Positions 1 through 64,000 of a DNA stretch of 64,000 bases are shown piece after piece; the stretch's first letter is position 1; each line of letters starts with the position of its first letter. The position numbers were made by a program, and so were the translations under genes. The notes below the pieces were generated by a model. It did no database searches, was not told where the DNA came from, and saw nothing but the letters and a program-made list of their open reading frames with translations. This DNA is from an uncultured Methylomirabilota bacterium (GTDB lineage: Bacteria > Methylomirabilota > Methylomirabilia > Methylomirabilales > 2-02-FULL-66-22), in contig CAWJSJ010000005.1 of the NCBI GenBank assembly GCA_963845565.1, positions 896,001 to 960,000 on the forward strand, given 5' to 3'.

Positions 1-853
1 GTTCCGGCAGATCAGGGTGAGATCGCCGCCCGCTTCCAGGAAGCGCACGGCCGCCTCGCCGATGTCGAAGCCGGCGATGATGGCCCCCATCTCCAGGTCG
101 TCGCTCACCACCACACCGTCGAAGCCGAGCTCGGTGCGCAGGATGTCCGTCGTGACGATCCGGGACAGACTGCTGGGTGCGGCGGGATCGAGGGCTGGGC
201 AGGCAAGATGTGCCACCAGGATGCTCGGCATGCCGGCCTGGATCGCCGCGCGAAAGGGCGGAAACTCCACCATCCTCCACCGGTCGCCGGTCTGTGGGCT
301 CTCCGGCAGGGCGAGGTGGGAATCCGCGGCCGTCTCACCGTGCCCCGGAAAATGCTTGCCCGTCGTCAGGATGCCGACATCCTCGAATCCCCTGAAGGCG
401 GCCAGGCCCATCCGCGCCACACGGTCCGGCTCATGGCTGAAGGCCCGGTCGCCGATGACGGGGTTCCCGGGGTTGGTATGGACGTCCAGGACGGGTGCGA
501 GATTCCAGGTGAACCCGGCCGCCCGGAGTTCCTGGCCCATGGCCCTGGCGACGCTGCGGGTGAGGTCCGGGTCGTCGATGGCGCCCAGCACCGCGGCCGC
601 CGGCGGCGCCAGGAACGGCGCGGGAAGCCGGACGACGCGCCCCCCTTCCTGATCCACGCCGACCAGGAGCGGCGCCCCGGCCTGGCGGTGCACCTCTGCC
701 GTCAGGGCGCAGACCTGCTCCAGGTCGCGCAGATTGCGCTTGAAGAGGATCACGCCGCCCAGACCGCGCCGGAGCAGGGCGCGGATATACTCCGGCGGCG
801 TCGTCCCCGTCGAACCCGAAACAGAACAGCCGCAGCAGGTTGACGCCCGTCAT
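1..853 (-). CDS. nagZ: beta-N-acetylhexosaminidase (GH3), runs off the window edge; frameshift near 5' end
   Basis: Manual translation of the minus strand gives VDQEGGRVVRL, NLAPVLDV, IGDRAF, KHFPGHG and VVSDDLEM, all GH3 NagZ motifs. ATG at 853 (MTGVNLLRLFCFGFDG), with a frame change around 780-810. Confidence 0.88.
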
Positions 854-1609
854 CGCGTTCCCCGCTTCCGCCAGGAACGCGCGCTCGTACTGCTCCAGCT
901 GCTCCGGTCGAACGTCGGGCCACGTCTGCATCTCGCGGTAGAGCCCCTCCGCGTCGCGCGTCACCCGTTCGCCGACGATCTGGGTCGCGGCGGTCAGGTT
1001 CGTGAAACGCCGGTCGATCACCCCGTGCAACAACGGGGAGATCAGCTTCAGCGTCCCGTGCGCCAGCATGTTATCGAGCCGAACGTACAGCTGGGGAACG
1101 ACCTCCAGCGTCGGATCCGCGGCGTGTCCGGACTCCCGGTAATCCAGCGTGAACACCATGTTGCCGGAGAGGTTCAGCAGGTACGCGAGGGACCGGAACT
1201 GCCCCTGACAAAAATAGACCCGGCGGGTTCCCGTCGCGGGCGACGAGCCGGAAGCTTCCTCGCAACGCGCCCAGATCGTTGACATCAAACGACCCGTCCT
1301 CCCGGACGGTGACATGATATCGCTCCAAGGGGGGATACAGGTGTCGCGCCAGCGTGGCGGCGAGGTCCGGTCTGTCGAGGAGCCAGTCGGCAACACGCGT
1401 CGTTCCATGGAAGCGGACGGGCTGGAGGTTGCGGGCCAGCGTGTACTTCTCCACGACCTCCCGGGTGGGCAGATCGGTCACCGTCACGCCGTTCAGCGTG
1501 AAGACCGCCTCCGCGCCGGATGCCAGAAGCAGCACGCAAACGGCGAGCGTCCCCAGACGACCTTTCCACCCCCTGCCTGCGCCCGGCGTCCGGCGCCGTG
1601 TTGATTCAT
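850..1609 (-). CDS. exported hypothetical protein, frameshifted; ends approximate
   Basis: Signal-peptide-like LAVCVLLLASGAEA and the N-half are in ORF 1071..2048. The C-half (RVYFCQGQFRSL...YERAFLAEAG) is in ORF 431..1408. Confidence 0.55.
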
Positions 1610-1700
1610 TTGACAGGGCTCCACCCCACGCACTATAAGGAACCGGCGGCAGGCCCTCGCGGCGGCCGCGGCGCACGGCATGTGCGGATTGCGAGGACAC

Positions 1701-2947
1701 GTGACGACCAGGACGAAGCTCTACTGGGTGACCCTGCTGTACTTCGCCGAGGGGTTTCCCTTCGGCATCCTGAACGACGCACTGCCTGTGTATTTTCGGG
1801 TGCACGGGGTCCGCCTTGCCGATATCGGGCTTGTTAAGCCTGGTCGGGCTTCCCTGGACGCTCAAATTCCTCTGGGCGCCGGCGCTCGACCGGTGGGGCC
1901 GGCGACGCACCTGGGTGGTGGGCTGCCAGGCGCTGCTCGCCGCCGGCATGATGGCCCTCCTGGCGCTGAATCCCTCGCAGGTCGACGGCCGCCTGTGGCT
2001 GGTGCTGATTGCCCTCGCCCTGTTCTCCGCCACGCAGGACATCGCCATCGACGCCTACACGATCGAACTGCTGGATCCGGCGGAGATGGGGCCGGCCAAT
2101 GGCATCCGGGTCACCGCCTACCGCGTGGCCCTGATCGCGCCGGGGCGTCTCTTTGTGGCGCTGGCCGGCCTGATCGGCTGGCCGGCCGCATTTGCGGGGG
2201 CGGCAACCCTCATGGGCGTGTCCTGCCTGTGCTGTCCTGCGGATGCCTGCCGCGCCCGCCTCACTCCACCTCGGGAGTGGGCGCACCTGCGGGGGTGCGC
2301 CCTCGCCGCTGTTCTGGAGCCCACTGCGACAGTTCGCCCGCGTCCCGGGATTCGCTCTACGTCGTGCTCTTCGTGCTGGCCTTCAAGCTGGGCGACATGG
2401 CGCTGGGCCCGATGGTGCGGCCGTTCTGGGTGGACGCCACTTCACCCCGGTCCAGATCGGCGCCATCCCGGGAACGCTGGGCGTCATCAGCCACCATCGC
2501 GGGCGCGCTGGTGGGCGGACACCTCACCGGCCGATGGGGCGTCTTCCGGGCCCTCTGGGTCCTGGGGATCGCGCAAGCGGCCTCGAACCTCGTGTATGCG
2601 GGTGCCGCGGCCCTGCCACCCTCGACCCCGCTCATGTACGCGGCGTCGGTGGTGGAATCCTTCTGCGGCGGCCTGGGCACGGCGCCCTTTCTCGGCGTTC
2701 CTGATGAGTATCTGCGACAAGGCCCACGCCGCCACGCAGTACGCGCTGCTGAGCGCCCTCTTCGGGTTGACCCGAGTTGGCTTGTCGGGCGCCCTGTCGG
2801 GGTGGGCCACGGAGCGCCTCGGTTACACCGTCTACTTCACCCTGACGTTCGTGCTCGCCTGGCCGGCGCTCTTCTTGCTTCCGCGGGTCCGGGGGTGGAG
2901 TGCGGAACACGCCGACCGAACCGCCCGCTCCCGCGACGCCCCAGTAA
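1701..2947 (+). CDS. ampG: AmpG-like MFS muropeptide permease, several frameshifts; 3' end approximate
   Basis: LYFAEGFPFG, LPWTLKFLWAPALDR, SATQDIAIDAY, FKLGD and ATQYALLSAL motifs are distributed over ORFs 1680..3107, 1816..3141 and 2192..2704. Confidence 0.8.
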
Positions 2948-3014
2948 AGCCGGCGTGGGGGCCGCCAGGAGCGGCCCCGACGACCCGTTACCCGTTCGCC
3001 CCGAACGTCGGCAA

Positions 3015-4313
3015 TCAGAGCAGGCGCTCTCCCTTCCGGAAGAACCGCTGGAATCCCTCGCGGTCCCCGGCGGCGGCCGCCAGCCGCTTCATGCCCTCCT
3101 TCAGTGACTCCGTGTCCGTGGCGATGGACAGCCGGAGATAGTGCATCTGCTCGGTCCCGATCCGGCCGAACGACTTCCGGTCCAGCGTGGCCACCAGGTG
3201 GTCGAAGAGCAGGAACATCTGGAAGAGCGTGGACGGGCTGGTCTTCTTCCGCACGTCCGGCGGCAGGCTCTGGAACGCCTCCATGATCCCGAGGCGCTGG
3301 CAGACGCCGGCGATGTTCGGGAAGACGTAAAATGCCCCCTTCGGGTTCTGGCAGCGCACGCCGTCGATGGCGTTCAGGCTCCGCACCACCAGGTCGCGCC
3401 GCTCCTGGAAGACGGCCGCCATCTCGCCGATCGTCTTGGCGACCTGGGGCGACTCCAAGCCGACGCGGGCCCCCTCCTGGTTGTAGGCGGGAACGCAGGA
3501 GAAGTAATTGATGTTCAGGTTCCGGGACAGGTCGGCCTCTTCCTTGGTGGGGTAGAGGGCCCAGCCGATCCGCCCGCCCGTCCACGCGAAACTCTTCGAG
3601 GCGCCGCCGACCAGGATGGTGATCTTCTCCATCCCGGGGCACGAGACGATGCTGTGGTGCTGGCTGCCGTCGAAAAGGATGTGCTCGTACACCTCGTCGG
3701 AGTAGACGCGCACGTTCTGCCCACAGCGCTTCAGGATGACATCGGCGATCTCCTGAAGCTGCTCCCGGGACGCCACGCCGCCGGTGGGGTTCGAGGGGAA
3801 GTTGAGATAGATGAGCTTGGTCCGCTCGGAGAGGAGTGGGGCCAATTCCTTCCCCGACAGGCTGAAGCCCTTGGTCTCGTCCAGGTGGATCGGCACGGGC
3901 TTGGCGCCGACGTAGCTGACGAACGACTCGTAGATCGGAAAGCCCGGGCTAGGATACACCACCTCGTCGCCGGGGTTGCAGTAGGTCTGCTGACAGAAAC
4001 CGATCGGCGGCTTGGCGCCGGGATACACCACCACCCGATCCGGGGTGGCTTGGATCCCGCGGGTCTCACTGAAATACTTGGCGACCGCTTTCCGGAGGGG
4101 GAGAATGCCCTGCGGGTCGCAGTAGTGGGTATTGTCGAGGTCGAGCTGGCGCTTCACCTCGTCCTTGATGGGCTGCGGGATGGGAAAGTCCGGTTCCCCC
4201 AGGTTGCACTTGATGACTCGCTTGCCCTGTTCCTCGAGTTGGCGGATAAACGGTCCGACCTTGAACGCGTTCTCGGTGTCGATGAGTCCGACTCGCTCGG
4301 CGAATAAGGCCAC
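3015..4313 (-). CDS. PLP-dependent aminotransferase class I/II (aspartate aminotransferase-like)
   Basis: NLGEPDF, NFPSNPTGG, SDEVY and SKSFAWTGGRIG (PLP lysine). Confidence 0.9.
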   Translation of the reverse strand: MALFAERVGLIDTENAFKVGPFIRQLEEQGKRVIKCNLGEPDFPIPQPIKDEVKRQLDLDNTHYCDPQGILPLRKAVAKYFSETRGIQATPDRVVVYPGAKPPIGFCQQTYCNPGDEVVYPSPGFPIYESFVSYVGAKPVPIHLDETKGFSLSGKELAPLLSERTKLIYLNFPSNPTGGVASREQLQEIADVILKRCGQNVRVYSDEVYEHILFDGSQHHSIVSCPGMEKITILVGGASKSFAWTGGRIGWALYPTKEEADLSRNLNINYFSCVPAYNQEGARVGLESPQVAKTIGEMAAVFQERRDLVVRSLNAIDGVRCQNPKGAFYVFPNIAGVCQRLGIMEAFQSLPPDVRKKTSPSTLFQMFLLFDHLVATLDRKSFGRIGTEQMHYLRLSIATDTESLKEGMKRLAAAAGDREGFQRFFRKGERLL

Positions 4314-4407
4314 GGCGTGCTCCTTTCGTTTATCCCTGGGATCTCCGTGTTCTTGGGTCCGTGTCGCGACGGATGGGTCGCCTGGCGACTCTCGTGTGGG
4401 GGTCGCC

Positions 4408-4818
4408 TCACACCGGCGGTGTGGGTTTCCCTTGGGCGAGGGCCAGGCGCAGCATGTTCACGAGCCGCTCGGCGGAGAGCGCCTTGAGCGCGATAATCTC
4501 CGCCCCGGCCTTGAACGCCTTTTCGTTGAGCTTGGGGTCGTTGGTGCCGGTCAGGATGACGACCGGGATGTGCTTCAGGTCGGCATCCTTCTTGAGTTCC
4601 TCGCACACCGCGAAGCCGTTCATGCCCGGCATCTCGATGTCCAGGAGGATGGCGTCAGGCGGCTGCTTCTTGGCGAACGTCAATCCCTCGGGACCACTGG
4701 CCGCCACCTGGACCCGGAATCCTTGCTGCTCCAGGACGTTTCGGAGCATGGTCGTGAAGAACGGCTGATCGTCGATCACAAGCACCGCTGCCGAACGGGC
4801 GTCTGCCGGGGTAGCCAT
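4408..4818 (-). CDS. single-domain response regulator (CheY-like receiver)
   Basis: VLVIDD, ILLDIEMPGMNG, VVILT and the conserved Lys. Confidence 0.9.
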   Translation of the reverse strand: MATPADARSAAVLVIDDQPFFTTMLRNVLEQQGFRVQVAASGPEGLTFAKKQPPDAILLDIEMPGMNGFAVCEELKKDADLKHIPVVILTGTNDPKLNEKAFKAGAEIIALKALSAERLVNMLRLALAQGKPTPPV

Positions 4819-4860
4819 GGTGTTGCCTCCTTCACCGAACGGTCTGATATCCCCGGGCCG

Positions 4861-5976
4861 TCATGCGCGGCGCGGCTCGGGGTGGCCCCATGAGTCTGGG
4901 GGCAGCATGGGTGCGAGGATCTCGGCGGCGACGTCAGCGCCGTCGGCGGGCAGATCCCGCCAGGTCCGCGGCTGCCCCAACAGGCCGTCGAGCGCGCCAC
5001 GCCAGTTGCCCGCGAGGAGGTCGGCGTTCTCGATGAAACGGCAGACGCCGAACCGCTGCAGCCCCTCGACCAGGCAGGCGTACTCCGGGAACTCTCCCCG
5101 GGAGGTATACAGGACCGGGACGTGATTGGCCAGACAATCCGACACGATGCCGTACCCCGGCTTGGTGATGACCGCATCGGCCTGGGCTACCACGTCCTCG
5201 TAGCGCAGGCCGTCCAGCGCAACCGTCCGGACGTTCCGGACGGGGCGGGGCGGAGCCTGCGTGGTCAGAAATTGGTACTTGTCCAGTTGCTGCACCCGCT
5301 CGAAGTCGATCCCCCGGGTGTCGAACCCGCCAAACGACAGCAAGACTGTCGGCCGACCCTCGGAAAGCCCGAGCCGACGTCGCGCCTCGGCGCGCGGGCA
5401 GCGGGCGCGGCGCGCGACCATCGGGATGTCCCGGACGACCGGGAACGCGTCGCAGGGACCATGAAAGGGTAGCCGCAAGAACAGATCCGCCTCTGCGTAC
5501 GCGGCCCGGATCGCCTCGAGCAGCGGCGCACGGTCCGGAAGGTCCCGAACGTATGCGGCATAGATCCAGTCCCAGGAAAAGTTGCTAATCCCTACGCCGG
5601 GGACGCCGGCCTGCCGCGCCACCGGAAAAGCCGCCGGCGGGATGTCCGCGACGACCAGGTCCACCCGCGACCGGCGCAGGAGCGCCGCCTCCTCTTCGAC
5701 AACCGCGGCCTGCGTCTCCAGGACCCGCGTGTACGCCTCCAGCGTCGCCTGGGCGTTCAGGCGAATCGCGTCCTCCTGGATGACCCCGACGTCCAGCGCG
5801 CGGGACCGGAAGTCAAAGGGCGCGGCCAGGTTCAGCCGGAACACCCATTCCGGCGCGGTCGAGATCAGGCTGAGCCGGAGGCCGGGCACGCGCCCAACCA
5901 GCGCTCCGAGGATGGCGGCCATGCGTGTGGCGTGGCCGAATCCGTGTCCGGTGATGTACGCGGCAACGTGTGCCAT
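4861..5976 (-). CDS. GT-B fold glycosyltransferase-like protein (resembles the N-terminal domain of L-arabinokinase)
   Basis: YITGHGFGHATR, SNFSWDWIY, LLSFGG and ITKPGYGIVSD. Confidence 0.75.
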   Translation of the reverse strand: MAHVAAYITGHGFGHATRMAAILGALVGRVPGLRLSLISTAPEWVFRLNLAAPFDFRSRALDVGVIQEDAIRLNAQATLEAYTRVLETQAAVVEEEAALLRRSRVDLVVADIPPAAFPVARQAGVPGVGISNFSWDWIYAAYVRDLPDRAPLLEAIRAAYAEADLFLRLPFHGPCDAFPVVRDIPMVARRARCPRAEARRRLGLSEGRPTVLLSFGGFDTRGIDFERVQQLDKYQFLTTQAPPRPVRNVRTVALDGLRYEDVVAQADAVITKPGYGIVSDCLANHVPVLYTSRGEFPEYACLVEGLQRFGVCRFIENADLLAGNWRGALDGLLGQPRTWRDLPADGADVAAEILAPMLPPDSWGHPEPRRA

Positions 5977-6088
5977 GGGTGTCGTCGATCACGCTGCAAG
6001 TAAGTATAGTAAACTCGCCGGCCATTGCAAGGAGTTTGACTCTGATCAGCCCACGGATGGCCGCGCCGGATTCCTGGCGGCTTCGGGT

Positions 6089-6541
6089 TCAACCCCGACG
6101 TGCCTGGAGGGTCTCGTAAGCCTGCTGGATCGCGAGAAGTTTCCGATGCGCGAGGTCCTGGAATTCTTTTCCGAGGTGGGCGACCTTGTCTGGGTGATAG
6201 CGAGACACCGCCCGCCGGTAGGCGCTCTTGATCTCGTCGGCGGAGGCTCCCGGCGATACCTCCAGCAACGCGTAGGGGTCCATCCGGTCGAAATCGCCCG
6301 CGAGATCCTCGGGACGCGGGCCACCCGACGGCGCCCGCCGGGAGCCCTGGGCGCGCCCGCGGAAGACGTCCCAGGGAGACCGCCCGGCTTGTTGCCTCGT
6401 GAGATACCACACGAGGCATCCGACGACGATGAGGTCGTCCACCCAGCCCAATCCGGGCAGGAAGTCGGGCACCACGTCCACGGGGCTTATCACGTAAAAG
6501 ATTGAGGCCAGGATCGGCAGAAGCTTTCGCAGAAGCAGCAT
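6089..6541 (-). CDS. DUF1232 (YkvA) membrane domain fused to a C-terminal J-domain
   Basis: YVISPVDVVPDFLPGLGWVDD, then DPYALLEV...YHPDKV (HPD motif). Confidence 0.85.
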   Translation of the reverse strand: MLLLRKLLPILASIFYVISPVDVVPDFLPGLGWVDDLIVVGCLVWYLTRQQAGRSPWDVFRGRAQGSRRAPSGGPRPEDLAGDFDRMDPYALLEVSPGASADEIKSAYRRAVSRYHPDKVAHLGKEFQDLAHRKLLAIQQAYETLQARRG

Positions 6542-6707
6542 CCAGTGTTCCTCCGGACTGTGCGCTATCATTCTTACCACACTTTCCGGACGGCTCAAAG
6601 GGCGGCCGTTCGAGTCGCGCGTTGACGCGGCGCGGGCCGTTCGACTACCATGGCGTGCAGAGCGAACGGATACACACCGTAACCTGTCGATCTCGTAGAG
6701 GGGTGTC

Positions 6708-7601
6708 GTGATGACGACCACGGAACGCCGTCGCCACCTTCGCCGCAGTTTCCTTTACGTCCCGGGCAGCGAGGAGCGGAAACTGGCCAAAGCACCGACG
6801 CTGGGCGCCGATGCGGTGATCCTGGATTTGGAAGACTCGGTCGCTCCCGAGCGGAAAGCCGAGGCGCGCGATCGAATCCTCGGCCTGCTGCGGACGCAAG
6901 CGCACCCCGCGGTCGAGTGGCTTATCCGTCTGAACGGACTGGCGAGCACCCACTTCGGGGCCGATCTGGCCTGTGGCGTTGCCGCCAGGCCGGACGGTGT
7001 GGTGATTCCGAAGGTGGAGGATCCGGCCATGCTGCGAGAGGCCGATGCGCGGTTGGGCGCCGCCGAGCGGGAGGCCGGCCACCCGGTCGGGAGTCTTCGG
7101 CTGTTCGCCATGATCGAAAGTGCCCGGGCAGTCCTCAACGCGCAGGCCATCGCCGCCGCGACGCCCCGCTTACAGGCGCTGATTCTCGGCCACGTGGACC
7201 TCTTGCGGGACTTGGGACTCACTCCCGGACCGGCGGGGCAGGGAACCGTCCAGCATGCGCGCTGTCATCTAGTCCTGGCGGCCCGCGCGGCTGGGGTGGA
7301 CGCCGTGGATGCCATCTATCTCAACATCCAGGATCACGACGGCCTGCGCGGCGAGGCGATCCAGGCCGCCGGCATGGGCTTTGTCGGGAAACAAGTCATC
7401 CATCCAGGGCAGATTCCCCTCGTTCACGCCGCCTTCACGCCATCGGCGGAGCGTGTGCAGCGCGCGGAGCGAATCCTGGAGGTCTGGCAGACAGCCCAGG
7501 CCGAGGGGAAAGGCGTGGTCGCCTTGGACGGCATGCTGATCGAGCCTCCGGTGATCGCCATGGAACAACTGGTCCTCGAGCGCGCCCGACAGTCTCGTTG
7601 A
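6708..7601 (+). CDS. CitE/HpcH family CoA-ester lyase (citrate lyase beta subunit-like)
   Basis: RRSFLYVPG, ILDLEDSV, GFVGKQVIHPGQI and GVVALDGMLIEPP. Confidence 0.88.
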   Translation: MMTTTERRRHLRRSFLYVPGSEERKLAKAPTLGADAVILDLEDSVAPERKAEARDRILGLLRTQAHPAVEWLIRLNGLASTHFGADLACGVAARPDGVVIPKVEDPAMLREADARLGAAEREAGHPVGSLRLFAMIESARAVLNAQAIAAATPRLQALILGHVDLLRDLGLTPGPAGQGTVQHARCHLVLAARAAGVDAVDAIYLNIQDHDGLRGEAIQAAGMGFVGKQVIHPGQIPLVHAAFTPSAERVQRAERILEVWQTAQAEGKGVVALDGMLIEPPVIAMEQLVLERARQSR

Positions 7602-7647
7602 CGTGGTATTGGACCGGGGTGCCGGCGCGCCGATGCCGGTATCGCGG

Positions 7648-7681
7648 AAAAATCCCCCCTTCCGGATACGGAAGGGGGGAT
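7648..7681 (-). terminator. intrinsic terminator after the binding-protein gene (between convergent genes)
   Basis: 13-bp stem at 7652-7664/7669-7681 with a GATA loop. The A-run at 7648-7652 gives a U-tail on the minus strand. Confidence 0.7.
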
Positions 7682-7702
7682 CGGGGTTGACGCCCGGTCA
7701 GC

Positions 7703-8953
7703 CTACGGCCGCTTGAACTCGCAAGGGTTGTCCTCTTTTGTCGCGGCAATGATCTCGAGACTTTCGTTCTTGTCGGGGACCTCGCCGGCGATCTTCCAGA
7801 TGTCCCACTGATCCTTCGCCTCACTCTTCTTTTTCCCGAGGGCGACCCAAATGGGCTGCATCAACTGGCGGTCCCAGGTTCGGAAATACAGATCGCGCCC
7901 CTTGCCACCATCGAACTTGATCTTCTCCATCGCCTCCACGACCTTCGTGCTGTCGGTCGTTCCGGCTTGCTGCATCGCTAGGGCGATGGCCTTCACCCCG
8001 ATGTAATCGCCCCAGGCTTGGTTCTCCGGGGGCTTCCCATACTTCTTGATGAAACTTGCCGAGAATCGCTTGCTCCCTTCGTAGGGGAGGTCGTACCACC
8101 ACAGCAGCGGGAAGGAACCGGTGATGGCTCCGGCGCCGACCGGCCACATGAGGAGGGTATCGATCAGTCCCCCGGCGACTTCCGTGGTCATGCCGAACTC
8201 CGCATACTGCTTCATGAAGTTAGTCTGGTCGGTGCCCGCCAGATTCTGGAACACCACGTCGGGGTTACCGCTTTTGACCTTGAGCAGATAGGAGCTGAAA
8301 TCCACGGTCCCCGTCGGGATCAATTCACTCCCGACTTCGGTGCCACCCATCTTCTTCAAGAGGCCGCGCGAGACGCGCAGCAGGTCATGCCCGAAGGCAT
8401 AATCGGAGGTCAGGAAGTACCATCGCTTGTACTGCTTCTCCTTGATCAGGTACCGGCCGATGGTGTTGACGTACTGCGAATTGGATCCTTCCACCGAGAA
8501 GGTATAGTAATTACAGCGCTTCCCCCGGATCTCATCCGAGTTGGAACCGGTGTTGACCAACAACACCTTGGCGCGGTCCGCCACATCCATCACCGCCAGA
8601 CACACGGCGCTGCTCACCGTCCCCAGCAGCGCGTCTACCTTCTCCTGCTGGATAAGCTTGGTGGCTTTTTGCACCGCCACCCCGGGATTCATGTCGTCCT
8701 CGGGCAGCAGGCGCAACTCGCGCCCCAGGACCCCTCCGGCGGCGTTCACTTCTTCCACCGCCAGAGACGCTGCTTTGATCATGTACTCGCCCATCGGCGA
8801 CAGAAATCCGCTCTGGGGAATCAAATGTCCGAGCTTGATGGGCTGCCGCTGGGCCCTCAGGATGGCCGGGGCAAAAATCCCCCCGGCACCCGCCGCCGCT
8901 GCCGTCGCACCTGCCGCCTTCAGAAAGGCTCTGCGCGTCGTCCCGTTTCGCAT
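7703..8953 (-). CDS. branched-chain amino acid-type ABC substrate-binding protein (Tat signal)
   Basis: TRRAFLK twin-arginine motif and LivJ/K-like fold (EEVNAAGGVLGRE, DYAFG). Confidence 0.88.
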   Translation of the reverse strand: MRNGTTRRAFLKAAGATAAAAGAGGIFAPAILRAQRQPIKLGHLIPQSGFLSPMGEYMIKAASLAVEEVNAAGGVLGRELRLLPEDDMNPGVAVQKATKLIQQEKVDALLGTVSSAVCLAVMDVADRAKVLLVNTGSNSDEIRGKRCNYYTFSVEGSNSQYVNTIGRYLIKEKQYKRWYFLTSDYAFGHDLLRVSRGLLKKMGGTEVGSELIPTGTVDFSSYLLKVKSGNPDVVFQNLAGTDQTNFMKQYAEFGMTTEVAGGLIDTLLMWPVGAGAITGSFPLLWWYDLPYEGSKRFSASFIKKYGKPPENQAWGDYIGVKAIALAMQQAGTTDSTKVVEAMEKIKFDGGKGRDLYFRTWDRQLMQPIWVALGKKKSEAKDQWDIWKIAGEVPDKNESLEIIAATKEDNPCEFKRP

Positions 8954-9055
8954 TGGCTTTCCTCCCGCAACCATTCGTGTGCACGCCGTGTCCGTGTCGG
9001 TCAATCGTCCGCCGCCGTCGGCCGCATCACCTCCTTCCTGTCAGGTTCGCGACGT

Positions 9056-9085
9056 ATCATGGCCCAAGGCGGAGAAGGCTGTCAA
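9056..9085 (-). promoter_or_regulatory. sigma70-like promoter for the 7703..8953 gene
   Basis: TTGACA-N18-CATGAT on the minus strand. Confidence 0.5.
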
Positions 9086-9170
9086 TAGTCACCGCGTGCC
9101 GGTCGCACGGGAGACCCACGGGGACGCCTGACCCCGGGTCCGCGGGAGGCGACCGTCGAACCGGGCGTGG

Positions 9171-9211
9171 AAAAAAGGGAACGGGGCAAGGTCACGCGGA
9201 CCCTGCCCCGT
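9171..9211 (-). terminator. intrinsic terminator after the liv fusion gene
   Basis: Stem ACGGGGCAGGGTC/GACCTTGCCCCGT followed by TCCCTTTTTT on the minus strand. Confidence 0.65.
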
Positions 9212-9240
9212 CATCGTCCCCGCCCAGAGGTCGTCTCGTG

Positions 9241-11803
9241 TCAGACGCCCAAGAGCTTCTGGCGAAGCTCGTGGTCGTCGATGATGGCCTGGGCCGCCCC
9301 CTCGAATTCGATCTGCCCATTATTGACGACATAGACCCGATCACCCAGCGACAGGGCCAGGTCGGCGTTCTGCTCCACCAGCAGGGTCGTCATCTCCTTC
9401 TTCAACTCGTTGATCACCTTCCAGAGGCCCTCGACGATGGTGGGGGCCAATCCTTCGAACGGCTCGTCCAGCATGAGCAGCTGGCCGTTGCTCATGAGCG
9501 CGCGGGCGATGGCCAGCATCTGCAGTTCGCCGCCGCTCATCTGCTCACCTCGGCGCGCGCGCAGGCGGCCGAGCTGCGGCAGGAGCTCATAGGCCCTGTC
9601 CGGGGTCCAGACCACGGGATGGCCGTTCCGCCCTGCCTGCATGAAGGCGATTTCGAGGTTCTCCTGGACCGTGAGGTTCGGGAAGATCCGGCGGCCCTGC
9701 GGGACCAGCATGATGCCCTTTCGGCTGATCTGCTCGGGCTGGAGACGGGCGATCGCTTCTCCACCGAAGCGGATCTCGCCGCGCCACGGCGGCGTGAGGC
9801 CGATGATGGAGTGCAGAGTCGTGGTCTTGCCGGCCCCGTTCCGCCCCAGCAGACAGACCAGCTCTCCCGGATAGACCGCCAGGGATACATCGTGCAGGAT
9901 ATGGCTCTTCCCGTAGGAGGTGTTGATCCGCTCCACCGTGAGGAGCGGGACATCCGTCCGCCGTTGGGGCGGGTGCGAGACCAGGTGCTCGCGGTCGAAG
10001 CCGCCGATGTACGCCTCTTGCACCAGGGGATTGGCCTGGATCTCGTCCGGGCTTCCCTCGGCGATGACTTTGCCCTGGGCCAGGACCGTGATCCGATCGG
10101 AGATGTTGAGGATCTGATCGATGTCGTGGTCGATGAGGATCACGGTGTGCTCGCCGGCCAGGGCGCGGATCAGGCCGGCGATCTTCACCCGCTCCTTGGC
10201 CGCCAGGCCGGCCAGGGGCTCGTCCAACATGAGCAGCTCCGGCTTCATGGCCAGCGTGATGCCGATCTCCAGCAGGCGCTGGTCCCCGTGGGAGATGTTC
10301 ATGGCAATCTGGTCGCGCAGCGGCCGGAGACCCACCTGATCCAGAATCCGCTCGGCCTCGCGATTAATCTCCGTCAGCGTATCCGTCACGGCCAGCATGG
10401 AGAACCGGTAAGTGGTCTTCGACTGGACCGAGACCCGGATGTTCTCGAAAACGGTGAGATCCTTGAAGATGCTGAGGATCTGGAAGGAGCGGGCGATGCC
10501 GTGGTTTGCGATCTGATAGGGCTCCAGGGCGGTGATGTCCTGCCCCTTGAAGAAGACCTTCCCGCCGTCCTTGGGAAGGTTGCCGGTCAGCGTGTTGAAG
10601 AACGTCGTCTTCCCGGCTCCGTTCGGGCCGATGACGGAGCGCAGCTCTCCCTTGCGGACAGAGATGCTCACCCCATCCACGGCCGCCAAGGCGCCGAAGC
10701 GTTTCGTGACACCCTCCGTCCGGAAGATCTCCTCGCCGAGGAGCGCGGGGTCGGTGCGCCGAGCGCTATTTTCACGAGCGGGATCGGCTGATGCGGACGC
10801 GACGGTGGGCAGGGCGACCTCCCCGCTCTCCTCGCCGGCGCCGTTCTTCCGCAAGCGGCTGCGCAGACCCGCCAGGATGCCCATGATTCCGTTGGGAGAG
10901 AATAGGATGAACGCCATGAACATCAGGCCGAAATAGATCATCCAGTGTTTGGTGTACGAGGAGAGGAGATCCTGGAAGAACACATACACGGCGGCGCCGA
11001 CGATGGGTCCGAAGAAGTTCCGCATCCCGCCCACGATGGTCATGGCCACGATGGAGCCCGAGAAGCCGGAGTGGAAGACCTCGGGGTAGGCGAAATAGTT
11101 GAGGTAGGCGAACAGCGTGCCCGCGAACCCGAGGAAGGTGCCGGAGATGATGACGGCCACGTGCTTGTAGCGACGCGGGTTGTAGCCGACGCTGGCGGCC
11201 CGGACCTCGTTGTCGCGAATGGCCTGGAGCACGCGTCCGAAGGGGGCGTCCAGGATCCGACGGATCAGCAGGACGCACGACGCCGAGCAGGACCAGGCAG
11301 ACGTAATAGAAAGCGTGGTCGCTCCGCAGGTCGAGGCCGAGGAAGGCGTCCGGCCGCTTGAGGCCGGACAGGCCATTCTCTCCGCCCGTGATGTCCGTCC
11401 AGCGGTAGCAGATGGTGAAGAAGAGTTGCGTGAAAGCCAGCGTGAGCAGCGAAAAGTACACGCCCCGGCGGCGCATGACCAGGAAACCGACCGCCACGCC
11501 GGTGAGCGCGGCCAGGGTGGTGCCGAGGAGGATGGGGACCGTGAAGGCGCCCTTGAAGACGTGGAGCTGCGCCAGGGTGGCCCCGTACATTCCCATCCCG
11601 AAGAACATCCCGTGCCCGAAGGACAGGAGACCCGTGTAGCCGAGGAGGATATTGAAGCCGAGGCCCACGACGGCGAAGATCAGGATCTGGCTCGCCATCA
11701 GCGCGGTGCTCTTCAGATTCTCCAGGGCGTAGGGGAGGACCAGAAGCACTGCAAGGAGTACCAGATTGGCTGTGACGCTCTGAAACAGGAGCCAGCGCTT
11801 CAT
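9241..11803 (-). CDS. fused LivM permease-LivG ATPase-LivF ATPase; one frameshift near 11280
   Basis: The N-part (MKRWLL...GYTGLLSFGHG...TGGENGL) is in ORF 10772..12235. The rest is in ORF 9241..11376, with two Walker A motifs (GPNGAGKTT, GRNGAGKTT). Confidence 0.85.
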
Positions 11804-12675
11804 TCGAATCTCTCCCATCGCCGCCCGAGCAGTCCGCGGGGCCGGAGCAAGAGAATGGCGATCATGAGGGCGAACTTGGACGCGTCGGCCATGGGGGGCC
11901 AGAAGAAGATGCAGAAGCTCTCCACCACGCCTACCATCAGACCGGAGATGACCGAGCCCCAGAAGCTGCCCAGGCCGCCGATGACGACGACCACGAAGGC
12001 GAAGGTGCCCGTGTTGGTCCCCATCGCCGGCTCGACGCCCGCCAGCGGGGACGCCAGCACGCCGGAGAGGGCGGCCAAGGCGACTCCCAGGCCGAAGACG
12101 GCCGTGAAAACAGGCCGGAGGCTGATGCCGAGGACCCGGACCATATCCGGGTCGCGGCTGCCGGCCCGGATGATCATGCCGTACCGCGTCTTTTCCAGGA
12201 AGTACCAGAGGCCGGCGATCGTCAGGACGGCGCACAGCCCGACGAAGTAGCGGTACTTTGAATAGACGATGGGCCCCATGGCGATGGCGCCCCGCAATGC
12301 CTCGGGAATTTGGAAGGGGATGCCTTGGGTGCCCCAGATCCAGCGCACCATCTGCTCCAGAAACATCGCCAGGCCGAACGTGAACAGGAGGCCGAGCGCC
12401 GGGTCGCCCTTGTAGATCCTGCGCAGAAACGCGGCCTCGATGGCCATGCCGAACAGGGCCACCAGGAGCGGCGAGAGGACGAGGCTGGGGAAGAATCCGA
12501 TGTAGGGGGTCACCGTTACCGTGGCGTACGCCCCCAGCATGTACAGGATGCCGTGGGTCAGGTTGACGATGCCGATCATCCCGAAGATGATCGACAGGCC
12601 GACGGCCAGGAGGACGTAGATCGCCCCCAGCACGATGCCGTTGATGAAGAACTGGAGAAACGTCGTGAGATCCAT
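11800..12675 (-). CDS. livH: branched-chain amino acid ABC permease LivH
   Basis: GLSIIFGMIGIVNLTHG, VVVIGGLGS and RPRGLLG. Confidence 0.88.
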   Translation of the reverse strand: MDLTTFLQFFINGIVLGAIYVLLAVGLSIIFGMIGIVNLTHGILYMLGAYATVTVTPYIGFFPSLVLSPLLVALFGMAIEAAFLRRIYKGDPALGLLFTFGLAMFLEQMVRWIWGTQGIPFQIPEALRGAIAMGPIVYSKYRYFVGLCAVLTIAGLWYFLEKTRYGMIIRAGSRDPDMVRVLGISLRPVFTAVFGLGVALAALSGVLASPLAGVEPAMGTNTGTFAFVVVVIGGLGSFWGSVISGLMVGVVESFCIFFWPPMADASKFALMIAILLLRPRGLLGRRWERFE

Positions 12676-12707
12676 GGGCTCCCTCGCGGGATCGGGTCCC
12701 GCAAACG

Positions 12708-12742
12708 CTCCTGCCCCCCTCGAGGATCGAGGGGGGCAGGAG
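12708..12742. other. intercistronic stem-loop after the binding-protein gene
   Basis: Perfect 16-bp stem CTCCTGCCCCCCTCGA/TCGAGGGGGGCAGGAG with a 3-nt loop and no U-tail. Confidence 0.7.
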
Positions 12743-12754
12743 GTGTCTAGGGCA

Positions 12755-14005
12755 TCAGCCGCGCTTCATGCTGCAGGGATTCTCTTCCTTGGTCGCCGCG
12801 ATCACCTCCAGGCTCTCGTCTTTGCCCGGGACCTCGGCGACGATGTTGAAGATGTCGTACTTGTCCTTGTTCCCCGTCTTCTTGATGTCGACCACGTACA
12901 TCGGCTGCATGAGTTGATGGTCGTACGTCCGATAGTACAGTTCGCGGCCCTTGCCGCCGTCGAACTTGATCTTTTCGAGGGCTTCCACCACCTTCTTGCT
13001 CTCGGTGGTGCCGGCCATCTTGATGGCCTCGGCGAGACACCTTGATGCTGGTGTAGTCGCCCCAGGCCTGGTTCTCCGGCGGCTGGCCGTACTTCTGCCG
13101 ATACGTCGGTCACGAATTTCTTGGTGAACTCGTTGTTCGAGGTCGCCCCACCAGATGACGGTCCAGACGCCCTGGGCCGTATCCTTCCCGGCGTTCCACA
13201 TCAGGACTGTGTCGGTAACGCCGCCGGCCACGTCGATCTTCAGGCCGAACTCGGTGTACTGCTTGAGGAAGGTGGTCTGATCGCCACCGGCGACGTTGCA
13301 GAAGATGACCTCCGGCTTGGCGTTGCGGATCTTCAGCAGATAGGAGCTGTAATCGGCGGTTCCGGTCGGCACCAGGTCGTGACCGATCTCCTTGCCGCCC
13401 AGCTCGTTCAGGAGGCGTCGGGTGACGCGGGTCAGATCGTGGCCGAACGCGTAGTCCGAGGTGAGAATGTAGAAGGTCTTGTAGTTCTTGTTCTTGACCA
13501 GGTAGCGGCCGATGGCCTTCACGTACTGGGTGTTGGAGGCCTCGGTGCAGAAGGTGTAGTAGTTGCACTTGCCCCCGCGGATCTCGTCCGAGTTCGACCC
13601 GGTATTGAAGAAGATCTTCTGGTAGCGCTCGGCCACGTCCATGATCGCCAACGCCACGGCGCTGCTCACGGTGCCGAGGAGGAAGTCCACCTTGTCCTGC
13701 TGGATCAGCTTGGTGGCCTTCTGGACACCGACGCCCGGGTTCGTCTCGTCGTCGACGATGGTTTCCAGTTGCCGGCCCAGCACACCGCCCGCTGCGTTGA
13801 TCTCTTCGATCGCCAACTTGCCGGCCTTGGACGCGTAGTCGCCCATGGGGGAGAGGAATCCGGTCAGGGGGACCAAGTGGCCGATCTTGATCGGGGTCTG
13901 CTGGGCCTTGAGGAAGGCGGGCGCGAAGATTTGGGACGTCCCCGCGGCAGCGGCCGCGGCGGTCGCGGTCTTCAGGAAGTTTCGTCGGGTCATGCCCTTC
14001 TTCAT
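12755..14005 (-). CDS. branched-chain amino acid-type ABC substrate-binding protein (Tat signal); paralog of 7703..8953; compensating frameshifts at about 13040-13140
   Basis: TRRNFLK and strong similarity to the other binding protein. The paralog's PPENQAWGDY segment is present but out of frame. Confidence 0.88.
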   Translation of the reverse strand: MKKGMTRRNFLKTATAAAAAAGTSQIFAPAFLKAQQTPIKIGHLVPLTGFLSPMGDYASKAGKLAIEEINAAGGVLGRQLETIVDDETNPGVGVQKATKLIQQDKVDFLLGTVSSAVALAIMDVAERYQKIFFNTGSNSDEIRGGKCNYYTFCTEASNTQYVKAIGRYLVKNKNYKTFYILTSDYAFGHDLTRVTRRLLNELGGKEIGHDLVPTGTADYSSYLLKIRNAKPEVIFCNVAGGDQTTFLKQYTEFGLKIDVAGGVTDTVLMWNAGKDTAQGVWTVIWWGDLEQRVHQEIRDRRIGRSTASRRRTRPGATTPASRCLAEAIKMAGTTESKKVVEALEKIKFDGGKGRELYYRTYDHQLMQPMYVVDIKKTGNKDKYDIFNIVAEVPGKDESLEVIAATKEENPCSMKRG

Positions 14006-14515
14006 CGGTGACTCCTTTTTGCGTGAGGCTTTGGGAAGCCAAGCGTTCGACAGGGGATGCGGTCGAGTGACGTCATCACCTCCTTGCGCCTCAACGGGGC
14101 GCACCCATAACCGCTCCCATCCGGCGTGCCGGACAGGAGGCATCCGGGAAGACGGATACAGACGCGGGGCCGGTGGATTGGCTTATCGATGTTGGATCAC
14201 CGGGACCAGTCATACAGGATGCCGGCGGTGGCCAAGATCGCTACAACCTCCCCGAGGTCCGGGGATGCGCGAAAATCGCTCAGACATCGGGTCTTTGTCA
14301 AGCCCAAACCTTGTCGAACTACGGTTGTGCGGGACTATGAACCAAGGCGGTTCCGAGCGTTCCCTGGGACGGCCGAGCAGAAGGGCCCCGGACGACGGTC
14401 CTGCCCATCACTGGGCGTCAAAGGCACCGAGCGCGGTCCGCGATCGCGCCGCTTGACACAAATTACATCATGGCCCACTGTGCGCAGGGTACGGCGCGGG
14501 GAGACGGGGGAAACC

Positions 14516-15463
14516 ATGCAGGGCCAGCTCAGGGAAGCCATCGACCAAGATGATGTGGCACGACCACCTCTCGGGCAGGTGTACTTTCTGCTCTTTCTGA
14601 CGGTCCTCCTGTGGGGTGGAGGCGCGGTGGCGGGGAAGTTGGCGCTGCGCGGGATTCCCAATCTTGCCGTGGGACTCCTACGCTTCGGCCTGGCGGCCCT
14701 CACGCTCTGGGTCGTGTTTCGGCGAGAGTTTCCTCGCTGGAGCACCCTCACCCGGTCGGACCGTTGGCTGGTCCTGGGCCTCGGGGCCTTCGGAGGCTTT
14801 CTGAATCATGTGTTGTTCTTCGCCGGTCTGAGTTTCGCACCGGCATCCCACGCTGCGGTGATCGGCCCGACGACCAGTCCGATCTGGACGCTCTTCCTGG
14901 CCTCGTGGTTTGGTGGGGAGCGGTTGCGCGCCGGGCAGGTAGCCGGGAGCGCACTGTCTCTGGTGGGCGTTCTCCTCGTGGTTCAACCGGATGACCTCCT
15001 CGGCGAGCACGTCGGGAGGCAGCTACTGGGTGATTTCTTGCTGCTCCTGAGTGGGATGGTCTGGGCGGTTTACTCGGTTCTGTCGAAGCTGGCGATCCGG
15101 CGGTTCGGACCCATCGCGTCGCTGGGGTATGGGATGATCGTCGGGTGTGGGTTCCTGATCCCGCTGGTCTTGGCGGACCGCTCCTGGGCGGCGCTGCCCT
15201 CCGCATCCGCCGGGGCTTGGCTCGCGTTGGCGTATCTGACGTTCGCCACCACACTGCTGGCCTTTTTCTGGTGGAACCTCGGGATCCAGCGCGTCGGCGC
15301 CGGGAAGACGGCCATCTTCAGCAACTTAGTGCCGGTCTTCGGGGTGCTCTTGGCGTGGGTGGTCCTCGGCGAGACGCTCGGTTTGATGCAACTCGGTGGC
15401 GCAGGACTCGCCGTGGCCGGGGTGTGGGTGTGCCAGCAACGAGGGGACGGCCATAAGCCATAA
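14516..15463 (+). CDS. DMT/EamA family transporter
   Basis: About 10 transmembrane segments in two EamA repeats (GDFLLLLSGMVWAVYSVL, NLVPVFGVLLAW). Confidence 0.88.
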   Translation: MQGQLREAIDQDDVARPPLGQVYFLLFLTVLLWGGGAVAGKLALRGIPNLAVGLLRFGLAALTLWVVFRREFPRWSTLTRSDRWLVLGLGAFGGFLNHVLFFAGLSFAPASHAAVIGPTTSPIWTLFLASWFGGERLRAGQVAGSALSLVGVLLVVQPDDLLGEHVGRQLLGDFLLLLSGMVWAVYSVLSKLAIRRFGPIASLGYGMIVGCGFLIPLVLADRSWAALPSASAGAWLALAYLTFATTLLAFFWWNLGIQRVGAGKTAIFSNLVPVFGVLLAWVVLGETLGLMQLGGAGLAVAGVWVCQQRGDGHKP

Positions 15464-15530
15464 ACGTAATGGTGTGCATGGCCACCCCCTTTGCCATGGG
15501 CTCGCGCCACCGCCCGGTGGCCCAGACGGG

Positions 15531-15706
15531 GGGGACGTCCATAAAAGTATAAATCTTTGGCCGGTGAACACACGCAGACTCCAACCTACTTCTGGTCGAG
15601 GCGCCTCTCTCCGCGAGAGTATGTACGTTCGCTGAAAAATTTCCCCTCGAACTCTCTTATTTTCGAAAGCAAATCGAGTGTCTTTTATACTTTTATGGAC
15701 GTCCCC
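15531..15706. repeat. 176-bp AT-rich element bounded by a perfect 23-bp inverted repeat (REP/MITE-like)
   Basis: GGGGACGTCCATAAAAGTATAAA at 15531-15553 and its exact reverse complement at 15684-15706. Confidence 0.75.
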
Positions 15707-15769
15707 ATTATGCCTTCCCCTGGACGTGGGGGTGCTTGTTACATGCGCAGCGGGACGGTTCTGGGAGTG

Positions 15770-16786
15770 TTAAAGTGTCCGCCCGGCAGCCTGAGCGAAA
15801 GGTGCCAGTTCGCGCATGAGTTGCCGGAAGACGTCGGGCTTCAGCGACTGGACGCCGTCGCTCACCGCGATCTCCGGCCGCATGTGGACCTCGATCATCA
15901 GGCCGTCGGCGCCGCAAGCGATGCCCGCCTTGGCCATGGGGGACACGTACTCCCAGTGGCCGGTGCCGTGGCTCGGGTCCACGATCACCGGGAGGTGGGT
16001 GTGCTTCTTGAGGACGGGCACCGCGTTCAGATCGAGGGTGAAACGGGTAGCCGTCTCGAACGTCCGGATGCCGCGCTCACAGAGGACCACCTGGTAGTTC
16101 CCCTCCGACAGGATGTACTCCGCCGCCATCAGGAACTCCTGGATGGTGGACGCCATGCCCCGCTTCAAGAGGACCGGCTTGCCCACCTCGCCCGCGCGCT
16201 TGAGCAGGGCGAAGTTCTGCATGTTCCGGGCGCCGATCTGGAGCATGTCGGCGTACTCGGCGATCAGGTCCACGTCTTCGGGCTTGAGCACCTCGGTGAC
16301 GATGGCGAGACCCGTCGCTTCGCGGGCCTGGGCGAGCAGCCGCAGCCCTTCCTTCCCCATGCCCTGGAAGGCGTAGGGGGAGGTCCGGGGCTTGAACGCG
16401 CCGCCACGCAGGACCGAGGCGCCCGCCTCCTTGGCGAGCACGGCGAGCTGCATGACCATCTCCTCGCTCTCCACGCTGCACGGACCCGCGATCACCGGCA
16501 GGCGGTTCCCGCCGAACTCGGCATCGCCCACCTTCACGAGACTCGGCGTGGCCTTGAACTCCCGGCTGGCCAGCTTGAAGGGCTGGAGGATGGGGACGAC
16601 GCTCTCGACGCCCGGCATGACCTCCAGCGAGTGGAGGCGGGCCTTCCCGCGCTCGTCTCCCACGGCGCCGATGACGGTGCGCTGCGTGCCCCAGATGACG
16701 TGAGGCTGGTACCCGAGCTCCTCGATGGTCCGGATGACGTCCTGCACCTGCTCCTTGGGGATGCCGCCTTTCATGACAATGATCAT
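15770..16786 (-). CDS. aroF: DAHP synthase (class I-beta) with N-terminal ACT-like regulatory domain
   Basis: [30 protein letters not shown] and DPSHGTG. GGAGG SD precedes the ATG. Confidence 0.93.
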
Positions 16787-16796
16787 GTCTCGCCTC

Positions 16797-16915
16797 CTGG
16801 GCGGCCGCTGAAAAAGGCCATCTGCTGCGTTGGCCCGCCTCGCCACTCGCTGCGGCGTGCCGCCTTGCACCTTGGCTTTTTGAGCGGCCTACACGAAGTG
16901 TCTTTCAGAAGCCGA
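16797..16915 (-). mobile_element. repeat family A (MITE-like), degenerate copy 1
   Basis: GCTGAAAAAGGCCATCTGCTGCGTTG...GCCTTGCAC...TTTTTGAGCGGCCT matches the other five copies. Confidence 0.65.
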
Positions 16916-16944
16916 CTCAATCACACAACTGACGGACCGATCAG

Positions 16945-16988
16945 TACAAAAGAGAAGGCCACGGGGCTTTGTCTGCCCCGTGGCCTTC
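16945..16988 (-). terminator. attenuator terminator in the aroF leader
   Basis: 14-bp perfect stem GAAGGCCACGGGGC/GCCCCGTGGCCTTC (16954-16988) followed by TCTTTTGT on the minus strand. Confidence 0.8.
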
Positions 16989-17009
16989 GGTGTCTGGATG
17001 CCTTTTGGT

Positions 17010-17096
17010 CTAGCTCATCCGTCGCCTCGAGCCGGCAGGGCAGACGCCCGGAAAGCAAAAGTAAAACCACACCCGGCTCGAATCGTCACGGAACAT
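17010..17096 (-). CDS. putative aromatic-amino-acid leader peptide MFRDDSSRVWFYFCFPGVCPAGSRRRMS
   Basis: GAAAGGA SD 6 nt before the ATG; codon run TGG TTT TAC TTT TGC TTT; lies just upstream of the terminator and aroF. Confidence 0.78.
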   Translation of the reverse strand: MFRDDSSRVWFYFCFPGVCPAGSRRRMS

Positions 17097-17124
17097 TTGC
17101 AGTCCTTTCAATCACCGGCCACGA

Positions 17125-17153
17125 TTGATACCATCCGATACGGTATGCGTCAA
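17125..17153 (-). promoter_or_regulatory. candidate sigma70 promoter of the aroF leader
   Basis: TTGACG-N17-TATCAA with an upstream TG (extended -10). Confidence 0.5.
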
Positions 17154-17929
17154 GCAGTATGTCCGACCGGGCCGCGCTCCGGCGAACGGCCGGCGGGGCA
17201 GACGCGAAGGCATCGCCCCATGCAGTCGGTCGCCAGGCGCGTGCTGCGGCAGGTGGCCCACTCGGTCCGCGCCGGAGGATCCAACCAGAGACCGTTCTCG
17301 GCCGCCTGGGGCAGGGTGGTGAGCGCGCCACCGGGACATTGCCGCACGCACTCCAGACAGGCAAGGCCGTCGCAGGTCTTTGCGACCAACAGGGGGGACG
17401 GGATCAGCGGCGCCGCGGTGATCACGGAGTTCCAGCGGATGCGGGGGCCGTACCTGGCCGTCACGACCACGTTGTTGAGGCCGAACTCCCCCAGGCCCGC
17501 CCGCACTGCGGCGTGCCGATGCGAGAACATGGCCGGCACGTGGGCGTACTCCTCCGGGACGCCCGTGTTGGTGGTCGGGAAGAAGAGCGAGGCGTGCCCC
17601 ATCTCTTCCAGGTGCGTGGCCAGGCGGAGGGCGATCGTGTTGAGGTGGTCATTGATGATCTGATAGCCCGATTTCTCGTAAAGGCAGAGGCGCAGCGCCT
17701 CGGCGCGCTTCGATTCGGGGTAGAACGGCGAGCCCTTGAGCAACTCCGGCCACGCCATGACCCGATCAAGGATCCGGATCCCGAAGGTCACGACCGTCCT
17801 TGCGCCGGGGAGCAGGTCGGCCGGGTGATGCGCCGGCGGCGCCCCGTCGAATCGCTCCACCGGCGCGACCCCGACCAGGCTCGCGCCCATTCCTCTGGCC
17901 ATCTCGGAGAGCGTCGTCGTGAGATCCAT
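17150..17929 (-). CDS. QueG-like (epoxyqueuosine reductase family) 4Fe-4S protein
   Basis: FSHRHAAVRAGLGEFGLN, YGPRIRW, CxxCxxCxxxCP and a second Cys cluster (C..CxxCxxxCP). Confidence 0.7.
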   Translation of the reverse strand: MDLTTTLSEMARGMGASLVGVAPVERFDGAPPAHHPADLLPGARTVVTFGIRILDRVMAWPELLKGSPFYPESKRAEALRLCLYEKSGYQIINDHLNTIALRLATHLEEMGHASLFFPTTNTGVPEEYAHVPAMFSHRHAAVRAGLGEFGLNNVVVTARYGPRIRWNSVITAAPLIPSPLLVAKTCDGLACLECVRQCPGGALTTLPQAAENGLWLDPPARTEWATCRSTRLATDCMGRCLRVCPAGRSPERGPVGHTA

Positions 17930-17960
17930 GACATTCCCTTTCCGTTGAGACTGAGACACC

Positions 17961-18135
17961 GTGGGATATTGAATAACCCATTTCGCCCAGGCTGCTCAAA
18001 GAGGTCCACATGCAAGGCGGTTTGTCGGAGGCCGGGGTACCCAGCGGAGCTGGGTCCAGGCGTACCGGAGATACGTCGCAGCGAGTGCCGAGGCAAACCA
18101 ACTCAGCAGATGGGCCTCTTTCAACAGCCTGCTAG
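17961..18135 (+). mobile_element. repeat family A copy 2
   Basis: CAGGCTGCTCAAAGAGGTCCACATGCAAGGCG...GCAGATGGGCCTCTTTCAACAGCCTGCTAG. Confidence 0.75.
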
Positions 18136-19106
18136 GGTTTGGCCGGGGCCGGCATGGGCATGTTCAGCATCAGGCCGGGGGCGTTCCCGCCGCTACCCAT
18201 CGAGAACTGCGGAAGCTTCCCATCCCACCTCTCCAGATATCGTTGCTGGATCAGGGTCGGCGTGAGCGAGGCGGACACCTTCTGGTTGTACGTCGACTCG
18301 GCGTCCGCGCGAATCTTGGTAGCCTCGGCCTCGCCCTTGGCCTTTTCCCGGGCGGCGTCACCCTGACCTTTGGCCTGTGCCGCGACGATCTCGGCCTGGC
18401 GCTGGGCCTGGACCAACTCGTACCGCTTCTGCTCCGCCTTCTGCTCCTCGATCTGTTTGCCTTCAATCGCCTTCTCGTAGGCGGGATCGAACTTGATGTT
18501 GGCCAGCGCGGCCTCCTTGACCTCGATGCCGTACTTGGCGAGCCAGGTCGTGAGTTCCCCCTGGATGTCGGCCTTGATCTTGGGCCGCTGGTGGAGGATC
18601 TCCGTCGCCACGTGCAAGGCGGTGTTCGCCTTCAGGACCTCCTGGGCCGCCGGGTCGATGATGACGCTCGCAAAGTTCGGACCGATTCGCTGATACACCT
18701 CGGCCGCCTTGTCGGGCAGGAGGCGATAGTTCAGGACCATCTCCACGTGGACGGCCTGCAGGTCCTTGCTGGCGGCGTCGTACTTGGCCTGATGGCGCAG
18801 GACGCGGGTGTTCATCTCCACCACGTCGTACAGCGGGTTGACGAGGTTGATCCCTTCGCGCAAGACCACCGGCTGCACCTTGCCGAAGAGCAACGCCACG
18901 CCCACCTGGCCGGCGCTGATCATCCGGATGCCGGAGGACAGGATCATAAGCGCACCCAGAGGGATCAGGGCCATCGCCACCAGTCGGAGCCCGCCAACGC
19001 CCAGCGCGAGCCGCTTCTCCTGATCGCTCTTGGCGAGAACGCGGGTCAGGATGGTAACCGCGATCACGCCCACCACGACTAGGATGCTTCCGAAGACGAG
19101 CCGCAT
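18132..19106 (-). CDS. SPFH/prohibitin (band 7) family membrane protein
   Basis: Two N-terminal TM helices, SKDLQ, YEKAIEGKQIEEQ and ERWDGKLPQ. Confidence 0.88.
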   Translation of the reverse strand: MRLVFGSILVVVGVIAVTILTRVLAKSDQEKRLALGVGGLRLVAMALIPLGALMILSSGIRMISAGQVGVALLFGKVQPVVLREGINLVNPLYDVVEMNTRVLRHQAKYDAASKDLQAVHVEMVLNYRLLPDKAAEVYQRIGPNFASVIIDPAAQEVLKANTALHVATEILHQRPKIKADIQGELTTWLAKYGIEVKEAALANIKFDPAYEKAIEGKQIEEQKAEQKRYELVQAQRQAEIVAAQAKGQGDAAREKAKGEAEATKIRADAESTYNQKVSASLTPTLIQQRYLERWDGKLPQFSMGSGGNAPGLMLNMPMPAPAKP

Positions 19107-19136
19107 TCCCGTGTCTCCTTTCGGCGGGCCGCTCTG

Positions 19137-19715
19137 CTAGGGGGTGAGGTCCGCGGCATATGCGAACATGATACCCGCAGCCCTCATCTCCGCCAGCGCC
19201 GCCGCACAGTCGCCGGGGTGCACCTCGACGCCCCGAATGGCGTCCTCGATCACGACCACATCGAGTCCGGCGTGCCGCGCATCCAGGGCGGTGGCCTTGA
19301 CGCAGTAGTCGGTCGCCAGGCCGCAGACGAACACTCGCCGGAGAGTGCTGGATTGCAATAGCCGGGCCAGTTCCGTCCCCTGAAAGCCCGAATACGCCTC
19401 GAAGTCCTTGCTGACCGCCTTGGAGACCACATGGCGGATCTGCGACACCTGCAACTCCGGATGGAATGCGGCTCCGTCCGTGTCGGCGACACAGTGCGCC
19501 GGCCAGATGCCCCCTTGGGCTTTGAAGGAGCAGTGATCGGGTGGGTGCCAGTCCCGGGTGGCGACGGTGACCCAATGCGTCAGGCCAAGCAGCCGATTGA
19601 TCACCGGGACGATCCGATCGCCCTGCGGGACCGCCAGCGCCCCGCCGGGGCAGAAGTCGCGCTGCACGTCCACGACGAGGAGGGCGTCTGTTTCCGGGTT
19701 GACGCGAATGGTCAT
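19137..19715 (-). CDS. pncA: nicotinamidase/pyrazinamidase
   Basis: VVDVQRDFCPGGALAV, DWHP, WPAHCV and GLATDYCV. Confidence 0.9.
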   Translation of the reverse strand: MTIRVNPETDALLVVDVQRDFCPGGALAVPQGDRIVPVINRLLGLTHWVTVATRDWHPPDHCSFKAQGGIWPAHCVADTDGAAFHPELQVSQIRHVVSKAVSKDFEAYSGFQGTELARLLQSSTLRRVFVCGLATDYCVKATALDARHAGLDVVVIEDAIRGVEVHPGDCAAALAEMRAAGIMFAYAADLTP

Positions 19716-20374
19716 AACGGGCTTCCGGATGCCCGCTGCCGCATCGCGACGGTGGCCGCCCGGGGGTCGGCGGCGCCGAAGATCGCCGATCCTGCGACCA
19801 GGATCGTTGCGCCGGCGTGGGCGACCTCGCGGCAATTCTCCAGGTTGATGCCTCCGTCCACTGCCAGTTCTGGCCGGGGACGCATCCGCTCCAGCCAGGA
19901 GTGCATGTCGGCGATCTTCTTGAGGACGAACGGAATGAAGGACTGCCCGCCGAACCCCGGATTCACCGACATCAGGAGGACGAGGTCCACCTGCTCCAGG
20001 ACGTGCTCCACCGCGTGGAGGGAGGTGGACGGGTTGAGAGCCACGCCCGCCTTCACGCCGGCCTCACGAATCTGTTGCAGGGTGCGATGGAGGTGGGGGC
20101 AGACCTCCGCGTGGACGGTCAGGTAGGCCGCCCCGGCCTTGGCGAAGGCGCCGATGTACCGGTCGGGGTGCTGGATCATCAGGTGGACATCCAGCGGGAG
20201 TCGCGTTCGCCGGTGGATGGCCTCGACGACCACGGGGCCGATCGTCAGGTTCGGGACGAAATGGCCGTCCATGACATCGACGTGCAGCAGGTCGGCCGCC
20301 GGCTCGACCTTCGCGATCTCCTCGCCCAGGGCGCCGAAGTCCGCGGACAGGATCGAGGGTGCGATCTTGGTCAT
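19712..20374 (-). CDS. rpe: ribulose-phosphate 3-epimerase
   Basis: IAPSILSADF, HVDVMDGHFVPNLT and MSVNPGFGGQ. Confidence 0.96.
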   Translation of the reverse strand: MTKIAPSILSADFGALGEEIAKVEPAADLLHVDVMDGHFVPNLTIGPVVVEAIHRRTRLPLDVHLMIQHPDRYIGAFAKAGAAYLTVHAEVCPHLHRTLQQIREAGVKAGVALNPSTSLHAVEHVLEQVDLVLLMSVNPGFGGQSFIPFVLKKIADMHSWLERMRPRPELAVDGGINLENCREVAHAGATILVAGSAIFGAADPRAATVAMRQRASGSPL

Positions 20375-20384
20375 GGGCGCCCCC

Positions 20385-21134
20385 CTATTCGCCGACGGTC
20401 AATTGCACTTGTCCGCCGACGGTGATCCGCGCGCCGGCCGGCGGGTCCTGGCTCACCACGTGCCCCTCGCGGGATGCCGCCTGCTGGAAACCGATCCGGG
20501 CCTCCAGTTGGAGCTCCTTCAAGAGGTTCAGGGCCACGACCAACTCCCGGCCGCGCAGATCGGGCATAATCAGGCCCTCTTCGAGCGGCCCCAGGCTTTG
20601 GAGCAATCGGATCGTCGCCCCCCGGGTCACGGGCGCACCCGCCGCAGGTTCCTGCGCGATGATCAGTTCTCGCGCGTGGGCGTCCGAGTGGATCGGCGTC
20701 ACCGGCCCAAGGATGAGGCCGGTCTCGGCCAGGATTCGCTTGGCCTGGGCCACCGTGACGCCGGCGAGATCGGGCGCCGCCAGTTGATCGGTCCCCCGAC
20801 TGAGGATCAGCCGCACCTCGCTGCCGAGCTTCAACCGCGTCCCGCGGGTGGGGCGCTGGTTGGCGACCCGGCCCCTGGCGATGGTGGCGCTGAACTCCTC
20901 GGCCACGACCCGCGGGGTAAGGCCGACCTCTCGGATCAACGCCTCGGCGGCCACGGAATCCAGGCCGATGGCGCGGGGGACCGCCACGCGGTCTTCCTCC
21001 AAGAACCAGAGCATGGCCACGTACCCGGACAGTACCGCGAGGGCCAGCAGGCCGACACAGATGGCGCCGGCCCGGACGAGCCGGTAGAGGCAGCCGGGGG
21101 ACCGGTTCGGCTCGCGTTCGCGAGGCGGTATCAT
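20385..21134 (-). CDS. membrane-anchored PASTA-domain protein (3 repeats)
   Basis: TM helix followed by repeats VPRAIG / APDLAG / MPDLRG, each with a Q.P.G motif. Confidence 0.82.
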   Translation of the reverse strand: MIPPREREPNRSPGCLYRLVRAGAICVGLLALAVLSGYVAMLWFLEEDRVAVPRAIGLDSVAAEALIREVGLTPRVVAEEFSATIARGRVANQRPTRGTRLKLGSEVRLILSRGTDQLAAPDLAGVTVAQAKRILAETGLILGPVTPIHSDAHARELIIAQEPAAGAPVTRGATIRLLQSLGPLEEGLIMPDLRGRELVVALNLLKELQLEARIGFQQAASREGHVVSQDPPAGARITVGGQVQLTVGE

Positions 21135-21160
21135 GGCCGGTGCACGCTCCTGCGATGACG

Positions 21161-22579
21161 TCACGACTGCCGCCGTAGCCGGGCCACGAAGAACCCGTCC
21201 GTGTCGTGCCGGTGGGGCCAGGCGCGCAGGATTCCATCCACGGCCGGATCGGCGAAGGGCTGCAAGGCCGGACCCGGCGCCTCCAGGGAAAATCCCGGGT
21301 GGCTCCTCAGAAAATCGTGGACCACGTGATCGGTCTCCTCCGGTTCCAGGCTGCAGGTACTGTACACCAGAAGCCCCCCAACGGCCACAGCGCCGGCCGC
21401 GCCGGCGAGCAGTTCGGCCTGGAGGGTGGCGGTCTGGGTGAAATCTTCCGGCCGGCGCCGCCACTTGATCTCGGGCCGTCGTCGGGCGGTGCCCAGGCCA
21501 CTGCACGGGGCGTCCAGAAGAACACGGGCGAACCGTCCTGGCCAGGCACGGCCGGCGCCACGCGCATCGTAAAGCTTCGCCTCCACGCTGGCAAGACCTA
21601 AGCGCGTCCGGGCCGAGGAAAGGCGCCGGATCGCCCGAGGGCTCCGGTCCAGCGCCAGCACCTTTCCGGTCGCGCCGACGCCGGCGGCGATGAGGGCGCT
21701 CTTCCCTCCGCCTCCGGCGCAGGCATCCAAGACGTGCTGGCCGTCGCGCAAGTCCAGCGCCAGGACCGGCAGCGCCGCGGCCTCGTCCATGGGGATCAGC
21801 AACCCCGCGTCGAAGTCGGGCAACTCACGGGGACTGCCGGCGCCGCGGAGGGTGAAGCTGCCGGGGACGAACCGTCCTGGTGTCGCCCTCGGGGACGCCG
21901 CGTTCAAAGCCTGCGCCGCACCGGCGATGCTGCCGCGGAGGCGGTTCACCACCACCGTGAGGGGGGGTACCCGGTTATTGGCGGCCATCAGCTCGCCGGC
22001 CTCGGTGGGGCCGAGACGGCGGATCCACCGATCCGCCAGCCACGACGGGTGGGAGCCAGGACCCGCCCAATACGCGCCGGGTTCGCCGACCGGATCCGGC
22101 TCGGCACGCCGGGGTTCGCGCGCCATTCGGCGCAGGACTGCGTTCACGTATCCGGCGGCGCGACCCGCACCACCGGCACGTGCCAGGGTGACCGTTTCGT
22201 CCACCGCAGCGAAATCCGGGATGCGGGTCAGGCAGGTGAGCTGGTAGGTACCGAGGCGGAGCAACACGCGGACCACTGGGTCCAGGGCGGCCACCGGCCG
22301 ATCCAGGCACGGGGCGAGCAGCCAATCCAGTCTGCCCTGCCAGCGCAGGACGCCGTATACCAGTTCGGTCGCCAAGGCGCGATCCGGGCGATCCAGCCGG
22401 CCGCTTTGCAGACGCGCATCCAGGAGGATGTTGGCATACGCGTCGGTGGCCTCGACCCGAAGCAGCACGTCCAAGGCGGTTCGTCGGGCCCCGGCGGGTT
22501 CCCCCGCCGGGGACGACCGGGTTATCCCGCGCGGATCGGGGCTCCGGTCTCCCGGCCGCGCCGAGGTCGTCCTAGCCAC
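21161..22579 (-). CDS. rsmB: 16S rRNA m5C967 methyltransferase RsmB/Sun
   Basis: NusB-like N-terminus, LDACAGGGGKS, LDAPCSGLG, YSTCSLEPEE and DGFF. Confidence 0.92.
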   Translation of the reverse strand: MARTTSARPGDRSPDPRGITRSSPAGEPAGARRTALDVLLRVEATDAYANILLDARLQSGRLDRPDRALATELVYGVLRWQGRLDWLLAPCLDRPVAALDPVVRVLLRLGTYQLTCLTRIPDFAAVDETVTLARAGGAGRAAGYVNAVLRRMAREPRRAEPDPVGEPGAYWAGPGSHPSWLADRWIRRLGPTEAGELMAANNRVPPLTVVVNRLRGSIAGAAQALNAASPRATPGRFVPGSFTLRGAGSPRELPDFDAGLLIPMDEAAALPVLALDLRDGQHVLDACAGGGGKSALIAAGVGATGKVLALDRSPRAIRRLSSARTRLGLASVEAKLYDARGAGRAWPGRFARVLLDAPCSGLGTARRRPEIKWRRRPEDFTQTATLQAELLAGAAGAVAVGGLLVYSTCSLEPEETDHVVHDFLRSHPGFSLEAPGPALQPFADPAVDGILRAWPHRHDTDGFFVARLRRQS

Positions 22580-23498
22580 AACGCATTCCCGTCTGGAGTC
22601 GCTGCCCCCGGGCGAACTCGGCGCCCGTCATCCGCCGCTTGCCTTCGGGCTGGACCTCCAGCAGGGCCACGGCCCCCTCGCCGGTCCCGAGCACGACCGC
22701 GGCGTCCTCGACGCCGAGAATCACGCCCTGTGGGGCGCTCGCCGGGCGCGCCTCGGCCCTCAAGATCCGGAGCCGCTTCCCTTCCGGCATCACGAGATAG
22801 GCGCCGGGCGTCGGCGACAGGCCGCGGATCCGATTCACCAGGGCCGTGGGCGGCCCTGCCAGTTCCAGGCGACAGTCGGCGTCGCCGAGCTTCGGGGCAA
22901 CGCTGACCCGGGTTTCGTCCTGCGGGATCCAGGCGCCGCTGCCGACCGAGAGGAGATGGAGCGCATCGGACAGGGCCTCGGCCCCCAGGGCGGCCAGACG
23001 GTCATGGAGGATTCCCGTGTCGTCGTCGGGCAGGATCGGACAGGTGCGCTGGAGCAGGATGGGCCCGGCGTCCATCCGCCCCTCGACCCGCATGATGGTG
23101 ACGCCCGTCTCGTCGTCCCCGGCCATCACGGCACGATGGATGGGGGCGGCCCCCCGATACTTCGGGAGAAGCGAGGCGTGGACGTTGATACAGCCCAGCG
23201 GCGGGAACTCGCGCACGGCACGCGGGAGGAATTGCCCAAACGCCACCACCACGGCGATCTCGGGGTGCGCCTGGCGCACGGCTTCCAGGAAGCGCGGATC
23301 ACTCACCCGCTCGGGTTGGACCAGAGGCAGACCGTGCCGTTCCGCCGCCAGCTTGACGGGCGGCGGACGCAGGTCTCGACCGCGGCCGGCTGGGCGATCG
23401 GGCTGGGTCGCCACCAAGCCGACCGTGTGGCCGTCGGTCACCAATCGGTCGAGAGAGGGGACCGCAAAATCCGGGCTTCCCATGAAGATCAGTCGCAT
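22572..23498 (-). CDS. fmt: methionyl-tRNA formyltransferase
   Basis: FMGSPDFA, QPDRPAGRG and NVHASLLPKYRGAAPI. Confidence 0.96.
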   Translation of the reverse strand: MRLIFMGSPDFAVPSLDRLVTDGHTVGLVATQPDRPAGRGRDLRPPPVKLAAERHGLPLVQPERVSDPRFLEAVRQAHPEIAVVVAFGQFLPRAVREFPPLGCINVHASLLPKYRGAAPIHRAVMAGDDETGVTIMRVEGRMDAGPILLQRTCPILPDDDTGILHDRLAALGAEALSDALHLLSVGSGAWIPQDETRVSVAPKLGDADCRLELAGPPTALVNRIRGLSPTPGAYLVMPEGKRLRILRAEARPASAPQGVILGVEDAAVVLGTGEGAVALLEVQPEGKRRMTGAEFARGQRLQTGMRCG

Positions 23499-23531
23499 CG
23501 GTCGTCCCACGGGGGCCAGAGGTGTCTGGAC

Positions 23532-24023
23532 TCAGGCGATCAGGGAGCGGATCCTCTCGTCCATCCGTTGCCGATGAGTTCCCGGCCAGTAGATCCGTCC
23601 ACAGGCTGGGCACCCCCAGAAGCTGTCGTGGTGGCTCCAGACAAATTCGGGAACGCGCCCGGCGGCCTCCGCCTTGGTCCGTGACTCCAAAATCACGTTA
23701 CAGCGCGCGCAACGGCGCGGCGCCGACGACGCGGGCACCAGACGGCACGCCGCCATCACCTGGCGCAGTTGTGCCATGACCCGGTCGTCACGAATGAACA
23801 GGTGCGGCGGCAAGCCGCGACGCCGGAGGATCCCGGTGTCTCGGGTCAGAAGGATACGCCTATCCTCTTGAGCCTTGGCGATCAGATCGGCGTCCGCGCC
23901 GCGGAAGTACTCGGCGTCGTAACCCAGAATACGTAACCAGGTCGCCAGCCGCCCGAGCATGGTGTCCGCGAGGAAACGTGGAGCATCCCCAGGCCGATCG
24001 CCGACCGACACGTCGCGCGCCAT
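23532..24023 (-). CDS. Mut7-C RNase domain (PIN-like + Zn ribbon) protein
   Basis: FLADTMLGRLATWLRILGYD, LLTRD, RCARCN and CPACGRIYWPGTH. Confidence 0.88.
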   Translation of the reverse strand: MARDVSVGDRPGDAPRFLADTMLGRLATWLRILGYDAEYFRGADADLIAKAQEDRRILLTRDTGILRRRGLPPHLFIRDDRVMAQLRQVMAACRLVPASSAPRRCARCNVILESRTKAEAAGRVPEFVWSHHDSFWGCPACGRIYWPGTHRQRMDERIRSLIA

Positions 24024-24205
24024 ATGAAGAGGGTAGCACATTCGCTACGGATTTGGCAGGGCGTGCCGAACGCTTTGGCAGGCACCCCCCGTTGTTGCCG
24101 GGGGGGTACGTGACACCCTTCCAGTTCCGCGAGCGCGCTAGTTGCCCGGTCGCTCCGATCCTCACGCCGTGTGATGTGGTCTTTCGGTCCTGTTCGGTAC
24201 GCGGC

Positions 24206-24234
24206 TTGACAGGGTGCGACCTCGCCCCTAGACT
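24206..24234 (+). promoter_or_regulatory. sigma70-like promoter of the hybrid kinase
   Basis: TTGACA-N17-TAGACT. Confidence 0.6.
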
Positions 24235-24364
24235 GCCGGAGGCTGGCCAGGGCATTGGAAGCGCGCCGGGTGGTTCGCGCATCCGACGCGACGTCCGGCA
24301 CGCCACCGACTGAGTTGCGCGCCAGGTCGAGCCACCCCAAACGTCCGTCGCGGGAGACCACCCC

Positions 24365-27300
24365 ATGGGATCGCCCACCCCCGCCGAACTCCTCGCCGAG
24401 ATCGCCGCGCTGCGAGGGCGCGCGGGCGGGCTCGAGCGGCATCAGCGGGAACTCACGGCCCTGCTCCGGGCCCACGAAGCCATCACCTCGTCGCTGGACC
24501 TCGAGCAAAGCCTCCGCGCCATCGTCGACCAGGCCTCGACCATCGCCGGCGGAAGCGACACGTGGCTGTACGTGCTGGACGAAGAGCGGAAGACGCTGCG
24601 TTGCCGCGTGAGCATCAGCATGTCGCGAGAAGAGATGGACGGGCTGGTCATGCAGGTCGGCGAGGGGATCGCCGGACGGATCGCCCTGAACCGCGCGCCG
24701 CTGGCGATTTCGGATATCCGCACCCACCCGCATCTCTGGCGACCGGACCTCGCGGCGAAGCACCGTCACGTCTCCTATCTCGGCCTGCCGATCATGCGCG
24801 GGGACCAGGTCCTGGGCGTGCTCGCCTTCAGCAATCCGGAGCCCCGGATCTACGCGGAAGCGGAGGTCGCGTTTCTGGCGGTGTTCGCGCGCCAGGCGGC
24901 CATCACCATCGAGAACGCCCGGCTGTACGAGGCGGCGCGGCGGGAGCTGGCCGAGCGGGGCCGCGCGGAAGCGTCGCTTCGGGAGAGCGAGGAGCGGTAT
25001 CGGCGCATTACCGCCGCCGTGAGCGACTACATCTACACGGTGCGCGTGGAGCCCGGCGGACCGGTGGAGACGTGGCACGGGCCGGGCTGTGTGGCGGTGA
25101 CGGGTTACGCCAGCGCAGAGTTTGCCGCCGATCCGGAGCTGTGGATTCGTATGGTGGATGAGGCCGACCGCGATGCCGTGCGCGCGCAGGCGCGCCGGGT
25201 CCAAGCGGGCGAGGAGACCCCGCCTCTCGAGCACCGGATCACGCGTAAGGATGGGGCCAAGCGATGGGTGCGGAACACCCCCGTCCTGCATCGGGATGCA
25301 CAGGGGCGCGTGCTTTCCTACGACGGTCTGATCCGGGATGTGACCGAGCGACGGCTGGCAGAGGACGCGCTCCGTTCACGGACGGCGCAGCTCGAGGCGG
25401 TGCGTGCCATCGGCGAAGAGATCACGCGCGAGCTGGACCTCCAGGCGCTGCTTGCCCTGATCGTGCGACGAGCCACGGAGCTGATCGGGGCGCGCGCAGG
25501 GGCGATCCTCTTGTGGGATGCAGAGGCCGAGCTGCTGGTGCCCAGCGCATGGCACGGGTTCAGCGACTGGCAAAACCAGCAGCGCCTTCGCCTTGGGGAA
25601 GGGCTGGTCGGTACGGTGGCCAAACGGCGGACAGGGATGATCGTCAATGACTACCGCGATTGGCCGGATGCCCTCCGCTTGACCCTCGAGCACTCCTCCA
25701 TCACTGCCGCCCTGGCGGAGCCACTCTTGCACAGGGATCGTCTCTTGGGTGTGATCGCCCTCAGTGACGAGGGGACCGGACGGGTGTTCGCAAAACAGGA
25801 TCAAGAGACGCTCGCCCTCTTGGCTGCACACGCCGTGATCGCCATCGAGAACGCGCGCCTGTACGCAGCCGCGGTCCGTCGGGGGTCAGAGCTCGAGGCC
25901 CTGGTCTCCGCGGTGCGTTCCGTCACCTCCGGTCTGGAGCTGCAGGAGATCTTCGACCGGATTCTCGCCGAGGCGGCGCGGATGAGCGGCGCGCCGCACG
26001 TCAAGGTGCTCCTGCTGGACAAAGCCGCCGGCGTGCTCCGCATTGGGGCGCGCCAGGGCTCGTCTATGCCCGAGGGCTATGCACTCCCCCTCGGCGTCGG
26101 CTCGTCGGGGATCGTCGCCCGGACAGGCAAGCCCCTCTTTATGGCGGATGCCCAGCACGATCCTCGGACCATCTTCGCAGAGCAGGACCGAGATCTCGGG
26201 ATCGTCACCTACCTCGGTCTTCCGATCAAGCGCGGGGAGGAGGTCCTGGGCGTTCTCACGTTCAACACCACGCAGCCCCACCGGTACACCGCGGACGAGA
26301 TGGCCTACCTGGCCTCGTTCGCCGATCAGGCCGCCGTCGCCATCGAAAACGCCCGGCTGTTTCGCGAAGAGCGGGAACGGCGCATGCAGCTGGAGGCGGT
26401 CCGCACGATCAACGCGGAGATGACGCGCGAACTCGACCTGCCGGCGCTCCTGCGACTGTTCGTGGGCCGGGCGATGGAGCTCGTGCGTGCGGCCGGGTGT
26501 GGCGTGTGGCTGTGGGACGCGGAGCTCCACCTGCTCGCGCCCCACGCCTGGGAGGGGCCGGACTGGATCACGGACGTCCGCCTGCGCCTCGGCGAAGGCG
26601 TGATCGGGGAGGCGGCGCGCCGCGGCGAGGGGGTGATGGTCAATGATTACGTCCGCTCTCCCTTGGCGCATCCGCTCTGGGTGGAGCGGACCCAGACCCG
26701 CGCGGTCATCGCGGAACCGCTCCGCTACCGCGACCGGCTGCTGGGGGTGATCGCGGCCAATCGGGAGGGAGCCGGCGAACCGTTCCGGTCCGAGGACCTG
26801 CAGGCGCTCCGACTGCTGGCCGATCACGCGGCCATCGCCATCGAGAAGGCGCAGCTCTTCCAGGAGTTGAATCAGTCTTATGCCAACCTGCAGAAGGCGC
26901 AGGACGACCTGATCCGGGCCGAGAAACTCCGGGCCCTGGGCCAGATGAGCGCCGGGATCGCCCACGACCTGAACAACATGCTGGCGGCGATCCTGGGGCA
27001 GGTGGAGTTGCTGCGGCTGCGCGCGCGGGACTCCGAGGTGCAAGAGGGACTGCGGACGCTGGAGACGGCCGCGACCGATGGCGCGCACGTCGTCCGGCGC
27101 CTGCAGGATTTTGCCCGGCAGCGTGGACGGTCTCCCCTCGCCTCCATCGATCTGGCGGAGGTCGTCACCGAAGCGCTGGAGATCACGCGCCCTCGCTGGC
27201 GGGACGAGGTCCAGCGGCAAGGCCGCGTCATCGAGGTCCAGGTGCACCTCGCGGACCTCCCGCCGATCCTCGGCTATGCCCCGGAGGTACGGGAGGTCCT

Positions 27301-28090
27301 GACCAACCTGATCCTGAATGCGGTGGACGCCATGCCCACCGGGGGGACGCTCTGCCTCGCGGCGGAGGTGATGAAGGCGGTGGAGTCCGCCTCCCAGCCG
27401 AGCCTGCCTGGTGTCGATCTGCCGTCGGAGGTCGAGCTCCAGGTGACGGACACCGGCATCGGGATGTCGGAGGAGGTCCGCCAGCGGATCTTCGACCCGT
27501 TCTTCACGACCAAGGGTGGGCGGGGAAGTGGATTGGGGCTCTCGCTGGCGTACGGGATCATGGAGCGGCACGGCGGACGCATCGAGGCGCGGAGCATTCC
27601 CGGTCGGGGCACGACCTTCACGCTTCGGTTCCGGACGGCGCCGAAAAAGGACGCGGCGGCGCCCCAGGAGCCCACCGAGCGACAACTGATTCCGCGGCGG
27701 CTTCTCGTCGTGGACGACGATCCCATGGTCCGGCAGACGATCGCCGGCCTCCTCCGTGCCTCGGGCCACCTGGTCACCGAGGCGGACGGGGGCGCCGCCG
27801 GGATCGCCCAGCTGGAGGAGACGTCGGTGGATCTGGTGTTCACCGACCTCGGCATGCCGGAGGTGACCGGCTGGGATGTGGCCCGGGCCGTCCGGGCGCG
27901 GCGCCCGGGCCTTCCCATCGTGCTCCTCACGGGGTGGGGAGAGCACGGGACGGGGGAGGCCCAACCGGCCGGCCTGGTGGACCGCATCCTGGGCAAGCCG
28001 GTCCGCCTCGAGGATTTGCTCGCCGTGGTCGACGAACTCACGACGGTCGAGCCGCCCGAAGGTTCGCGGGACGCCACGCCGGGGAACTGA
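24365..28090 (+). CDS. cytoplasmic hybrid sensor kinase GAF-PAS-GAF-GAF-GAF-HisKA-HATPase-REC
   Basis: Four AIENA/AIEKA GAF ends, PAS/PAC (DVTERR), H-box AHDLNN, NAVDAM, DTGIGM, GSGLGL and receiver DLGMP. Confidence 0.92.
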   Translation: MGSPTPAELLAEIAALRGRAGGLERHQRELTALLRAHEAITSSLDLEQSLRAIVDQASTIAGGSDTWLYVLDEERKTLRCRVSISMSREEMDGLVMQVGEGIAGRIALNRAPLAISDIRTHPHLWRPDLAAKHRHVSYLGLPIMRGDQVLGVLAFSNPEPRIYAEAEVAFLAVFARQAAITIENARLYEAARRELAERGRAEASLRESEERYRRITAAVSDYIYTVRVEPGGPVETWHGPGCVAVTGYASAEFAADPELWIRMVDEADRDAVRAQARRVQAGEETPPLEHRITRKDGAKRWVRNTPVLHRDAQGRVLSYDGLIRDVTERRLAEDALRSRTAQLEAVRAIGEEITRELDLQALLALIVRRATELIGARAGAILLWDAEAELLVPSAWHGFSDWQNQQRLRLGEGLVGTVAKRRTGMIVNDYRDWPDALRLTLEHSSITAALAEPLLHRDRLLGVIALSDEGTGRVFAKQDQETLALLAAHAVIAIENARLYAAAVRRGSELEALVSAVRSVTSGLELQEIFDRILAEAARMSGAPHVKVLLLDKAAGVLRIGARQGSSMPEGYALPLGVGSSGIVARTGKPLFMADAQHDPRTIFAEQDRDLGIVTYLGLPIKRGEEVLGVLTFNTTQPHRYTADEMAYLASFADQAAVAIENARLFREERERRMQLEAVRTINAEMTRELDLPALLRLFVGRAMELVRAAGCGVWLWDAELHLLAPHAWEGPDWITDVRLRLGEGVIGEAARRGEGVMVNDYVRSPLAHPLWVERTQTRAVIAEPLRYRDRLLGVIAANREGAGEPFRSEDLQALRLLADHAAIAIEKAQLFQELNQSYANLQKAQDDLIRAEKLRALGQMSAGIAHDLNNMLAAILGQVELLRLRARDSEVQEGLRTLETAATDGAHVVRRLQDFARQRGRSPLASIDLAEVVTEALEITRPRWRDEVQRQGRVIEVQVHLADLPPILGYAPEVREVLTNLILNAVDAMPTGGTLCLAAEVMKAVESASQPSLPGVDLPSEVELQVTDTGIGMSEEVRQRIFDPFFTTKGGRGSGLGLSLAYGIMERHGGRIEARSIPGRGTTFTLRFRTAPKKDAAAPQEPTERQLIPRRLLVVDDDPMVRQTIAGLLRASGHLVTEADGGAAGIAQLEETSVDLVFTDLGMPEVTGWDVARAVRARRPGLPIVLLTGWGEHGTGEAQPAGLVDRILGKPVRLEDLLAVVDELTTVEPPEGSRDATPGN

Positions 28091-28230
28091 GCGCCGGCCC
28101 GCGGGCGGCGTCCGGCGCTGCGGCAGGTGGCGTCGCCCGGTGTGGGCGTCTTGGCCTCGCCGCTTGCATTGTCCGTCCTCGCGTAGCACAATCACTCACG
28201 CTGAGTCCGATACCCAACATCCCGCGACCT

Positions 28231-30013
28231 GTGAGGCGTCCCATCCGTAGGTTGTTCCAGCACGTCCGGCCAATCCTCCGCCGGCATCGCCGGTTGCTCC
28301 TCCTCGGCATCGTGGCGCTTCTGGCCACGGATGTCGTGCACCTCTTGATCCCGTGGTTCACCCGACAGGCGATCGACAACCTGTCCCGCGAGCCGGGCGG
28401 GCGCTGGGGGCTGCTGGTGTTCCCCGGGCTGATCGCGCTGGCGGCGTGCGCCCAGGGGGTCTTCCGGTACTTCTGGCGTACCAACGTCTTCGGCTTCTCT
28501 CGCCATATCGAGTGGGATCTGCGGAACCAGCTCTTCGCCCACCTGCAGCGACTCCCACTGGCCTACTTCCAGCGGATGAAGACGGGTGAGCTGATGTCGC
28601 GGCTTACCAACGATCTGGCGTCGGTTCGGGAGATGCTGGGCATCGGCGCCGTGGCGGCGCTGGACGGAGCGGTCCTGATCCTGGCGGCGCTGCCCCTGAT
28701 GATCGGGATCGATCCCTGGCTCACCCTCTGGTCGCTCTGCGCGCTGCCCGGGATCACGGCGCTGGTGCTGGGGTTCGGGAATCGCATGCACCGGGGCTAC
28801 CGGGAGGTCCAGCAGCAGCTCGGGCAGCTCAGCATCTTCGTGCAGGAGAACCTGGGCGGCATCCGGGTGGTCCAGGCGCACGCTCAGGAAGAGAACCGGC
28901 AGGCCCGGTTCCGAGCGCTGAGCGCCGAGTACATGCGCAAGAATCTGGTTACAGCGCGGATGAGCGGCGCGCTCTGGCCGTTGATCGCGGTGTTCTCCGG
29001 CCTGGGGGGGGCGGTGGTCCTCTGGTTGGGTGGGAGGCAGGTGCTCCTGGGGACGCTGACGATCGGCCAGTTCGTCCAGTTCAACGGCTACCTGGCCATG
29101 CTGACCTGGCCGGTGATGGCCATCGGGTACGTCGTGAATCTGTACCAGCGCGGCTCGGCCGCGCTCCACAGACTGGTTGAGATCCTGGAGACGCCTGTCG
29201 CCGCCACGCACCTGACGCCCGACGACGGGTCACCGCGGCGGCTCGACGGGGCCATCGAATTCCGCGACCTGTCGTTTCGCTACGGTCCGGAAACGCCCTG
29301 GATCCTCCGGGAGATCCGGCTTCGCGTGCCGGCGGGGAGCTCGGTGGCCATCGTGGGAGAGGTCGGGGCGGGCAAGAGTACGCTGGTCCACCTGATCGCC
29401 CGGCTCTTCGAGGCGCCCGAGGGTGCGCTGTTTCTAGACGGGCGCGACATCCGCAGCATCCCTCTTTCCAGGTTACGCGCATCCATCGGGCTGGTGACGC
29501 AGGACATCTTTCTCTTCTCCGAGACCATCGGCGAGAACATCCTCTTCGGCCGCCCCGACGCCACGCTGCAGGACATGGAGGAGGCGGCCCGCATCGCGGG
29601 GCTCTTGCCCAGCGTCCAGGAATTCGCCGACCGGTTCGACACGCTGCTGGGCGAGCGCGGCGTCCGCCTGTCGGGCGGGCAAAAACAACGGACCGCGCTG
29701 GCCCGCGCGCTGATCGCGCGGCCGCCCATCCTGATCCTGGACGACGCCTTCTCCAGCGTGGACGTCCAGACGGAGGAAGCCATCCTGCGCGAGCTGCGAG
29801 CCGTCATGGTCGGGTCGGACGACCATCCTGATCTCGCACCGTATCTCCACGGTCAAGGATGCGGACCAGATCGTGTACCTGAAGGACGGCCGCATCGTCG
29901 AGCAAGGCACGCATCAGGAACTCCTGGCCCGCGAGGGGCATTATTGCCGCCTGTACCAGCGGCAGCTCCTGGCGAATGAGCTGGAGGCGCTGGCCGAGAG
30001 GGAGAACGGCTGA
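28231..30013 (+). CDS. ABC exporter permease/ATPase, subunit A (MdlA-like); frameshift near 29815
   Basis: [16 protein letters not shown] and [10 protein letters not shown]. The C-terminus ([12 protein letters not shown]) continues in another frame to TGA at 30013. Confidence 0.88.
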
Positions 30014-30015
30014 GC

Positions 30016-31794
30016 ATGCACGGACCGCACGTGCACCTCGATGACGAGGTGCTGGGGAAGGCCTACGACGCCCGCCTGGTCGCGCGGCTGCTGGGGTACT
30101 TCCAGGGCTACTGGCTCCTGGTGCTCCTCGCCTTCCTGTGCCTGGCGGGCTACACCGGCGCGCAGCTCTTGGGACCCTACCTGGTCAAGATCGCCATTGA
30201 CCGGTACGTGGCCGCGCGCGACCTGGCCGGCCTGGATCGGACCGCCCTGGTGTACGCCGCGGCGGTTCTCCTGGGGTTCGTCTGCCACTTCGGCCACTCG
30301 TTCACGACCCAGTACGTCGGCCAGCGGGTGATGCACGACATCCGACAGCAGCTCTTCGGCCACCTGGTGGCGCACGACCCGGCGTTCTTCGACAAGAACC
30401 CCGTGGGGCGGCTGATGACCCGGGTCATCAACGATGTGGAGAACCTGAACGAGCTGTTCAGCTCCGGCGTGGTGGCGTTCCTGGGCGACACGCTGATGAT
30501 CGTCGGGATCGGCGGCGCCATGTTCCTGCTCGACTGGCGGCTGGGCGTGCTGGGGTTGACCCTGCTGCCGGTCATGGCGTGGGCCACCAACGTGTACCGC
30601 CGGAAGGCCCGGGAGAATTATCGCGACAGCCGCAAGACACTGGCGCGGTTGAACGGCTACCTGAACGAACACATCTCGGGAATGGCCACCGTGCAGGCCT
30701 TCGGGCAAGAGCGGCGAGCGTTCCACCGCTTCCGGGACATCAACAGCCGGAACCGGGACGCCCTGCTGAAGAGCGTTCACTACAACGCCATCTTCTTCCC
30801 GCTGGTGGAAGTCTGCAGCGCCGTCACCGTGGGGCTGATCCTGTGGCAGGGCGGAGGGATGATCCTCGACCAGACGCTGCTGCCGGGTGTGGTCGTGGCC
30901 TTCATCCAGTACATCCACCGGATGTTCCAGCCGATCCGGGACCTGGCGGAGAAGTACAACATCTTCCAGGCGGCCATGGCCAGCAGCGAGCGGATCTTCC
31001 GGCTGCTGGACGAGCCGCCGAAGATCCTGACGCCGGTTCGGCCGGGGACGCCCTCGGCGGCGACGGGGTGCATCGAATTCCAGGACGTGTGGCTGTCCTA
31101 CCTGCCTGGCGAACCGGTGCTCCGCGGGATCTCGTTCCGCGTGGCGCCCGGCGAGAAGGTCGCGCTGGTCGGCCCGACGGGTCACGGCAAGACGTCCATC
31201 GTCTCGGCGCTCTGCCGGTTCTATGACGTGGAGCGCGGCCGGATCCTGGTGGACGGTCTGGACGTCCGCGAGTGGGACAAGACCGCGCTCCGCCGGCACC
31301 TGGGCCTGGTACTGCAGGACGCCTTTCTGTTCTCCGGCACCATCGGGGAAAATATCGGGCTGGGGAGCTCCCGGATCGCGCCGGAGCAGATCCAGGCGGC
31401 CGCCCGGCGCGTCCACGCGGACCGATTCATCGAGCGCCTCCCCGGCGGATACCAGGAGGAGGTCCAGGAGCGCGGCTCCACCTTGTCGCAAGGGGAACGA
31501 CAGCTCCTGTCCTTTGCCCGGGCGCTGGCCTTCGATCCCCGCATCCTCATCCTGGACGAGGCGACCAGCTCGGTGGACACGGAGACCGAGCGATTGATCC
31601 AGGAGGCCCTGCGAGCCCTGCTGGAGAACCGCACCGCCATCATCGTGGCCCACCGGTTGTCCACCATCCAGTTCGCTGATCGGATCCTGGTGATCCACAA
31701 GGGCCGGATCCGCGAGGAGGGGACCCATGCGGACCTCCTGGCCCAGCAGGGGGTGTACGCCCGGCTTCACCAGTTGCAGTATCAGCTCGGATAG
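30016..31794 (+). CDS. ABC exporter permease/ATPase, subunit B (MdlB-like)
   Basis: GPTGHGKT, LSQGERQL and LDEATSSVD. Confidence 0.92.
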   Translation: MHGPHVHLDDEVLGKAYDARLVARLLGYFQGYWLLVLLAFLCLAGYTGAQLLGPYLVKIAIDRYVAARDLAGLDRTALVYAAAVLLGFVCHFGHSFTTQYVGQRVMHDIRQQLFGHLVAHDPAFFDKNPVGRLMTRVINDVENLNELFSSGVVAFLGDTLMIVGIGGAMFLLDWRLGVLGLTLLPVMAWATNVYRRKARENYRDSRKTLARLNGYLNEHISGMATVQAFGQERRAFHRFRDINSRNRDALLKSVHYNAIFFPLVEVCSAVTVGLILWQGGGMILDQTLLPGVVVAFIQYIHRMFQPIRDLAEKYNIFQAAMASSERIFRLLDEPPKILTPVRPGTPSAATGCIEFQDVWLSYLPGEPVLRGISFRVAPGEKVALVGPTGHGKTSIVSALCRFYDVERGRILVDGLDVREWDKTALRRHLGLVLQDAFLFSGTIGENIGLGSSRIAPEQIQAAARRVHADRFIERLPGGYQEEVQERGSTLSQGERQLLSFARALAFDPRILILDEATSSVDTETERLIQEALRALLENRTAIIVAHRLSTIQFADRILVIHKGRIREEGTHADLLAQQGVYARLHQLQYQLG

Positions 31795-31876
31795 GGCGAG
31801 AATTCGCGTCGGCGGAATGCGGTGCAGCCCCCAAGGAACGAGGTGCCGGGGGTGGATGCCGCGAGAGCGGGGAGCG

Positions 31877-32068
31877 CTACGATGCTGCCGGGTCCGTGGG
31901 TGGCCCGGCGGCGCATCGGCGGCAGACGGGCGGGTCGGTGCGGGCCAGGCAGCCGTGGTGGACCATCAGCCGACACTTGGAGCAGACGGGAAACGGCCGG
32001 GCGGTCAGGACGGCCCACATGCCCCGCAGATCTTTCTTGCACACGCCACATCGGAAAGCCAGCGTCAT
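31877..32068 (-). CDS. small Cys-rich zinc-finger protein (C4-H-C3 pattern)
   Basis: CxxC-x18-CxxC-x4-HxxC-x8-CxxC in 63 aa; fills the gap downstream of the co-directional methyltransferase gene. Confidence 0.6.
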   Translation of the reverse strand: MTLAFRCGVCKKDLRGMWAVLTARPFPVCSKCRLMVHHGCLARTDPPVCRRCAAGPPTDPAAS

Positions 32069-32114
32069 CGTCCGGTGTCCGGGTCCCGTGAAATCTGTGG
32101 ATTCATGACGGTGG

Positions 32115-33290
32115 TCAGTTCGCCGCTTCCAGGATGGCGCACTTCAGGTACTGCGTTTCCTTGGCGGCCAGCAGGATCGGGTGGTCGCGGGCCTGCGTCC
32201 GAAGCTCCAGCAGGCGGAACTCCCTGTGGGCGTCCGCCGCGGCCGACCGCAGCATGTCCAGGAATGTCGGCGCGTCCACGTGGTACGAGCAGGAGCAGGT
32301 GACGAGGATGCCGCCGGGACCGAGCAGCTTCATGGCGCGCAGGTTGATCTCGTTGTAGCCGCGGAGCGCCCCCTCCAACGCATCCCGCCCCTTCGTGAAC
32401 GCCGGGGGGTCCAGGACGACGAGGCCGAAGTGCCGCCGTTCCCGACCGAAGGCGCGGAGCTGATCGAAGACGTTCGCCGGGGTGAACGCGCAGCGCGCGG
32501 CGAGGCCGTTCCGCTCGGCCGATTGTGTCGCCCAGGCCAGGGCGTCCGCCGAGATGTCGATTCCCGTGACCGCCGTGGCGCCCCCGGATGCGGCGCTTAT
32601 TGAAAATCCCCCTGAATAGCAGAAACAATCGAGGACCGCGCGGCCGCGGGCCAGGCGTCTGACGGCCTGCCGGTTCTCGCGCTGGTCCAGGAAGAAGCCG
32701 GTTTTCTGGCCGGCCGCCACCTCGACGAAGAAGGCTTGGTCGTCCTCCTCGATCCAGACGCCGGTCTCCGCCGTTCCCCAGGCGAATCCCTTGCGGAGAT
32801 CCAACCCCTCCAGTCGGCGCGCCGAGGAGTCGCTGCGCTCGTAGATGGCGCGCGGCTGCACGGTATTCCGCAACGCCGCGAGCACGGCATCGCGAAGTCG
32901 CTCCATGCCCGCCGTCAGGATCTGCACCACCACGACGTCGCCGTACCGGTCTACGATCAGGCCCGGTAAATGGTCGCCTTCCCCGAACACCAGACGCGAC
33001 GCGCCGGCGCCCGAGACGGTCCGGCCGGCACGGGAAGCCGCCTCCCGGATACGCCGCTCCAGGAAGGCCGCGTCGACGGTCTCCTCCGTGCGTGCAAGCA
33101 GACGGCCGGCGATCTGGGACTTCAGGTTGACCATCGCCTGGCCCACGAACCGCCCGCGATGATCCTGGACGGCGGCGATCACGCCGGGAGCGGGGTCGCC
33201 CTCGATGTGAGCGATCTCGCTCCGATAGATCCACGGGTGACCGGCGTTCAGCCTGTGCTCTTTACCCGGGGCCAGCTTCACGATGACCAT
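32115..33290 (-). CDS. RlmI-family class I SAM-dependent rRNA methyltransferase (PUA domain)
   Basis: GHPWIY, GLIVDRYG, GQKTGFFLDQR, LDPPAF and TCSCS. Confidence 0.9.
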   Translation of the reverse strand: MVIVKLAPGKEHRLNAGHPWIYRSEIAHIEGDPAPGVIAAVQDHRGRFVGQAMVNLKSQIAGRLLARTEETVDAAFLERRIREAASRAGRTVSGAGASRLVFGEGDHLPGLIVDRYGDVVVVQILTAGMERLRDAVLAALRNTVQPRAIYERSDSSARRLEGLDLRKGFAWGTAETGVWIEEDDQAFFVEVAAGQKTGFFLDQRENRQAVRRLARGRAVLDCFCYSGGFSISAASGGATAVTGIDISADALAWATQSAERNGLAARCAFTPANVFDQLRAFGRERRHFGLVVLDPPAFTKGRDALEGALRGYNEINLRAMKLLGPGGILVTCSCSYHVDAPTFLDMLRSAAADAHREFRLLELRTQARDHPILLAAKETQYLKCAILEAAN

Positions 33291-33374
33291 AGCTCACCTG
33301 GGGTCAGGAGTGTGGGTCTGGGGGTTGGGGAGGGGAGGGAGTATCGAGAAGGCTCGGCAGCGTTTCGCCGGCCT

Positions 33375-34490
33375 TCACGATTCCACCTTGGTCCACGGGA
33401 CGTACCGGAGGCGGTGCGCCTGCGACACCGGCTGGTGGGTGACCTGCCCGTGAATGACGTTGAGGCCCTTGGCGATCTCGGCGTTCTCGCGGGCCGCGGC
33501 CAGCCAGCCCTTGTCGGCGATCTGGACGGCGTACGGCGTGGTGACGTTGGTGAGGGCGAAGGTCGCGGTCCGAGCGTAGGCACCCGGCATGTTGGCCACA
33601 CAGTAATGGACCACGCCGTCCACCACGTAGGTCGGTTCGCTGTGGGTGGTCGGATGGGTCGTCTCGCAGCAGCCGCCCTGATCCACGGCCACGTCCACGA
33701 TCACGGCGCCCGGCTGCATCAGTTTCAACATGTCGCGGGTCACCAGGCGGGGGGCCCTCGCGCCATGGATCAGTACGGCGCCGATCAGGACGTCGGCGCG
33801 CCGGAGGCAACTTTCCAGGCTCATCCGGCTGGACATGAGGGTGGTGACGTTCTCGGGCAGGACCTCGTCCAGGTAGCGCATGCGGACCGGATTCGTCTCC
33901 AGCAGGTACACCCAGGCGCCCATTCCCGCTGCCACCCGGGCGGCGTTGTACCCCACGATGCCTCCGCCCAGGATCAGCACGGTGGCCGGGGGGACCCCCG
34001 GCACGCCGCCCATCAGTACGCCGCGACCACCGAGGGGTTTGGCGAGGTAGGTCGCCGCGATGTGGACGGCCATCCGGCCCGCCACTTCACTCATCGGCTC
34101 CAAGAGCGGCAGACGGCCGTCCGCCGTCTCGATGGTCTCGTAGGCGACGCCGACGACCTTCCGCGCGAGGAGGGCGTCGGTAAGGGTCTTGTCCGCCGCC
34201 AGGTGGAGATAGGTGAAGAGGATCTGTCCGGGACGCAGCAGCGGATACTCGGCGGGCAGCGGTTCCTTCACCTTCAGGATCAGCTCGGCACTCTTGAAGA
34301 CCTGGCGCGCCGTGGCCACGATCTTCGCGCCGACCGACTGGTAACTCTGGTCGCTGATACCGGAGCCGACCCCGGCGCCCTTCTGTACCAGGACCGTGTG
34401 ACCCCGGGACGCGAGCGCCTGCACGGTGGCGGGAATCGCGGCAACCCGGTTCTCGTTGTCCTTGATCTCCTTCGGCACCCCGATGATCAT
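33375..34490 (-). CDS. ald: alanine dehydrogenase
   Basis: IGVPKEIKDNENRV, PMSEVAGR, DVAVDQGGC and YCVANMPGA. Confidence 0.95.
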   Translation of the reverse strand: MIIGVPKEIKDNENRVAAIPATVQALASRGHTVLVQKGAGVGSGISDQSYQSVGAKIVATARQVFKSAELILKVKEPLPAEYPLLRPGQILFTYLHLAADKTLTDALLARKVVGVAYETIETADGRLPLLEPMSEVAGRMAVHIAATYLAKPLGGRGVLMGGVPGVPPATVLILGGGIVGYNAARVAAGMGAWVYLLETNPVRMRYLDEVLPENVTTLMSSRMSLESCLRRADVLIGAVLIHGARAPRLVTRDMLKLMQPGAVIVDVAVDQGGCCETTHPTTHSEPTYVVDGVVHYCVANMPGAYARTATFALTNVTTPYAVQIADKGWLAAARENAEIAKGLNVIHGQVTHQPVSQAHRLRYVPWTKVES

Positions 34491-34502
34491 GGACGTCACC
34501 CT

Positions 34503-34594
34503 CGTCGAGTGGTCAAAGAGGCAACTGGTCGATTAGTCAATTGGTCGACGGGCACCCCTCCGCATTGACCAATCGACTTCTCGACGAATTGACT
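34503..34594. repeat. degenerate octamer tandem repeats in inverted arrangement
   Basis: TGGTCGAT TAGTCAAT TGGTCGAC ... TTGACCAA TCGACTTC TCGACGAA TTGACT. Confidence 0.6.
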
Positions 34595-34597
34595 GTG

Positions 34598-34757
34598 CCA
34601 ACACGATGCAGACGAACCTTCTTCTCCGCAGGCTGCTCAAAAAGGTCCAGATGCAAGGCGACACGCGATGGGCCGAGAGAGGCGTACTCCAGGTACGCCG
34701 CAACGAGTGCCCAAGCGCGTCAACGCCGCAGATGGGCCTTTTTCAGCAGCCTGCTAC
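34598..34757 (+). mobile_element. repeat family A copy 3
   Basis: CAGGCTGCTCAAAAAGGTCCAGATGCAAGGCG...GCAGATGGGCCTTTTTCAGCAGCCTGCTA. Confidence 0.75.
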
Positions 34758-35578
34758 CGGCCCCAGTCGCGGGCGTACCGAAAGTCCCGATCAATCGTCC
34801 GCGACGAGATCTTGCCGATGACGGGCAGCCGCCGTTTGTACTGAGACCCTTGAATTTTCCGGGCGACCGCGCGCACGAACTTCTCATCGAAGAGATTCTC
34901 GGCGAGCAGCTCGCCGACTTCGTACCGCTGGTCTACGAGGAGGCAGAGGACTTTATCCACCGCTTCGTACGTGAACCCCAGCTCCGCCTCGTCGGTCTGG
35001 CCTTCCCAGAGGTCGGCGCTAGGCTGCTTGTCCACGATGACGGCCGGCACCCCCAGGTGGCGGGAGAGCTGGCGCACTTGGGTCTTGTAGAGATCGCCCA
35101 GCGGGTTCACCGCCGAGGCCATGTCGCCGTGCAGCGTGCCGTAGCCGAGCAGGAGTTCCGTCTTGTTGCTGGTGCCCAGGACCAACGCGCCCAGTCGCGC
35201 CGAATGGTCGAACAGGATGGTCATCCGCTCGCGGGCCATCTTGTTGCCGCGCCGCATCTGGTCGGCATCGGGGAACATGGCGAAGTAGGCGTCCACCATG
35301 GCGGTGATCTCGACCGTGAGGCTGTTGATGCCGAGCGCCTGCACCACCAGGGCGGCATGCTGGGCGCTCTCGGGGCTGGAGGTGCGGTACGGCATCAGGA
35401 TGCCCCACACGTTCTCGGGGCCCAGCGCCTCGGCGGCGAGGTACGCCGACAGGGAAGAGTCCACACCCCCCGAGAGGCCGACCACGAGGCGGTGAAAGCC
35501 GGCCTTTCGGACCTCGTTGTCGAGGAAGCCGGTCAGGACCTTGCGAACCGCCTGGCAATTGAGTTGAAGGTTGACCAT
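34754..35578 (-). CDS. nadE: NAD+ synthetase, synthetase subunit
   Basis: [24 protein letters not shown] and [12 protein letters not shown]. Confidence 0.93.
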
Positions 35579-35582
35579 GCGC

Positions 35583-36447
35583 CTACTCCCCGTCGGTTCG
35601 GCGGGCCTGCATGATGCGCGTGACCTCCCGCAGCGTCAGTTCCAGCCGCTCGTCCCGTAGGAGGGGATTGGCCACCCGCGCTCGGCGGAGGCTGCCGGGG
35701 TCCAAGGTCGGCCAGCAGCAGTTCCTCTTCCAGATACCGGGCCTTGGCGAGTGGCTCGCCCGAGGGGGCGACCGCTTCCGACCCACCCCAGAAGCAGGCG
35801 CCGTCCTCGTAGCCCACGCGGTTGGCGTAGATGACGAACGATGTCAGGAGGTCCCCGCACGTGCGTATGGTTCGCTCCCAGGTGGACGCGTTCTGGAAGG
35901 GCCCCGTCTGACCTAGGCCCCGGCCAGGGCTGGCGGACGGACACACGATGATCTCGGCACCGTCCCAGGCCGTGATGGCAGGGACGGTCGGATGCCACAG
36001 GTCCTCGCAGATCAGGATTGCCATGCGACCCAGCGCCGTGTCGAAGGCTCGGATCCGCTCCCCGGCGGCCAGGTAACGCGCCTCGTCGAAGATGCCGTAG
36101 GTGGGCAGGTAGACCTTGCGATGGATGTGCCGAATCTCGCCGCCCTCGAAGTAGGCCGAGGCGTTGTAAAAGCGGTGCCCGGGCGCCTCCTCGACGAAGC
36201 CCAGGACGAGAGCGATGCGTCGGCTGAGTTCCCGGAGTGGCTGAAGCGCGGGGGCGTCAGGCTGCAGGGCGACCGAGGGGACCTGGTCCTTGAGAAAATA
36301 GCCGGTCAGGCTGAGTTCCGGAAAGATCAAGAGGTTTGCCGACTGTGCGATAGCGTCGCCGGCCATCTTTTCGTGGAGGGCGAGATTCTTCGCGAGATCG
36401 CCGAGCGTCGGCGCGATCTGAGCCACGGCCACACGGAATCCGCGCAT
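35583..36447 (-). CDS. nitrilase-family glutaminase subunit of NAD synthetase; frameshift near 35700
   Basis: Glu-Lys-Cys triad ([28 protein letters not shown]). The C-terminus is in ORF 35583..35786, directly upstream of nadE. Confidence 0.82.
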
Positions 36448-36639
36448 GGGGCTCTCCAGTGGTGTGAGGTCCGGTGTTTCACGCGATCGAGAGGCATCCT
36501 ACTACAGTTCCCGCCGCAACTCAACCGGGCCAGGTCGGAGACGCCCTGCGGCGTCGATCGTGCGCGAAGGCTGCAGGACGGCCTGGGCGACCGCGCGACC
36601 GCCCCGGGTGCGCCCGGTCATTCGGCGTCGAGACGCGGT

Positions 36640-37869
36640 TCAGGGCCGACTGACGATCCATTGATACACCGGTCGGGCGGAACGGAACGTCAAGACGGCG
36701 AGAACCGTTATGGCCGCCGTCATGTCAATGAACAGGATGACCATGGTGGCCCGCGGCCCGACGGTTTCGAAGAACTGTCCGATCAGCCAGGGCAGCACCA
36801 TGCCCCCGGCGCTGGCGCCCACGAAGAACCAACCGGTCACCGCGCCGGTGATCTGCATGCGGCCCTGGGCCAGGGACAGCGCAGCGGGAAAGATGGAGGC
36901 CATGGACAGGCCCACGCCGCAGGTGCCCACGAAGGTCGCGACCAGGGACCGCGAGCCGAGCAGGACCAGGCCGAGGCTGGCCAGGCAGCCGAGACAGTCG
37001 GCGAGCAGGACGGTGCGCGGTGGAAAGCGGATCGCCAGGGGCACCGCCAGCAGTCGGCCGACGGTCAGTGCCCCCCAGAACGTCGACGTGAGATACGCCG
37101 CGACGGTGCGGCTGGCCAGACCCAGCGCGACCGCGTACGAGTAGATCCAGCCTCCAAAGGCGACCTCTGCCCCCGTGTAGAGGAAGAAGAACAGGACAAT
37201 CAGGACCACCAGTCGCCCATGGCTTTCCGGACCCGACCGCGTGGCCGTAACCGATGCGCCGGCAGGGCTCGGCACGCATCTCAGCCAGAGGGCTCCCGGA
37301 AGCAGCAGCGCCGCGACGGTCCAGTAGGCGTGAACCAGACCGCCGCCCTGGAGCATCACCTGGGCAATGATGAGGGGCGACAGGAGCGCCCCCAGGCCGA
37401 AGAAGAAGTGGAGGGCGTTCATGAACGGCCCCACGCTGTCTCCATGCACCCATACCACCAGTGTGTTGCCGCCCACGTCCAGCGCGCCCTCGGCCAGACC
37501 CAGCATGAGAATGGCGGCGGCGAGCGTCCAGAGGTGCGGGACGACCGGGGCGAGTCCCATCATGCCGGCCATCAGCAGGAGGCCTCCGCCCATCACCGGA
37601 TGGCCGGGGATGCGGTCGTACAGCCTGCCGCCAAGCAGCGAACCCGCGAGGTATCCCAGGGAGCGCGCCACGAACAGGGCGCTGATCTGGGAGAGGCTGC
37701 TGCGGGTCTGCTCCGCGAGCGCCGGCAGCGTGGGCCCCAGCGAGGCCGAGGCCATGCCGAGGGCGATGAAGGCCGCAAAATATCCGATGGTCTTGAGGAG
37801 TGCGGCGCGGTGCCCGACCGGCGAGGTGCCCGGCGGATCGGATGCGGAGAGAGCCGATGTGTCGGTCAT
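36640..37869 (-). CDS. MFS transporter (FucP/TsgA-like)
   Basis: About 12 TM segments; GPTLPAL, ALHFFFGLGA and YTGAEVAFGGW. Confidence 0.85.
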   Translation of the reverse strand: MTDTSALSASDPPGTSPVGHRAALLKTIGYFAAFIALGMASASLGPTLPALAEQTRSSLSQISALFVARSLGYLAGSLLGGRLYDRIPGHPVMGGGLLLMAGMMGLAPVVPHLWTLAAAILMLGLAEGALDVGGNTLVVWVHGDSVGPFMNALHFFFGLGALLSPLIIAQVMLQGGGLVHAYWTVAALLLPGALWLRCVPSPAGASVTATRSGPESHGRLVVLIVLFFFLYTGAEVAFGGWIYSYAVALGLASRTVAAYLTSTFWGALTVGRLLAVPLAIRFPPRTVLLADCLGCLASLGLVLLGSRSLVATFVGTCGVGLSMASIFPAALSLAQGRMQITGAVTGWFFVGASAGGMVLPWLIGQFFETVGPRATMVILFIDMTAAITVLAVLTFRSARPVYQWIVSRP

Positions 37870-38723
37870 GGCCTGCCGCCGCGCGGGTTCTTCGTGGGGT
37901 CACAGGGCACGAGTGGGTATCGGAGGCACGCCTCATAGAGGGCCTCCACCGAGACGCGATGTGCGCCGAAGGGGCAGTGCACCGCTTTTCGGTGCTCGAA
38001 GTACCGTCCGGTCTGCTTCCCTCCGACAGATTCCAGGGCCAGCCACGCGGGTGTCTGCGCGCCCTCGTCCGGTGTCTGGGTGCCGCCGAACCCCAGGTTG
38101 CCGCTGAGTGCGGACCGGACGTCTCCGGGATGGCAGGCGTTGACGGTGACGCCGAAGGGTTTCAGCCTCTCGGCGAATGCCACCGTCAACATGCGGTCAG
38201 CCTGTTTTGACTGGCGATAGGCGTCGTTGTTGTTATACGGGCGCCGTCGGAATTCCAGGTCTCCGAGATCGAGATCGCCCGCCCAGTAGCTGGCGACGTT
38301 GACCACGCGAGCAGGCGCCGATCGCTGTAGGTGCTCCGTGAAGGCCTGCACCATCCAGAAATAGCCCAGGATGTTGGTGGCGCACTGCAACTCGATGCCG
38401 TCCGGGGTCTCTTGTCGCGTGCGAGGTGTGACGGCGGCGTTGTTGACCAGGACGTGAAGCGGACCGCGCCAGTCCGCAGCCAACGCCTCGATCGACGATC
38501 GGCGCGATACATCCACCGGAGCGTATCGGACCTTGGAGTTTCCCGTGGCGGTGACGATCTCCCTGACGGCCCGTTCCGCCTTGGCTTGGTCCCGGCAGGC
38601 GAGCACCACCTCACAATCTGGGTGCACGGCGATTTGTCGCGCGATTGCCCGGCCGATGGCACCGGTCGCACCCGTCACCAGAGCGACCCGGCGTTCGCCG
38701 TGGTGCGGCGCCGCTGGCGTCAC
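37866..38723 (-). CDS. short-chain dehydrogenase/reductase (retinol dehydrogenase-like); start approximate
   Basis: VTGATGAIG, LVNNAA and YRQSK (YxxxK). Confidence 0.85.
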   Translation of the reverse strand: MTPAAPHHGERRVALVTGATGAIGRAIARQIAVHPDCEVVLACRDQAKAERAVREIVTATGNSKVRYAPVDVSRRSSIEALAADWRGPLHVLVNNAAVTPRTRQETPDGIELQCATNILGYFWMVQAFTEHLQRSAPARVVNVASYWAGDLDLGDLEFRRRPYNNNDAYRQSKQADRMLTVAFAERLKPFGVTVNACHPGDVRSALSGNLGFGGTQTPDEGAQTPAWLALESVGGKQTGRYFEHRKAVHCPFGAHRVSVEALYEACLRYPLVPCDPTKNPRGGRP

Positions 38724-38725
38724 GT

Positions 38726-39235
38726 TCAAAACTCCGCTGCCAGGCTGGTCAGGGCCGCACCGGTCAGCCGGTACATCGTCCACTCGTCCATGGGGGTGGC
38801 CCCGAGCTTGCGGTAGAACTGGATGGACGGGTCATTCCAGTCGAGCACGGACCACTCGACGCGGCCGCATTTCCGTTCGTGGGCCAGCTTGGCCAGATAG
38901 GTGAGCAGGATTTTGCCAAACCCGCGACCCCGCATCTCGGGCAGGACGAAGAGGTCTTCCAGGTAGATTCCGGGCCGGCCGAGGAACGTCGAATAGTTGT
39001 GAAAGAAGATGGCAAAGCCCACCGGTTCACCGCAGTAGTCCCCGATGATGACCTCGGCGACCTGGCGAGACCCAAAGAGCGTGTCGCGCAACAACTCCTC
39101 GGTGGCGGTTACCTCTTGGGTGAGGTTCTCATACTCGGCCAGCCCCTTGATGAATCGCAAGATCAGCGGGACATCCTGCGCGGTGGCAAGCCGGATGGTG
39201 AAGTCGAGGACTCGGGTGGGAATCAGTCCTGGCAC
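38726..39235 (-). CDS. GNAT N-acetyltransferase (diamine acetyltransferase-like)
   Basis: IYLEDLFVLPEMRGRGFGK and VEWSVLDWN. Confidence 0.9.
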   Translation of the reverse strand: MPGLIPTRVLDFTIRLATAQDVPLILRFIKGLAEYENLTQEVTATEELLRDTLFGSRQVAEVIIGDYCGEPVGFAIFFHNYSTFLGRPGIYLEDLFVLPEMRGRGFGKILLTYLAKLAHERKCGRVEWSVLDWNDPSIQFYRKLGATPMDEWTMYRLTGAALTSLAAEF

Positions 39236-39317
39236 GTGTGCCTCCCTGTCGACAGGTGTTGTGGGCAGGGGTAACCCCCGATTCGCGGCGGCGATGACGG
39301 CAGCGCCGTCAGGCCTT

Positions 39318-39731
39318 TCACTCGGAAGTTTCCTCCGGGTTGTTCGCGAAGAACTCGATCGTTTCCCAGTAGATCAGCACCTGGCTGGCGAGGTCCAGGA
39401 CCCTGACCGTCGCGCCCAGCGTTCGGGCCGGCCAGCCGTCGAGCTCGACCATCAGGTGTCGCTCGGAGGGGATCGCCCCGGCCGGCACCAGCGGTGCCTC
39501 GCCGTCTACGATCTGCCAGACCGCCTTCAGGAGCGGGGTGGGCGGCAGGCGGCACGCATTCGGTCCGCCGGCCACCTCGATCCAGCTCGGCAAGTGGGCC
39601 GCGGTGGCGAAGAAGTCGAAGGCGAGGTGCGCGTCCCAGGGCGTCCGGCGCAGGCGCAGGAAGTCGCGCTGGAGCTTGGCGAGCAGGGCGTGGGGCCGCG
39701 CCAAGCCGGCCCCTTCCTCCTGGAAACTCAT
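39318..39731 (-). CDS. hypothetical protein
   Basis: 137-aa ORF with GGAGGA SD, co-directional and filling the gap after priA. Confidence 0.6.
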   Translation of the reverse strand: MSFQEEGAGLARPHALLAKLQRDFLRLRRTPWDAHLAFDFFATAAHLPSWIEVAGGPNACRLPPTPLLKAVWQIVDGEAPLVPAGAIPSERHLMVELDGWPARTLGATVRVLDLASQVLIYWETIEFFANNPEETSE

Positions 39732-39744
39732 TTCGTGATCCTCC

Positions 39745-39785
39745 AGCCCAGAGCATTCACGAATCCTTCGTGAATGCTCTGGGCT
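39745..39785. repeat. perfect 19-bp palindrome abutting the priA stop codon
   Basis: AGCCCAGAGCATTCACGAA-TCC-TTCGTGAATGCTCTGGGCT. Confidence 0.8.
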
Positions 39786-42213
39786 AACACACCGATGCCG
39801 GGTCCACGTCCACGTCCAACCGGACGCCGCGGAAGAGGGGGGAGGCGCGCAGGCGGCGCGCCGCCTCGTGGACGCGGGTGTGAAGTTTTCGCTGATCCTG
39901 TCCGCATACCAGCAGATGCCATCGGTAGCGAGAGCGCAGGCGGTAGAGCGGGGCGGGCGCGGGCCCGCTCACGGAATCGGCGCGCATCCCGACCTCGCGG
40001 AAGAGCCGGGCCAGCTCCGTCGCGGCCGTTTCCGCTGCCTTCTCCTGCGGGCTGCTCAGCATCGCCAGGACGGCGCGGGAAAAGGGCGGCAGGCTCCGCT
40101 CCCGGCGCAAGGGACTCTCGGCCTCCCACATCGTGGCGTACTGCTGCCCTTGCACCGCGCGCAGGATGTAATGGTCCGGGTTGAAGGTCTGGATCAGCGC
40201 CGTGCCCGGCCGTGTGCCGCGCCCGGCTCTGCCCACCACCTGAGTAAAGAGGGCGAAGGCGCGTTCCCCCGCTCGAAAGTCCGGCAGGTGAAGCGCCATG
40301 TCGGCGGAGACGACACCGACCAGCGTGACATTCGGGACGTCGTGGCCCTTGCCGATCATCTGCGTTCCGACGAGGATGTCGATCTCGCCCTGCGTCAAGC
40401 GGTGGAGAATCCGCTCGGCGGCACGCCAGTTTCCGGTCGTGTCTCGATCCATGCGGTCCACCCGCGCCTTGGGGAACCGCTCGCGCACGGCGGCCTCGAG
40501 CTGCTGGGTCCCGAACCCCAGGTACCGCAACCGGGTCCCGTGGCAGTCCGGACACTGCGCCGGCGGCCGCCGTTCGAAGCTGCACGTGTGGCAGCAAAGC
40601 CGACCGCGGGCGGCGTGATAGGTGAGCGAGATGCTACAGCGGGGGCAATCCAGCGTGGCGCCGCACTCCTCACAGAGCAGCAGCGTGGAGAAGCCGCGCC
40701 GGTTGAGAAAGAGCAGCGACTGCTCGCTGCGGGCGAGCCGCTCGGCGATGGCGTCGCAGAGCGGCGGCGAGAGCAGGCGCTCCCCCCCGTCCACCCGGCG
40801 AAGATCCACGATCTCGACCCGGGGAAGCGGTCGGGCCTCGATCCGCTCCGGCAGCCGCACCAGCGCATACCGCCCGGCCTGCGCCCGCTCGAAGCTCTCC
40901 AGGGACGGGGTGGCCGACCCCAGAATCACCGGCGCGTCCAGCGATTTCGCTCGCATGATGGCGACGTCCCGGCCGTGATACCGGGGGGTGTCGTCCTGCT
41001 TGTACGAGGGATCGTGCTCCTCGTCCACGACCAGGATGCCCAGGCGGGGCAGGGGGGCAAAGACGGCGGAGCGCGCGCCCACCACGATGTCCGCCCCGCC
41101 GCCCTTGATGCGGCGCCAGGTATCGAACCGTTCCCCGCCCCGCAGGCCGCTGTGCAGGACCGCCACCCGACTGCCGAACCGCGCCAGGAAGCGTTGCACG
41201 GCGAGCGGCGTCAGCGAGATCTCGGGGACCAGCACCAGCGCCTGCTGTCCATGCGCCAGCGCGGTCTCGATGGCCTGAAGGTACACCTCGGTCTTGCCGG
41301 AGCCGGTCACGCCGTGGAGCAGGATCGGGGCGAAGCGACGGCCGGCGAGCGCCTGCCGGATGACCTGGAGGGCCTCGGACTGGGCGGGCGCGAGCCGCTT
41401 CGGGGCGTCGCGCGGTTCCGTCGTGGCGGCGAGGGGATCCCGTGTCATTTCGACATCCCGGATCCGGACCAGGCCGCCCCGGATCAGTGCGGCGAGGGCG
41501 GCGGGACTTCCCGCGCCGGCCTCTGTCCGCGGCAGGCCGTCCGGCGCCGCGGCCAGGGATCGCAGGATGGCGCGCCGCTTCACGGCGCGCGACGGGAGCG
41601 CAGCGGCGTCGGGATCCACGCCGGGGGCCAAGACGCAATACGCGACGGAAAGCGGCCGGACACGGGGGGGCCGCAGGTCGGCGGTCACCGCCAGCAGACC
41701 TCGCCGGGCAAGGAGATGGACCAGGGCCGGTGCATTGGGCCAGCGTCGCGTCAGCGTGGCGATCGGAACGCTGACGCGCGTGCCCACCAGGGCGAGGAGG
41801 TCGCGCTCGCCCGGTCGCAGGATCCCATTGCCGTCCAGGGCGACCTGCCCCGCACTTGTCAGGCGCACGACGCGTCGAATGAGGGTATCGATGCCGGGCG
41901 GGAGGGCGGTGCGGATCACCTCGCCCCACGGGCACATGTAGTAGTCGGCCACCCAGCGCGTGAGCGCGAGGAGATGTGCATCCAGGAGCGGCTCCGCGTC
42001 CAGGATCTCGCACAGCTCCTTGGTGTCCGCCACCGGGGCATGGTCGCGCGTCTCCACGAGGTACCCGGTGACGGCGCGCCGCCCCAGCGGCGCCAGCACG
42101 CGCTTCCCGGGTGTCGCCAGGTCGCGCCAGGCCTCCGGGACGCGGTAGGTGAGGACCGACGCCACCGAGGCGGGGAATGCGACATCAACGAAAGCGGGCA
42201 GCGTGGAGGTCAT
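39784..42213 (-). CDS. priA: primosomal protein N'
   Basis: GVTGSGKTEVY, DEEHD, Zn-binding CxxC motifs and GRAGRG. Confidence 0.96.
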   Translation of the reverse strand: MTSTLPAFVDVAFPASVASVLTYRVPEAWRDLATPGKRVLAPLGRRAVTGYLVETRDHAPVADTKELCEILDAEPLLDAHLLALTRWVADYYMCPWGEVIRTALPPGIDTLIRRVVRLTSAGQVALDGNGILRPGERDLLALVGTRVSVPIATLTRRWPNAPALVHLLARRGLLAVTADLRPPRVRPLSVAYCVLAPGVDPDAAALPSRAVKRRAILRSLAAAPDGLPRTEAGAGSPAALAALIRGGLVRIRDVEMTRDPLAATTEPRDAPKRLAPAQSEALQVIRQALAGRRFAPILLHGVTGSGKTEVYLQAIETALAHGQQALVLVPEISLTPLAVQRFLARFGSRVAVLHSGLRGGERFDTWRRIKGGGADIVVGARSAVFAPLPRLGILVVDEEHDPSYKQDDTPRYHGRDVAIMRAKSLDAPVILGSATPSLESFERAQAGRYALVRLPERIEARPLPRVEIVDLRRVDGGERLLSPPLCDAIAERLARSEQSLLFLNRRGFSTLLLCEECGATLDCPRCSISLTYHAARGRLCCHTCSFERRPPAQCPDCHGTRLRYLGFGTQQLEAAVRERFPKARVDRMDRDTTGNWRAAERILHRLTQGEIDILVGTQMIGKGHDVPNVTLVGVVSADMALHLPDFRAGERAFALFTQVVGRAGRGTRPGTALIQTFNPDHYILRAVQGQQYATMWEAESPLRRERSLPPFSRAVLAMLSSPQEKAAETAATELARLFREVGMRADSVSGPAPAPLYRLRSRYRWHLLVCGQDQRKLHTRVHEAARRLRASPLFRGVRLDVDVDPASVC

Positions 42214-42244
42214 GGGCGCGTGCGGTCTGTGGGAGGCAATCGGT

Positions 42245-42928
42245 TCAGGCCTGCAGATGGCGCAGGAGGAGCTTCATGTCCTCCCAGACCGTCTTCTTTT
42301 CGCTGGGATTCCGCAGCAGGAACGCCGGATGGAACGTGGGCAAGAGCGGAATCCCGTGGAAGTCGTGAAATCGGCCACGCAGACGCGAGATGGTCTCCTT
42401 GGTCTGGAGGAGCGTCTGCGTGGCGGGTCCGCCCAGGGCGCAGATGAACTTGGGCCCGATGGCCTGGAGCTGCTGCAGCAGGAACGGCTGGCAGGCCACG
42501 ATCTCGTCCGCCTCGGGTGTGCGATTGCTGGGGGGCCGACATTTGATGATATTGCAGATGTATACGTCCTCCCGGCGGAGGCCCATCGCCTCGATGATCT
42601 TGGTGAGGAGTTGCCCGGCGCGGCCCACGAAGGGCTCGCCCTGGGCGTCCTCATCGGCGCCCGGCGCCTCGCCCACGAAGACCAGCCGGGCCGCGGGGTT
42701 TCCGACTCCGAAGACGATCTGGGTGCGCCCGGCGTGCAGCTTGCAGCGGGTGCACTCGCCCAGTTCTTCTCGGACCTGCTCCAGGGTCGGGCGGACCACC
42801 GGCGTCGGGGCCGCCGGCTCCGGCCAGCGGAGGTCGGTGTGCTCCACGCCGAGCTCCTGTTGCAGGGCGAGATGGCCGCGCACCTGTCCGACGATTTCGC
42901 ACAGTTCTTGCCGGGGATCCTTGTCCAT
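42245..42928 (-). CDS. uracil-DNA glycosylase family 4
   Basis: [20 protein letters not shown] and HPAFLLR. Confidence 0.92.
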
Positions 42929-42944
42929 GCGTGCTCCGTATCTG

Positions 42945-43125
42945 TTAGCAGGGTACTGAAAAACCCGTTTCGCTCAGGCGGCTCAAAAAGGTCCAGATGC
43001 AAGGCGGAGTACGCATCCGTGTGGAAGGGTACCCGGCGAGGCGCGAGGCGTACTTACAGGTACGTCGCAGCGAGCGCGCGAGCGCGCCAACGACGGCAGA
43101 TGGGCCTTTTTCAGCAGCCCGCTAG
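42945..43125 (+). mobile_element. repeat family A copy 4
   Basis: TTAGCAGGGTACTGAAAAAC...TTTTTCAGCAGCCCGCTAG. Confidence 0.8.
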
Positions 43126-44318
43126 GTCTTCAAAAGGCTCACGATCCGATCGAGGATCCGATCGGCGACCTCGCGCTTCGGGAGAAGCGGCAACTCCTCG
43201 ACGCCGCCGGCCGCGTCCAGGATCTTCACCAGATTCGTGTCCACGTCAAAGCCCGCTCCCGGCTGCCGGACGTCGTTGGCAACCATCAGGTCCAGATTCT
43301 TCCGCTGGAGTTTTTTCCGGGCGTTGGCCACCAGGTCGTCGGTCTCGGCCGCGAAGCCGACGAGGATGCGGTTTCCCTTGCGCGTGCCGATCTCGGCCAG
43401 GATGTCCGGCGTCGGCTCCAGCAGGATCTCGGGGATGGCCTGGTCCTTCTTCAGTTTCCGATCTGCCGTGTGCTTCGGCCGGTAATCCGCGACCGCGGCG
43501 GCCTTGATCACCACCTGAGCCACCTCCAGCTTGGCCAGGACGGCGTCATGCATCTCCTGCGCCGTCTCCACCTGGATGACATCCGCGCCGGGGGGCGCCG
43601 GCAAGGCGGTCGGGCCACTCACCAGGACCACGCGGGCGCCGCGCAGGGCGGCGGCCTCGGCGATGGCGTACCCCATCTTTCCGGAGGAGCGATTCGACAG
43701 GAAGCGCACGGGGTCCAAGGGCTCACGGGTGGGTCCGGCGGTCACCAAGATCACCCGTCCCGCGAGATCCTGCCGGAGGGTCACGATCCGCTCGACCGCA
43801 GCCAGGATCTCGGACAGCTCCGCGAGGCGGCCGCGTCCCACCAGTCCCGACGCCAGGGGACCCAGGTCCGGCTCGATGAGGTGCACGCCGCGTTCCCGGA
43901 GGCGTTTCAGGTTCTCCTGCAGCGCGGGATGTTCGAACATGTCGCAGTCCATGGCGGGAGCGACCAGGACCGGGCAACGGCTGGCCAGATAGATGCAGCT
44001 CAGGAAGTCGTCGGCCAGGCCGAGGGCGAGCCGCGCGATGGTGCGGGCGGTGGCGGGCGCCACGACGAGGACGTCCGCACGCTGCGTGGCCTCGATGTGC
44101 CCGATGCGGTGGCTGTAGGCGAGTGACCACATGTCGAGGAGCACCGGCTGCCGCGTCAGGGTCTCGAAGGTGAGAGGTGCGACGAACTTCGTCGCGGCCT
44201 CGGTCATGACCACCTGCACCTCCGCCCCGCGCTTGGTGAACAGGCGAAGCAACTCCACCGCCTTGTACGCCGCGATGCTGCCGGTGACACCGAGGAGGAT
44301 GCGTTTGCCGGTTAGCAT
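43122..44318 (-). CDS. coaBC: bifunctional phosphopantothenoylcysteine decarboxylase/synthetase
   Basis: GVTGSIAAYK, TAGPTRE, NRSSGKMG and GFAAET. Confidence 0.96.
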   Translation of the reverse strand: MLTGKRILLGVTGSIAAYKAVELLRLFTKRGAEVQVVMTEAATKFVAPLTFETLTRQPVLLDMWSLAYSHRIGHIEATQRADVLVVAPATARTIARLALGLADDFLSCIYLASRCPVLVAPAMDCDMFEHPALQENLKRLRERGVHLIEPDLGPLASGLVGRGRLAELSEILAAVERIVTLRQDLAGRVILVTAGPTREPLDPVRFLSNRSSGKMGYAIAEAAALRGARVVLVSGPTALPAPPGADVIQVETAQEMHDAVLAKLEVAQVVIKAAAVADYRPKHTADRKLKKDQAIPEILLEPTPDILAEIGTRKGNRILVGFAAETDDLVANARKKLQRKNLDLMVANDVRQPGAGFDVDTNLVKILDAAGGVEELPLLPKREVADRILDRIVSLLKT

Positions 44319-44322
44319 CGTG

Positions 44323-44691
44323 TCACCCCGTCTTTCCCCAAACGCCTTGCGGCCGAGCGACCATCGGCCATAGGCCGTCGGCTAACACGACCGGTTTTTT
44401 CGCCAGGTCCTTCCGGGGGTTTGTTGGCCGTGCGCGACTGACGAGCGGGTACCGCTCCGGGTGCTCTAGAGATTCCACCGCCACGTCCGCATCGAGATCG
44501 GGCCAGTAGAGATGGTGGGGGCTCGGGAGCTCCACCTTCGTGATCTGGTCAATGGATGCTTCGCGAAACCATGGAAACTCCTTGAACGAGACGAACACCT
44601 CTCGCTCTCCAAGCAGTAGCCAAAAGCCGTGAGGCGAAATGTTGGCGACCTCAACGGCCGAAGTGCGCTTTCCAGGCGGCGTAGATCTCAT
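44323..44691 (-). CDS. DUF2442 domain protein (putative antitoxin)
   Basis: EFPWF...LYWPDLDADV motif; overlaps the upstream DUF4160 gene. Confidence 0.78.
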   Translation of the reverse strand: MRSTPPGKRTSAVEVANISPHGFWLLLGEREVFVSFKEFPWFREASIDQITKVELPSPHHLYWPDLDADVAVESLEHPERYPLVSRARPTNPRKDLAKKPVVLADGLWPMVARPQGVWGKTG

Positions 44692-44890
44692 CTTCGTGCT
44701 CCCGAATAAGCCGGAGGGCGGTCGCGAGCCGACGCGGGGTCAAACCATAATTCTGTGCCAGCTCAATCACCGGGGCAAGCCAGGACTTCGCCTCGCCAGC
44801 CGCGTGCTGAACGTGGACATGCGGCCGTCGTTCTTCCCGTGAGAAGAAAAAGAACCGATAACCGCGGGCTCGAAGAACCGTCGGGCTCAT
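44651..44890 (-). CDS. DUF4160 domain protein (putative toxin)
   Basis: GYRFFFFSREE..PHVHV...EAK.WL...AWKAHFG. Confidence 0.82.
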   Translation of the reverse strand: MSPTVLRARGYRFFFFSREERRPHVHVQHAAGEAKSWLAPVIELAQNYGLTPRRLATALRLIREHEDEIYAAWKAHFGR

Positions 44891-45047
44891 GGTATCAGCA
44901 TGACGGACATCCCCGTCGATCGGTCGGACCTGACGTCGTAGTCGCCGGGTTCTCCATTAGAGATGGAGACGTACTGGCATACGTTCTCCTGTTGCCCCGC
45001 AGTCAGCGCATGAGAAATCATAGCGCGCATTGAGGGACTTGACCTTC

Positions 45048-45938
45048 TCACAAAAAAATTCCCACGGCCTGCTTCGGCTGCACGCCGACCACATCCGCCA
45101 CCGGCTGGCATTTGATAGTGAACAGGCAGAAGATCTCTGCGGCCAGCGCGGCGTGATGTTCGGAGAAGACGTAGTAGTTCGCCTGCCCTTTGGCGACGAT
45201 GAGACGGGCGTCCTGCATGGCGGCCCGCAGCTCAGGCGAGGCCTCTTCCCAGGAGATGCCCAGCGTGTCCGGGCCTGCCTGGATCAGCCGATCCACGGCG
45301 CGGTCTAGACCGACCGTGCGGCCGTCCTCCAGGGTGGCGTCGGAGGTGATCGGTCCGCCCCGCAGCGCCGAGGTCACGTGGCAACCGTAACGGCGAATCT
45401 CCTGGATGAAGAGCCGGTCCAGGGCAATCTCGCCGACGTTGTCGTGGATGTAGAGGACGGGCGTCCCGACCAGAACCCGCTGGTACAGGCGGTCCACCTG
45501 GTCTTGCGCCATCCCGCGCTCCACGTATGACCGCAAGTGCTGGAGCATCTGCGCCGGTTCGAAGCTGTACCCGATGCCCACCGTGCGCGAGTCGAGACTG
45601 TTGCCCGCCAGAGCCCAGAGAGCCAGGAAGCGGAAGCGGGCCAGTCCGTCCAGCGTCTCAGCCTCCGTCTGGACGGTCTCGGCGAGTTGCATGGCCACCT
45701 GGTTGAGCTGGTTCCGACTCTCGGCAAAGGGCATGGCGACGCCCGTGTCGCGCTTCAAGATCCGGTGCACCTCGGTGATGTAGTAGGACGGCACCCGCTG
45801 GTGGCCGAAGCTGTCCGCCAGGAAGGCCAGGCAATCCTTGGCCACCGCGAGTTGAACGGCCGGATCCGCCGTGACCTGCTGCACCGCGGCGTATACATCC
45901 CCCAGCACACAGGTGAGGCAGGTCGGGACCGTTCTCAT
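45048..45938 (-). CDS. ARMT1-like/DUF89 damage-control phosphatase
   Basis: CLTC, AGNSLD, DNVGEI..D and AKGQANY. Confidence 0.82.
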   Translation of the reverse strand: MRTVPTCLTCVLGDVYAAVQQVTADPAVQLAVAKDCLAFLADSFGHQRVPSYYITEVHRILKRDTGVAMPFAESRNQLNQVAMQLAETVQTEAETLDGLARFRFLALWALAGNSLDSRTVGIGYSFEPAQMLQHLRSYVERGMAQDQVDRLYQRVLVGTPVLYIHDNVGEIALDRLFIQEIRRYGCHVTSALRGGPITSDATLEDGRTVGLDRAVDRLIQAGPDTLGISWEEASPELRAAMQDARLIVAKGQANYYVFSEHHAALAAEIFCLFTIKCQPVADVVGVQPKQAVGIFL

Positions 45939-46753
45939 CGTCGGGCCTCCGGGGGCATGAAACCCTCGGGGAAATGATCCAGGGGACGCCGCCCGTGTCC
46001 GACGGCCGGGGCCGCCTGGATGGCGAGGGCGATGTAGGCCTGGGCTGCCGCCACGGCTTCCTGCACCTCGAGGCCCCGGGCCAGGCCGGCGGCGATGGCG
46101 GAGGACAGCGTGCAGCCTGTGCCGTGGAACTCGCCCGGTATGCGAGCGCCCTCCCGTCGGATGAATTCCCGGCCGTCGAAGAGCAGGTCCACCACTCGGT
46201 CGCCGGGCAGGTGGCCGCCCTTGATCAGGACATAGCGCGGCCCCATCGCGTGGATGGCCCGAGCCGCCTCCTGCATCTCCTCGAGCGTCCGGATCTTCCG
46301 CTCGCACAGGAAGGTGGCCTCATCGAGGTTCGGCGTCACGACGGTCGCCAGGGGAAACAGGTGCTCGCGCATGACCGGCGCGGCCTCGTGCTGCATCAGG
46401 GCATCGCCGCTGGCGGCGATCATGACGGGGTCCACCACGAGGTTGGTGAGCCGAAAGTCGCGCACGGCGCCGGCCACGGTGCGGATGATGTCCCCGGTGG
46501 CCAGCATCCCCGTCTTCACCGCGTCCGCGCCGATGTCCTCCAGGACCGCGCGGAGCTGGGCCGCGATGAAGTCGGTGGCGGGCAACTCCACACCATGGAC
46601 GCCGCGCGTGTTCTGTGCCGTGAGGCCCGTGACGACGGACAGGCCGAACACCCGAAAGGCGCAGAACGTCTTCAGGTCGGCCTGGATCCCGGCGCCCCCG
46701 CCGGAATCCGAGCCGGCAATGGTCAGCGCCTTCGGCATGGGCTTCTCAGTCAT
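45935..46753 (-). CDS. thiD: hydroxymethylpyrimidine/phosphomethylpyrimidine kinase
   Basis: IAGSDSGGGAGIQADLK, KTGML and HGTGCTLS. Confidence 0.95.
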   Translation of the reverse strand: MTEKPMPKALTIAGSDSGGGAGIQADLKTFCAFRVFGLSVVTGLTAQNTRGVHGVELPATDFIAAQLRAVLEDIGADAVKTGMLATGDIIRTVAGAVRDFRLTNLVVDPVMIAASGDALMQHEAAPVMREHLFPLATVVTPNLDEATFLCERKIRTLEEMQEAARAIHAMGPRYVLIKGGHLPGDRVVDLLFDGREFIRREGARIPGEFHGTGCTLSSAIAAGLARGLEVQEAVAAAQAYIALAIQAAPAVGHGRRPLDHFPEGFMPPEARR

Positions 46754-46804
46754 CCTGTCTCTCCTCCGTGGCCGCGCGGGCGGGCGGGGAAGGCCTGCGC
46801 GGTC

Positions 46805-49045
46805 CTATCGCCCCGCCGCCCGCTTCTTCTCGGCTTTCGGCTCTCGACTCTCGGTTGGCTGCGTCCCGTACAGCGATCGGTACCGCTCGTAGCTCCCCAG
46901 GACCCGCTTCACGTACCCGCGCGTTTCGCTGTAAGGGATATCCTCTACGAACTCCGCCTCGTCCGCGACACCGAAACGCTGGACCCAGCGCTGCACCGGC
47001 TGCTTCCCCGCATTGTACGACGCCAGGGTCAGGCTGAGGTTTCCGCCGAACTCCCGGTACAGATCGGCCAGATGATTCACGCCGATTCGGATGTTGACCT
47101 CCGGCGTCTCCAGGGCGGCCGGTGCGGCGGGCGGCAGCTTGTTCTCGCGCGCCGTCAGGTCGGCGGTCTGTGGCATGAGCTGCATCAGCCCCCGCGCGCC
47201 GGTCCGGGAGATGGCGCGAGGGGCAAAGGCGCTCTCTTCCCGGATCAACCCGAGCACCAAATAGGGGTCGAGGCCGCGTTGTGCCGCGTACGCGCGGACC
47301 AGATCGAGATAGCCCGGCGGGTAGACGCATTGCCAGAATCCGGGGATCGGAGTCTTGCCGCTCTCTTGGGCGAACAGGGGCCGCAGGACGCGCCCGCCGA
47401 CCCAGACGGCCTTGTCGTAGCGTCCGAGGTCGAGGAAGACGTCGCAGGCCTCGGCCAGCCCGGCGCGCTCCTCGGGCCGGCCCCGCACCTGCTCGCTCCA
47501 CTCCTCGACCGCCTCGTCGGCGAGGCCGAGGCCCTGCAGCGCCCGCGCCTTCTGGGCGTGGAGCCCGCTCGCCGCGCTCGGCCGCACGGGTCGCGACGCC
47601 GCCGGAGCGGGTGTGGGGGCAGCCTTCACTTTCAGGAACGTCAACCGCTCGCCCGCCCGGAGGCGGTAGTATGGCTGGTCCGGGGCCGTGTCCAGCAACG
47701 TGCGATATGCCTGGGTGGCCTCGGCGGTCCGCTTCAACGCCTCGAAGGCGCGACCCCGCCAGTAGAGCGCGGGAACGCGCCAGCGCGATCCGGGTTCCTC
47801 GGCCAGGAGTCGCCCCCAGAAGGCCACGGCCGCCGGGAATTCGCGCTGCTTGTAGGCGAGCCACCCCTGCAGCCAGAGGGCCACGTCCGTCCAGGTACCC
47901 TTGGGGTATTCCTGGAGCAGGCGGGTCAGGTAGGTGCGGCTCCGGGCCAGGTCCGCGTCGTCCGCGGCCACCTGCGCGAGGAGGTAGAGTGCCTCTTCGC
48001 TGCGGCGCGTCGGCGGGGTCGCATCCGCCACCAGGGTCAGGTACTCGGCAAACCGCGCCGCGTCGCCGGCGCGGCCGGCGCTGCGCCCCAGCCAGAATAG
48101 CGCCTCGGACCGCTGAGACTCGGCCGCGCCCTTGAGCGGTTCCAGCCACTGGGCGGCCTGAGCATACTGGCGCAGGTTGAAGGCGCTGATGCCGAGCATC
48201 AGGCGCGCCTGCCCCTCTCGGGGAGAGCCCGCGGCGGCAAAGGGCGCGAGTTCTTGAAGGGCCTGGGCATGCCGGCCGAGTTGGTACAGGGTGGTGGCTC
48301 GCTGAAACTGCTCGTCGGGTGTGAAAGGCCGGGGCGCGGGCAGGCTTGAGAGGAGGTCCTTGGCTCGCTGGCTCTGCGGCGTTCCCGGAAGCTCGATCCA
48401 GATCCGACGTAACGCGTCCTCTGCCTGGTCCGGGCGGCCGGACCGGAGGAAGATCTCGCCCAGTGTCAGGCGCACCTCGGCCCGTCCTGCCCCGTTGGAG
48501 AAGGCCGCGAGATACTTCGTGGCGGCTTCTTCGGCGTGTATTGTGTCCCCGGCCTCCAGGTATTCTCGGGCCAGCTCGCGGCTGGCCTGTTCGAGAAAAA
48601 GGCTGTGGGGGTGGTAGCCCACGAGTCGCCGAAGGGCGTCGGCGGCCAATTCGCGGCGTCCCAGTTGGCGTTGGGTCTCAGCCAGACGAAACAGGGCGTA
48701 GTCGGCCAGCAGCGGATACGATGCGGCCGCCCCCTCCAGACGGCCTACGGCCTCCTCGTGGCGCCCTTGGCGCGCGAGGAGTACCCCCAGGAGGAGATCG
48801 ATCTGCGGCTGGAGGCCGGCGGCCACGGGGGTTCCGTCCAATGCGAGTAACGCGATGATTGCACCGGCAGGATTTCCCGCCTCGGCCTGCTTGACTGCCG
48901 CCTGGAACGGCGCGTCGGCGGAAAGCGCGGTCACTTCCCCGGCGTCCGCCGATCCTCCAAAGAGGATCGCCAGGACAACCAGGATGATCTGCCTACGCAT
49001 TCCCACCCCCGTTCCGGGATGCCAGGCCGTCCATCGGGCAGTCAT
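46805..49045 (-). CDS. soluble lytic murein transglycosylase with TPR repeats (Slt70-like); alternative start at 49000
   Basis: Signal peptide, TPR repeats, IREESAF, GLMQLMP, SYNAG and ETRGYV. Confidence 0.9.
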
Positions 49046-50094
49046 GCTTCGCCCGCCAGGCGCGGGAGGCTTGTCTCGTACGGGGCGCGGGCGATTCCGC
49101 GTTCGGTGATGATCCCGTCGATGTAACCGGCCGGCGTGATGTCGAAGGCGGGGTTGGCCGCCCGCATGCCGTGCGGTGCCAGCCGGCGGCCGCCGATCTC
49201 GGTGACCTCCTCCGGTGCGCGCTCCTCGATCGGGATCTCCGACCCGCCGTTCAGGCTGAGGTCCAGCGTCGAGACGGGAGCGGCCACGTAGAACGGGATG
49301 CCGTGGGCCCGGGCCAGGACGGCGACGCCATAGGTACCGATCTTGTTGGCGGTGTCCCCGTTCCTGGCAATCCGGTCCGCCCCCACGACGACGAAATCCA
49401 CCTCGCCCCGCTGCATGAAATGACCCGCCATGTTGTCGGTGATGAGGGTGGCGGGGATGCCCGCCCGGGTCAGTTCCCAGGCGGTCAATCGCGCCCCCTG
49501 TAAGAGGGGTCGGGTCTCGTCCACCCACACCTTGACGCGCTTTCCCGCCTCCACGGCCGCCCGGATGACGCCGATGGCCGTCCCGTACCCGGCAGTGGCC
49601 AGGCCCCCGGCGTTGCAGTGGGTGAGGATCCGGGCCGGATCCGGGACCAGCATCTGGCCATGTGCGCCGATGGCGCGGTTGGTGCGGATGTCCTCCTCAC
49701 GCATGGCCGTCGCCTCGGCCATCAGGCGCGCCGCGATCTCGGCCGTCGGCAACTCGCGGTGCGCCTGCGCCACGCCGACCATGCGCCGGACGGCCCAGGC
49801 GAGATTCACCGCCGTCGGGCGCGTCCGCGTGAGCTGGGCGGCCATCGCTTCCAGTGCGGCGTAGAAGACCGGAAACGCTGACGCCTGGAAGGCGCGAGCG
49901 CCCATGGCGAGCCCCATGGCCGCCGCGACACCGATGGCCGGCGCCCCCCGCACCTGCATGGTGCGAATCGCGTGAGCCACCGCCTCCACGGTTCCGCATT
50001 CCACATAGACCTCTTCCGCCGGGAGCCGCGTCTGGTCGATCAGGCGAAGCGTTCCGTGCTGGGTCCAACTCAGGGTGACGAAATCGTCGGGCAT
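49042..50094 (-). CDS. mtnA: S-methyl-5-thioribose-1-phosphate isomerase
   Basis: [26 protein letters not shown] and ANKIGTY. Confidence 0.95.
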
Positions 50095-50299
50095 TCTCCC
50101 ATCCTTTGCGGGCACCGCGTGAAAAATGAGCGTAGCATGTTCACCCCATGATGCAAAACGAAAACTCGACGCGATGGCGCCGCCGGCCGCGCGGTTTGCC
50201 AGTGCCGCGTTGGTATTGCGGAGGACTTGTGGTACGGTATCTCTGCCGCATCCGTATGGTGCGTTTTCGAGGACACCCTGCTGTGAAGGAGAAACGATC

Positions 50300-50656
50300 A
50301 TGCCGTTCCAGACCAAGTACATCTTCAGCGCCGCCATGGACGTTGAGCCGAACAAGGACGCACTGTTCAACGAGGTCTACGACCGGGAGCACGTGCCGCT
50401 GCTCCTGACGGTGCCCGGCGTCATCGCGGTAGCCCGCTTCAAGAAGCGAGAGGTGACGCTGGTCGTCGGCGGGGAGCGCAAGACCATCGTCGTCGAGAGC
50501 GAGCCGACCTATAACGCCCTCTACGAGATCGAGAGCCCCGAGGTGCTGGTGAGCGACGCCTGGGCGAAGGCGGTGGATCAGGGGCGCTGGCCGGGACAGG
50601 TGCGCCCCTACACCAAGAACCGCCGGCACGTCCTCTACGAGAGGCTGGTTCCGTAG
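50300..50656 (+). CDS. hypothetical protein, EthD/DUF4286-like dimeric alpha-beta barrel
   Basis: [16 protein letters not shown] and [19 protein letters not shown]. Confidence 0.7.
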
Positions 50657-51132
50657 CGGACGGACGGCGGAAGATTCCCCTCATGGAGGCGCGAGCGTCT
50701 GCCGATTACTTGAATAGAGGACGGCGACTCCTCCGGGAGAGGAGGCCCGAGTCGCCCGGAACCCTGGGGCGGGTGACGGGCCCGGGGACGGCGATCCCCA
50801 GCCGATGTCCCTCGCTGGCCGAAGAAAGGAGGAGCGGATAGCGACGCCTCCCGACGAATGGCCGACAATTGAATATGGAAACGAGACATCGCAGGGCCAT
50901 TGGCGCCTGCGACTTCTACCCCCCAAGAGGGGATAGCCGCCCGTCGGGCCGCCGGCCCGGACGGGCGTTGCTGTTCCTGCACCTTCGTTCGCGGCTTCCC
51001 GCTCCGGATGGCGATCGGGTGGCGCTGTGGAATGACCAAGCCCCCACCGTCCCGCCGGCGAGTGGGAGGGTGGGGGCTTGAGAATCGGTGTGCCGGGTGC
51101 GGAGGGGAAACGGATCCGGCGCCGCGAACGGT

Positions 51133-51233
51133 TAGGAGCCGTTACGAAATAACCTATACATCTCTTTCTATTTCGTTACGGCTCCTTATGCCGTTTCGGA
51201 ATGTCTCCGCGCAACGAATTCTTTGACGACGGC

Positions 51234-51236
<3 letters not shown>
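51133..51236 (+). mobile_element. repeat family B (MITE-like) copy 1
   Basis: TAGGAGCCGTTACGAAATA...TATTTCGTTACGGCTCCTTATGCCGTTTC...TTGACGACGGCTTA; homologous to 54116..54221. Confidence 0.75.
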
Positions 51237-53912
<2,676 letters not shown>

Positions 53913-53920
53913 GTGAGTGC

Positions 53921-54081
53921 CTAGCAGGCTGCTGAAAAAGGCCCATCTGCGGCGTTGTCGCGCTCGCGCGGTGCTGCGGCGTACGCGCTAAGTACGCCTC
54001 GCGCCTCGCATCGCGCTCCGCCTTGCGGCTGGGCCTTTTTGAGCAGCCTGAGTCAAAACGAGTTTTTCATCATCCTGCTAG
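53921..54081 (-). mobile_element. repeat family A copy 5 (best-preserved ends, CTAG on both sides)
   Basis: CTAGCAGGCTGCTGAAAAA...TTTTTCATCATCCTGCTAG. Confidence 0.85.
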
Positions 54082-54115
54082 AGCCGAGAGCCGAGTGGTC
54101 GAAAGGCTTCGGCGG

Positions 54116-54221
54116 CTACGCCGTTGTCAGAGAATAACTTGACCGGAGAAATTCCGGAAACGGCATAAGGAGCCGTAACGAAATTACAAAAATGGACAAG
54201 TTATTTCGTAACGGCTCCTAG
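54116..54221 (-). mobile_element. repeat family B copy 2
   Basis: Its reverse complement aligns end to end with 51133..51236. Confidence 0.75.
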
Positions 54222-55381
54222 TTGGGCCAGAGGGCGACCGTGGCCAGCGGGTAGTAGAATTTCAGGATGTCCCGATGTTGGTACGCCAGGTCGGCCATCT
54301 CCTTGGCCCCCCACTGGCTCATGCCGACACCGTGACCGGAGCCGCGCCCCACGAAGGTATATGCGTTTCCGTCGGTCCGCACCTCAAAGTCGGTGCTCCG
54401 CAGGACCTCGTTCCCGAGGGCCTCGCGGAATCGCCTACCCTCCAGCACCAACGCGCCCTGGGCGTGTCGGACTTCGATTCGAAGGATCCGGCCGGTCCGG
54501 CTCCGGATCAGGTCCTGGATGGCCAGAATGCGGCCGACCGGATATCCGGCCCGGGCCAGACCCCCCTCGATCTGCCGGGGCGTCAGCCGCTCGATCCACA
54601 GGGCGTGGGGACACGCCCTGCTGAAGTCGTCCTTGACGCCCGGCACGATATCGTATTCCAGGCCAAACACATCCGTGGCGTCCTCGGTGGCGCCGCCCGA
54701 GCAGGAGTGATAGAACGCCGGAAGAGGCTGCCCGCCGAAGGCGAGGATCTGCCCCCGCGTCGTCTGCACGGCCCAGTTCGTGCGCGGGTCTTCACCCTTG
54801 GCCCCCTTGTACACCTGCGAGGCGGTGGTGGCGCGCAGATGGAAGAGGGCATTGGGGTTCTGGAGCCGCTGGTAGACCGCGTAGGTCCGGGCCGCGATGG
54901 CCATGGCCTTCGACGCCTCGGCCGGCCAGCCGACGGGAATCTCGTCCTTCAACACACCCTGAAGGTAACTCTCCAGTTCCACCACATTGACGGCGGTCAG
55001 CGCCCCATTCAGCGTCACGACGTCCAGGCGACCGCGGAAGGGTTGCCCATCCAGCGTGAGGACGGCACCGTCCGCAGGCCAGGCAGCGACGCCGGGTGCC
55101 GATTGTCCGGTCTCGCGCACCAGGACGACACGCCGGTGGGGCGCCAGCCGGTATCCCCCGCCCGTTGTCCGCTGTGCCAGAACGCGCCGGCCGCTGGCGT
55201 CGGTGAGGGTCAGCGGGCCGCCGCTGCCGACAACCAAGGCCGACCGCCCCTCGGCGAGGAGGACGCGGACGGTTTCCGCCTGCACGATGCCGGGGCCAAC
55301 GAGGCCGGCGCACAGGAGCGTTGTGAAGCAAGTCATGCGCAGTCGCCGCATATCCGGCTGCCCGATGCATCCGCCGATCAT
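54218..55381 (-). CDS. SpoIID/LytB domain protein
   Basis: ESYLQGVL..E, AIAARTY, FYHSCSGG, GHGVGMSQWGA and ILKFYYP. Confidence 0.9.
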   Translation of the reverse strand: MIGGCIGQPDMRRLRMTCFTTLLCAGLVGPGIVQAETVRVLLAEGRSALVVGSGGPLTLTDASGRRVLAQRTTGGGYRLAPHRRVVLVRETGQSAPGVAAWPADGAVLTLDGQPFRGRLDVVTLNGALTAVNVVELESYLQGVLKDEIPVGWPAEASKAMAIAARTYAVYQRLQNPNALFHLRATTASQVYKGAKGEDPRTNWAVQTTRGQILAFGGQPLPAFYHSCSGGATEDATDVFGLEYDIVPGVKDDFSRACPHALWIERLTPRQIEGGLARAGYPVGRILAIQDLIRSRTGRILRIEVRHAQGALVLEGRRFREALGNEVLRSTDFEVRTDGNAYTFVGRGSGHGVGMSQWGAKEMADLAYQHRDILKFYYPLATVALWPN

Positions 55382-55596
55382 CGGCGGCTGAAGAATGCGA
55401 CCAACACCGTGAGGACGATGCTGATCACGAGGCTGGTGGTCAACGGAACGTACAGACTCCAGGTCTCCCGCCGGATCATGATGTCCCCCGGCAGTTTCCC
55501 TAGGAAGGGCACTTTTCCCACGAACAGGAGGAGTCCGCCCAGCAGGGCCAACACGACACCGGCCAGAATCAGAACCTTTGCGAGCGAATCAAACAC
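55378..55596 (-). CDS. DUF2905 small membrane protein
   Basis: LGKLPGDI...YVPLTTSLVIS. Confidence 0.85.
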   Translation of the reverse strand: MFDSLAKVLILAGVVLALLGGLLLFVGKVPFLGKLPGDIMIRRETWSLYVPLTTSLVISIVLTVLVAFFSRR

Positions 55597-55716
55597 GGTC
55601 AGACAACCCTTCGCATGCGCCGGTCGGCGGCGGGGCGGGGCAGGCGTGACACAATTCCAATGGCCAAGCTCGGCCCGTCGCCTGTGATCCTCGGCCCTGG
55701 GCGACCGGTCTGTGCG

Positions 55717-56760
55717 TCATCGTCCGCCGGTCCACAGTTCCCCCTGTGTGTGCGGCGGCGGCACCAGGCCGAAGTGACCGTACGCCAGGCGCGTGGCCAC
55801 CCGTCCCCGGGGAGTCCGGGCCAGAAAACCAAGCTGGATCAGGAACGGCTCGTACACGTCCTCGATGGTGTCCCGCTCCTCGCTGACGGCCACAGCCAGC
55901 GTCTCGATGCCGACCGGACCGCCGGAGAACTTCTCGATGATGGTCTGCAGGATCCGCCGATCCATTTCGTCGAAGCCGCGCTCATCCACATTCAGTCGGT
56001 TGAGGGCGTTGTGGGCCACGCGTTGGTCGATCGTCCCGTCCCCCTCGACCTGGGCAAAGTCCCGAACGCGGCGCAGCAGGCGGTTGGCGATCCGCGGGGT
56101 GCCGCGCGAGCGGCGCGCCAGTTCGACGGCTCCGTCCCCGGTGAGGCCGACGTTCAGGATCCGGGCCGAGCGGTTGACGATCTGCACGAGGTCGGCCTCG
56201 GTATAGAAGTCCAGCCGCAGCACGACGCCGAACCGATCGCGCAGCGGGGAGGTGAGGAGGCCCGCCCGCGTGGTCGCCCCTATCAGGGTGAAGTGGGGAA
56301 GGGTGAGCTTGTAGGTCTGCGCGCCGGGCCCCTGGCCGATCATGAGATCCAGCTTGTAGTCTTCCATGGCGGGGTAAAGCGTCTCCTCGACCGTGGGGTT
56401 GAGGCGGTGGATCTCGTCCACGAACAGGACATCCCGCTCCCGGAGGTTGCTGCTGAGGATGGGTGCCAGATCCTTCGGCCGATCCAGCACCGGACCGGAC
56501 GTTGAGAGGATGTTGACGCCCAGTTCTGAGGCGATGATATTGGCCAGGGTCGTCTTGCCGAGGCCGGGCGGGCCCGAGATGAGTACGTGGTCCAGAGCCT
56601 CGTTCCGGCTCCGTGCCCCCTGGATGAAGACCTGGAGGTTGTCCTTCACCTGCTGCTGGCCGACATATTCATCCCACCGGGTCGGGCGAAGTGTCTGCTC
56701 GACCTGCTGGTCCTCCGTCAGTTGAGTCCGTGCGGTGATGCGATCCGGGGTCTGGCCCAT
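55717..56760 (-). CDS. ruvB: Holliday junction branch migration helicase RuvB
   Basis: [22 protein letters not shown] and RGTPRIA. Confidence 0.97.
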
Positions 56761-56773
56761 GGTCGATGGCTCG

Positions 56774-57385
56774 TCAGGTGCGCTGGTCGCCCACGCCGCG
56801 GAGAGCCGTCTTGATCAGCTCCTCGAACGCTGCGCCGCGACCGAGTTCCGTCCGGGCGGCCTCGGCCGCCTGCTGCGCTTCTTTGCGGTTGCAGCCCAGG
56901 TTGACCAGGGCCGACACCACGTCGTCCATCGCCCGATCCAGCGTGGCCGGGGCCGCCGCCACGGCCTTGGGGGAGAGCGAGGCGCCCGCCGCTTTGTCGC
57001 GCAACTCCACTACCAACCGCTCGGCCAGTTTCTTGCCCACGCCGGGTACGGCCCGAAGCCGAGTGACATCTCCCTGGGAGAGGGCGGCCACCAGGTCCTC
57101 CACCGAGATGCCGGAGAGGATGTTGGTTGCCAGGCGCGGTCCGATTCCGCTGACCCCCTGGAGCAACTCGAAGAGCGTCTGCTCATCCCGCGTGTGGAAG
57201 CCGAAGAGCTGGATGGCGTCCTCGCGCACGTGGGTGAAGGTATGGAGCATGACCTCGCCCGGGATCTCGGGGAGCCGATAGAAGGTCGAGAGTGGAATGA
57301 GCACCAGATAGCCGACCCCCCCGACGTCCACCACGACGCGGTGCGGTTCTTTGCTGGCCAGGTGGCCGCGGAGCTGGGCGATCAT
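56774..57385 (-). CDS. ruvA: Holliday junction branch migration protein RuvA
   Basis: GGVGY, VREDA, SGIGPR and PGVGKK. Confidence 0.96.
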
Positions 57386-57386
57386 C

Positions 57387-57881
57387 TCACGACGTCCTCA
57401 ACCGAGCGTGCATGCGCGCAGCGTGCTGGTGGCAGATGGCGATTGCCAGAGCATCTGCGGCGTCGGCCGGCTGCGGGGGCTCGGGCAGCCGGAGGAACAT
57501 CTGGACCATGCGCTGGACCTGATCCTTCTGGGCCTGCCCGAAACTCGTCACGGCTTTCTTGACCTCCAGGGCCGAGTACTCGTGGATCTCGACCCCCGCT
57601 TCGGCCAGAGCCAGCAGCGCAACACCCCGCGCCTGCCCCAGCCGCAGCGCGCTCTGAACGTTCCGGGCGAAAAACACCGCCTCGACGGCGGCGCAGTCGG
57701 GGCGGAGGTCCGTCAACAGGATCCGGAGATCGCGGTAAATGCGGAGCAGGCGCTGGGCGAAAGGGAGACTTGCCGGAGACGTGATGGCCCCGAAGCGAAC
57801 CGCGTGAAGGCCGCCTTCCCGCTCCTCGACAACGCCGTAACCGGTGGCCGCCGTTCCCGGGTCGATGCCTAAGACGCGCAT
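57387..57881 (-). CDS. ruvC: crossover junction endodeoxyribonuclease RuvC
   Basis: LGIDPG, LGQARGV and DAADALAIAICH. Confidence 0.96.
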   Translation of the reverse strand: MRVLGIDPGTAATGYGVVEEREGGLHAVRFGAITSPASLPFAQRLLRIYRDLRILLTDLRPDCAAVEAVFFARNVQSALRLGQARGVALLALAEAGVEIHEYSALEVKKAVTSFGQAQKDQVQRMVQMFLRLPEPPQPADAADALAIAICHQHAARMHARLRTS

Positions 57882-57953
57882 GCGACCGCGCTGTTGACAG
57901 GTGTCGGTCGCCAGAGGACGCCGCGGAGACCCGGCCGTCGGGGGGACCTGGTC

Positions 57954-58131
57954 TCAGCAGGATGCTGAAAAACCCAATTTCGCCCAGGCTGCTTAAAACG
58001 GCCCAGATGCAAGGCGGTTCGCAAAGGGCGGGGTACCCACCGAAGGTGGGTCAAGGCGTACTTCCGGTACGCCGCAGCGAGTGCCCGAGCAGACCAACGC
58101 CGCAGATGGGCCTTTTTCAGCGGCCTGTTAG
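57954..58131 (+). mobile_element. repeat family A copy 6
   Basis: TCAGCAGGATGCTGAAAAAC...TTTTTCAGCGGCCTGTTAG. Confidence 0.8.
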
Positions 58132-58146
58132 GCATGGCAGGGGCCC

Positions 58147-58896
58147 TCAGGCGGTCAGGGCCGCCATGATCTCGTCGGGGATGTCGAAGTTCGCGTACGC
58201 GTGCTGGACGTCGTCGTGCTCTTCCAGTTCTTCCATCAGTCTGAGCATCTGTTCGGCCGGCTTGCCCTCCAGCTTTACCGTGGTCTTGGGAAGCTTGGTG
58301 ATCTCGGCGGAGAGGGGCTGGATGCCCGCCCTGACGATGGCTTCGCGCACCTTCTCGAAATCCCGCGGCACCGTGGTGATGGCGAAGGCCCCCTCTTCCT
58401 GCTGCATGTCCTCGGCGCCCGCGTCCAGGGCCACGGACATCAACTTGTCCTCGTCCACCTTGGCAGCGTCCACCACGATATGTCCCTTCTTCTCGAACAG
58501 GAAGGCGACGCAGCCGGCCTCGCCCATGTTCCCTCCGTGCCGGGAGAACACCTTGCGGATCTCGCCCACGGTCCGGTTCTTGTTGTCGGTCATCACCTCG
58601 GCGAGAATCGCCGCGCCACCGGGGCCGTAGCCCTCGTAGATGATCTCTTCGTAGGTGACCCCTTCCAGTTCGCCCGTGCCCTTCTTGATGGCGCGATCGA
58701 TGTTGTCGGCGGGCATGTTGACGCTCTTGGCCGTCAACACGGCGCTTCGCAGCCGCGGGTTGCCCGTCTGATCGCCGCCCCCCACGCGAGCGGCCACCGT
58801 GATCTCACGGATGAGCTTGGTGAAGGCGCGCCCGCGCTGGGCGTCCACCTTGGCCTTCTTGTGCTTGATGCTCGCCCACTTGCTGTGTCCGGACAT
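58147..58896 (-). CDS. yebC: YebC/PmpR family protein
   Basis: [15 protein letters not shown] and TDNKNRT. Confidence 0.95.
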
Positions 58897-58989
58897 AATG
58901 CACCCCCTGAGTTGAGAGAAAGCTACCATAGGCCCGCGAAGCTTGCCAAGCGAAAAGTCCCGGCATGTCTGGCCACTCGGGGAATCGCC

Positions 58990-59018
58990 TTGACAGCCCG
59001 GAGGGCCTGGGCTAGAGT
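58990..59018 (+). promoter_or_regulatory. sigma70-like promoter of the glp operon
   Basis: TTGACA-N17-TAGAGT. Confidence 0.65.
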
Positions 59019-59080
59019 GCCCGCAATGTTACGGGGTTGCTGAGACAAGTCGAAATCCTCGCCGGGGCGGAGAAAAGAGA

Positions 59081-59135
59081 AAGTCCTAACGAGGGGCGAT
59101 TCGTGGGATCGCCTTTTGTTAGGACTTCGTGTTTC
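59081..59135 (+). terminator. leader terminator-like hairpin upstream of glpP (likely GlpP target)
   Basis: 20-bp stem (with G-U pairs) AAGTCCTAACGAGGGGCGAT/ATCGCCTTTTGTTAGGACTT, followed by CGTGTTT. Confidence 0.7.
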
Positions 59136-59145
59136 CGGGGGATGT

Positions 59146-59751
59146 ATGACGAACGCGCGCGAGCGGTTTTTCCAGGCCCTCAAAACCAAACCCGTCGTCG
59201 CCGGGCTGCGGCGCTCGGCGGACGTGGACGGGGCGATCCGGCACGGGATCGGGGTCCTCTTCATCCTGGGCGAGGACATCTTCGCGCTGCAGGAGAGCGT
59301 GGCCAAGGCCCACGGAGGGGACCGGCTGATCCTGGCGCACGTGGACCTGATCAAGGGCATCGGGCGAGACGAGGCCGGCGTCCGGTTCCTGGCGCGGGAC
59401 CTTCACGTGGATGGGATTTTGACCACCCGCGCGAACCTGATCGGTCCCGCCAAGCGGGAAGGCCTGATCGCCGTGCAACGGCTCTTCGTGCTGGACTCGG
59501 AATCGCTGGAAGCGGGCGTGCCCGCCGTGGAGCGGGCGGCCCCCGATGCGGTGGAGGTGCTGCCGGGGGTGATCCTTCCGCTGATCGCGCCGCGCCTCAA
59601 GGCGGCCAATCTTCCACCCCTGATCGCCGGGGGACTGATCCGCACCCGTGCCCAGGTGGAGGAGATCCTCGCGGCGGGAGCGATCGGGGTGTCAACGGGC
59701 GAAGCGGCCCTGTGGGGCTTCCGTGCAAACAAGGAGCAGACGAATCGATGA
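59146..59751 (+). CDS. glpP: glycerol-3-phosphate-responsive antiterminator
   Basis: HVDLIKGI, QRLFVLDS.S, EVLPG, IAGGLI and GAIGVST. Confidence 0.9.
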   Translation: MTNARERFFQALKTKPVVAGLRRSADVDGAIRHGIGVLFILGEDIFALQESVAKAHGGDRLILAHVDLIKGIGRDEAGVRFLARDLHVDGILTTRANLIGPAKREGLIAVQRLFVLDSESLEAGVPAVERAAPDAVEVLPGVILPLIAPRLKAANLPPLIAGGLIRTRAQVEEILAAGAIGVSTGEAALWGFRANKEQTNR

Positions 59752-61440
59752 AAGGCGGACTGGCGGACATCAACGGACGGATCTTCGACCTGGTCGTGAT
59801 CGGCGGCGGCATGGCCGGGGCCGGGATCGCTCGGGACGCCGCGCTGCGCGGCTATCGGACCCTGCTGTTGGAGCGGAAGGATTTCGCGTTCGGGACAACC
59901 AGCCGCTCCTCGAAGCTCATTCATGGCGGTCTTCGCTACCTGGAGCTGTTCGATGTCGGCCTGGTACGGGAGTCGCTCCGCGAGCGCGAACGCCTGGCGC
60001 GCCTGGCGCCGCACCTGGTGCGTCCGCTGCCGTTCTTGGTGCCGGTGTATCGCGGGGCCAAGCGCGGTATGCTCATGATTCGTATGGGCATGAAATTCTA
60101 TGACCTGCTGACGCCGGGGAAGCGCACGGAACACTACCGGACCATCTCCCGGGACAAGACCCTGAGCCTTGAGCGCTTTCTGGAGCCGCGGGACCTCCAG
60201 GGCGCGGGTTACTACTTTGACGACCTCCTCCTCCTGCCCGAGCGGTTGTGCCTCGAAAACGTCCTTTCGGCCCAACGATGGGGCGCCTCGATCCACAATT
60301 ACGCGGAGGTGCGTGGGCATTGCGAGCCGCGAGCCGCGAGCCGCGAGCCACGAGTGGGAGATCGAGGTGCGTGGAGCCGTGGACGGAAGCATCGCGCGGG
60401 TCACGGCGCGCGTGGTGGTGAACGCCGCGGGGCCCTGGGCCGACCAGGTGCGCCGGCTGGCGGGCGTGGACGGGGGAAAGCGGTGCGTGCGGACGACGAA
60501 GGGGATCCACCTGCTCCTGCCGCGCATCACGGACCACGCGGTGTACATCGCGGCGAAACGGGACGATCGGATGTTCTTCGTCATCCCCTGGCAGCAGTTC
60601 ACGCTGGTCGGCACCACGGACACTGACTTCAGCGGCGACCTGGACCGCCTGGCGGCGACTCGCGAGGAAGTGCACTACCTCATGGATGAGACGCGACGGG
60701 TATTTCCGGCGGCTCGCATGCGGGATGAGGACGTCTATTACACGTACGCCGGGGTCCGTCCGCTGAGCTTCGAGGAGGGAAAATCCGCCTCCGCCGTCTC
60801 GCGGGCCCACAAAGTGATCGCCGAGGGCCCGGCCGGGAATTTTCTGTCCATCACCGGGACGAAGTTGACGTGCTTCCGCAGCCTGGCGGAGGAAGCGGTG
60901 GATCAGGTGGGGCGTCTGCTGAACCGCGTCGAGCCTTGCCGCACGCACCGGCTGGCCCTCGACGGGTCGGATGGGGACGAGACGATCGCGGTGCGCCTCT
61001 GGGCGGACATCCCGGACCTCGGCCATCGGAGCGGCCTCGAGCCCGCCCAGGTGCAGAACCTCTTGGACACCTACGGACGGCGTTACCCGACCGTCCTGAC
61101 GGTGGCCGGCCGCTCTCCCGAGATGAAAGAGCGCCTCTGCCCGCAGAACCCCGACATTCGCGCCCAGCTGGCGTATGCCGTGGAGCACGAGTGCACCGAA
61201 ACGCTCGCCGACTTCCTGCTGCGGCGGACGGGGATCGGAACCAGCCCGTGCCTGGGGAAGGACTGCTGCGAGCCGATCGCCCGGTGGATGGCAGACCTCA
61301 AGGGCTGGGATCGCCAGCGGGTCGACCGGGAGATTCACCAGTACCTGGAAGAGATCGCCCTGGGGCAGCAGTTCCGGGAGTCCGGGCCGGAAGGCGCCCC
61401 GCCCTCGGGCGGTCATATTTCTGTAACGGACGCCCGGTAA
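59748..61440 (+). CDS. glpD: FAD-dependent glycerol-3-phosphate dehydrogenase; frameshift at about 60315-60350
   Basis: IGGGMAGAG and GTTSRSSKLIHGGLRYL in one frame; NAAGPWAD, GTTD, AGVRPL and LLRRT in the next frame. Confidence 0.9.
60322..60354 (+). repeat. heptamer tandem array (GCGAGCC)4 inside glpD
   Basis: Four perfect units at 60322-60349 plus a partial ACGAG. Confidence 0.85.
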
Positions 61441-61540
61441 GCTCCTCCGGCGAGGTGACTTTGGGCGCCGGGCGGGCACCCGAGTCGGCAAGCCTGTTTT
61501 CCGCGGCCGCGGCCGGCGGGCGTGTGGTATAGTGCCACGC

Positions 61541-62431
61541 ATGGGATCGACCGGCCGTCGCCTGCAGATCGGCGCGGGATGCGCGGCTGCGCTCTGGGTA
61601 CTGACGCTGAGCCCGCTCGCGAGGAGTGCCATGACAGCCGAGACGACCCAGGGATTCCCGCCGCACCTGTCGCTCCAGGCCCACCGGGGCGCTGCGGGCC
61701 TGGCGCCCGAGAATACGCTGGCGGCCTTCCGGATGGCCCTCGACCTGGGTGCCGACGGCACCGAGATGGACCTGCAGGTCACCAAAGACGGCATCGTGGT
61801 CGTGATCCACGACGATACCGTGGACCGGACGACCGACGGTCGCGGCCGGATCGGGGATCTGACGCTGACCGAGATCAAGCGTCTGGACGCCGGCGCGAAG
61901 TTCGGGCCGGCGTTCCGCGGCGAGCGTATTCCGACGCTCCGGGAACTCATCGACCTGGTCAAGACCAGCGGGAAGGACCGGTTCCGCCTGAACCTGGAGA
62001 TCAAGTTCGCCGAAGGGCGAGAGGGGCAACCCGCGGATCTCGAGGAGCGGGTGCTGGCGGACCTCACCGAAACGAACTTCCTGGGTCGGGTGATCACCCA
62101 GTCGTTCTACCACCCCTCCGCAGCCAAGATGAAGCGTCTGGCGCCCGGGGTGCCCGCCGGCCTCCTGGTCGGGCAGAAGCGGCAGCCGGGCGACCCGGTG
62201 GCGGCGGTCCGCGACCACCGCGTGGACTACTATGCACCGCACTACTCGCTGGTGACGCCCGAACTCCTGCGGACCCTCCATCAGGCGGGCATCCCGGTAG
62301 TCACCTGGACGGTGAACGACCCGGCGGACATGCGCCGCCTGATGAGCATGGGGCTGGGCTCCCTGCCGGGGGACGGGATGATCTCGGATTACCCGGATCG
62401 GTTGGTGAACCTGCGGAAGACTCGTCAGTAG
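61541..62431 (+). CDS. glycerophosphodiester phosphodiesterase, probably exported; start uncertain
   Basis: AHRGAAGLAPENT, EMD, HD, NLEIK, WTVND and SDYPD. Confidence 0.9.
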   Translation: MGSTGRRLQIGAGCAAALWVLTLSPLARSAMTAETTQGFPPHLSLQAHRGAAGLAPENTLAAFRMALDLGADGTEMDLQVTKDGIVVVIHDDTVDRTTDGRGRIGDLTLTEIKRLDAGAKFGPAFRGERIPTLRELIDLVKTSGKDRFRLNLEIKFAEGREGQPADLEERVLADLTETNFLGRVITQSFYHPSAAKMKRLAPGVPAGLLVGQKRQPGDPVAAVRDHRVDYYAPHYSLVTPELLRTLHQAGIPVVTWTVNDPADMRRLMSMGLGSLPGDGMISDYPDRLVNLRKTRQ

Positions 62432-62480
62432 TCGTGCGGACGTCTCCGACAACACGCGTCAGTCAGGGAGGAGCCAAGCC

Positions 62481-63833
62481 ATGAAAAGGATGTCTCGTTT
62501 CCGAGTAGTGGCCGTACTGGTGATCGGGCTCGGCATTGCCGCGGCGCTGGTCCCAGCGTTCGCGCAGGCCCAGCAGAAGGTTCAGGTGGACTTCTGGCAC
62601 GGTCTCACCCAGCCCCTGGGCGGCATCCTGGAAGATGTCGCCGCCGGTTTCAACGCCTCACAGGGCAAGTATCAGGTCAACGCCACCTTCAAGGGGAGCT
62701 ACCCCGAGACCATGGTGGCGGCCATCGCCGCCTTCCGGGCCGGCAACGCCCCGCACATCGTGCAAATGTTCGAGGTGGGTACCGCCACCATGATGGCGGC
62801 GCGCACGGCCATCAAGCCGGTGTACGAGCTGTCGAAGGAGACCGGCGTCAATATCGATCCGAAGAACTACGTCGGCGGGGTGCGCGGCTACTACAGCACG
62901 ACCGACGGCCGGCTGGTCTCGATGCCGTTCAACAGCTCGACCCCTATCACCTGGTATAACAAGGACGTCTTCAAGAAGGCGGGCCTCGACCCCGAGAAGC
63001 CGCCCCGGACCTGGGAGGAGACCTGGGCCGCCGCCAGGAAGATCGTGACATCCAAGGCGGCCACCTGCGGGTACACCATGGCGTGGCCCACCTGGACGCA
63101 GTACGAGAACTTCAGCGCCATCCATAACGTGCCGCTTGCCACCAAGGCCAACGGTATGGAGGGGATGGATGCCGAGATGAAGATCGACAGCCCGCTGCAC
63201 GTCAAGCACTTGCAGAACATGATGGACGCGCAAAAGGAAGGCGTCTTTAAGTACGGCGGGCGAGATGGACGGGCCGATGCCCTCTTCCCGTCCGGTGAGT
63301 GCGCCATCTTCCACGGCTCCTCCGGCATGCGCGCCCGTGTTATTCGCGAGGCGAAGTTCCAGTGGGGCGTGGCCATGCTGCCGTATTACAAAGGTGTGCC
63401 GGGTGCCCCGAAGAACGGCATCATCGGGGGCGCCAGCCTCTGGGTGATGACCTCCCCGAAGCGCACGACCGAGGAGTACAAGGCCGTGGCGGAGTTCTTC
63501 CAGTACATCTCCCGCCCGGAAGTGGACGCCAAGTGGCACATGGATACCGGTTACGTGCCCATCACGTTGGCGGGAATCAGCCTCGCCTCCGGGCAGGGCT
63601 ACTACATCAAGAACCCCGGCGCGGACGTCCCCTTCCGCCAGCTCACGCTGACCGAGCCCACCAAGAATTCCATGGGGCTGCGGCTGGGTAACATGCCGGA
63701 GATCCGGGTGATCATCCAGGAGGAGATGGAGAAGTCGTTCCAGGGCCAGCAGACCGCCAAGGCCGCCCTGGACAGCGCCGTCAAGCGCAGCAACGTGGTC
63801 CTGCGGAACTTCGAGCGGACGAACAAGCAGTAG
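62481..63833 (+). CDS. ugpB: sn-glycerol-3-phosphate ABC substrate-binding protein
   Basis: QMFEVGTATMM, MPFNSSTP, IIGGASLWV and GLRLGNMPEIR. Confidence 0.92.
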   Translation: MKRMSRFRVVAVLVIGLGIAAALVPAFAQAQQKVQVDFWHGLTQPLGGILEDVAAGFNASQGKYQVNATFKGSYPETMVAAIAAFRAGNAPHIVQMFEVGTATMMAARTAIKPVYELSKETGVNIDPKNYVGGVRGYYSTTDGRLVSMPFNSSTPITWYNKDVFKKAGLDPEKPPRTWEETWAAARKIVTSKAATCGYTMAWPTWTQYENFSAIHNVPLATKANGMEGMDAEMKIDSPLHVKHLQNMMDAQKEGVFKYGGRDGRADALFPSGECAIFHGSSGMRARVIREAKFQWGVAMLPYYKGVPGAPKNGIIGGASLWVMTSPKRTTEEYKAVAEFFQYISRPEVDAKWHMDTGYVPITLAGISLASGQGYYIKNPGADVPFRQLTLTEPTKNSMGLRLGNMPEIRVIIQEEMEKSFQGQQTAKAALDSAVKRSNVVLRNFERTNKQ

Positions 63834-63868
63834 CAACGCCCGAAAGGCCTCCCGCCAAGAGGAGAACG

Positions 63869-63960
63869 AAACCACAGATTACGCAGATTGCACAGATTCT
63901 TCCGTGGCCTGTATCCCACAGACTCAGTCTTATTCGTGAAATCTGTGCAATCTGTGGTTT
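63869..63960. repeat. nonamer tandem repeats in inverted arrangement (hairpin)
   Basis: CCACAGATT ACGCAGATT GCACAGATT ... AATCTGTGC AATCTGTGG. Confidence 0.75.
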
Positions 63961-64000
63961 CTGCCTTGCTCTGAGCCTTGGCGGTGGCTTTCTGAAACTC

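Follow-up and report, generated by a model that had tools for sequence, protein, structure and literature searches.

The window, by which we mean the whole stretch of 64,000 nucleotides analysed here (from an uncultured Methylomirabilota bacterium, contig CAWJSJ010000005.1), carries the gene aroF on its minus strand, preceded by a short leader whose parts suggest a transcription attenuator. In window coordinates, the features are the following:

15770..16786, minus strand: aroF, the putatively regulated gene, encoding a type I-beta DAHP synthase of 338 aa with an N-terminal ferredoxin-like domain
16796..16915, no strand assigned: dispersed inverted-repeat element of about 120 nt, between terminator and aroF
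16945..16953, minus strand: U-rich tail, the predicted 3' end of the attenuated RNA
16954..16988, minus strand: 14-bp hairpin of an intrinsic terminator (segment 3, 16988-16971; segment 4, 16967-16954)
17010..17096, minus strand: leader ORF of 28 codons plus TAG, its frame and length shared by most same-genus homologues
17027..17049, minus strand: segment 2, the antiterminator 5' strand (core 17045-17036; second helix 17033-17030)
17052..17069, minus strand: control codons W10 F11 Y12 F13 C14 F15, in which F13-C14-F15 occupies the conserved Phe-Tyr-Phe core
17073..17081, minus strand: segment 1, with 9/9 pairs to 17035-17027, a candidate anti-antiterminator or pause hairpin of the closest relatives only
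17103..17109, minus strand: Shine-Dalgarno-like GAAAGGA, 6 nt before the leader ATG
17125..17153, minus strand: likely sigma-70-type promoter (-35 TTGACG 17153-17148, 17-nt spacer, -10 TATCAA 17130-17125)

The aroF product scores above cut-off with NCBIfam PRK08673 and TIGR01361 and contains Pfam PF00793 and PF18152; the ORF after the gene lies on the opposite strand. A preliminary description of this DNA, made from the letters alone, had placed aroF next after the terminator. The gene is indeed downstream, but it starts at 16786, about 160 nt past the terminator, and the gap holds the dispersed repeat. This element has 57 matches in the genome including itself (156 local hits by another count) and folds into a single long hairpin. 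We rejected it as a component of the switch, since most homologues have no repeat at this site. A related copy lies near 17790-17900, and the element is REP- or MITE-like. On the other side of the leader, the gene at 17150-17929 encodes an Fe-S protein whose matches to reductive dehalogenase and QueG are weak, below both cut-offs; it is also the leader's upstream neighbour in several same-genus genomes.

The Shine-Dalgarno sequence, the 28-codon ORF with its W-F-Y-F-C-F run and the 14-bp terminator with U-rich tail are all present in the sequence as first described. So is the antiterminator complementarity, in which 17045-17036 and 16980-16971 form nine Watson-Crick pairs and one G-U pair; segment 3, the 5' arm and loop of the terminator, is thus also the pairing partner of segment 2. 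The proposed promoter holds in part. TTGACG-N17-TATCAA is there, but its -10 box is weak (the T at position 6 is missing, and a TG stands immediately upstream), and a consensus promoter scanner run on the window did not call the pair. The conserved part is the -35 box: TTGAC, counted 40-150 nt before the antiterminator strand, occurs in 70/70 testable aroF leaders against about 8% expected. Likewise, a purine-rich site and start codon lie 48 nt upstream of the scaffold motif in most same-genus leaders. We also asked how often such an arrangement arises by chance. The genome has 14,768 Shine-Dalgarno-led small ORFs, 99 of them with at least four aromatic codons in seven; only four of the 99 have a terminator-like hairpin behind them, and the hairpin of the window leader is the strongest of the four. 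Twenty-three RNA runs, each sharing at most 0.35 of words, were available, and four were examined in the form of assembled contigs; one contig (run X3, 265 nt, depth 2, 11 differences) spans 16849-17109 and bridges the terminator, but with its strand, ends and level unreadable and DNA carry-over possible, we give it no weight.

The leader is real and conserved as an aroF-associated element. It was found in full, with a covariance model, in 15/15 same-genus genomes with an orthologous aroF (at least 78% identity); five same-genus genomes without the leader also have no such aroF copy in their assemblies. In a set of 30 genomes it lies upstream of the best aroF match in 21. The covariance model, built from 32 leaders, matched 108/151 sampled Methylomirabilota genomes; we fetched 130 of the 161 matches in this phylum, of which four looked false, and 74 of the 130 precede aroF. 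The preliminary description had suggested looking for a W/F/Y-rich uORF upstream of aroF in relatives; an aromatic uORF is widespread at these loci, with Trp in part of them. The model also matched 52/151 Desulfobacterota genomes. The best 30 loci there all have a Phe/Tyr-rich uORF, many also with Trp, and the genes behind them include DAHP synthase (18), ADH synthase (3), the PRK06836 aminotransferase (4) and indolepyruvate oxidoreductase alpha (1), with three loci showing no family at threshold and one not scanned. At L265, L273, L274, L277, L280-L282, L291 and L292 of this phylum, an aromatic leader was seen before pheA-like, ADH synthase, PRK06836 aminotransferase or indolepyruvate ferredoxin oxidoreductase alpha genes. 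Acidobacteriota gave weak matches in 12/151 genomes; of four inspected, two proved to be leaders of the Phe/Tyr type, and for one of these the gene behind it was confirmed as prephenate dehydratase. A scan of 185,579 species with an exact pattern returned 58 matches, 24 before aroF and 34 judged to be chance, with no true match outside Methylomirabilota-type loci. The pattern was too strict and therefore missed the Desulfobacterota members that the covariance model later found. Within the source genome, no aromatic leader was seen before trpE or pheA.

Several loci depart from the standard arrangement. In one same-genus genome (L256, G004:C61:48960-50335), an insertion of about 1.4 kb with a transposase-like ORF on the opposite strand separates an intact leader from aroF. 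In family f7, where the model matches 5/18 genomes, aroF stands directly behind an atpC-like gene with no leader at L016-L018 and L020. In G155, a gene of the phytanoyl-CoA dioxygenase family is preceded by a second aromatic leader, which is partly decayed (L173, L248). At L023, L026 and L028 (family f4), uORF and antiterminator are deleted, and all that is left between promoter and aroF is one hairpin with a U-tail. In the closest relative (G009, L002:2692-2862), the aromatic run is shifted out of frame by an additional base behind the leader ATG; this may be decay or an assembly error, the latter because the second aroF of G009 is also in pieces. The window leader could itself be decaying and act as a fixed, leaky terminator, as the three f4 losses, the L002 frameshift, the repeat inserted downstream and a drift from Tyr to Cys at codon -4 would suggest. 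We find this very unlikely, since the window retains an intact promoter, Shine-Dalgarno and reading frame, together with five aromatic codons and both helices, and the 2:3 duplex, at -27 kcal/mol, is typical for the family.

To characterize the constraint on the leader, we aligned 70 of the 74 aroF leaders, leaving out L144, L179, L226 and L228 for bad trimming. Pairing within the 8-bp core of 2:3 reaches 97.3%, and in seven leaders a U-A pair is replaced by C-G; the pair flanking the core switches from C-G to G-C in 13. No double-sided change had been seen in this helix in the first 21 sequences. In the 70, the antiterminator helix does covary, a check that had been proposed at the outset. 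None of 500 shuffles reaches the observed covariation score, a test that overstates significance because the homologues are related and 32 of them built the covariance model; partners slid out of register pair at 35-52%. The pause hairpin of the preliminary description fared differently: its nine pairs are complete in the window, but the helix is 63% paired across 21 homologues and seems not to be conserved beyond the closest relatives. The segment-2 core is paired within the 5' domain in 52/65 leaders, through structures other than this 1:2 helix.

The scaffold is translated in all three frames, depending on the clade, across the homologues, which places the constraint on the RNA and not on the peptide; for the same reason we rejected peptide-level conservation as the constraint. 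This bears on the idea that the nascent peptide stalls the ribosome upon binding a free aromatic amino acid, comparable to TnaC-like arrest, in which the leader peptide sequence itself stalls the ribosome. Within the genus, a G-V-C-P motif and the C-terminal half of the peptide are conserved, as arrest would have it. Yet a one-base deletion in L014 alters the C-terminus and keeps the RNA, and the Cys codon changes to Arg or Tyr in step with its pairing partner. Moreover, the geometry predicts that stalling would give read-through, so that synthesis would be induced when the product is abundant. Together with the three-frame reading, this makes arrest highly improbable.

We then placed a modelled ribosome on each of 65 leaders, masking -17 to +12 nt around the A site. 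When the A site is at codons -8 to -4, 2:3 has a predicted probability of 0.84-0.94; this falls to 0.67 at -3 and 0.18 at -2, and then to 0. In the window, as in the 65 homologues, 2:3 can form wherever the A site stands within the aromatic run (in the window, W10 included) and is lost within one to two codons past the last Phe. Folding with and without the ribosome-covered segment thus agrees with the expected switch, a modelled ribosome past the last Phe blocking 2:3 and one on the control run allowing it. Once complete, the window terminator is favoured by at least 11 kcal/mol at every ribosome position modelled, and since it is the more stable structure at equilibrium, control must be kinetic. 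The folding model alone is no proof of a switch, because 2:3 is also predicted in 50/65 leaders with no ribosome, as segment 3 emerges, and in the window it can form across a ribosome at the stop codon. The energy of the 2:3 duplex is of little help here, cognate and non-cognate partners lying little apart (-28.8 versus -27.6 kcal/mol).

The choice of uORF was made by Shine-Dalgarno strength, blind to composition. At least three aromatic residues occur in the ten codons before segment 2 in 66/71 aroF leaders. Codon tallies cover 68 of the 74 loci (L100, L148 and L213 were taken in the wrong frame; L117, L160 and L177 gave no call), and the aromatic fraction of their control window is 0.54, against 0.068 in genome ORFs. 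Phe is present in 68/68, Tyr in 64/68, Trp in 41/68 and all three in 37/68; in the window's order, the corresponding numbers are 21, 17, 19 and 15 of 21 leaders. Codons -5, -4 and -3 are Phe, Tyr and Phe in 43, 48 and 62 of 65 leaders, forming a Phe-Tyr-Phe core, and the last Phe begins 9 nt before segment 2 in 53/68. The window run holds three Phe codons, one Tyr and one Trp. C14, at the Tyr position -4, is TGC where the closest relative L002 has TAC, one base apart; a Cys-sensing role for it was considered and rejected.

The claim that one leader reads Trp, Phe and Tyr is only partly supported: all three codons are present in the window and in more than half of the leaders, but Trp is not universal and family f10 never has it (Trp 0/10, all three aromatics 0/10). 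We slightly favour a narrower version of the same attenuator, which reads Phe alone or Phe with Tyr and for which Trp is an incidental codon. The place of Trp varies and is farther away (-6 to -10), and aroR, the leader of Corynebacterium glutamicum aroF, is reported in a review to answer to Phe limitation and not to Tyr (PMC11802643). A second source ascribes aroR control to Phe and Tyr (PMC7356990), which counts against Phe alone. Against an incidental Trp stand its frequency in the window's order, its density in leaders overall (0.78 per leader, versus 1.3% of genome codons), the leaders of family f5 (seven Trp and no Tyr codons in three leaders) and the folding result for W10. On the whole, Phe sensing is likely, Tyr sensing probable and Trp optional. 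For the source genome in particular, Phe is very probably an input and Tyr reasonably so; Trp is a plausible input on which we would not quite rely, and the reading in which all three act together is more tentative still.

The codon choice itself suggests another input. All six control codons of the window begin with U, and codons of this class are read by tRNAs carrying (ms2)i6A37; TTT makes up 113/200 Phe control codons, against 17% in genome ORFs. The leader might then mainly report tRNA modification or general decoding speed. However, the spacer residues are mostly Gly, Arg, Ala and Ser and not other U-starting codons, and elsewhere the scaffold carries codons that do not start with U. Modification could be a second input; as the main one we consider it very unlikely.

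Such codon swaps were found before several other operons (gene classes beyond the scanned representatives were assigned by N-terminal likeness). Nineteen scaffold matches are Leu/Ile-rich leaders before ppdK (pyruvate phosphate dikinase); in 17 of these leaders, the control window has a Leu/Ile/Val fraction of 0.64 and an aromatic fraction of 0. In both annotated loci (L234, L236), ppdK heads a cluster with ilvBNC and leuAB, which also includes psd and pssA. Loci L204-L206, L209-L211 and L234-L236 belong to family f9, and a dapA-like gene follows ppdK in L234. Val/Ile-rich leaders precede a cluster of acyl-CoA dehydrogenase, mutase, thiolase and class III PHA synthase at 7-8 loci of family f4 (L134, L140, L146, L169, L182, L201, L207, L237). 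Val-rich leaders, with two U-tailed hairpins, precede a sigma-54 activator, behind which come crotonyl-CoA carboxylase/reductase, FabH, acyl-CoA dehydrogenase and mutase, at 4-6 loci (L141, L152-L154, L241, L257) of the same genus as the window, though this leader was not found in the window's own genome. At 13 loci (L143, L151, L155, L172, L176, L178, L180, L186, L188, L196, L223, L168, L170), Val-rich leaders with GTA codons stand before an unannotated, Cys-rich protein of roughly 90-100 aa that matches no Pfam family; the genes after it are often one resembling D-glutamate cyclase and a hydantoinase/caprolactamase-like pair. Val/Gly-rich leaders precede malate synthase at three loci of family f5 (L167, L171, L192). 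The Val-type leaders mostly use the rare GTA codon. G025 has a Gly-rich leader before a class V aminotransferase and an Ile-rich one before an ABM-domain gene with aldehyde ferredoxin oxidoreductase (L123, L159). The window genome has, outside the window, a second, diverged leader before a class V aminotransferase (L258, G000:C1:668070-668190), with a Shine-Dalgarno, an ORF of 23 codons rich in Gly and Arg, and a terminator whose stem has the same core.

The case for charged-tRNA sensing rests most strongly on codon content tracking the downstream pathway while the RNA stays fixed. This tracking also speaks against direct sensing of a protein, metabolite or tRNA by the RNA, in the manner of a riboswitch or T-box and with the uORF incidental, a mode that the strong nucleotide conservation across two phyla might otherwise suggest. 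The conserved bases are explained by the 2:3 and 3:4 pairings. In addition, Rfam covariance searches gave two chance matches in the window (E about 4) and nothing except a tRNA in seven homologous loci, and a T-box search of the whole genome returned none; with no covariance-model match, T-box and Rfam riboswitch identities were rejected. We regard direct sensing as extremely unlikely.

The scaffold also occurs in a two-hairpin form. In the largest family, f9, the first hairpin lacks a U-tail (1.6 T in 12 nt on average, 37 aroF leaders), and a second, U-tailed hairpin (8.0 T in 12 nt) was found in 32 aroF leaders. The 5' arm of this second hairpin is complementary to the 3' arm of the first (-22.7 kcal/mol), and 17/17 ppdK leaders are built in this way too. 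Such a relay would operate by 2:3 freeing segment 4, which would block the real, second terminator. Relay loci are L050, L053, L091, L119-L125 and most f9 loci. Families f2, f4, f5 and f7 have two U-tailed hairpins, and the aroF leaders of the window's genus keep only the first.

The leader thus combines two mutually exclusive helices, 2:3 and 3:4, with a -35 box, Shine-Dalgarno, uORF, aromatic run, U-tail and DAHP synthase gene. What characterizes attenuators was found in it: a leader ORF led by a Shine-Dalgarno, cognate control codons, an intrinsic terminator and an antiterminator conserved in its pairing. We therefore consider it very likely, from sequence and folding models, that the aroF leader is a classical ribosome-dependent transcription attenuator, probably driven mainly by low Phe-tRNA. 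In this sense, conservation, covariation, geometry and the codon-swap control lend good support to the ribosome-dependent attenuator of the preliminary description. The leader would be translated while being transcribed. With charged aromatic tRNAs plentiful, the ribosome would pass F15 and cover segment 2 as segment 3 emerges; 3:4 would then form, and transcription would end near 16945. With Phe-tRNA low (probably also Tyr-tRNA, possibly Trp-tRNA), the ribosome would linger at W10-F15, 2:3 would form first, and aroF would be transcribed.

We also entertain a wider and rather unlikely picture: one ancient, portable scaffold shared by Methylomirabilota and Desulfobacterota and reprogrammed by control-codon swaps. 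Its Trp/Phe/Tyr version would combine three aromatic tRNA pools as alternatives (a logical OR) at the pathway-opening enzyme (DAHP or ADH synthase). Leu/Ile versions would run ilv-leu, and Val- or Gly-rich versions would make central-carbon genes (those for crotonyl-CoA carboxylase/reductase, PHA synthase, malate synthase, acyl-CoA mutase and dehydrogenase, and a class V aminotransferase) responsive to charged tRNA, with the relay in the largest family.

Attenuation of aroF is itself already known, and multi-amino-acid leaders exist. In E. coli, thrL and ilvL each sense two or more amino acids, and the his attenuator has six segments. As in E. coli trpL, pheL, thrL, ilvL and his, the position of the ribosome would here set 2:3 versus 3:4 pairing. 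Unlike them, this leader matches no Rfam leader, and one recognizable scaffold is reused before several operons with differing codons; it would work like trpL and pheL, though a conserved pause hairpin was not clearly seen. The trpL/pheL geometry invoked as precedent in the preliminary description thus applies, but that description overlooked aroF leaders already on record. One is the aroR attenuator of C. glutamicum, reportedly the subject of Neshat 2014. In its described form, aroR too is a leader peptide before a DAHP synthase gene, with a Phe-Tyr-Phe core and transcription attenuation (PMC4046766), and it has been experimentally tested; going by the available description, aroR belongs to another phylum and is reported without Trp, whereas the present leaders often add Trp and more Phe or Tyr. 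Another is the uORFC-13-1 motif of Acholeplasma, which always precedes aroF and combines a predicted uORF, containing Phe codon(s), with an intrinsic terminator (PMC8632094). It shares the Phe-codon uORF and terminator, but is limited to Acholeplasma and environmental sequences, and the part of the source we draw on describes neither an antiterminator nor a Trp/Tyr run. Attenuators were also predicted for Shewanella aroF (PMC2659441) and upstream of the Desulfovibrio vulgaris aroA'-aroB'-pheA-aroF-tyrA supraoperon (putative; PMC1173090, Table 7). Both place attenuation at the entry to aromatic synthesis, as structure predictions with no leader peptide or control codons described in the portions available. 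By its gene context, which it shares with the three Desulfobacterota matches before ADH synthase, the D. vulgaris attenuator may belong to this family.

The statement that the leader is undescribed in this lineage was borne out: our literature search found nothing on it in Methylomirabilota or Rokubacteria and no Desulfovibrio leader peptide, although some members may be in print in subscription papers or supplements. Apparently new are a multi-phylum RNA family that Rfam does not contain, the exchange of control codons on a single scaffold, and the relay built from two hairpins. As far as the available text of one survey goes, classical attenuators have been described mainly in Proteobacteria and Actinobacteria, and attenuators can hop between genes (PMC2965389).

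These results add an RNA family missing from Rfam and provide a testable model for aromatic amino-acid control in the poorly studied Methylomirabilota and in many Desulfobacterota. Because leaders that have or lack Trp or Tyr occur naturally, as do copies of the scaffold with swapped codons, it can be tested whether a single codon suffices to add an input and how attenuators move between operons. Finally, the Val- and Gly-rich copies suggest that carbon-assimilation genes, too, may be subject to attenuation in these bacteria.
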